Part shown: in pieces, positions 1 to 6,242 of the stretch | Layout of the letters: each line of letters opens with the position of its first letter | Position numbering within the stretch: the first letter of the stretch is position 1 | Source: a virus | Taxonomy: Duplodnaviria; Heunggongvirae; Uroviricota; Caudoviricetes | DNA: 6,242 bases | Virus record (IMG/VR): IMGVR_UViG_2703718819_000019 | Reading direction: 5' to 3' (one strand) | Notes under the pieces: generated by a model | Database searches by the model: none | What the model was told of the DNA's origin: nothing | Seen by the model: only the letters and a program-made list of their open reading frames with translations | Translations under genes and position numbers: made by a program

Positions 1-210
1 GCGCTTACGCCAGCCCGCAGGCAGAGCACCAGAAAAATAAAACTCACTGATTACGTCCATGGCAAACGGCTTTAAGCGCAATCCGGCAGCGCCTGTATTT
101 TTCAGTAATGCCCGAAGAATACTGTTGCGTAGCGGTAAAACAGTCTGTTGATATTTGGTGAAATATTTATTTGTCTGCACACGGTCTAATTTGAAATAAA
201 AATATGCCAT
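1..210 (-). CDS. hypothetical protein, N-terminal part only (ORF continues past the window start)
   Basis: Reverse-strand ATG at 208-210 preceded by a purine-rich Shine-Dalgarno-like stretch (AAGGAACAGGA, plus 213-227 reverse-complemented). My manual translation MAYFYFKLDRVQTNKYFTKYQQTVLPLRNSILRALLKNTGAAGLRLKPFAMDVISEFYFSGALPAGWRKR runs 70 codons to the window edge with no stop. Same direction as the upstream operon. Absent from the supplied ORF track because it has no stop inside the window. Confidence 0.4.
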   Translation of the reverse strand, partial: MAYFYFKLDRVQTNKYFTKYQQTVLPLRNSILRALLKNTGAAGLRLKPFAMDVISEFYFSGALPAGWRKR

Positions 211-307
211 ATATCCTGTTCCTTATTTTCAGTTTACAGGCGCAGGCAGTCCCCTGACGCGAGCGCCATAATTAAAACGAAGTGATATTTAATTGATTAA
301 TGCGGTG

Positions 308-838
308 TTATTTATTCAGTCCGGCGTCCTGTTCAAAAGGCTCGACATAAAAACTTTCAGCGCCTTTATTCACCTTGATACCGGCAATGCCTTTCACAGC
401 ATCCGGCTCCGCCAGGACGGCTTCCTTGTTCACTTCCTCTTTCGTGCGGATGAAACGCTCAAGCCCCATACGGCGCAGCATTTCAATCACACCTTCCACA
501 TCACGGCTGACGCTGCATGATGGCGTTCCCAGCCGCCATGACACCGTTCCGGTGGTCAGATTGGCTGTTTTGGTTTTGCCGCCGTTCGTCAGCTCATCAC
601 GGTTGGTTTTGCACCAGTCCTGAATCCCTTTAAAAAGCACTTTGATTTGCTTTTTAAGATTTTCAATCTGCGGCGTATAACGGGCGGTGATTTCTGCCAC
701 TTCGTCATTCATCGCCGTTTCCAGGCGCAGCGCCTCTCGCTGAATATCGCCCAGGGTGCGGATATCGCGGCTGACTTCTTCGCGGGTCTGCGGTGCGGCC
801 TCGGCTACAGCCTTTAATTTTGTAACGCGTTTTGCCAT
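308..838 (-). CDS. gam: Gam-like host-nuclease inhibitor / Ku-like double-strand DNA end-binding protein
   Basis: 176-aa ORF. Segments such as LGDIQREALRLETAMNDEVAEIT, WCKTNRDELTNGGKTKTANLTTGTVSWR and RFIRTKEEVNKEAVLAEP are near-collinear with phage Mu Gam (about 174 aa) as I recall it. Shine-Dalgarno AAGGA lies 8 nt upstream of the ATG (836-838). TAA stop at 308-310. Confidence 0.9.
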   Translation of the reverse strand: MAKRVTKLKAVAEAAPQTREEVSRDIRTLGDIQREALRLETAMNDEVAEITARYTPQIENLKKQIKVLFKGIQDWCKTNRDELTNGGKTKTANLTTGTVSWRLGTPSCSVSRDVEGVIEMLRRMGLERFIRTKEEVNKEAVLAEPDAVKGIAGIKVNKGAESFYVEPFEQDAGLNK

Positions 839-849
839 TTTGTTTTTCC

Positions 850-1143
850 TTATTGCAGTGTGCCTGATGCTTTATGCACGCGGTGGCGTTTAATGATGGC
901 ATCCGCTCCAAAAGACTGTGCAGATGCCTGAAATTCCGCTGAGAGAAACTGAATAATTGCAGGACTGTGATACTGGAGAATACTTGCATAAACGTCACAG
1001 AGTGACGTCGGGCTGTTATCCGTATCACGTTCTGTTTTCACATCCACTCCAATCTTTTCATGCACTTCAACACAGTCATTGCCTGCCAACTTTTCGTCAT
1101 GCGAAACATGATTAAATTCAAAAATAACGCGTACTTTGCTCAT
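850..1143 (-). CDS. small hypothetical protein, paralog 2 of an MSKV..IFEF/Y family
   Basis: The track ORF starts at 1170, but the internal ATG at 1141-1143 (MSKVRVIFEFNHV...) has an upstream AGGGG Shine-Dalgarno-like motif and begins 5 nt after the stop of the preceding ORF. Its N-terminus matches the neighbouring ORF 1148..1420 (MSKVVRIIFEYKEHV) at protein level and about 24 of 27 nt. TAA stop at 850-852. Confidence 0.6.
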   Translation of the reverse strand: MSKVRVIFEFNHVSHDEKLAGNDCVEVHEKIGVDVKTERDTDNSPTSLCDVYASILQYHSPAIIQFLSAEFQASAQSFGADAIIKRHRVHKASGTLQ

Positions 1144-1147
1144 GGAA

Positions 1148-1420
1148 TTACCCCTGCTGATTAAATTCATTACCTTTAATAACCCCGGAACGCATGCTCA
1201 TATCTTTCATGAGCGCACTGGCTTTCATTGCCACAAGTTCAGCAAAGTCTCTGCTTTCCGCGAGCATAACCACCCCAAAAATCATGGCGGGTCCATCACC
1301 TTTCTGCTTTATCCTGGTTGAACGTATGTCCAGACTTACCCCCATGCGCACTGTTCCATCAGGGTTTTTATGGATAACGTGCTCCTTGTATTCGAAAATA
1401 ATGCGTACGACTTTACTCAT
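1148..1420 (-). CDS. small hypothetical protein, paralog 1 of an MSKV..IFEF/Y family
   Basis: 90-aa ORF. ATG at 1418-1420 preceded by GAGGA with a 7-nt spacer. The start overlaps the stop of the upstream ORF as ATGA (1417-1420), indicating translational coupling. Shared N-terminal motif with ORF 850..1143. Confidence 0.6.
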   Translation of the reverse strand: MSKVVRIIFEYKEHVIHKNPDGTVRMGVSLDIRSTRIKQKGDGPAMIFGVVMLAESRDFAELVAMKASALMKDMSMRSGVIKGNEFNQQG

Positions 1421-1698
1421 CCTCTGGTCCTCGTTCTGTTTGGATAACTGACCCGGCGTCTGACCTCACGGCAGAACCGAATCATGGCATTAAAGGCTTC
1501 TTCCTCCGTCACCGCTTCCGGTATCCCCGGAACCAGTAACTGCTCCTGTTCATCACGTCCATGACGCGCCATAACCTCAATCACATGCCGTACCGTGGCA
1601 GGCTTTCCGGCAACTATCGGCAATGCACCTTCCGGCAGGACGTAACCAAACTCAATAAGACCACTCGACCACGCCCATGCAATGAGATTTCGTTTCAC
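1417..1698 (-). CDS. small hypothetical protein (GTG start)
   Basis: 93-aa ORF. The start codon is GTG (reverse complement of 1696-1698), preceded by a strong Shine-Dalgarno GGGAGGTG (plus 1701-1710 reverse-complemented). It lies in the same operon, 1 nt after the stop of the upstream ORF. No recognisable domain by eye. Confidence 0.5.
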   Translation of the reverse strand: MKRNLIAWAWSSGLIEFGYVLPEGALPIVAGKPATVRHVIEVMARHGRDEQEQLLVPGIPEAVTEEEAFNAMIRFCREVRRRVSYPNRTRTRG

Positions 1699-1699
1699 C

Positions 1700-1954
1700 T
1701 CACACCTCCCAGCAAACCGTGCAGCCGCTGATGCGGGTGGCCTTCACACGGCGGCGCAGGCCGTTGGTCTGTATGGTGATTTCAATTTCACCGGTTCCCT
1801 GCACGTTGCCTACCGGCGGCGTGGTTTTCAGTGCAAAACGTTGCGGATAGCGCTTACTGCGTTCCAGTACCGCACCGGCAAGTTCGGTCAGACGGCGCGC
1901 GCTGTTCAGGGAGTCGAATAAATTCATTTTGTTACCGCAGGATTGCATATTCAT
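1700..1954 (-). CDS. small hypothetical protein
   Basis: The track ORF is 1700..1966. I prefer the in-frame ATG at 1952-1954 (MNMQSCGNK...) because GAGGTG sits 6 nt upstream, whereas the ATG at 1966 has no Shine-Dalgarno. The C-terminus carries a CxxC pair (CTVC). TGA stop at 1700-1702. Confidence 0.45.
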   Translation of the reverse strand: MNMQSCGNKMNLFDSLNSARRLTELAGAVLERSKRYPQRFALKTTPPVGNVQGTGEIEITIQTNGLRRRVKATRISGCTVCWEV

Positions 1955-1966
1955 ATAACACCTCAT

Positions 1967-2194
1967 TTAGCTGACTTGTTTCGCACCAACAGAACGGCAT
2001 ATTCCGCTGTAAACGTCTGTCGCACCTTCGCGATCAAGTCCGGCAGATATCACCATTCGTGTGCGGTCATTAAATTCAAAAAGTAAATCGCCACATTCTT
2101 TATTTTCGGCCAGTGAAATCACCTTCACGTTATCGAAATTAACCAGGTAAAAGCGTCCGTAAATATCAGGAATATTAAATACCGCCATAATCAC
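1967..2194 (-). CDS. small hypothetical protein in the position occupied by kil in phage Mu (immediately downstream of B)
   Basis: 75-aa ORF whose ATG overlaps the B stop as ATGA (2191-2194). It contains an internal LLFEFNDRTRMV segment related to the N-termini of ORFs 850..1143 and 1148..1420, and shares an identical 14-nt string with the former (2069-2082 vs 1111-1124). The Kil analogy is positional only; I cannot verify sequence similarity. Confidence 0.5.
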   Translation of the reverse strand: MIMAVFNIPDIYGRFYLVNFDNVKVISLAENKECGDLLFEFNDRTRMVISAGLDREGATDVYSGICRSVGAKQVS

Positions 2195-3123
2195 ACCTGT
2201 GAGAGTAATTCAGGGTTGGTATAAACCTCTTTAAAGGCCGCATTAATATGTTTTTCTGTCAGCGCCGCGCCTTCACCGCTGGCGGTGAGCCACGCCTGGT
2301 TAAGCGTATGTGTCAGAACGCGTAACGCTCCCGGCTTTTCAGCGATAGCCTGCATGACGGCCAGCTCGGCCTCACCACTGATCTCCCACGCCCTGGCAAT
2401 GGCCAGCACATCCGCCTTTTTGGCCTTGCGAAGTTGTTTTGTACGGGCAAGACGGCTGAACAGGCGCGATAAATCATCAAAGGCGCGGCGTCCACCTTTA
2501 AACAATCCGCGCGGGTTACCAATAAGCACCATCCCGATCCCCGTGGCGTCCTGAATTGCCCGGAGTTGCTCCAGACCGTCAATACCAAGATGATCCGCCT
2601 CATCCACAATCACCAGTCCACGCGTTCCCATCAGGCGACGGCGGATGGCGCGGGATAATGCCCCTTTGTTCGCGCGGGTGTAATCAATCCCCAGCGCATC
2701 GGCCAGCTCCAGCAGACACTCCGTGACGCTGGAGTGCGCGGGTGACAGGGTGATCATCCAGGTGTTTGGTTGCTCCTGGCAGTAATTACGGGCAGTGGCC
2801 GTTTTACCCACACCCGGTACGCCCACAATAACGTTAATACAGCCCATCAGACGAACCGCCTGAAACAGTGCGCGCAGCTCCTGGACTGTCTGCGTTTCCA
2901 CAAACTGCGGCGGTTCCGGCAGTGCGCTTTGTTTATTCCAGTTCTCATACCAGGAACGCAGGGAAGCAGCCACAGCAGCGTTATCGCCTTTATATTTTCC
3001 CTTACGGAAAGCCGATAATGTGCCGTCGGAAATTCCCGCCTCTCTGGCGATGGCATACTGCGTCAGTACGCCGCCATCAATAAGTTCATCAATGGTCTTG
3101 ATTACATCGTTAATATCAGTCAT
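2191..3123 (-). CDS. B: MuB-like AAA+ ATPase, transposition target-DNA activator
   Basis: 310-aa ORF. N-terminal HTH-like region (LTQYAIAREAGISDGTLSAF), Walker A GVPGVGKT, Walker B LVIVDEADHL, and overall collinearity with phage Mu B (312 aa) as recalled, including the PEPPQFVETQTV and KKADV..IA.AW segments. Shine-Dalgarno GAGAGG 8 nt upstream of the ATG at 3121-3123. Confidence 0.92.
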   Translation of the reverse strand: MTDINDVIKTIDELIDGGVLTQYAIAREAGISDGTLSAFRKGKYKGDNAAVAASLRSWYENWNKQSALPEPPQFVETQTVQELRALFQAVRLMGCINVIVGVPGVGKTATARNYCQEQPNTWMITLSPAHSSVTECLLELADALGIDYTRANKGALSRAIRRRLMGTRGLVIVDEADHLGIDGLEQLRAIQDATGIGMVLIGNPRGLFKGGRRAFDDLSRLFSRLARTKQLRKAKKADVLAIARAWEISGEAELAVMQAIAEKPGALRVLTHTLNQAWLTASGEGAALTEKHINAAFKEVYTNPELLSQV

Positions 3124-3194
3124 ATTATTAACCTCTCATTTGATACCTTGTTTAATCAAATAACCTGAGTCGCCGCTCGGGTTATTTTTTTATT

Positions 3195-5303
3195 TCAGGC
3201 CAGCGGGTCATTTTCTTTTAATTTCGCTTCCAGCAACTGCAATCCCCGCTGGAAATTACGCTCGTATTCTTCATCAGGTTCATCGTCAGCGACCGGTTGC
3301 TGAACGGTCACCGTATTACCCACAGGGCGGTATATGTTTTCCAGCCAGGGCCCCTGTGGCTTGTGCTCCAGCACGTTGACAACCTCATCCTCGGCATCAC
3401 GGATTTTTTCCTCTGCGCGTTTACGCATGCCTTTAAGGCGCTGCTGCTGTTTATGGTATTCCGCGCTGACCGGGAAGGCTTCGCGTTTATTGCCGTCCCA
3501 TACCGCCTCGCAAATCACACTGCCATCCAGGCGACGCACGGTAATTCGCTCAGCATCATGAATGTCATAGCTGATAAGCACCTTACGACCATGCTCGTCA
3601 CGCAGCTCGGGCGCGTAGTAAATATTATTCAGCCAGCGTATTTCACAGCGTCTTACAGGGCGCTCCACCATCGGCCGGAACATATCCCGCAGCTCAACAT
3701 CGGACAGCCATTCAATTTCCGTGTCCTCTTCTGCCAGGCGTTTTTTTCTGAACTCCGCCGGGCTGTAATGCTTCCCGTTCGGCTTCATGGGTAATTCATC
3801 GTGCGGCCGGTTGTTGTACCACTCAACACCATCACGAATGGCATCAATCAGTTCAGACCAGGACGGTAAATCACGCATCGCTGACTGCTGCCGGGCGTTC
3901 AGCCGCTTGCCCTGTTGCAGGGCAGTGAATGCCGAGCGTAAATCGCGGTTGGTTTTGCGTAACGTCTCGCGATCTGCACCTTTCCCGAAATAGGTGCGGT
4001 ATCTGCGGGCTATGCGCATCGGTAATGTGCGGTTAAGCCGTTCGATAATGCCCCGTCCCTGCGGATTACCGGCAATCCCGGTCGGGTGATTAATCCCCAG
4101 TCGCGGTAGTATCCCCACAATCTCCTTATCCAGGATGTCGGCGGTTTCCCCGGAGCCATTATCCGAGTAATACAGAAACGGTTTGCCGTGATGGCGAATG
4201 CCGTGCTGTATAGCACCGGCTACGGCGAAAACATTTTCAGCCAGGTCAAGGCTCCAGCCCACCACAAAGCGTGTACCGCCATCGATAACAAAGGTTACTT
4301 CCGGTGCAAATGGCCGCCCGTGAACCGGGTGCCTGCATTTCAGCTTCATGCCGTGACCGTCACCAATCCAGACATAGTTCACCGGCATTCTGGACCAGTC
4401 GCGGCGCGTGAATCCCTCAAGCTGGCGGTATTCACTGCCGGTCACCCGGCCTTTTTGTTTCACCACTTCCGGCAGTTTCTTCATTGCGCGGCGAATGGTG
4501 TCATAAGACGGCATGATATCGAGCATATAAGGCTCATCAGCGTGCCGGTGCTGCCATTCAGCGACAAAATCCTCGTAAGCCTCGGTCATTGGTCGGCCGT
4601 TTGACTGGCGATACTGCGCCAGAAATTCGGGCAGCCAGTTAATATCTTCGGCTTTTATTTCCTGGCGCTTACCCGGTGCCAGTAAAAGCAGGCGTTCAGC
4701 GGCGTTCTGCGCCTTGTTAAAGGCCGCAATCCAGCGTTTCAGCGTGATTTCACTTAACGCGCGGCTGTTTCCCTTTTTGGCGTTCGCCGTCTCAACCATT
4801 GCCACAATGCGCTCGTCCAGCTGCGAACGTGCCAGGTTGTCAACGATAAACCGGATAGCCTTCGCACAGCTGAAACCAGGTTGTTGCGCGACTTTCAGAA
4901 CTTCGCTGACGATCGCGATTCGTGCATCAGCCACCTGGCGCTGGTTTTCAGTCAGGGCATTGAGGCGTTCGACCATCAGTTGTGGTGATCCGCGATATGC
5001 CTCCACCGCATCAACCACGGCAGGTGAGCGTCTGGCCTTTGTCACCACCGGAGCCGGTGATTCATCGGCTTTTTGCGTCATCAGTTGCAGGGCGTAGCGT
5101 TCACGTACTGCCTGCTGAACAGTTAAAGGCAAAGCACCTATTTCACACTCTAAAACTTTCCCTTTTACCCCTGGTTTTAGCCGCGTTTTCCACGCCTCCC
5201 TCTTTGCTTTTTTGTGCAGACCTGCCAAAGAACTAGGTAGGTCACTGAATGAAATCAATTCAGTCATTGCAACCCACATATTTCCTCCGCGCACGTCGTT
5301 CAT
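3195..5303 (-). CDS. A: MuA-like DDE transposase
   Basis: 702-aa ORF. N-terminal winged-helix-like motif DLPSSLAGLHKKAKREAWKTR (the enhancer/operator-binding domain in MuA). Central DDE candidates in WIGDGHG, YYSDNGSGE and GRGIIERLNRT. Size and position match Mu A. The true start is probably the ATG at 5277-5279 (MWVAMTEL...), which has GGAGGA immediately upstream; the track start at 5303 has no Shine-Dalgarno. TGA stop at 3195-3197. Confidence 0.93.
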   Translation of the reverse strand: MNDVRGGNMWVAMTELISFSDLPSSLAGLHKKAKREAWKTRLKPGVKGKVLECEIGALPLTVQQAVRERYALQLMTQKADESPAPVVTKARRSPAVVDAVEAYRGSPQLMVERLNALTENQRQVADARIAIVSEVLKVAQQPGFSCAKAIRFIVDNLARSQLDERIVAMVETANAKKGNSRALSEITLKRWIAAFNKAQNAAERLLLLAPGKRQEIKAEDINWLPEFLAQYRQSNGRPMTEAYEDFVAEWQHRHADEPYMLDIMPSYDTIRRAMKKLPEVVKQKGRVTGSEYRQLEGFTRRDWSRMPVNYVWIGDGHGMKLKCRHPVHGRPFAPEVTFVIDGGTRFVVGWSLDLAENVFAVAGAIQHGIRHHGKPFLYYSDNGSGETADILDKEIVGILPRLGINHPTGIAGNPQGRGIIERLNRTLPMRIARRYRTYFGKGADRETLRKTNRDLRSAFTALQQGKRLNARQQSAMRDLPSWSELIDAIRDGVEWYNNRPHDELPMKPNGKHYSPAEFRKKRLAEEDTEIEWLSDVELRDMFRPMVERPVRRCEIRWLNNIYYAPELRDEHGRKVLISYDIHDAERITVRRLDGSVICEAVWDGNKREAFPVSAEYHKQQQRLKGMRKRAEEKIRDAEDEVVNVLEHKPQGPWLENIYRPVGNTVTVQQPVADDEPDEEYERNFQRGLQLLEAKLKENDPLA

Positions 5304-5505
5304 ATCTAGTAGGCCAAATAACTTGCGGCTCTACACCTATAGCCCTAGCAATAATCTTTTCACCTTTAGGGTAGGGAACTCGCAAAGCATTACCCAAAGT
5401 CCTAGGCTGCAAATTATTTTCCCTTGATAAACGTGACAAATTGGTATCGCGTTTTTCTAAGGCTGCCTTTATATCGGCGGAAGACCAATCTTCAATAAGA
5501 CTCAC
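5260..5505 (-). CDS. ner: Ner-like DNA-binding transcriptional regulator (Ner/Nlp family)
   Basis: 81-aa ORF. The PYPKGEKIIARAIGVEPQVIWPTRY segment matches the conserved core of Mu Ner and E. coli Nlp (..WPKGE.IIA.ALG..P..IWPSRY). GTG start at 5503-5505 preceded by AGGGGG with a 5-nt spacer. It is the first gene of the early operon and its 3' end overlaps the 5' end of A. Confidence 0.85.
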   Translation of the reverse strand: MSLIEDWSSADIKAALEKRDTNLSRLSRENNLQPRTLGNALRVPYPKGEKIIARAIGVEPQVIWPTRYERRARRKYVGCND

Positions 5506-5540
5506 AATGGCCCCCTGTGTACTTTCTATGGCAAACTTTA

Positions 5541-5579
5541 TTACTCATGTGTGCTACTCTATTGAGTTACTCACTAGTG
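5541..5579. repeat. three tandem 13-bp direct repeats (TTACTCATGTGTG / CTACTCTATTGAG / TTACTCACTAGTG), candidate operator or iteron-like sites
   Basis: Read directly from the sequence: the TACTC core recurs at 5542, 5555 and 5568, an exact 13-bp phase, and 8 of 13 positions are invariant (yTACTCwnnnGnG). A fourth TTACTC lies at 5644-5649. Confidence 0.5.
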
Positions 5580-5589
5580 TATGTTTGAT

Positions 5590-5618
5590 ATATTAGATAT
5601 TAACTAAGTAAATATCAA
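5590..5618 (-). promoter_or_regulatory. candidate early promoter (Pe-like) for the ner-A-B operon
   Basis: On the minus strand, -35 TTGATA (plus 5613-5618), a 17-nt spacer and -10 TAATAT (plus 5590-5595), about 80 nt upstream of the ner GTG. The -35 hexamer overlaps the IHF consensus match, so the two assignments compete. Confidence 0.35.
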
Positions 5619-5625
5619 CCGGTTA
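5613..5625 (+). promoter_or_regulatory. candidate IHF binding site
   Basis: TATCAACCGGTTA matches the IHF core consensus WATCAANNNNTTR at every defined position, with an AT-rich tract immediately 5'. In Mu, IHF binds within the operator region and stimulates Pe (established knowledge). Confidence 0.4.
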
Positions 5626-5735
5626 ATTTCAAATTCCTTAGATTTACTCGATATCTATTTGTTTTATATTAGATTATTTTTGAAATAAACCACAGAAGAG
5701 ATATGAACAAAAGTTAATATCAAATGGAGTTTGAT

Positions 5736-6242
5736 ATGATCCTTGACCAAGAATGGATCCTTGCCAGTGACTTGTTGGGGGTTGGAGGTCTTCCTTCATC
5801 TCTGGCTGGGCTTCATAAACGAGCAAAAAATGAAGGATGGGAAAAACGTTCGGTAACTACACCCGGTATCAGAGGGAGAGCATTTGCCTACCGTTTAAGC
5901 GACTTACCTGCACATGTAGTTTCCATCATTACAGGTAGTGCAGAAATAAAACACCAAGCCCCTAAAAAGAACGGTGGCAATAGCGAGTTGCTCGAACTCA
6001 TCGACACCTTGAACCAAGAAGAGCAAGAATTAGTTATTTACACCTTGAGAAGGAAAGGGGTAGAAAAATTGCTGGAATTCTGCAATCAAGAGAATCAAGA
6101 GCTGATCGCTTTAACAGGTATTCGACGCCTGGCAGCATTGAGCCTCAATAATTTATCAGATCAAAAGGTTAGAGAGATTTTCGAGGGAGATGAAACCAAG
6201 GATCATCATTTCAATCTAACCCATAAAGAAGCCAAAGCGTAA
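5736..6242 (+). CDS. c: Mu repressor c-like protein (Rep/CI of transposable phages)
   Basis: The track ORF is 5724..6242. GGAG at 5726-5729 sits 6 nt before the ATG at 5736, so 5736 is the more likely start. The N-terminal motif GLPSSLAGLHKRAKNEGWEKR parallels the transposase N-terminus (DLPSSLAGLHKKAKREAWKTR), the known Mu Rep/MuA shared DNA-binding domain. Divergent orientation from ner. TAA stop at 6240-6242. Confidence 0.8.
   Translation: MILDQEWILASDLLGVGGLPSSLAGLHKRAKNEGWEKRSVTTPGIRGRAFAYRLSDLPAHVVSIITGSAEIKHQAPKKNGGNSELLELIDTLNQEEQELVIYTLRRKGVEKLLEFCNQENQELIALTGIRRLAALSLNNLSDQKVREIFEGDETKDHHFNLTHKEAKA

What the first reader, a model, noticed from the sequence alone, without database searches (positions are those of the whole stretch)
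850..2194. Five-gene small-ORF cassette in the B-gam accessory slot of a Mu-like prophage
Five translationally coupled ORFs of 75-97 aa lie between the conserved B and gam genes. None matches any protein family I can recognise by eye. In Mu this slot is the semi-essential early region (kil and neighbours), which is dispensable for transposition, highly variable among Mu-like phages and acts on host processes. Being expressed immediately on induction from Pe, these are plausible host-takeover, anti-restriction or anti-defence factors, or toxic Kil-like proteins. This is the most likely location in the window for an undescribed function.
Basis: partly seen in the sequence, partly recalled or inferred. 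Interest (0 to 1): 0.7.

Follow-up and report, generated by a model that had tools for sequence, protein, structure and literature searches.

The report
Mu-like prophage early accessory genes
Five tightly packed small genes between the transposition gene B and gam of an E. coli Mu-like prophage are real, conserved early genes (a Kil toxin homologue, a small protein that travels with Gam, two gp7-like paralogues and one narrow-range orphan); all are already catalogued as phage protein families, so the locus is ordinary, though four of the five functions remain unknown.

Summary
Window 850-2194 (minus strand) carries five same-strand ORFs spaced by -4 to +12 nt between B and gam, with no internal promoter or terminator. 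All five are under purifying selection (dN/dS 0.11-0.51). The slot is present in 232 of 5426 complete E. coli genomes, in an Sp18-type Mu-like prophage.

"No recognisable family" is wrong. Each ORF hits a PHROG family at E 1e-38 to 1e-60.
- ORF2 is a true Mu Kil homologue (hhalign 97%, E 5e-11).
- ORF3 belongs to a family of more than 1000 clusters labelled "host nuclease inhibitor". It has no Gam domain. It matches the C-terminal extension of the long Gam of D3112-like phages. In 50 of 54 diverse viral contigs a homologue lies near Gam or DUF3164.
- ORF4 and ORF5 are diverged paralogues, probably of the Mu gp7 family.
- ORF1 is a very narrow enterobacterial family.

Verdict: this is the ordinary semi-essential early region of a known prophage type. 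Nothing supports anti-defence. The one modest new lead is the link between ORF3 and Gam/DUF3164. Interest 0.3.

The parts
1967..2188 (-). w1: 73-aa small protein (75 aa if the GTG at 2194 is used). First gene after B. Narrow enterobacterial family (phrog_3375). Function unknown.
   Evidence: PHROG E 9e-47. A phmmer search of 1.84 billion representatives found only about 4 full-length clusters. Alignment A5 has 20 invariant columns. dN/dS 0.15-0.25. No Pfam, NCBIfam, PADLOC or PDB hit.
1700..1954 (-). w2: Kil homologue, 84 aa (or 75 aa from the ATG at 1927).
   Evidence: phrog_2679 'Kil' E 5e-45, with a cross-hit to Mu Kil's phrog_2743. hhalign of w2-type against Mu-type Kil gives 97.1%, E 4.9e-11 over 64 columns. 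Invariant R, C and W and a C-terminal GC-V-W motif are shared with Mu Kil. PGAP names it 'Kil protein family'. A Salmonella homologue at 74% identity carries PF26843.
1417..1698 (-). w3: 93-aa member of a widespread small-protein family associated with Gam/DUF3164. Mis-labelled 'host nuclease inhibitor'.
1148..1420 (-). w4: 90-aa protein (phrog_4107), a diverged paralogue of w5. Found here only in E. coli.
   Evidence: PHROG E 6e-60. hhalign of the w4 family against the w5 family gives 85.7%, E 5.5e-6 over 71 columns. All its relatives are from E. coli. It is absent from the CI5 and STEC299 variants. dN/dS 0.29.
850..1143 (-). w5: 97-aa protein (phrog_2230), probably of the Mu gp7 family. The model shows a long beta-hairpin followed by two helices.
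2191..3123 (-). Mu B-type transposition ATPase (upstream flank).
   Evidence: PF09077 E 7e-25 and AAA_22 E 4e-18. phrog_296 E 2e-108.
308..838 (-). Gam (Ku-like DNA-end-binding protein; downstream flank).
   Evidence: PF07352 E 5.6e-42. phrog_491 E 1e-69.
3195..5303 (-). Mu A-type transposase, same operon.
   Evidence: A 702-aa ORF. PGAP names it 'Mu transposase C-terminal domain-containing protein'.
5260..5505 (-). ner-like regulator, first gene of the early operon. A promoter-like site lies at 5618-5590.
   Evidence: PF13693 HTH_35 E 7e-27. The only minus-strand sigma-70-like site in the window is at 5618-5590.

Best explanation
Window 850-2194 is the promoter-proximal part of the semi-essential early region of an Sp18-type Mu-like prophage of E. 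coli. It holds five genuine protein-coding genes. They appear to be co-transcribed with ner-A-B-gam from the early promoter and translationally coupled.

Shown here:
- Gene 2 is a homologue of Mu Kil.
- Gene 3 belongs to a large family of ~90-aa proteins. They sit next to Gam or DUF3164 in Mu-like elements and are fused to the C-terminus of Gam in D3112-like Pseudomonas phages.
- Genes 4 and 5 are diverged tandem paralogues, probably of the Mu gp7 family.
- Gene 1 is a narrow enterobacterial orphan family.
- Sister prophages gain or lose gene 3, gene 4 and a gp8-like gene, so the slot is modular.

Inferred, not shown:
- On induction, Kil perturbs host envelope growth and shape. Mu kil expression gives spherical cells and kills the host.
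- Gene 3 acts as an accessory partner of the Gam/DUF3164 module, for example by contacting a host factor at DNA ends.
- Genes 1, 4 and 5 are dispensable host-modulating accessory proteins.

The five genes are a collection of independent early accessory genes, not one multi-component system.
For: - Anatomy and coupling. No internal minus-strand promoter or terminator and no Rfam family.
- Coding reality: dN/dS 0.11-0.51.
- Distribution: 232 of 5426 complete E. coli genomes; best match 99.6% (strain AST198); O157:H7 strains 98.7%. PGAP annotates the same five CDS. Sp18 of O157 Sakai is described as an intact Mu-like prophage (PMC2669165).
- Kil. Phenotype of Mu kil: PMC3961180 citing Waggoner 1989.
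- w3: the D3112 Gam is phrog_491 (residues 4-156) plus phrog_1518 (173-264). The family has 1031 clusters. Of 54 diverse viral contigs, 50 carry Gam (19) or DUF3164 (31). The gap is at most 100 nt in 24 and at most 600 nt in 48. w3 is upstream in 37 and downstream in 13. Salmonella and Pseudomonas contexts agree.
- w4/w5/gp7.
- Modularity.
- Mosaic divergence: dS against LC727895 is 0.085 for B, 0.77 for w1, 0.50 for Kil, 0.37 for w4 and 0.066 for w5.
Against: - No function was demonstrated for any of the five. Kil activity is inferred from about 23% identity profile homology.
- The proximity of w3 to Gam/DUF3164 could partly reflect the compactness of Mu-like early operons. In this window, w4 and w5 lie between w3 and gam.
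- E. coli variants keep Gam while lacking w3, so w3 is not obligatory for Gam.
- The gp7 relationship fails direct hhalign (E 0.5 and 0.056). It rests on a weak PHROG hit and on bridging sequences.
- Expression from the early promoter is inferred from gene order and a consensus match only.
Confidence: 0.85

Rival explanations
1. Anti-defence or anti-restriction cassette. One or more of the five proteins would inhibit host restriction-modification, RecBCD-like nucleases or abortive-infection systems immediately after induction or infection.
For: The genes occupy an early, promoter-proximal position. The proteins are small. The slot is modular and recombining. w3 is linked to the nuclease-blocking Gam. 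Nothing or 20-24 assigns another function.
Against: - There is no similarity to any characterised inhibitor by sequence or fold.
- None has the strongly acidic DNA-mimic composition of Ocr or ArdA (net charge -3 to +6.5).
- Kil and w3 are broadly conserved rather than rapidly turning over.
- No anti-defence profile library was available, so this rival is untested rather than refuted.
Confidence: 0.2
2. Kil-w3 is a toxin-antidote pair. w3, translated immediately after Kil (1-nt gap here), would temper Kil toxicity in the lysogen or early after induction.
For: Kil lies directly upstream of w3 (within 350 nt, often overlapping) in 29 of 54 diverse viral contigs, and also in Citrobacter, Edwardsiella and Salmonella prophages.
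Against: - E. coli variants CI5, STEC1587 and LC727895 keep Kil but lack w3.
- Mu itself has Kil without w3.
- Pseudomonas-type elements have w3 after, or fused to, Gam/DUF3164, with no detectable Kil next to it.
Confidence: 0.1
3. Some of the ORFs are not genes but chance or decaying reading frames in a defective prophage.
For: The ORFs are short. There are no Pfam or NCBIfam hits. w1 has very few relatives.
Against: dN/dS is below 1 for all five. PHROG matches are full-length. Start and stop spacing is conserved. The genes are conserved in more than 200 genomes and in other genera. AF2 gives confident folds for w3 and w5.
Confidence: 0.03

Closest known systems
Bacteriophage Mu semi-essential early region (kil, gp6, gp7, gp8, gp9 between B and gam; NC_000929 Mup05-Mup09)
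   Same: - Same position, orientation and operon: ner-A-B-[five small genes]-gam.
- A Kil homologue is present.
- w4 and w5 are probably gp7 family.
- A gp8 homologue occurs in sister prophages.
   Different: - There is no DNA-level similarity in the slot. Only gam and B align, at about 66%.
- Kil is the second gene, not the first.
- There are no counterparts of Mu gp6 (Cys-rich) or gp9 (HTH).
- w1 and w3 have no Mu counterpart.
Sp18 Mu-like prophage of E. coli O157:H7 Sakai and relatives (PGAP: five hypothetical proteins, e.g. WP_000257929, WP_001057199, WP_000739863, WP_000049432, WP_000049304)
   Same: Same five genes in the same order, at 98.7% nucleotide identity in O157:H7 strains.
   Different: The window is not identical to any O157 copy. 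The best match is strain AST198 at 99.6%. None of the five proteins has a published function. No paper in the library cites their accession numbers.
Long Gam of Pseudomonas transposable phages (D3112 gam, 266 aa; Casadabanvirus)
   Same: Its C-terminal ~90 residues are homologous to w3 (43-50% identity; phrog_1518 E 3.5e-38).
   Different: In the window, w3 is a separate gene. It lies two genes upstream of a short (176 aa) Gam and has no Gam domain.
MbtH-like proteins (YbdZ, PF03621)
   Different: Identity is 9-14%. There is no PF03621 hit in any of 40 family members even at E up to 1. The context is unrelated, and w3 has an extra strand and a long C-terminal helix. This is a fold resemblance only.
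Lambda Kil and Rac Kil
   Same: They share the name and a general role as an early host-toxic peptide.
   Different: They are unrelated in sequence to Mu Kil. They inhibit FtsZ and cause filamentation, whereas Mu kil gives spherical cells (PMC3961180). The PHROG label 'septation inhibition' should therefore not be taken at face value for w2.

Membership tests
Mu Kil family (phrog_2743/2679; Pfam PF26843 Kil_protein), for w2 | Sequence or profile homology to Mu Kil | tested here: met
   hhalign of the w2-type alignment against the Mu-type alignment gives 97.1% probability, E 4.9e-11 over 64 of 75 columns. PHROG cross-hits are reciprocal. blastp gives 33% identity over 39 aa.
Mu Kil family, for w2 | Conserved residues shared across the family (R-P motif, C-terminal G-C-x-V/I-x-W) | tested here: met
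   Alignment A6 of 14 sequences, including Mu and SfMu Kil: R30, C69 and W73 are invariant; G18, P38, R59 and V61 are at least 90% conserved.
Mu Kil family, for w2 | Location just downstream of B in the early operon | tested here: met
   It is the second gene after B here. It is first or second in Mu, Citrobacter, Edwardsiella, Salmonella and many viral contigs.
Mu Kil family, for w2 | Match to Pfam PF26843 above threshold | tested here: inconclusive
   The local Pfam copy gave no hit for w2, nor for the Salmonella homologue that carries a precomputed PF26843 hit. The local copy evidently lacks this model.
Mu Kil family, for w2 | Host killing and cell rounding on expression | not testable with these tools
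   The phenotype is known only for Mu kil (PMC3961180).
Gam / 'host nuclease inhibitor' (PF07352), for w3 | Presence of the Gam (Ku-like) domain | tested here: not met
   No PF07352 hit for w3 or for 40 family members. w3 aligns only to residues 173-264 of D3112 Gam, outside the Gam domain at 4-156. The name is annotation transfer from the fusion.
Gam / 'host nuclease inhibitor', for w3 | Protection of linear DNA from host exonucleases | not testable with these tools
Gam/DUF3164-associated small protein (phrog_1518), for w3 | Conserved sequence core (A7, G13, I15, G24, G31, R45, VPG-PEA motif) | tested here: met
   Alignments A1 and A2. PHROG E 8.5e-43.
Gam/DUF3164-associated small protein (phrog_1518), for w3 | Genomic linkage to Gam or DUF3164 in a Mu-like element | tested here: met
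   Gam lies 579 nt downstream in the window. Of 54 diverse viral contigs, 50 have Gam or DUF3164, within 600 nt in 48. There is a fusion in D3112.
MbtH-like (PF03621), for w3 | MbtH sequence signature / Pfam match | tested here: not met
MbtH-like (PF03621), for w3 | MbtH fold (three-stranded antiparallel sheet plus helix) | tested here: inconclusive
Mu gp7 family (phrog_10252/2230), for w4 and w5 | Profile homology to Mu gp7 | tested here: inconclusive
   Mu gp7 hits phrog_2230 full-length at E 0.009. Bridging 85-aa ORFs hit the gp7, w4 and w5 HMMs. Direct hhalign gives E 0.5 (w5) and 0.056 (w4).
Mu gp7 family, for w4 and w5 | w4 and w5 are homologous to each other | tested here: met
   hhalign 85.7% probability, E 5.5e-6 over 71 columns. 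They share an N-terminal MSKV-R-IFE motif.
Anti-restriction DNA mimics (Ocr/ArdA type), for all five | Strongly acidic, DNA-mimicking composition | tested here: not met
   pI 4.85 (w1), 10.2 (w2), 9.6 (w3), 9.7 (w4) and 6.0 (w5). Net charge runs from -3 to +6.5.
Known anti-phage defence systems (PADLOC), for all five | Match to a defence-system profile | tested here: not met
   No hit at E up to 1.

The most novel reading that the evidence does not exclude
The w3 family (phrog_1518; ~90 aa; more than 1000 clusters) would be an unrecognised functional partner of the Ku-like Gam protein in transposable phages. It would be a small adaptor that docks on, or is fused to, Gam and engages a host enzyme at DNA ends, such as a nuclease, ligase or defence nuclease. 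DUF3164, which occupies the same slot as Gam in a mutually exclusive way and keeps the same w3 neighbour, would be a non-homologous functional replacement of Gam.
Probability: 0.25. Interest if true: 0.6.

Novelty: new member of a known kind. Interest (0 to 1): 0.3.

Why it matters
The Mu semi-essential early region has been a known unknown for about 40 years, and most of its genes have no assigned function (PMC3820752). This window adds no new kind of element.

The comparison does yield three usable points:
- It maps which early accessory genes are core (Kil, w3) and which are lineage-specific (w1, w4, w5, gp8-like) in enterobacterial Mu-like prophages. These prophages are common in Shiga-toxin-producing E. 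coli.
- It corrects a propagated annotation. "Host nuclease inhibitor protein" is applied to a family that has no Gam domain.
- It gives a testable hypothesis: this family works with Gam/DUF3164, and DUF3164 substitutes for Gam.

If that hypothesis is confirmed, it would extend understanding of how transposable phages handle DNA ends and host nucleases.

Tried and rejected
- Pfam, NCBIfam and PADLOC scans of all five proteins: nothing. Member-by-member Pfam scans of the w1, w3 and w5 families gave only scattered E>0.03 noise. For w5, 11 of 67 members touch PF23794 (mycobacteriophage Gp84-like), best E 0.033, which is not significant.
- PDB sequence searches, single and profile: nothing significant. 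The w3 profile gave a run of ClpB/ClpC/Hsp104 hits at E 0.02-1.5. I attribute these to the LLVPGVPEA motif resembling the Walker-A region and reject them.
- The first homologue search with w3 alone found only relatives above 90% identity. Seeding with phage homologues was needed.
- w1 phmmer hits to three long repeat proteins (P0251, P0253, P0254) are repeat-inflated matches. In P0251 the match is to a 'GNxVIEFSDGS' hairpin repeat. They are not homologues.
- tblastn of w1, w4 and w5 against 50,697 phage genomes found only the two Stx-phage records that carry an inserted Mu-like element.
- BFVD Foldseek for w3: no hit below E 0.07. The afdb50 library was unavailable.
- Literature: no paper mentions the five RefSeq accessions. 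DUF3164 is uncharacterised. Nothing was found on the long-Gam C-terminal domain.
- Toxin-antidote reading of Kil-w3: rejected because natural variants keep Kil without w3.
Full report
**1. What is in the window**

The minus strand carries a complete Mu-type early operon.
- A ner-like HTH gene lies at 5260-5505 (PF13693).
- A 702-aa Mu A-type transposase lies at 3195-5303.
- A Mu B-type ATPase lies at 2191-3123 (PF09077 plus AAA_22).
- Five small ORFs follow.
- Gam lies at 308-838 (PF07352, E 5.6e-42).

A divergent repressor-like ORF at 5724-6242 runs off the window on the plus strand. The only minus-strand sigma-70-like site is at 5618-5590, upstream of ner. No promoter-like or terminator-like site on the minus strand, and no Rfam family, falls inside 850-2194.

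**2. The observation**

Reading the minus strand gives five ORFs.
- w1: 1967-2188, 73 aa. The ATG lies 2 nt after the B stop.
- w2: 1700-1954, 84 aa, with a GAGGTG Shine-Dalgarno. Homologues start at the MNLFDSL methionine, which would be 1927 (75 aa).
- w3: 1417-1698, 93 aa, GTG start 1 nt after the w2 stop.
- w4: 1148-1420, 90 aa, with an ATGA overlap with w3.
- w5: 850-1143, 97 aa, 4 nt after w4. gam starts 11 nt later.

All five are under purifying selection. dN/dS is 0.11-0.51 against homologues in LC727895, Citrobacter braakii and Salmonella, compared with 0.02-0.12 for B and Gam.

**3. Where it comes from**

The B-to-gam interval matches 233 of 5426 complete E. coli genomes at about 90% identity or more. 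O157:H7 and other STEC strains match at 98.7%. The slot alone is found in 232 genomes, with a best match of 99.6% in strain AST198.

PGAP annotates the same five CDS as hypothetical proteins. One is sometimes named "Kil protein family" and one "host nuclease inhibitor protein". This is the prophage type known as Sp18 in O157 Sakai, which is described as an intact Mu-like prophage (PMC2669165). Only gam and part of B align with Mu itself at the DNA level, at about 66%.

**4. Family assignments**

Pfam, NCBIfam and PADLOC give nothing. PHROGs gives full-length hits for all five:

| ORF | PHROG family | PHROG label | E-value |
|---|---|---|---|
| w1 | phrog_3375 | unknown | 9e-47 |
| w2 | phrog_2679 | Kil | 5e-45 |
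| w3 | phrog_1518 | host nuclease inhibitor | 8.5e-43 |
| w4 | phrog_4107 | unknown | 6e-60 |
| w5 | phrog_2230 | unknown | 7e-38 |

The statement that none matches a family is therefore incorrect. Four of the five still have no known function.

**5. w2 is Kil**

- Mu Kil belongs to phrog_2743 and cross-hits phrog_2679 (E 9e-5). w2 cross-hits phrog_2743 (E 1.5e-3).
- A 14-sequence alignment that includes Mu and SfMu Kil and intermediates from other genera is collinear. It has invariant R30, C69 and W73 and a C-terminal GC-V/I-W motif.
- hhalign between the w2-type and Mu-type sub-alignments gives 97.1% probability and E 4.9e-11 over 64 columns.
- A Salmonella homologue at 74% identity carries the precomputed Pfam PF26843 Kil_protein hit. 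The local Pfam copy lacks that model.

Mu kil expression makes E. coli spherical, unlike the FtsZ-directed lambda and Rac Kil peptides (PMC3961180). The PHROG wording "septation inhibition" is therefore doubtful for this family.

**6. w3 is not Gam but travels with it**

tblastn finds w3 relatives in 75 phage records, mostly Pseudomonas transposable phages.

In D3112 the match lies inside the 266-aa gam gene. That protein is phrog_491 (Gam, residues 4-156) plus phrog_1518 (residues 173-264). The label "host nuclease inhibitor" on standalone ~90-aa proteins is best explained as transfer from this fusion. No Gam domain is detectable in w3 or in 40 relatives.

A seeded profile search finds 1031 clusters. 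Among the 120 best listed, most are 85-93 aa, from Pseudomonas, Salmonella, Burkholderia, Klebsiella and other genera, with no Pfam domain.

I fetched 80 viral contigs with the family profile and classified their ORFs with HMMs that I built for MuB, Kil, Gam, DUF3164 and the slot proteins. Among the 54 loci that are only 40-59% identical to w3:
- 47 have MuB.
- 50 have Gam (19) or DUF3164 (31), and none has both.
- The gap between w3 and that partner is at most 100 nt in 24 and at most 600 nt in 48.
- w3 is upstream of the partner in 37 and downstream in 13.

Salmonella prophages show B-w1-gp8like-Kil-w3-w5like followed by either Gam or DUF3164. A Pseudomonas element has DUF3164 immediately followed by w3. 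Proximity is retained despite the change of side, and there is a fusion. Together these argue for a functional link.

There are caveats. Early operons are compact. In this window two genes separate w3 from gam. Some E. coli variants have Gam without w3.

**7. Structure of w3**

With a 40-sequence alignment, AlphaFold2 gives pLDDT 88.3 and pTM 0.76. The model has three strands, a helix, a short strand, the invariant VPG-PEA loop and a long C-terminal helix.

**8. w4, w5 and Mu gp7**

- w4 and w5 share an N-terminal MSKV-R-IFE motif. Their family profiles align at 85.7% probability, E 5.5e-6, over 71 columns. They are diverged tandem paralogues.
- A profile search found 169 clusters. The 120 listed are E. 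coli or Salmonella hypothetical proteins or unnamed metagenome sequences. w4-type proteins were seen only in E. coli.
- Mu gp7 hits w5's PHROG full-length at E 0.009.
- 85-aa ORFs in three viral contigs, lying between Kil and w3, hit the gp7, w4 and w5 HMMs.
- Direct hhalign to the shallow gp7 alignment fails. gp7 membership is therefore probable but not established.

**9. w1**

phmmer against 1.84 billion representatives finds only about four full-length clusters of 74-84 aa, plus fragments and spurious repeat proteins. Relatives occur in Citrobacter and Salmonella Mu-like prophages, always directly after B. Twenty columns are invariant in a 7-sequence alignment.

**10. Modularity**

| Prophage | Gene order between B and gam |
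|---|---|
| Majority E. coli type (this window) | w1-Kil-w3-w4-w5 |
| E. coli CI5 | w1-Kil-w5 |
| E. coli STEC299 | w1-gp8like-Kil-w3-w5 |
| E. coli STEC1587 and LC727895 | w1-gp8like-Kil-w4-w5 |
| Mu | kil-gp6-gp7-gp8-gp9 |

Synonymous divergence between the window and LC727895 jumps from 0.085 in B to 0.77 in w1, 0.50 in Kil and 0.37 in w4, then falls to 0.066 in w5. This indicates recombination inside the slot.

**11. Interpretation**

The locus is the ordinary semi-essential early region of a common E. coli Mu-like prophage. Three points are shown:
- The five genes are real and tightly packed.
- They belong to the Kil, phrog_1518, gp7-like and orphan families.
- The slot is modular.

Three points are inferred:
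- Kil toxicity.
- A Gam/DUF3164-linked role for w3.
- Host-modulating roles for w1, w4 and w5.

The anti-defence idea is neither supported nor excluded. No protein is a strongly acidic mimic, and no similarity to any characterised protein was found. A Kil-w3 toxin-antidote reading is contradicted by natural variants that keep Kil without w3.

**12. Novelty and score**

All five proteins are already in public family catalogues and RefSeq. The prophage type is well known, and the "unknown function" status of Mu early genes is long established (PMC3820752; PMC4553209).

Three things are new here:
- The comparative map of core and variable genes in the slot.
- The correction of the "host nuclease inhibitor" label.
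- The linkage of w3 to Gam/DUF3164, with Gam and DUF3164 as alternatives.

I rate it a new member of a known kind, with interest 0.3.

Noticed in passing
L010-L105 (e.g. L022 5577-6215 vs L023 5576-6106); window gam 308-838: In Mu-like elements, Gam (PF07352) and DUF3164 (PF11363) occupy the same position after the small early genes. They were never found together: 19 loci had Gam only, 31 had DUF3164 only and 0 had both, among 54 diverse loci. Near-identical Salmonella prophages differ only in this gene. DUF3164 may be a non-homologous replacement of Gam. No paper characterises it.
   Followed up: partly
w3 family (window 1417-1698; P0009, P0050 and others): NCBI and PHROG name standalone ~90-aa proteins 'host nuclease inhibitor protein', although they lack any Gam domain. 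The name appears to have been transferred from the Gam-w3 fusion of D3112-like phages.
   Followed up: yes
window 5724-6242 (+) and 3195-5303 (-): The N-termini of the repressor-like ORF and the transposase share a near-identical stretch (LPSSLAGLHKRAKNEGW and LPSSLAGLHKKAKREAW). This is as expected for Mu, where repressor and MuA share an operator/enhancer-binding domain. The repressor ORF runs off the window end.
   Followed up: no
window 3158-3187: A 13-bp-stem palindromic hairpin followed by a T-run lies in the 71-nt gap between the A stop (3195) and the B start (3123). It was scored as terminator-like on the plus (antisense) strand. Being palindromic, it would also fold in the early transcript.
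   Followed up: no
window 5400-5850: GC content drops to 33% in the c-ner intergenic (operator) region, against 50-58% in A and B. GC is also lower (41-44%) in w1, w4 and w5 than in w2 and w3 (52-57%), which is consistent with a mosaic origin of the slot.
   Followed up: no
window 850-2194 vs L006 (LC727895): Synonymous divergence changes abruptly along the slot: B 0.085, w1 0.77, Kil 0.50, w4 0.37, w5 0.066, gam 0.21. This indicates recombination breakpoints between neighbouring small genes.
   Followed up: partly
L004 (D3112) 4089-4577, orf15: D3112 carries a second, weak w3-like domain (E 5e-5) at the N-terminus of the 162-aa orf15, two genes after the Gam-w3 fusion. Viral contigs L062 and L105 also have two w3 copies.
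   Followed up: no
L108 (E. coli STEC1587) 2146-2778: The gp8-like and Kil reading frames form a single 210-aa ORF in this strain. PGAP annotates only the Kil part. This may be an in-frame fusion or a decayed gp8-like gene.
   Followed up: no
PHROG phrog_2679 / phrog_2743 labels: PHROG describes the Mu Kil families as 'Kil protein for bacterial septation inhibition'. The literature reports spherical cells, an elongation defect, for Mu kil, and FtsZ inhibition only for the unrelated lambda and Rac Kil (PMC3961180).
   Followed up: partly

Follow-up and report, generated by a model that had tools for sequence, protein, structure and literature searches.

The internal proteins of phage T4 are diverse, counter host defences, and have in common only a capsid-targeting sequence of about 10 residues (PMC3012670). 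They are packaged head proteins, their tag is cut off by the prohead protease, and the bodies behind the tag are unrelated. In the early region of phage Mu, gp7 (E6; phrog_10252)—an 87-aa hypothetical protein encoded between B and gam—has relatives that bear an invariant N-terminus (MAKVIIEIKN) in front of a more variable body. The mosaic "semi-essential early" regions of Mu-like and lambdoid phages consist of tightly packed small non-essential genes by kil and gam. The presence or absence of these genes varies, and allele replacement is bounded by short conserved gene-end sequences.

The window—which here means the whole stretch of 6,242 nt that was analysed—is the minus-strand early operon of an E. 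coli Mu-like prophage, with repressor, ner, MuA, MuB, five small ORFs, and Gam. Directly after the gene of the MuB-type AAA+ transposition protein (2191–3123, minus strand) lies ORF C (1967–2194, minus strand; phrog_3375), for which PGAP sets the start at 2188 (73 aa). It is followed by a Kil-like gene (1700–1966, minus strand; phrog_2679; PGAP start 1954) and by gene D (1417–1698, minus strand; 93 aa; phrog_1518, labelled "host nuclease inhibitor"). The stop of D overlaps the start of ORF B (1148–1420, minus strand; 90 aa; phrog_4107) in an ATGA. ORF A (850–1143, minus strand; 97 aa; a PGAP CDS for a hypothetical protein) starts 4 nt after the B stop, and gam (308–838, minus strand; PF07352) lies directly downstream of A, giving the order D-B-A-Gam. 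Mu-like prophages of this kind are carried by 232 of 5426 complete E. coli genomes (∼4%), O157:H7 and other Shiga-toxin-producing strains included. When the window genes are compared with the phage Mu proteins by BLASTP, only Kil and Gam find matches.

With its small genes packed tightly by kil and gam, varying presence and absence, and alleles exchanged between short conserved gene ends, the A/B locus is one more mosaic accessory region, not different in kind. Mu gp7 resembles A and B in size, in operon place, and in its invariant N-terminus on a more variable body; unlike A, it is not next to gam. Its sequence gives a weak match to phrog_2230, the family of A (E 0.009, positions 1–78 to 1–80 of the model). 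BLASTP of Mu gp7 against A and B finds no match, and a profile–profile comparison in hhalign with a 15-sequence E6 profile is not significant (probability 0.1–2.3%). The likeness to the T4 internal proteins—a constant N-terminal decapeptide on highly diverse small proteins, tandem genes, a variable locus—would be one of resemblance only: A and B are early-operon genes with distantly homologous bodies and an N-terminus predicted to be a structural strand. Their early-operon position argues against a packaging of A and B into proheads. Of the T4-type pattern of a tag on unrelated bodies, the tag-like conservation is present, on bodies that are distantly homologous.

The A family and its slot beside gam

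A belongs to phrog_2230 (E 5e-38, residues 3–97 to model positions 1–88/89), a variable early-gene family directly upstream of gam. Exhaustive HMM and alignment searches recover 134 relatives, from E. coli, Salmonella, Serratia, and Klebsiella, and the family is present in Mu-like prophages of Salmonella, Citrobacter, Klebsiella, and Serratia; the spread over other prophages that the original prediction proposed to look for is found across enterobacterial genera. The start codon opens a nearly constant N-terminal strand, MS(N)KV(Q/R)VIF(T/E)(F/A/Y)E, which in the 103 full-length members examined reads MSNKVQVIFT[FA]E or a close variant. Column conservation among these 103 is 0.7 to 0.9 at positions 1 to 12 and mostly 0.2 to 0.5 elsewhere. 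Even A subfamilies with less than 30% body identity share this one conserved N-terminus, and the variable body retains few scaffold positions (GP..Y/F.A/G..IL...P.I).

The slot of the family is fixed, with the phrog_1518 gene (D) on one side and gam or a substitute DUF3164 on the other. Its copy number is one gene outside E. coli and two in the E. coli lineage. The looked-up loci of Salmonella-, Klebsiella-, and Serratia-named members are single copy (D-X-Gam or D-X-DUF3164), and the one Citrobacter braakii locus has a single motif-bearing ORF; in a profile scan of genome contigs with a Salmonella-type alignment, Citrobacter braakii was the only match. B has been seen in prophages of the E. 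coli type alone, where 4 nt invariably separate it from the A that follows, and both genes are present in 227 of 233 E. coli records. B and A are intact together at 37 loci (31 of 40 IMG/VR loci, the window, and five E. coli genome loci). At the remaining IMG/VR loci A is present after B, in some copies frameshifted; the exception ends less than 20 nt from the B match.

Relationship of A and B

On the minus strand, A begins MSKVRVIFEFNH and B begins MSKVVRIIFEYKEH, so that MSKV(V)R(V/I)IFE(F/Y) stands at both start codons. The conserved N-terminus of the family is encoded by the first 10 codons of A (1114–1143, minus strand; MSKVRVIFEF) and, as a further copy, by codons 1 to 11 of B (1388–1420, minus strand; MSKVVRIIFEY). 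The two 5′ DNA segments align with three mismatches and one 3-nt indel across ∼28 to 31 nt, with a score of 32 against 10.8 ± 2.0 for shuffled sequences, reached in none of 2000 shuffles; the protein Smith–Waterman score of 42 (shuffled 23.7 ± 4.3) is reached in 9 of 2000. The match of the A and B starts exceeds chance. Beyond the first ∼31 nt, neither the upstream regions nor the bodies of A and B show DNA similarity. The regions upstream of the two starts in the window score 11, as do or exceed 1573 of 2000 shuffles, and a duplication unit reaching upstream of the start codon was rejected on this lack of similarity. The same upstream comparison with the CI5 variant gives a borderline match (38 of 2000 shuffles).

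The start match had been read in the original prediction as the trace of a tandem duplication or of gene conversion. The 24 of 27 identical nucleotides compare with 20.0 ± 1.8 expected given the amino acids in common and the codon usage nearby (P = 0.02). This only mildly exceeds expectation and, hence, the nucleotide trace is, for the most part, explained by the conservation of the protein. The first 10 codons of A occur as two haplotypes among 40 loci, and A and B starts of the same locus are as alike as those of different loci (25.1 for own pairs versus 24.8 for cross pairs, of 30). The haplotypes thus give no sign of concerted evolution, which they are too invariant to reveal. With synonymous-site likeness barely above expectation, neither a recent duplication nor recent gene conversion between the two starts finds support.

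The more difficult question is whether the homology continues past the start. It could be that the duplication took in no more than the first ∼10 codons and that B is a foreign or de novo body placed behind the translation start and N-terminal strand of A, with the two bodies unrelated. The end of the DNA likeness after ∼31 nt would fit, as would the placement of A and B in separate PHROGs and the fusions known at this locus (P0022, P0146). Also, shallow E. coli-only profiles lose all A/B signal without the first 11 residues (probability 0.2%), and the residual pairwise similarity is not significant (score reached in 292 of 2000 shuffles). The broad family profile, however, does align the bodies. 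With the first 11 positions of B and the first 12 to 13 N-terminal positions of the family removed, hhalign matches B to the Salmonella subfamily with a probability of 87% (E 3.7e-6, score 34.4) and to the whole family with 71% (score 28.7; E between 3.6e-5 and 3.7e-6 for both). The alignment is collinear and in register, columns 15–68 with 13–65. Column-shuffled profiles score 10 to 11 ± 2.3 with maxima of 20.8 and 26.5 and reach the observed score in 0 of 200 cases, a reversed profile scores 8 to 10, and control profiles of the unrelated neighbours C, D, and Kil and of Mu E6 score 7 to 15 at probabilities of at most 1.1%, far below the bodies.

AF2 models, built from shallow alignments and of low to moderate confidence (pLDDT 59 and 69), bear on both sides of this question. 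They predict a common N-terminal hairpin in identical register, with strands 4–20 and 24–39 in A and 4–18 and 24–37 in B, in proteins of similar length; past the hairpin they diverge into a helix (48–58) in A and a strand (45–54) in B. We regard an unrelated body in B as unlikely. Since the body still aligns in register to the broad profile without its N-terminus, B is taken to be an additional A-family paralogue that has diverged very far. Across profile comparisons the probability of body homology is moderate (71–92%), and so is our confidence that B, judged from these profiles, is a full-length, extremely divergent member of this ∼90 to 97-aa family. B itself matches phrog_4107 over its full length (E 6e-60). 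The relationship would join two PHROGs that are both annotated "unknown function" into one family. The shared unit, proposed originally as a mobile small domain, is instead the conserved N-terminal strand of the whole family.

A different view of the constant start is that of a separable module on interchangeable effector bodies—a targeting, processing, or docking tag, or a translation-initiation or coupling element acting at the nucleotide level. The N-terminal 10 to 12 residues are far better conserved than the remainder in every subfamily, the first 30 nt of A are invariant across allele classes with a body dS of ∼0.85, the ATGA overlap couples the start to the upstream gene, and T4 provides the precedent. 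However, the genes belong to the early operon and not to the head genes, AF2 puts residues 4 to 20 as a strand paired inside the hairpin, and the bodies appear homologous. The conserved segments match no RNA element in Rfam and are not enriched in promoter or terminator signals, and a recombination boundary explains the invariant 30 nt equally well. Such a module is, in our assessment, very unlikely. Its more specific form, in which the decapeptide would be a docking, targeting, or processing module on interchangeable bodies that each neutralise another host factor or defence, with two of them (B and A) stacked in E. coli, is quite unlikely as well.

Allele classes, origin, and possible role

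A and B rank among the most variable genes of the phage early region. Between allele classes the body of A has 56 to 59% amino acid identity, compared with 98 to 100% for the flanking Gam, D, Kil, and MuB. Toward other alleles the first 10 codons of A keep 93 to 96% identity versus 43 to 83% for its body, and the allele mosaic of A has its left boundary here. All four combinations of B class and A class are found. The classes are old (dS 0.35–1.1). Pairwise dN/dS is 0.25 to 0.5 (∼0.3) for A, B, and C, versus 0.04 to 0.12 for Gam and MuB; positive selection on the three genes finds no support, as dN/dS does not exceed 1 and indicates relaxed or diversified alleles. In these sequence comparisons, the diversity of A, B, and C consists of deep allele classes exchanged by recombination. 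The rapid diversification in an arms race with the host that was first suggested is not borne out: old classes at a dN/dS of ∼0.25 to 0.36 are being swapped.

We put a probability of about 70% on the reading that the early proteins A and B, small (∼10 kDa) and soluble, belong to a single family of the Mu-like prophages of enterobacteria, with a tandem-duplication origin and an accessory role. The second copy would have arisen by tandem duplication, or by unequal crossover of two prophages with different slot alleles, and B would then have diverged until the relationship became detectable by profile alone. B seems to keep the ancestral junction with D in the ATGA overlap, with A following 4 nt past its stop. 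The shared ∼30 nt of both starts would be maintained mainly through selection on the protein. As this patch is conserved, it would also offer alleles a short stretch of homology for their exchange, and it could be the site of B loss or gain.

Recombinants are found at the locus. In STEC299 a B-type sequence runs upstream of A and through ATGAGTAAAATCGTACGC, after which the sequence is that of A; the direction of this chimera is ambiguous between a loss of B and an ancestral single-copy state. P0022 is a fusion of B(1–49) to A(79–97), and P0146 is a further fusion.

Concerning function, A and B have no match among Pfam, NCBIfam, and PADLOC models or PDB sequences, and fold searches give generic matches only. 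They could be accessory and non-essential, each binding a partner from the host or the phage in early lytic development. The variable body would then determine specificity, and the constant first strand, according to the models, would belong to the fold core as the first strand of the N-terminal β-hairpin. Should host defences or repair functions prove to be what the variable bodies act on, the locus would offer natural variants as a ready-made panel. Currently, it stands as ordinary accessory-gene duplication and mosaicism in phage. What is now defined is a conserved, allele-rich slot beside gam in Mu-like prophages. In a small and clean case, it also shows how alleles come to be exchanged by crossover within a conserved coding patch at the N-terminus, and how copies may be gained or lost there.

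ORF C and short repeats

The original prediction had placed C with A and B in one duplicated family, and it is partly supported. All strings on which it was built are present, the 14-mer ATTAAATTCAAAAA lying at 1111–1124 and 2069–2082 (plus strand), and the part concerning A and B—related, in tandem, in an early region—stands. For C it fails: the A/B start match is beyond chance, and the A/C and B/C matches are within it. With A and B as divergent copies of one family and C unrelated, this amounts to fairly ordinary phage gene duplication and shuffling.

The idea of one FEF/FEY-motif family spread over A, B, and C by duplication or gene conversion draws on two observations. Both A and C read the identical 14 nt in frame, coding I-FEFN in A and L-FEFN in C, which contains LLFEFNDRTRMV; and the triplets GAA-TTT-AAT occur in frame in A, in B (C-terminus), and in C, a sharing reached in 7 of 3000 codon shuffles of the five small genes. 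Across all nine genes, however, such triplet sharing is reached in 265 of 3000 codon shuffles, and an exact direct repeat of at least 14 nt appears in 23 of 300 dinucleotide shuffles of the window. For the region 850–2194, which was picked after the fact, the count is 0 of 300. Neither sequence nor profile comparisons relate C to the pair. BLASTP yields E 0.13 for A versus C and no match for B versus C, Smith–Waterman shuffles reach the score 429 and 210 times of 2000 in the comparisons with C, and hhalign of C against the A and B profiles yields probabilities of 0.1 to 0.2%. C is also assigned to a different PHROG. Relatives of C read ILFTD, IFFTD, or ITFTD where the C of the window has FEFND, so that FEFN is unconserved among them. 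A three-gene family is, hence, highly improbable. From these comparisons we judge C to be unrelated to A and B and its FEFN and 14-mer coincidental; as a trace of duplication or conversion the 14-mer was rejected, being within chance at the window level.

A further short repeat lies between A and B themselves. The 12-mer TGATTAAATTCA at the 3′ end of B (1158–1169, plus strand), where it codes NEFNQ, recurs 49 nt off at the 5′ end of A (1109–1120), a borderline occurrence reached in 61 of 3000 codon shuffles.

Early operon of the prophage

The window (6.2 kb) covers the left, early end of a Mu-like Escherichia coli prophage, with transcription on the minus strand. A repressor-like gene lies on the plus strand (5724–6242), while ner (5260–5505), MuA (3195–5303), MuB (2191–3123; PF09077/AAA_22) and gam (308–838; PF07352) are encoded on the minus strand. 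Between MuB and gam lie five small minus-strand ORFs, each in a different PHROG: ORF C (1967–2194; phrog_3375), a Kil-like gene (1700–1966; phrog_2679), gene D (1417–1698; phrog_1518, 'host nuclease inhibitor'), ORF B (1148–1420; phrog_4107) and ORF A (850–1143; phrog_2230). Of 5426 complete E. coli genomes, 232 contain segment 840–2200 at 80–99.6% identity, and there PGAP annotates each of the five small genes as a hypothetical protein. Matches to deposited phages are confined to two Stx phages described as carrying an 'inserted Mu-like phage'. In both records the match stops at position 5117 (96.7% and 94.7%), and a near (megablast) search of them gives no match for 5118–6242, which encodes the repressor, ner and the N-terminal part of MuA. 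This end point suggests that the two inserts carry a different immunity module—a putative heteroimmune swap, as between Mu and D108.

A weak match (E 7e-5) links the Kil-like gene to Mu Kil, in the C-terminal half of the Mu protein; the gene is the second after MuB here, whereas kil is the first in Mu. Gene content from MuB to gam differs among the E. coli prophages STEC299 (L003), CI5 (L004) and SCU-106 (L005): STEC299 and SCU-106 carry an additional 139-aa gene between C and Kil, equal in length to the small early protein E7 of Mu, and in CI5 and SCU-106 D has shrunk to a ~70-nt remnant.

Relationship of A and B

In the original prediction, A, B and C formed one FEF/FEY-motif family. All strings reported there occur at their positions, and the similarity of A and B at both start codons is real, with DNA and protein scores beyond chance. 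The 5' DNA alignment (ATGAGCAAA---GTACGCGTTATTTTTGAAT against ATGAGTAAAGTCGTACGCATTATTTTCGAAT) scores 32 versus 10.8 ± 2.0 in shuffles (0/2000); on the protein level, BLASTP aligns 41 residues with an E of 0.002, and the Smith–Waterman score is equalled by 9 of 2000 shuffles. DNA similarity is absent in the 70 nt upstream and in the gene bodies. The starts are identical at 24 of 27 nt, only mildly above the 20.0 ± 1.8 expected from common amino acids and local codon usage (P = 0.02). Hence, the match is present, but the proposed nucleotide-level trace of duplication is mostly a consequence of protein conservation. Across the B/A junction, the 12-mer TGATTAAATTCA occurs at 1109–1120 and 1158–1169, 49 nt apart and in frame both times (B C-terminus ..GVIKGNEFNQ, A N-terminus ..RVIFEFNH); it may be a vestige of a duplication junction or chance, with codon shuffles giving a match of at least 11 nt in 61 of 3000 cases.

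In word-indexed searches, A and B queried singly match E. coli proteins exclusively, at ~70% identity or more. Exhaustive HMM searching from the A alignment extends this to 93–98-aa proteins at 23–29% identity, and a second round with those relatives yields 134 proteins, chiefly from Salmonella enterica, but also from Serratia and Klebsiella oxytoca; a scan of species-representative genomes adds a member from Citrobacter braakii. The subfamilies are mutually less than 50% identical, the most distant lacking any pairwise BLASTP alignment to A. Full-length members begin with MSNKVQVIFTFE (52/103) or MSNKVQVIFTAE (25/103), and column conservation, computed on nine 70%-identity representatives, is 0.7–0.9 at the first 12 positions and mostly 0.2–0.5 elsewhere, with a few conserved scaffold positions in the body (GP..Y.A..IL...P.I). 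Outside E. coli, the gene order is MuB – C – (137-aa gene) – Kil – D – X – Gam or DUF3164, where X is the A-family gene. All non-E. coli loci examined for context have X as a single copy, and the end of D overlaps its start wherever D is present. The subfamilies, single and confined to one slot, thus act like alleles of a single locus. In several related Salmonella and Klebsiella prophages (L006, L015, L016), a 212-aa DUF3164 protein takes the place of gam, a choice that the family gene upstream does not follow in its allele type. The S. enterica protein P0146 (143 aa), a frameshifted D remnant (MKSTITAYCW...) fused to a complete family member (MSNKVQVIFTAE...), is another D/X-junction rearrangement.

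With shallow, E. coli-only alignments, hhalign pairs A with B at 79% probability, falling to 0.2% without the first 11 residues; at this depth the N-terminus thus held all the signal. The broad family alignment matches full-profile B at 86–92% probability over 71–76 columns. With 12–13 N-terminal positions of the family and 11 of B trimmed off, family columns 15–68 still pair with B columns 13–65 (probability 71%, score 28.7), and the MSNKVQVIFTAE subfamily reaches 87% (E 3.7e-6, score 34.4), all collinear and in register. As null, 200 permutations of the B-profile columns score 10–11 ± 2.3 (maxima 20.8 and 26.5), and the reversed-profile control scores 8–10. Profiles of neighbouring families (C, D, Kil and the small early protein Mu E6) against A or B score 7–15 with probabilities of at most 1.1%. 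AlphaFold2 models built on shallow alignments have pLDDT values of 59 (A) and 69 (B), a low to moderate confidence; they predict a long N-terminal β-hairpin in the same register (A 4–20 and 24–39; B 4–18 and 24–37) and a downstream helix in both, the element just past the hairpin being a helix in A and a strand in B. From profiles and models, B is taken, with moderate confidence, for a member of the A family that is full-length but has diverged extremely. The original interpretation is thus partly supported, in that A and B are tandem paralogues within a variable early-gene family, and two uncharacterised PHROGs (phrog_2230 and phrog_4107) become newly, if modestly, linked.

Origin, allele variation and possible role of the pair

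B is found only in E. coli-type prophages. All 37 loci with both genes readable intact have the A start 4 nt past the B stop: 31 of the 40 B-containing IMG/VR loci, the window and five E. coli genome loci. In the other IMG/VR loci with B, A is also there, sometimes frameshifted, except for one locus ending less than 20 nt from the B match; both genes occur in 227 of 233 E. coli records. B bears the ancestral junction—the last codons of D, the ATGA overlap and a 'long' N-terminus equal in length to that of Salmonella—and the upstream context of A is new, namely the 3' end of B. This arrangement is the one expected from a tandem duplication of the slot, which would have left B at the old D junction and A behind the 3' end of B. 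Unequal crossover between prophages with different alleles would have the same outcome, and after either route one copy would have diverged asymmetrically.

Single-copy E. coli variants occur. The STEC299 gene that follows D is preceded by a region matching the D junction before B in the window (3 of 45 nt differ) and carries the B-type ATGAGTAAAATCGTACGC, past which the body is that of A; this could be a B deletion via recombination in the common patch, or the ancestral state. CI5 carries an A-type gene downstream of the D remnant. The region before it (1805–1878, against window 1144–1213) resembles a mix of the 3' ends of D and B. The upstream match there (GTTATTAA..AATGA..CA.CAGG; local score 19, 38/2000 shuffles), non-significant after multiple testing, hints that the duplicated unit might once have taken in the end of D. 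P0022 is a fusion protein, B(1–49)::A(79–97). In E. coli FORC_029 (L011, 2069–2371), the B stop is changed from TAA to GAA, and B is annotated with 100 aa, overlapping the A start by 26 nt; the 100-aa P0027 may represent this variant too. In E. coli 23CRST049 (L013, 2173–3711), an IS66-family element (ISEc22) directly upstream of A replaces B, of which 41 nt of the 3' end are left; the annotated stretch stops within ISEc22.

In a comparison with six other E. coli prophages, protein identity is 88–100% for Gam, D, Kil and MuB (98–100% in the prophages nearest the window), whereas the alleles of A, B and C split into deep classes: 56–59% amino-acid identity and dS 0.84–1.13 for A, 80% and 0.35 for B, 74–78% and 0.44–0.72 for C. 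The 30-nt identity profile bounds the A allele block by its stop and its first ~11 codons, which are 93–96% identical versus 43–83% in the body, and the first 30 nt show only two haplotypes in 40 loci. Each B class is found with each A class, giving all four pairings. The diversity is thus old, with reshuffling via recombination at short conserved patches—a tidy case of phage mosaicism. Rapid positive selection as its source is unsupported, with dN/dS of 0.16–0.36 across the allele classes versus 0.04–0.12 for Gam and MuB. Hence, of the predicted paralogues in an arms race, the tandem pair stands, but the arms race is not demonstrated. Recent duplication or gene conversion finds no support either, as the two starts show no evidence of concerted evolution among 40 loci.

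A and B are proteins of ~10 kDa (97 and 90 aa; pI 6.0 and 9.7), whose negative GRAVY values (−0.28 and −0.15) are compatible with solubility. They have no matches in Pfam, NCBIfam, PADLOC or PDB sequences, and Foldseek against viral models is insignificant; Rfam gives no match, and promoter or terminator signals are not in excess. The 'semi-essential early region' of Mu holds non-essential host-interaction functions. Notes in the phage Mu record place such functions in the kil–gam interval, where A and B also lie. Given this position, the dispensability of the A/B genes in some prophages and their allele richness, A and B are, by inference, most likely accessory proteins that bind a host or phage partner in early lytic growth. 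There is a resemblance to the internal-protein locus of T4, whose diverse defence-countering proteins have only a capsid-targeting sequence in common (PMC3012670). However, A and B lie in an early operon, have homologous bodies, and their N-terminal strand is predicted to be structural, all of which argues against a T4-type mechanism.

ORF C and the 14-mer

The predicted link of C to A and B by duplication had to be dropped, as every similarity test failed. BLASTP gives an E of 0.13 for A/C and no match for B/C, the Smith–Waterman scores are equalled in 429 (A/C) and 210 (B/C) of 2000 shuffles, and profile–profile probabilities of C against A and B are 0.1–0.2%. Where C of the window reads GDLLFEFND, Salmonella-type relatives read GDLIILFTD, GDLIIFFTD or GDLIITFTD. 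The 14-mer is the longest exact direct repeat of the window, and 23 of 300 dinucleotide shuffles produce one as long. The codon triplet GAA-TTT-AAT is in frame in A, the B C-terminus (NEFNQ) and C; such sharing is rare for five small genes (7/3000 codon shuffles) and unremarkable for all nine genes (265/3000). Within C, the 14-mer sits in a conserved 30-nt island (2070–2099, encoding ECGDLLFEFN) flanked by divergent segments.

Follow-up and report, generated by a model that had tools for sequence, protein, structure and literature searches.

Does the abrupt fall in G+C at the right end of this DNA mark an immunity cassette that was exchanged between Mu-like phages, and, if so, where does the cassette end and does it travel as one piece? 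An earlier note on the same window (by which we mean the whole stretch of 6,242 nucleotides analysed) had read the fall as a sign that the repressor gene c, the operators, ner and the 5′ end of the transposase gene A had been exchanged as a unit.

The early region of a Mu-like prophage

In the best explanation, the window is part of an Escherichia coli prophage that is transposable, Mu-like and Sp18-like, and shows its early (left) end in reverse orientation. Along it lie gam, six small ORFs, B, A, ner, a control region and c, and the ORF map, the Pfam matches and the RefSeq annotation of 98%-identical prophages give the order c (divergent), control region, ner, A, B, which matches the early gene order of Mu and D108. 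Pfam matches were obtained to Phage_Mu_Gam, Phage-MuB_C with AAA_22, Mu-transpos_C, HTH_Tnp_Mu_1 (in both A and c) and HTH_35. By Pfam, A has the DDE transposase, the Mu-transposase C-terminal and the N-terminal Mu DNA-binding domains of a Mu-like early region (PF09299, E=1.5e-17, and PF02316, E=3e-8, both above the gathering score; the rve matches in A were weak and below the Pfam cut-offs). Directly downstream of A is a MuB-type AAA+ target-DNA activator (PF09077 Phage-MuB_C, E=6.7e-25, with AAA_22), and farther downstream is Gam (PF07352 Phage_Mu_Gam, E=5.6e-42). The left ends of seven loci had seven different neighbours (prpD, comEC, citrate lyase, flgL, elyC, an ABC permease and the interior of another prophage), and such a distinct insertion site in each genome examined is expected for transposition rather than for site-specific integration. 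The backbone occupies up to four places per genome. Two prophages of EHEC, Sp18 of O157:H7 Sakai and Phi804-3 of FRIK804, have the same backbone as the window; both are presented as transposable Mu-like prophages at strain-specific sites in PMC7430833, where the parts dealing with these two prophages do not discuss a mosaic of the immunity region.

Ner, the Cro-like negative regulator of early transcription, is encoded on the minus strand at 5260..5505 (PF13693 HTH_35, E=6.7e-27) and is 53-56% identical to the Ner proteins of Mu and D108; its gene overlaps the start of A by 20 nt. We place the start of A at 5279, which has GGAGG 5-6 nt upstream and gives the MWV start conserved in relatives; RefSeq, too, calls this start in a prophage with 98% identity. 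The repressor c (168 aa; 5736..6242, plus strand) begins at a conserved ATG at 5736 with GGAG upstream, the same start as in relatives and in RefSeq, and these features make the ATG at 5724 taken by the ORF finder the less likely start.

Base composition and the homology break inside A

The hand counts of G+C in the earlier note were reproduced, both in the backbone (0.55 in 2401-2460, 0.583 in 4201-4260 and in 5041-5100) and in the cassette (0.417 in 5101-5160 and 5221-5280, 0.433 in 5341-5400, 0.43 in 5801-6100 and 0.217 in the operator block 5581-5640). Overall, G+C falls from about 0.55 in the bodies of A and B (0.551 and 0.553) to 0.40 in 5118-6242, where it is 0.432 in the N-terminal 162 nt of A, 0.435 in ner, 0.28 in the intergenic region and 0.43 in c. 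Blocks of 60 nt had a mean of 0.519 in the backbone (n=85) vs 0.404 in the cassette (n=18; Mann-Whitney p=3e-6), and over 3195-6242 the maximum-likelihood single change-point came after 5117 (log-likelihood ratio 31.6; 0.551 vs 0.402). Segmentation of the whole window gave a single split, at 5226, and further patches of low G+C were seen at 121-300, 901-1440, 1921-2280 and 3061-3240. Within the A ORF alone the step was not significant (LLR 3.7, matched by 145 of 500 codon shuffles), so the break inside A is placed by the comparison with homologs and not by composition alone.

In this comparison, the megablast matches of more than 190 genomes stop exactly at 5117. The Mu-like prophage of FRIK804, which adjoins prpD, is 98% identical to the window over 1-5117 but differs in having an immunity cassette of type IIa: identity is 97.9% in the A body (3195-5117) and 99.4% in B, whereas the N-terminus of A, ner (44.9% for its DNA), the intergenic region and c, at 38-49%, are effectively unalignable. 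Around 5117, a few bases suffice for identity to fall from about 98% to about 40%, as a cliff and not along a gradient. Thus the break does lie inside A, as the earlier note had claimed, and its proposal to look for loss of identity along A and to compare c-ner among prophages with near-identical A and B led to the result that it anticipated; its estimate of about 65 codons holds less well, the count being 62 from an ATG at 5303 and 54 from the better-supported start at 5279. In full-length alignment, prophages with 98%-identical A bodies do not share 5118-6242; had they done so, exchange would have been refuted.

The recombination junction (5115..5120) has its last shared base at 5117, where the G+C change-point also falls, and separates A codons 54 and 55 (...LPLTV, then QQAVRERYALQ...); with the type III cassette it lies 12 nt deeper in the A body. 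On the other side, the exchanged block runs about 190 bp past the right end of the window, up to conserved left-end sequences, and the other crossover boundary very probably lies just inside these sequences. Positions 5118-6242 and these additional 190 bp are thus very probably an immunity and early-control module that was recombined onto a backbone circulating with several alternatives. Exchange of modules of this kind is already known in principle from the design of Mu and D108.

Regulatory DNA and the 5′ ends of genes are usually rich in AT, and one could attribute the G+C drop to this alone, its coincidence with the homology break being incidental. This explanation is correct in that composition alone is no proof of exchange, and several observations agree with it: the same step is found with all cassette types, in Mu and D108, and in the distant relatives L010, L013 and L015, which are not discordant; G+C reaches its minimum (0.22-0.28) in promoter and operator DNA; and the step within A alone is not significant. 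We nevertheless consider it improbable. The low G+C extends over 1.1 kb and two complete genes, and at third positions it is 0.37 in the N-terminus of A, 0.34 in ner and 0.40 in c vs 0.60 in the A body, which argues against a 5′-end gradient and against a drop caused solely by amino-acid composition or by promoters. Moreover, the change-point coincides to the base with the homology break, and the comparative data, by which the mosaicism is real, would be left unaccounted for. Since the step is present in every relative examined, it is a family trait that cannot serve as evidence of exchange, and low G+C belongs permanently to this class of modules rather than being a signature of recent import; it may reflect, for example, nucleoid-protein binding or a separate gene pool. 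Hence the exchange that the earlier note deduced from the G+C break stands on the homolog comparison, while the deduction from G+C itself is weak.

Very fast evolution of the cassette in place, driven by diversifying selection for immunity, could also separate it from its counterparts while the rest of the phage stayed conserved. Such selection is expected on immunity regions, and it is the control region that varies most between two subtypes of the window's cassette (92% identity vs 98-99% in the flanking genes). Yet the cliff in identity has no gradient, and the N-termini of the repressors belong to different fold families (PF02316 winged helix vs CI-type HTH, PF07022/PF01381), which point divergence is incapable of producing. 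Cassettes also recur unchanged (at least 97-99% identical) on backbones at different chromosomal sites. Finally, the relationships of cassettes and backbones are discordant: where the A bodies are 98% identical, the prophages have cassettes that cannot be aligned, and the nearest relatives of the window's cassette (amino-acid identity of 67-72% in the N-terminus of A, 77-81% in ner and 55-77% in c) are in E. coli and Salmonella prophages with A bodies that are merely 74-79% identical. We therefore give divergence in place hardly any credence, and favor the exchange of modules, as the earlier note did for the repressor, operators, ner and N-terminus of A.

The exchanged DNA-binding domain and the control region

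Codons 1-54 of A (5118..5279, minus strand), which belong to the exchanged cassette, encode the recognition part of a Mu I-alpha-type winged-helix domain; in MuA, a domain of this type binds the enhancer/operator. Residues 1-59 match MuA I-alpha (1TNS; Pfam PF02316), and the N-terminus matches MuA residues 3-62 in PDB 1TNS/1TNT (E=2.9e-5) and also the Mu repressor 1G4D. It is 42% identical over 55 aa to the N-terminus of the window's own c (E=6e-15), in agreement with the kinship of exchanged domain and repressor put forward in the earlier note, and only about 26% identical, ahead of the junction, to the N-terminus of type II A. The similarity of A to its own repressor stops at the junction, which is within the MuA I-alpha fold: residue 54 of A aligns to about residue 57 of the 76-residue MuA domain. 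The rest of the protein, residues 55-694 (3195..5117, minus strand), comprises domains I-beta/gamma, the DDE core and the Mu-transposase C-terminal domain, is part of the conserved backbone and, as judged from the alignments, lies outside the exchanged block. In c, residues 6-63 form a Mu-repressor-type winged-helix DNA-binding domain (Pfam PF02316) that matches the Mu repressor in PDB 1G4D/1QPM (E=4e-5) and 1TNS. The C-terminal 90 aa are a conserved Mu-repressor-like domain with 40% identity to the FRIK804 repressor, and the N-termini of the two repressors are unrelated. The likeness of the DNA-binding domains of A and c to 1TNS/1TNT and 1G4D/1QPM is one of sequence, at about 30-35% identity, and their DNA sites differ.

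The divergent control region (5506..5735) contains Pe toward ner-A-B, Pc toward c and candidate operators; the promoter-like sites, at 5618-5590 (minus) and 5643-5670 (plus), are matches to the consensus only. The region has blocks that are conserved across type-I relatives whose proteins share just 57-81% identity. On its ner-proximal side, the sequence contains two adjacent small palindromes, GAGTTACTC and CACTAGTG (5564..5579), and GAGTTACTCA is invariant in five loci of the type-I family. In types II and IV, the palindromes at the corresponding place near ner belong to the portion common to cassettes that differ in c, and we infer that the palindromes at 5564..5579 are a candidate Ner site.

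The motif GTTAATATCAAA occurs in two clusters of three 12-nt copies. Cluster 1 (5593..5633; 5593-5604 minus, 5608-5619 plus and 5622-5633 plus) overlaps the Pe-like −10 and −35 elements, and cluster 2 (5679..5741; 5679-5690 minus, 5713-5724 plus and 5730-5741 minus) lies downstream of the Pc-like −10 and spans the start codon of c. Seven matches with at most two mismatches are found in the window vs 0.59 expected, six of them within 5593-5741; in 5506-5760 six were observed vs 0.13 in local dinucleotide shuffles, none of 1000 reaching six, an enrichment that is descriptive because the motif was derived from the region tested. The six copies lie within 150 bp and are kept in relatives, and the other cassettes each have their own, different repeats. 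These copies are candidate binding sites for the repressor and for A I-alpha. The IHF core consensus WATCAANNNNTTR is matched exactly only once in the window, by TATCAACCGGTTA at 5613..5625 (plus). This candidate IHF site lies between the promoter-like sites and next to cluster 1, or inside it; 45 of 200 shuffles had at least one such match somewhere in the window. The two clusters of three and the one exact IHF-core match are conserved in relatives and are, at the level of motifs, a candidate counterpart of the arrangement in Mu. Mu has an IHF site between its two operator/enhancer clusters, its enhancer overlaps O1-O3, and MuA domain I contacts this enhancer (PMC3145075).

By analogy with Mu, c would bind the GTTAATATCAAA copies and thereby shut off Pe and regulate its own gene, and the I-alpha domain of A would bind overlapping sites as the transposition enhancer. 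With shared sites of this kind, both domains and the sites would have to move together. Different cassettes would then confer different immunity and permit polylysogeny.

Alternative cassettes on one backbone

The A/B backbone was found in 245 complete E. coli genomes. These gave 247 matching records, 228 of them with an identity of at least 95% in the A body, and just 13 of the genomes have the window's cassette. The other modules on this backbone are IIa (90 genomes), the type II A N-terminus and ner with another c (about 105), type III (36), IVa (4) and partial variants; altogether the backbone carries at least four alternative A N-terminus/ner modules and at least six repressor genes. Cassettes with a c identity between 66% and 98% were not found. 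The repressors of types II-IV have a helix-turn-helix N-terminus, with CI-type Pfam matches above threshold for types III and IVa and only below it for IVb, and no similarity of these repressors to the N-terminus of A was found. Homology between the N-termini of repressor and transposase, present in the window's cassette, is accordingly absent from its sister IIa, and matching of the two domains is no requirement of the system.

Is the cassette a unit? All 13 genomes with the window's cassette match the whole of 5118-6242, and for these copies the unit stated in the earlier note holds. In the sister cassettes it is divisible: IIa and IIb, like IVa and IVb, are 97-100% identical from the N-terminus of A across ner and for about 65 bp into the control region, and 30-65% identical through the remaining control region and c, so that c and the distal operators recombine apart from ner and the N-terminus of A. 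This second boundary, about 65 bp upstream of ner, and the existence of partial matches to types III and IV would fit an origin of the window's cassette by two exchanges as well, one of c with the distal operators and one of ner with the N-terminus of A and the Pe-proximal DNA. The complete matches in 13 of 13 genomes speak against it, as do L010, L013 and L015, which keep the linked set with similar divergence in the N-terminus of A, ner and c. The c/A N-terminal homology, restricted to the window's cassette family, provides in addition a functional reason for linkage. Two exchanges are on balance unlikely, though less so than the other alternatives above, and we prefer a single module for the window's cassette.

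For the family as a whole, we tentatively raise the idea, on balance rather doubtful, that the I-alpha domain travels with ner and the 65 bp nearest to Pe, apart from the repressor and its operators, the arrangement of Mu being one of several solutions. Where a Mu-type I-alpha domain is combined with an unrelated HTH repressor, as in most cassettes, and if an enhancer is still needed, the I-alpha sites would not be operators of a repressor with a homologous domain. If this is true, the competition of repressor and transposase for shared sites through homologous domains, which is textbook knowledge for Mu, would not be universal, the window's cassette would be a rare keeper of the Mu arrangement (13 of 245 genomes), and a library of interchangeable modules would let up to 3-4 such prophages coexist per Shiga-toxigenic E. 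coli genome. The sister cassettes are natural chimeras that bear on whether enhancer recognition and repression need a shared site.

Mu and D108 provide the closest precedent. Our re-alignment gave about 40% identity over nt ~330-1525, which hold c, ner and the first part of A, and an identity of 100% starting at about codon 67-70 of A. As here, near-identical backbones flank a non-homologous block that runs from c through the operators and ner into the beginning of A, its G+C is below that of the A body, identity resumes in the last I-alpha helix (about MuA residue 57 in the window, codon ~67-70 in Mu/D108), and the N-termini of repressor and transposase are homologous in each phage, as they are in our own comparison for the window. 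The homology is already in the title of Mizuuchi et al. (1986), and this work of Mizuuchi, Weisberg and Mizuuchi on the Mu/D108 pattern appears in the reference list of PMC3820752. The window differs in belonging to a distinct lineage (A body about 25% identical to MuA, c 24-32% and ner 53-56%), in a backbone that occurs with at least four A N-terminus/ner modules and at least six c genes, vs two, and in having a second breakpoint and mostly alternative repressors of the HTH (CI-type) class instead of the Mu winged helix.

Lambdoid phages exchange repressor-operator-cro modules (imm434, imm21 and others) to give heteroimmune relatives, and they resemble the present case in that a regulatory module is swapped between otherwise homologous temperate phages. 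Lambdoid imm regions are not known to include part of a replication or recombination enzyme in such a manner. [quoted passage not shown]

The rule drawn from Mu and D108, by which the DNA-reading, N-terminal part of the transposase belongs to the immunity module, thus extends to a distantly related Mu-like lineage, common among E. coli strains both Shiga-toxigenic and other, and it operates at the population scale, with many cassettes on one backbone. For annotation, this means that the first ~54 codons of A follow the immunity type and not the transposase lineage, and that low G+C in the module, as a family trait, should not be read as recent import. The many cassettes would also explain how several nearly identical transposable prophages can coexist in a genome, where they provide long repeats for genome rearrangement. 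Different cassettes reside together in Z869 (I and III), STEC2018-553 and 98E11 (I and IIb), and JE86-ST05 (IIb, III and a IV-like cassette), and from these polylysogens we infer that the cassettes are heteroimmune. Strain 48 has two places that match the window's cassette.

An exchanged block with a homology junction inside A

The ORF map, Pfam and the RefSeq annotation of 98%-identical prophages concur in identifying the window as a Mu-like transposable prophage's early end in reverse orientation. The genes gam (308-838; ORF map, Pfam and RefSeq), B (2191-3123; MuB_C and AAA domains), A (3195-5279; Mu-transposase C domain and Mu DNA-binding domain) and ner (5260-5505; HTH_35) are on the minus strand, with six small ORFs from the ORF map between gam and B. 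A 230-bp AT-rich control region separates ner from the repressor gene c (5736-6242, plus strand; Mu DNA-binding domain). Judging by the upstream GGAG and the MI(L/Q/H)... start kept in relatives, c most likely begins at ATG 5736, and A, with an upstream GGAGG and an MWV start likewise kept, most likely at ATG 5279; the ORF-finder starts of c (5724-5738) and A (5279-5303) are probably too far upstream.

The whole window served as a megablast query for 5,426 complete genomes of E. coli. The backbone, i.e., the phage DNA outside the cassette of c, operators, ner and A codons 1-54, was found in 245 genomes, and in most of them the match stops exactly at 5117, as it does in two deposited Stx phages with an inserted Mu-like phage. 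This backbone type is that of Mu-like prophages of enterohaemorrhagic E. coli. One of these, Phi804-3, which adjoins prpD and is described as a Mu-like prophage of enterohaemorrhagic E. coli FRIK804 (PMC7430833), is 98% identical to window 1-5117. The seven loci inspected have seven different chromosomal neighbours, which fits the expectation for a transposing phage.

The earlier note had proposed that c, the operators, ner and the 5′ end of A were exchanged as a module between Mu-like phages, and the homology comparisons support this reading. DNA identity to FRIK804 is 97.9% over 1-2190, 99.4% in B and 97.9% in the A body, whereas it is 39.9% in the A N-terminus, 44.9% in ner, 38.7% in the control region and 37.6-48.9% in c; identity along A is thus not uniform, and in this alignment it drops within a few bases. 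The c-ner region indeed differs among prophages with near-identical A and B bodies, the window's cassette being present in 13 genomes and the backbone in 245. The A proteins of all cassette types converge at ...QQA(V/L)RERYALQLMTQK. A mis-called start or a frameshift could in principle give differing A N-termini, but we rejected this explanation, as every type has an intact ORF with its own start. Identity among cassette types is regained only over the final ~110-160 bp at the left end of the prophage, ~190 bp past the window, so the exchanged block is about 1.3 kb, of which 1,125 bp are in the window. Within the A body, 4400-4900 is 100% identical to the FRIK804 type II prophage and 3300-4300 is 94-97% identical; by these identities the backbone next to the junction itself seems to be pieced together from tracts of recent exchange.

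A contig scan with one genome per species for close relatives of c gave none that could be confirmed, and c relatives were obtained through the protein database, followed by their contigs. The nearest relatives of the window's cassette (type I) are in E. coli, Shigella and Salmonella, with c at 55-77% amino acid identity. In the three loci inspected, one from E. coli and two from Salmonella, identity to the window is 67-72% for the A N-terminus, 77-81% for ner and only 74-79% for the A body, while prophages with 98%-identical A bodies have cassettes that cannot be aligned to the window's. These discordant relationships of cassette and A body, together with the different N-terminal families of the repressors, support recombination, and not divergence in place, as the source of the cassette differences. 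No close copy of the type I cassette was found in deposited phage genomes, where the best matches were the D108, SfMu and PhiR68_1 repressors (26-31% identity). A Salmonella contig (L014:4027-5013) has a type-I-like c and ner followed by a ~2 kb uncalled gap and then Mu-like head genes at the position expected for A and B; this prophage may be deleted or rearranged.

A Mu/D108 mosaic of this kind was reportedly the subject of work by Mizuuchi, Weisberg and Mizuuchi in 1986. We re-derived the comparison by aligning the deposited genomes in the same way as the window: Mu and D108 share about 40% identity between nt ~330 and ~1525, rising to 100% at about A codon 67-70 and beyond, the same mosaic picture as that of the window and its backbone relatives. 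SfMu is a Mu-like genome with a D108-type module (PMC4406740). The window's module is a new instance of the design known from Mu and D108.

Cassette types and their divisibility

Besides type I, the same backbone carries type IIa (FRIK804; 90 genomes), type IIb (about 105 genomes), which has an A N-terminus and ner identical to those of IIa and a different c, type III (36 genomes), with its junction 12 nt deeper in the A body, and types IVa and IVb, as well as further partial variants. Within each of the pairs IIa/IIb and IVa/IVb, identity is 97-100% from the A N-terminus through ner to about 65 bp into the control region, and 30-65% across the remaining control region and c. This places a breakpoint inside the module, which parts ner, the A N-terminus and the DNA proximal to the early promoter Pe from c and its operators. 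The claim that the cassette moved as a unit thus holds for type I, which is full-length in all 13 genomes carrying it, none of them having a split form, but not for the sister cassettes IIa/IIb and IVa/IVb, which are divisible.

This second recombination boundary lies ~65 bp upstream of ner (L001:8536-8600 versus L003:3237-3300, type II; L006:3217-3260 versus L007, type IV). The stretch shared up to it carries a cassette-specific palindrome, TTACCCGCGCGGATATTCG/CGGATATCTGTACGGGTAA in type II and AAGTTACGAAATTTGATAAC.../...GTTATCAAGTTTAGTA in type IV, which is probably the Ner site. The c-proximal repeats of IIa (AACAAACAAAAGAAC) and IIb (AAAATACCAAA) are not alike. Between the type I subtypes (window 5506-5723 versus L002:8507-8735) the control region is 92% and the flanking genes are 98-99% identical, and the substitutions are concentrated around 5630-5700, between and beside copies of the operator motif treated below. 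The start of A is overlapped by ner over 20 nt in the window's cassette and in its relatives L010 and L015, and over 16 nt in L013, whereas a gap of 1-2 nt lies between ner and A in types II and IV and one of 58 nt in type III; the ner-A junction thus varies among cassettes.

Base composition across the junction

On recount, the G+C values that the earlier note had given for 60-nt blocks were correct within about 5 points. G+C is 0.551 in the A body and 0.553 in B, and 0.432 in the first 162 nt of A, 0.435 in ner, 0.28 in the control region and 0.43 in c; at third codon positions it is 0.60 in the A body and 0.34-0.40 in the cassette genes. The best single change-point in 3195-6242 comes after base 5117 (log-likelihood ratio 31.6). 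In the A ORF alone the step was not significant (145/500 codon shuffles reach the same), and when the whole window was segmented recursively a single split came out, at 5226, since other patches of low G+C weaken the contrast on the left. The compositional break is therefore real, but its position inside A rests on homology. Further patches of low G+C (0.33-0.48) are at 121-300, 901-1440, 1921-2280 and 3061-3240, within the small early ORFs and where A and B adjoin; a Pfam search of the small early ORFs gave no match, and identity to relatives dips only slightly, to 94-96%, around 600-1000.

The step recurs in all cassette types (A N-terminus 0.43-0.49, A body 0.54-0.55) and in L010, L013 and L015, distant lineages whose cassette and backbone diverge equally from the window. 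Mu and D108 have it too, with 0.41-0.47 in c, ner and the first 180 nt of A and 0.51 in the rest of A. Low G+C is a standing property of the module class that marks the boundary and is not evidence of recent import; the step itself does not prove exchange, though the exchange reading is supported. The AT-richness of the module class may reflect nucleoid-protein binding or a separate gene pool.

DNA-binding domains, immunity and candidate sites

Residues 1-59 of A match the I-alpha domain of MuA, whose structure is solved (1TNS), and residues 6-63 of c match the Mu repressor DNA-binding domain (1G4D). In the type I cassette the two N-termini share 42% identity over 55 residues (E=6e-15), and the junction, A residue 54, is where this similarity stops. 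In Mu, transposase domain I contacts the enhancer, whose two clusters flank an IHF site and which coincides in part with operators O1-O3 of the repressor (PMC3145075; PMC5977238). By inference, the DNA-binding domains of A and c and their shared sites would form a co-adapted set. The repressor N-terminus is a Mu winged helix in type I and a CI-type helix-turn-helix in types III and IVa (PF07022/PF01381 above threshold); in IIa, IIb and IVb it is helix-turn-helix-like by sub-threshold Pfam hits or sequence similarity alone. Every one of them continues into a homologous C-terminal domain (40% identity, 90 aa), and the alternative repressors are domain chimeras (L001:8703-9287, L003:3427-3957, L005:3420-4031, L006:3393-3947, L007:3401-3946). 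In the alternative cassettes the A N-terminus has no similarity to its own repressor, though A keeps a Mu I-alpha-type N-terminus. In these sister cassettes the I-alpha domain of A moves together with ner and apart from the repressor, which in most of them is of an unrelated, helix-turn-helix type.

Some single genomes harbour two or three prophages that share this backbone and differ in cassette: JE86-ST05 has IIb, III and a IV-like cassette, Z869 has I and III, STEC2018-553 and 98E11 have I and IIb, and Show KS 470-1 has IIa and III. No genome among those matched has two type III copies. These polylysogens lend indirect support to the idea that different cassettes would confer different immunity. 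In E. coli strain 48 (NZ_CP166879.1) four places match the window and two match the type I cassette, one copy being inserted within the tail/head genes of another prophage.

The candidate operator motif GTTAATATCAAA, which was derived from the same control region in which it was tested, has six copies (at most 2 mismatches) in 5593-5741, where 0.13 are expected in local shuffles. The copies fall on a Pe-like promoter, in the c leader and across the start codon of c, and they sit in blocks kept in relatives with protein identity down to 57-81%. A single extra match at 3109-3120 was taken as chance. The one IHF-core match in the whole window, at 5613-5625, is a candidate site. The control regions of the other cassettes have repeats that are different in each. 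Past the window, the conserved prophage left end (L001:9380-9540, L002:9430-9541) has repeated (A/G)GTATCAAA motifs and an inverted repeat, ATCACCTG...CAGGTGAT, which are presumably the sites where the transposase binds the phage end; the core of the operator motif, ATATCAAA, is similar to these left-end motifs.

Follow-up and report, generated by a model that had tools for sequence, protein, structure and literature searches.

The window, by which we mean the whole 6,242-nucleotide stretch of DNA analyzed here, is by its gene content the early (left-end) region of a Mu-like E. coli prophage and contains the control region. Open reading frames and Pfam matches place the early genes in the Mu order, with a divergent c followed by the operator, ner, A, B and gam:

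5736..6242, plus strand: c repressor gene, 168 aa, with PF02316 at the N-terminus
5506..5735, no strand: divergent control region (operator, presumed enhancer) in the c-ner gap, with five TTGAWATWWAC copies
5260..5505, minus strand: ner-like gene, 81 aa, PF13693 HTH_35 (E=6.7e-27)
3195..5279, minus strand: A transposase gene, 694 aa, with PF02316 and Mu-transpos_C above their cut-offs
2191..3123, minus strand: B transposition ATPase gene (context), PF09077 Phage-MuB_C and AAA_22
308..838, minus strand: gam gene (context), PF07352 Phage_Mu_Gam (E=5.6e-42)

The domains of a Mu-type early region were found in ner (PF13693), A (PF09299, together with weak rve matches under the Pfam cut-off), B (PF09077 and AAA_22) and gam (PF07352). 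Pfam and gene order bear out the gene calls of the preliminary description, which had taken c for the repressor and A for the transposase. Longer open reading frames begin at 5724 for c and at 5303 for A. We favor the shorter starts, 5736 and 5279, on the basis of ribosome-binding sites (GGAG 6 nt ahead of the ATG of c, and GGAGG preceding the ATG of A) and of RefSeq, where a prophage with 97.9% identity is annotated with the same starts for both genes. The stop codon of c ends on the final base of the window. Homologues of c fall into 27 clusters in E. coli, Shigella and Salmonella.

That the Mu repressor and transposase share an N-terminal domain is textbook knowledge and the basis of a Pfam family. 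This family, PF02316 (HTH_Tnp_Mu_1), comprises the Mu DNA-binding domain found in MuA I-alpha and at the N-terminus of the Mu repressor, and has a gathering threshold of 23.3 bits. The two proteins of the window pass this threshold separately, both as full proteins (A 34.5 bits, c 30.8 bits) and when the first 80 residues alone are searched (A 32.4 bits, c 29.1 bits). The domains, and a 21-residue motif that they share, are located as follows:

5754..5933, plus strand: N-terminal winged helix-turn-helix domain of c, residues 7-66, delimited by AlphaFold and PDB matches
5787..5849, plus strand: c motif GLPSSLAGLHKRAKNEGWEKR, 21 residues, residues 18-38 of the 168-aa protein
5118..5279, minus strand: N-terminal domain of A, residues 1-54, equivalent to MuA domain I-alpha
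5181..5243, minus strand: A motif DLPSSLAGLHKKAKREAWKTR, 21 residues, residues 13-33 of the 694-aa protein

Both N-termini match the solved structures of the Mu repressor domain (1G4D/1QPM) and of MuA I-alpha (1TNS/1TNT) over about 55-60 residues. By sequence, A residues 1-59 match 1TNS (E=1.6e-6) and 1G4D (E=1.8e-6), and c matches 1G4D (E=4e-5) and 1TNS (E=1.2e-4). The AlphaFold model of the c domain, a block with pLDDT 76-88, contains a beta strand at residues 7-9, helices at 10-13 and 23-33, strands at 37-40 and 49-53, and a helix at 59-66. The two closest folds in the PDB are 1TNS (E=6e-4, TM 0.60) and 1QPM (E=3e-3, TM 0.66, rmsd 3.3); as modeled, the c domain is a winged helix-turn-helix like these two, and for c the structural check against the MuA and Mu repressor folds that had been proposed earlier came out positive. 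A single-sequence AlphaFold model of the A domain, with a mean pLDDT of 55, was too low for use. Membership of both N-termini in the Mu winged helix-turn-helix family is supported by these sequence matches and, for c, also by the predicted fold.

The A domain ends at a sharp break in the relationships of the element:

5117..5118, no strand: mosaic junction between the backbone at 1-5117 (52% GC) and the immunity cassette at 5118-6242 (40% GC)

The similarity shared with about 230 further prophages of E. coli ends exactly at 5117, directly after the A N-terminal domain. Prophages that are 97-98% identical over A(55-694)-B-gam are wholly different in A(1-54), ner, the operator and c, and this sharp junction indicates that the A N-terminal domain travels with ner, operator and c as one immunity cassette. 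Of 5426 complete E. coli genomes, 245 carry the A-B-gam backbone, and 13 of those 245 have the cassette of the window; a distant DNA search of the phage collection with positions 5100-6242 returned no match. Among heteroimmune relatives, c, the operator and the A N-terminal domain differ together, and the recognition helix co-varies by lineage. The repressor DNA-binding domain is unrelated in 47 of 53 related loci, while A keeps a Mu-type N-terminal domain, so this group of phages can do without shared recognition. The C-terminal 90 residues of c are 40% identical (E=3e-17) to sister-cassette repressors that carry an unrelated N-terminal helix-turn-helix.

The 21-residue peptides of A and c had been described as nearly identical. 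Both exist, and they agree at 15 of 21 positions (71%) with 2 further conservative changes, so that wording was a mild overstatement. The A peptide lies where it had been placed; the c peptide is displaced rightward by about 10 nt from the interval 5775-5840 first given for it and reaches past 5800, where the shared feature had been said to end. In the AlphaFold model of c, its motif runs from the turn through the recognition helix into the first part of the wing strand. The similarity is not just that of a short peptide. A BLASTP alignment pairs residues 10-62 of A with residues 11-65 of c (long-ORF numbering) at 23/55 identities (42%, E=4e-12). The similarity extends over the entire N-terminal domain of about 55 residues, and the sequence on either side of the peptide is of one fold family in c and A, although the strongest identity is confined to the peptide. 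This E-value, together with the matches obtained separately in Pfam and the PDB, led us to reject chance or low complexity as the source of the peptide match. Outside the motif, c and A share 7 of 29 residues (24%), which is not above the level of any two family members, and the excess identity is limited to the helix-turn-helix. Relative to A, c carries a 2-residue insertion ahead of the wing.

The degree of identity had further been called striking, and recent co-evolution or domain exchange within the cassette had been suggested as its origin. Neither part of that description is supported. D108 has 14/21 identities in the equivalent columns, so the value is not exceptional, and synonymous differences between c and A are saturated (pS 0.86 in the motif and 0.76 in the domain). 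Over the 21 motif codons, 40 of 63 nucleotides are shared and the third base is kept in 6 of the 15 identical residues; no run of shared nucleotides exceeds 8. The near-identical peptide could in principle have been made by a recent gene conversion or domain exchange involving the 5' ends of the two genes, and at the protein level a short conversion tract could resemble the pattern of 15/21 in the motif against 24% in the remaining domain. The nucleotide comparisons speak against such an event, as do the diverged cassettes L048/L050 and L102, which carry the same c-versus-A differences and place the split before those lineages. We give this explanation almost no credence. Between this cassette and its Salmonella-type relatives, c-c identity is 75% and A-A identity 68%, with c-A identities of 44-48%; judged by these values, the c/A split is older than the divergence of this cassette from the Salmonella-type relatives.

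The DNA-reading parts of the two domains vary together by phage lineage. In a neighbor-joining tree of 17 domains over about 50 columns, c and A group by phage lineage, with bootstrap values of 88% for this lineage, 91% for D108 and 45% for Mu. At motif columns 6-11, c agrees with A within a lineage and differs between lineages (LAGLHK here, ATNITR in D108 and [SV]AGV[IH]Y in Mu). Over the motif columns, the true c-A pairing ranks first among 24 possible pairings; own-phage identity is 0.71 here and averages 0.58 across four lineages, against a cross-phage mean of 0.38 and maximum of 0.48. One might suppose that the motif reflects family-wide conservation of the winged helix-turn-helix only, with c and A recognizing different DNA and not competing. 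Several of the common residues (LP, G, A, W, R) are indeed conserved across the family including Mu and D108, c/A identity is at background level outside the motif, and most relatives function with a repressor domain unrelated to the A N-terminal domain. However, own-phage motif identity exceeds every cross-phage pairing, columns 6-11 are lineage-specific yet common to c and A, and the A N-terminal domain is exchanged with c and the operator and not with the remaining A. We therefore regard this supposition as unlikely.

The tree also bears on the idea that, in an ancestor of the cassette, the c domain gave way to a copied A N-terminal domain, or the reverse, and that the copy decayed except in the DNA-reading helix. 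The sister grouping of c and A in the whole-domain tree fits this idea, as does the modular build of c, in which the C-terminus resembles repressors with a different DNA-binding domain. Once the motif columns are removed, however, support for the sister grouping drops from 88% to 40%. The signal may thus reflect selection on the helix and not common descent, and the roughly 29 columns that are left cannot separate the two. We consider domain copying highly improbable, and favor descent from old paralogues in which the DNA-reading parts have been kept matched.

The c-ner gap, in which c and A may read common DNA, contains a repeated motif:

5713..5723, minus strand: predicted binding site 1 TTGATATTAAC, exact, 13 nt upstream of the c start codon
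5680..5690, plus strand: predicted binding site 2 TTGAAATAAAC, TTGAWATWWAC copy
5622..5632, minus strand: predicted binding site 3 TTGAAATTAAC, TTGAWATWWAC copy
5608..5618, minus strand: predicted binding site 4 TTGATATTTAC, overlapping the -35 of the leftward promoter-like site
5594..5604, plus strand: predicted binding site 5 TAGATATTAAC, with one mismatch, overlapping the -10 of the leftward promoter-like site
5590..5618, minus strand: promoter-like site facing ner-A-B (early-promoter candidate), TTGATA, 17 nt, TAATAT

The 230 bp hold four exact copies of TTGAWATWWAC and one with a single mismatch, compared with 0.014 and 0.175 expected from local shuffles; these statistics are post hoc, since the 11-mer was defined from the same region. 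All exact copies in the window lie inside the c-ner gap. When the operator was searched without bias for its most repeated word, the outcome was not significant, either for 8-mers (7 versus 5.3) or, with only a modest excess, for 9-mers (6 versus 3.3, maximum 8), so the case for the 11-mer rests on positional conservation and cassette specificity. L048/L050, a diverged cassette, keeps the five site positions but has different spacers between them, and the position of site 1 is kept in L020 as well as in L048 and L050. The word recurs, by eye, in the operator sequence of L102, and 11 other cassette types yielded no exact match and a single one-mismatch match.

A consensus scan for promoter-like hexamers on both strands of the gap found 2, where shuffles gave 1.7. 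Two of the five conserved, cassette-specific 11-mers cover the promoter-like site, an overlap between a weak promoter call and a motif defined post hoc. The shorter 9-mer GAWATWWAC occurs at 2135, 2159, 3109 and 4638; all four occurrences lie in the backbone common to other cassettes, those at 3109 and 4638 encode Asp-Ile-Asn in B and A, and we treated them as chance. A match to the IHF consensus at 5613-5625, within the operator, is not exactly conserved in L048/L050 and was too weak to be counted as a part of the region. The 11-mer could also be read by Ner, or by just one of c and A.

Taken as a whole, we think it probable that c and A are old paralogues with matched DNA-reading parts that act on common sites and belong to an exchangeable cassette. 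According to this proposal, each protein opens with a Mu-family winged helix-turn-helix domain (PF02316) of about 55 residues, and selection would keep the recognition helix LAGLHK[KR]AK and the basic PG[VI][KR]G[KR] wing matched in c and A because both would read one set of sites in the c-ner gap, which we predict to be the five TTGAWATWWAC copies. In Mu, the enhancer and operators O1-O3 overlap, and the N-terminal domain of MuA binds this enhancer (PMC3145075). By analogy, c bound to the predicted sites would shut off the early promoter, and it would also block the A N-terminal domain from using the region as a transposition enhancer. The A N-terminal domain would be inherited with ner, operator and c as an exchangeable immunity cassette (5118-6242 and slightly beyond) because protein and sites must match. 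We infer the motif-binding protein, the competition between c and A and the enhancer function from Mu; the analogy, which the preliminary description had already drawn, is backed by homology, by the five conserved 11-bp repeats and by recognition-helix residues that co-vary in c and A.

A more tentative extension, which we find rather doubtful, is that in this cassette lineage only the DNA-reading helix of c and A is held in step (71% identity), the remainder of both domains having drifted to the background level of the family (24%), that most sister cassettes on this backbone have taken up an unrelated DNA-binding domain for the repressor, and that the repressor domain is a swappable module, perhaps captured from the transposase. 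If true, these prophages would be a natural series in which Mu-type site sharing is gained, kept through selection on few residues, or given up. The locus carries little weight as a discovery, and its value is as experimental material. In these E. coli prophages, one near-identical transposase backbone meets several immunity cassettes at a single exact position; in the cassette of the window c and A are a matched pair of the Mu type, and in most of the others the repressor domain is unrelated. The set could be used to gauge how far the repressor-enhancer competition of Mu depends on a shared domain, and it could reveal which recognition-helix residues set operator specificity.

Similarity between the N-termini of c and A was published for Mu and D108 in 1985-86, as cited in PMC3820752 (its references 51 and 52). 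The feature has thus already been described for these phages; the window adds a further case of this known arrangement and no new mechanism. Like Mu, it has the PF02316 fold family at both N-termini, the order c, operator, ner, A and B, and multiple repeated sites between c and ner, here predicted, some of which are overlapped by promoter-like hexamers. In Mu, c and A are about 50% identical within the motif as well as beyond it, whereas identity here is 71% inside and 24% outside. The domains of the window are only 32-38% identical to the Mu domains, the C-terminal half of c has no detectable similarity to the C-terminus of Mu c, and the predicted site TTGAWATWWAC was absent from the control regions of Mu and D108 in a motif scan.

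The Mu-like prophages of Shiga-toxin-producing E. coli (LC727881, 'inserted Bacteriophage Mu-like phage') are 95-98% identical to the backbone at 1-5117, but mostly carry other immunity cassettes. Their repressors have an unrelated helix-turn-helix (sub-threshold HTH_23 / Phage_CI_repr) with no similarity to the N-terminal domain of their own A. An assignment of the element to SfMu was rejected: the SfMu paper shows D108-like c and ner, which puts SfMu in a different group. D108 itself differs from the window in sequence and in the predicted operator word, and its c-A similarity spans the whole domain (15/29 outside the motif). In D108 as here, however, the recognition helices of c and A match within the phage and differ between phages, with 14/21 identities in D108 and 15/21 in the window. 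D108 and Mu form a heteroimmune pair, distinct from each other in c, ner, operator and the N-terminus of A (Mizuuchi, Weisberg & Mizuuchi 1986, as cited in PMC3820752). The same elements differ together among the prophages described here, where the pattern appears at population scale.

The window holds a Mu-type early region in reversed orientation, laid out from an ORF list and a Pfam scan as follows:

308-838, minus strand: gam (ORF list and Pfam scan)
between gam and B, minus strand: several small ORFs (ORF list)
2191-3123, minus strand: B (MuB_C and AAA_22)
3195-5279/5303, minus strand: transposase gene A (PF02316 and Mu-transpos_C above cut-off, rve weak)
5181-5243, minus strand: motif copy in A, located in the sequence
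5260-5505, minus strand: ner (PF13693)
5506-5735: control gap of 230 bp between c and ner
5594-5604, 5608-5618, 5622-5632, 5680-5690 and 5713-5723: predicted operator sites, TTGAWATWWAC
5724/5736-6242, plus strand: repressor gene c (ORF list; the final window base ends its stop codon)
5787-5849, plus strand: motif copy in c, located in the sequence

Ribosome-binding sites (GGAG ahead of 5736, GGAGG ahead of 5279) favour products of 168 residues for c and 694 for A, and RefSeq annotates both genes with these same start codons in a prophage of 97.9% identity.

The preliminary description noted a nearly identical 21-residue peptide in c and A. Both copies exist, and that in A lies at 5181-5243; the copy in c had been misplaced and sits about 10 nt farther right, beyond the end of the region to which the finding was assigned. 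The copies agree at 15 of 21 residues, and the likeness extends well past this motif: BLASTP aligns about 55 residues of the two proteins (42% identity, E=4e-12), each 80-residue N-terminus taken alone exceeds the PF02316 gathering score, and in sequence searches each matches the solved Mu repressor domain (1G4D/1QPM) and MuA I-alpha (1TNS/1TNT) over about 55-60 residues. An AlphaFold model of c, built on 14 homologues, confidently predicts an N-domain laid out as strand-helix-helix-strand-wing-strand-helix, and its top two matches in a PDB fold search were 1TNS and 1QPM. A single-sequence model of the A N-domain was of too low quality for use. The 21-mer runs from the turn through the recognition helix (c residues 23-33) into the first part of the wing strand.

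In Mu and D108, similarity between c and A is evenly spread over the domain, whereas in the window there is an excess within the motif. Outside it, c and A of the window are no more identical than A is to any other family member, so it is in the DNA-reading element that the excess identity is concentrated.

Identity between the c and A N-domains, and residues at motif columns 6-11
Window: motif 15/21, rest of domain 7/29; A LAGLHK, c LAGLHK
Mu: motif 10/21, rest of domain 15/30; A SAGVIY, c VAGVHY
D108: motif 14/21, rest of domain 15/29; A ATNITR, c ATNITR
L100 (related locus): A VQGVNQ, c IQGIHK

We gathered 95 related loci, plus two via c homologues, for comparison with Mu and D108. A neighbour-joining tree of 17 N-domains places each c with the A of its own phage lineage instead of separating the two proteins, with bootstrap support of 88% for this lineage (window and the related loci L048 and L050), 91% for D108 and 45% for Mu; once the motif columns are removed, support for grouping c with A in this lineage drops to 40%. 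Across the motif columns of four lineages, the true c-A pairing ranks first among 24 possible pairings. These data fit an ancient copying of the domain and selection acting on the helix equally well.

The identity had also been read as recent co-evolution or domain exchange. Over the 21 motif codons, c and A have 40 of 63 nucleotides in common, and of the 15 residues that agree, only 6 have a common third base. Synonymous differences are saturated (proportion 0.86 in the motif, 0.76 over 52 aligned codons), and the longest common nucleotide run in the two domains is 8. Recent conversion or exchange is thereby excluded as the origin of the match. Inside this lineage the c domains fall in one sub-clade and the A domains in another (c-c 75%, A-A 68%, c-A 44-48%), so their split is old.

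In a megablast search of 5426 complete E. coli genomes, the backbone (1-5117) was found in 245, most matches ending exactly at 5117, and the segment 5118-6242 in only 13; the segment was absent from every record of the phage collection. A sharp recombination junction falls inside A at 5117-5118 (compare 8117-8118 in the related locus L001): many E. coli prophages are 97-98% identical to the window up to this point and show no identity past it. In the protein, 5117 falls at A residue 54/55, directly after the N-domain, and GC content steps there from 52% to 40%; the A N-domain, ner, operator and c thus move as a unit. Identity returns beyond the window, over the terminal ~88 bp at the left end of the prophage, which are 96.6% identical between L001 and L002, another related locus. 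Near the left ends of both cassette types lie three GTATCAAA repeats (L002 8743-9047, L001 9288-9559, outside the window), presumably transposase end-binding sites, whose TTGATA core recurs in the operator 11-mer. Copies of this Mu-like prophage also sit inside other prophages (L002 9041-9517, LC727881, LC727895): one of them, in strain 48, truncates a tail gene, and Stx-converting phages harbour two.

Among 53 related loci holding both genes, the transposase carries a Mu-type N-domain in all, the repressor in only six, representing two cassette types; a matched c/A pair is thus not obligatory in this phage group. The other 47 repressors (e.g. L001 8703-9287, L005, L008, L026, L044) have an unrelated N-terminal helix-turn-helix joined to a C-terminal 90 residues homologous to window c (40% identity, E=3e-17), and the repressor is thus modular. 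No likeness was detected between the C-terminal half of c and Mu c. At 3001-3150 of a Shigella flexneri locus (L017, CP182556), apart from any full transposase match, 50 encoded residues align with the transposase N-domain at 42% identity and may mark a further repressor-type or orphan PF02316 protein.

The control gap contains four exact copies of TTGAWATWWAC and one with a single mismatch, against 0.014 and 0.175 expected from local dinucleotide shuffles, the pattern having been derived from the same region in which it was counted; an unbiased repeat test of the gap was weak. All exact copies in the window fall inside the gap. The five positions are kept in the diverged L048/L050 cassettes, where spacers differ, and the pattern was seen again by eye in the operator of the related locus L102. 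Eleven other cassette types gave zero exact and one one-mismatch match in total, and the Mu and D108 control regions none. Two predicted sites overlap a promoter-like element directed toward ner-A-B. The sole window match to the IHF consensus WATCAANNNNTTR (5613-5625) lies within the operator between two predicted sites and is one base off in L048/L050. A block near the ner start, CACTAGTGAGTAACTCA (5560-5577), which includes the short palindromes CACTAGTG and GAGTAACTC, is unchanged in the L048/L050 cassettes; it may be a site for Ner or belong to the early leader. The core GAWATWWAC also occurs outside the operator at 2135-2143, 2159-2167, 3109-3117 and 4638-4646, all in backbone common to other cassettes; two of these copies are coding sequence for Asp-Ile-Asn, one in B and one in A, and the four are probably due to chance.

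In Mu, the N-terminal domain of MuA binds an enhancer that overlaps operators O1-O3 (PMC3145075); on this basis we infer that c and A would bind and compete for the same sites in the window. Homology, cassette structure and co-variation sustain the Mu-like interpretation proposed earlier, shorn of recent exchange. Mu and D108 likewise differ from each other in the A N-domain, ner, operator and c as one unit, and lineage-wise matching of their c and A was published in 1985-86, according to references in PMC3820752. The window is one more case of this long-known Mu/D108 arrangement, of low to moderate interest, and not a new one.

Follow-up and report, generated by a model that had tools for sequence, protein, structure and literature searches.

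A conserved 39-bp repeat array, probably the operator of Ner, in Mu-like prophages of a new immunity type

Introduction

In phage Mu, the operators O1-O3 and the enhancer (IAS), which lie in the intergenic region between ner and the repressor gene c, are bound by c and by MuA I-alpha, i.e., by a pair of related DNA-binding domains, with O1 and O2 doubling as the transposition enhancer. The operator of the second regulator of this region, Ner, was reportedly described for Mu by Tolias & DuBow in 1986 and by Goosen & van de Putte in 1987, and that of the related phage D108 by Kukolj et al. in 1989. We located the corresponding dyads directly in the two phage sequences and checked the GenBank annotation for Mu. 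In Mu (AF083977) the dyad at 1029-1058, which we take to be the Ner operator, consists of two inverted copies of ANPyTAPuCTAAGT with a 6-bp spacer (AGCTAGCTAAGT-ttttac-ACTTAGTTAAAT); it follows immediately on the Pe annotation (991-1028, which bears the remark 'part of Ner binding region'), covers +2 to +31 of Pe and is located 41 bp before ner. In D108 (GQ357916) the dyad at 996-1025, which we likewise assume to be the Ner operator, is a perfect 11-8-11 palindrome formed by two 11-bp inverted repeats, CCGTGAGCTAC, 8 bp apart, and is placed after TTGATT-17-TACATT and 24 bp before ner.

A structural view of how proteins of this family read DNA is available for EnrR of Edwardsiella (PDB 7F9H/7F9I; PMC9023278), a Ner-family monomer that pairs closely on DNA. 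In the crystal structure of the EnrR-DNA complex two monomers sit close together on C-TATA-G; the G of either strand is read by Arg47 and the central TA by Arg55 (PMC9023278).

Here we analyse a window of 6,242 nucleotides (the whole stretch of IMG/VR virus record IMGVR_UViG_2703718819_000019), in which an array of three 13-bp repeats lies between the ner and c genes of a Mu-like prophage, and we consider which of the three DNA-binding proteins of the prophage, Ner, c or the transposase A, the array would serve.

Methods

Relatives of the prophage were gathered via the c protein and their loci were then retrieved, giving E. coli, Salmonella and metagenomic sequences. Ner-homologue loci (n = 241) were obtained by scanning GTDB genomes, IMG/VR and metagenomes with Ner profiles. 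Complete E. coli genomes (5426) were used for determining the occurrence of the module and of the control-region DNA.

Results and discussion

Prophage and immunity module

The window is the left (early) end of an E. coli Mu-like transposable prophage in reversed orientation, with B, A and ner on the minus strand, followed by the control region and by c on the plus strand (Table 1). The gene layout and the domain matches thus agree with the original prediction that the array is located in the c-ner control (operator) region of a Mu-type phage. The PF02316 domain is common to c and the N-terminus of the A transposase, as in Mu, with 42% identity over 55 aa. The 3' end of ner overlaps the RefSeq start of A by 20 nt (5260-5279), which suggests translational coupling.

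Table 1. Features of the window and their coordinates.
Feature	Position	Strand	Description
B	2191-3123	-	AAA and Phage-MuB_C
A transposase	3195-5279	-	Mu-transpos_C and N-terminal Mu DNA-binding domain
ner	5260-5505	-	81 aa; GTG start (5505); Pfam HTH_35 (PF13693), E 6.7e-27
c-ner control region			230 bp, non-coding, between ner and c
Array unit 1	5541-5553	+	TTACTCATGTGTG; register kept in relatives
Array unit 2	5554-5566	+	CTACTCTATTGAG; in the dyad reading, centre of the whole array between 5561 and 5562
Array unit 3	5567-5580	+	TTACTCACTAGTG (5567-5579) and the following T, which completes the third 16-bp pseudo-palindrome half
D108-matching 30 bp	5547-5576		20/30 positions identical to the D108 Ner operator CCGTGAGCTAC-TTTATAGC-GTAGCTCACGG
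Predicted Pe	5590-5618	-	-35 TTGATA (5618-5613), 17-nt spacer, -10 TAATAT (5595-5590); inferred start ~5583
TNGAWATNWAC, Pe cluster	5594-5604, 5608-5618, 5622-5632	+, -, -	Spacing 14 bp; together span the -10, spacer and -35 of Pe and the DNA upstream; O2-like candidate operator for c/MuA-I-alpha
TTACTC, claimed fourth copy	5644-5649	+	Same position as the -35-like hexamer of a weakly predicted promoter on the plus strand
TNGAWATNWAC, c-proximal cluster	5680-5690, 5713-5723	+, -	Adjoins the c start; candidate O1-like
Repressor c	5736-6242	+	168 aa from ATG 5736 (RefSeq start); Mu DNA-binding domain PF02316

Over bases 1-5117 the window shares 96.7% identity with a Mu-like phage that sits within an Stx2c phage (LC727881), whereas bases 5118-6242 form a different, lower-GC immunity module, which takes in ~54 codons from the start of A together with ner, the control region and c. 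Relative to this otherwise 96.7%-identical phage the immunity module has therefore been exchanged as a block at ~5117, and from the position of the mosaic joint it follows that c and the operators are accompanied by the N-terminal DNA-binding segment of A, a situation also seen between Mu and D108. The same holds in every relative found, where Ner, c, the N-terminus of A and all the repeats move as one module. No natural swap (the same Ner with a different repressor) was present in the Ner-profile scans of GTDB, IMG/VR and metagenomes or in a Ner protein search.

The proteins of the module are only distantly related to those of the described phages: c is 26% identical to the c of D108 and 32% identical over 53 aa to that of Mu, and Ner is 56% identical to D108 Ner and 53% to Mu Ner. 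Among the deposited phage genomes, identity to the proteins of this group does not exceed 60% for Ner or 32% for c. Together with the exchange of the module as a block, these values bear out the suggestion, made from the repeats at the outset, of a distinct immunity specificity. The module is present in 13-14 of the 5426 complete E. coli genomes, and prophages of this immunity group occur in Shiga-toxin-producing E. coli, including O157:H7, and also in Salmonella. Three copies of the module that were examined are at three different insertion sites: about 300 bp past the c stop the neighbours are a truncated torZ, a truncated hypothetical gene and a lambda-like tail gene (L001, L002 and L003, respectively), which is consistent with recent random transposition.

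It is noted that the near-identical phage in LC727881 (626-1595) has, in its alternative immunity module, a different Ner of 82 aa and, as the repressor, a 201-aa ORF with a different N-terminus and a C-terminal part that is 42% identical to residues 84-154 of the window c. Upstream of its ner it has repeats of its own, GCGGATAT twice at 12-bp spacing, with the flanks TTACCCG/CGGGTAA (893-934). Note also that in a metagenomic Mu-like element (L243, 1388-2381) the partner of a Ner homologue of 126 aa (56% identical) is a repressor of the XRE type (HTH_3) rather than one with PF02316; the array is absent from this element, which is too distant to inform on the separation of Ner and c.

Anatomy and conservation of the array

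The original prediction described three abutting 13-bp repeats with a common TACTC core and a G at both position 11 and position 13, and this is exact at 5541-5579, where the core occupies positions 2-6 (TTACTC....G.G). The pattern YTACTCNNNNGNG has three matches in the window, all of them in the array, compared to 0.16 expected, and three matches were reached in none of 200 shuffles; since the pattern was built post hoc from the same three copies that it counts, the independent test is conservation.

The invariants of the unit are self-complementary (T1/A3, C4/G13 and C6/G11), and with T1, A3, C4 and C6 on the one side and G11 and G13 on the other the array is therefore readable in three ways. 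From its letters it may be a run of three direct repeats, a set of three 16-bp imperfect palindromes (TTACTC-N4-GAGTAA) that overlap and have their centres 13 bp apart, or a long D108-like dyad centred on unit 2. In the palindrome reading the middle stretch of each 16-bp element also matches the unit pattern on the opposite strand, and the stretch of unit 2 can be read as a unit on the minus strand too (5557-5569, TAACTCAATAGAG). In the dyad reading, pairing around the unit 2 centre involves 9-12 of 18 positions, and the three direct repeats fit the same data. The sequence by itself does not choose among the three readings.

In seven distinct relatives the array aligns with the three-unit 13-bp register kept and without indels, and the comparison with the operator regions of related prophages, which had been proposed as a check on the repeats, thus came out in their favour. 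In the 21 units pooled from the seven distinct sequences, C6, G11 and G13 are present in 21/21, C4 in 20/21, A3 in 19/21, and T1 and T2 in 17/21 each; positions 1-6, 11 and 13 are rich in information, and positions 7-9 and 12 carry next to none. The C4-to-T variants of the unit are found in L242 and L010. A more distant phage (L106, Ner 55%) has a related array with 13+12 spacing directly after its promoter. Among the 241 Ner loci the triple CNC-N4-GNG at a 13-bp period is found in 18, always 74-78 nt upstream of ner and always with a Ner at least 66% identical, and in none of the ~220 other Ner loci. In the 5426 E. coli genomes the DNA of window positions 5506-5640 has matches only in these prophages (14 genomes), and no annotation was found over it there.

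It may be asked whether the array is simply a chance repeat in AT-rich intergenic DNA, in view of the post hoc pattern and of the GC content of only 30-38% in the control region. This is extremely unlikely. The register is free of gaps although c is only 36-66% identical among the relatives (Ner is 63-81% identical over the full length and 66-84% in local alignments), the three invariant positions C6, G11 and G13 are kept while positions 7-9 and 12 vary freely, and in the E. coli genomes the control-region DNA is confined to these prophages. With the register conserved and the pattern confined to the clade, chance is therefore practically excluded, and the array is real, conserved and functional-looking.

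Position relative to the early promoter

The predicted early promoter Pe is the sole sigma-70-like site that is conserved in all eight aligned relatives, having the form TTGAT(A/T)-17-TAA..T with invariant hexamer columns. The array (5579-5541) is bracketed by Pe (5618-5590) and the ner GTG (5505). It begins 10 nt past the -10 hexamer and ~4 nt past the inferred start, would span ~+4 to +43 of the predicted ner-A-B early transcript and ends 36 bp before the GTG.

The predicted transcription of the array and the self-complementarity of its invariants could mean that it acts as RNA, i.e., as a structured or protein-binding element in the ner-A-B 5' leader. This is very improbable, because the RNAalifold consensus of seven leaders has only -1.4 kcal/mol with a covariation term of +0.06, no Rfam match appears at E up to 1, and the possible stems are of 3 bp with a mismatch, the symmetry being typical of DNA operators. 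A cis-regulatory leader RNA was thus rejected for want of a covarying structure and of an Rfam family.

Similarity to the D108 operator and the Ner reading

Neither strand of the window has a better match to the D108 Ner operator than the 30 bp at 5547-5576. Their 20 identities were reached in 0/5000 shuffles of the intergenic region and in 0/5000 shuffles of the operator, and among the upstream regions of 208 other Ner homologues, which give an empirical background, the maximum is 19/30. The match is uneven within the clade, with 20 in the window group, 19 in Salmonella and 14-18 in L004, L010, L011 and L012. In a multiple alignment of the window, L011, L012, L106 and D108, the -35, the -10 and then the array or operator are collinear, so that the array is placed after Pe as the D108 dyad is placed after its promoter; in the dyad reading of the array both are dyad-centred. 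The two differ in their build: in the window clade three well-formed 13-bp units, with TTACTC conserved at the head, take the place of the single perfect palindrome of D108. In D108, the G..G and C..C invariants recur with a period of 13 bp to either side of the palindrome (993-1031), which hints that the three-unit register may be older than the window clade. The Mu Ner site is at the same place in the circuit and serves the same protein family, but has no sequence similarity to the array. The only Mu-like half-site of the window, ACTTAGTTAATA (5609-5598), was considered as a Ner site and rejected: it is situated in the Pe spacer rather than within the array, it stands alone without a second half-site, and its conservation is partial.

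From the anatomy of the repeats, their conservation, their position relative to the conserved promoter-like site and their similarity to D108, we infer that the 39-bp array is probably the operator of Ner in a new immunity type of Mu-like prophage. As judged by sequence it is most likely an ordinary but so far undescribed form of an element known from phage switches, and a homologue of the Ner operator of D108. Ner also parallels the array in its conservation, remaining 63-81% identical over the full length where c drops to 36-66%. Based on this reading, Ner, the Cro-like early regulator encoded directly downstream on the minus strand, would bind the array, and since the array begins a few bases past the Pe start the bound Ner would block the initiation or the escape of the ner-A-B early transcript, resulting in negative autoregulation of the transposition functions. 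The likely mode would be the assembly of several Ner monomers side by side on the DNA.

The comparison with EnrR bears on this mode. The window Ner matches 1NER/1NEQ (Mu Ner) and EnrR 7F9H (E 3.6e-16). Arg47 of EnrR, the residue that reads G on both strands of C-N4-G, aligns with R35 of the window Ner, a residue invariant in the clade, and every unit of the array has the invariant C6-N4-G11; Arg55 aligns with V43, and the N4 core of the array is not conserved. With the free N4 core and the aligned R35, it is plausible by analogy that one pair of Ner would be accommodated per unit. The argument from the arginine is a weak one, because at the position of R35 D108 Ner has Ser and Mu Ner has Thr; outside the clade no clear correlation is seen between Arg at Ner position 35 and C-N4-G repeats. 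It should also be mentioned that EnrR is a chromosomal regulator associated with the nucleoid, and that its site has a short AT-rich core, CTATAG, unlike the array of the window Ner.

A further question is whether the array, or its unit 3, would at the same time be the -35 part of a c promoter that is back to back with Pe, so that the binder controls both promoters; this would complement the Ner model. For the location of Pc there are two or three weak candidates, none of them decisive. The candidate in question, the plus-strand GTTACT (5566-5571)-17-TATATT (5589-5594), is kept in position in six of the eight relatives and would give a c leader of 135 nt, and Mu Ner, which represses both Pe and Pc in a published model (PMC11310862), is a precedent for such a double control. 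However, its -35 has only 3/6 positions of the consensus, the conservation of its -10 is already accounted for by the overlapping Pe -10 on the opposite strand, and in the window the candidate TTTACT-16-TATATT nearer c scores higher (9/12). The back-to-back arrangement is thus possible but rather unlikely.

Similarly tentative is a more detailed picture, in which six Ner monomers would bind as three EnrR-like close pairs, one per 16-bp palindrome at 13-bp distance, and form a short cooperative filament that would block the escape from Pe and cover the -35 of the back-to-back c promoter; the 13-bp register would then be ancestral and the 11-8-11 operator of D108 its degenerate remnant. We regard this picture, too, as doubtful.

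A second repeat family and the repressor

The original prediction had assigned contacts of the repressor, of Ner and of MuA to the array together. The operator of c and of the N-terminal domain of MuA, O3-like or as part of the transposition enhancer, is the reading to be weighed against that of Ner. It can call on the domain common to c and A, on the co-segregation of the array with c in all relatives and on Mu O2, which has direct repeats ~15 bp apart (CTTTTCAGTAAT/CTTTTTAGTAAG). Moreover, Mu O3 adjoins or overlaps the Ner site, so that c could also touch the DNA of the array.

One point against it is a second family of repeats, TNGAWATNWAC. This sequence is present in five exact copies in both orientations within 5506-5745, compared to ~0.03 in local shuffles. 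All relatives have the copies at the same positions, and in the most distant ones, L011 and L012, TTAAC has changed to TAAAC in concert. Statistically it is a stronger c/MuA candidate than the 13-bp array. Located over Pe and near c, as expected of O1/O2, it has the pattern of several copies in both orientations overlapping Pe that is expected of O1-O3/IAS, whereas the array has three tandem units downstream of the inferred +1. The role of the Mu O1-O3/IAS sites, which are in the same intergenic region and serve the same pair of related DNA-binding domains, is thus matched by TNGAWATNWAC and not by the array, and the former are likely, by their sequence and arrangement, to be the operator-enhancer sites of c and MuA. 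The unit motif of the array occurs nowhere else in the control region and shares no similarity with TNGAWATNWAC, so that c would need two specificities, and the array is aligned with the D108 Ner operator.

Since two of the three DNA-binding proteins share a domain, the simplest assignment is that of TNGAWATNWAC to c and MuA and of the array to Ner. We therefore consider it quite improbable that the array is a c/MuA operator. Of the three contacts that had been placed on the array, that of Ner is favoured by the alignment with D108 while those of c and MuA are better placed on TNGAWATNWAC; as the main contacts of the repressor or of the MuA enhancer the array is contradicted by its position downstream of the inferred start, by the lack of copies elsewhere in the control region and by the D108 alignment.

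If the array is the Ner operator, it is the likely cis-element of the lytic-side regulator of an uncharacterised Mu-like immunity group. The two families of cis-elements in the control region can now be told apart, giving clean targets for studying the switch of the prophage to transposition, and the natural operator variants form a series from which the reading of DNA by monomeric proteins of the Ner family, among them the virulence regulator EnrR, could be worked out. For Mu itself, these results leave the accepted view of its regulation as it is.

Other elements of the control region

Two smaller elements had been connected with the array. A fourth TTACTC copy is indeed present 77 bp from unit 3, but it is judged to fall outside the array, as it is TTGCTC in relatives that are ~97% identical over the module. 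It falls in the least conserved stretch of the control region, and the hexamer occurs six times in the window compared to 1.84 expected, six being reached in 2/200 shuffles. Likewise, the palindrome CACTAGTG of unit 3 is found at 5572-5579 but is not conserved, being absent in L004, L010, L011 and L012. Both the fourth TTACTC and the palindrome are probably incidental.

Between the array and the ner start there is a block, CTTTCTATGGCAAACT (5522-5537), that is nearly invariant in all eight aligned relatives and is absent from L106 and D108. Its conservation is explained neither as a Shine-Dalgarno sequence, an RNA helix or coding DNA nor, by eye, as a promoter, a LexA site or a sigma-54 site, none of which fits. 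The IHF core consensus WATCAANNNNTTR has a single match in the window, TATCAACCGGTTA at 5613-5625, which overlaps the Pe -35 and of which the WATCAANNNNTT part is retained in most relatives; the match may merely reflect two adjacent copies of TNGAWATNWAC.

Finally, we note that in Salmonella relatives (L006, 2530-2817; P0029 and P0034) an ATG inside unit 1 of the array is in frame with ner, and gene callers predict from it a Ner of 95-96 aa. This extended Ner is probably an annotation artefact, because the same ATG of the window starts a short ORF that is out of frame.
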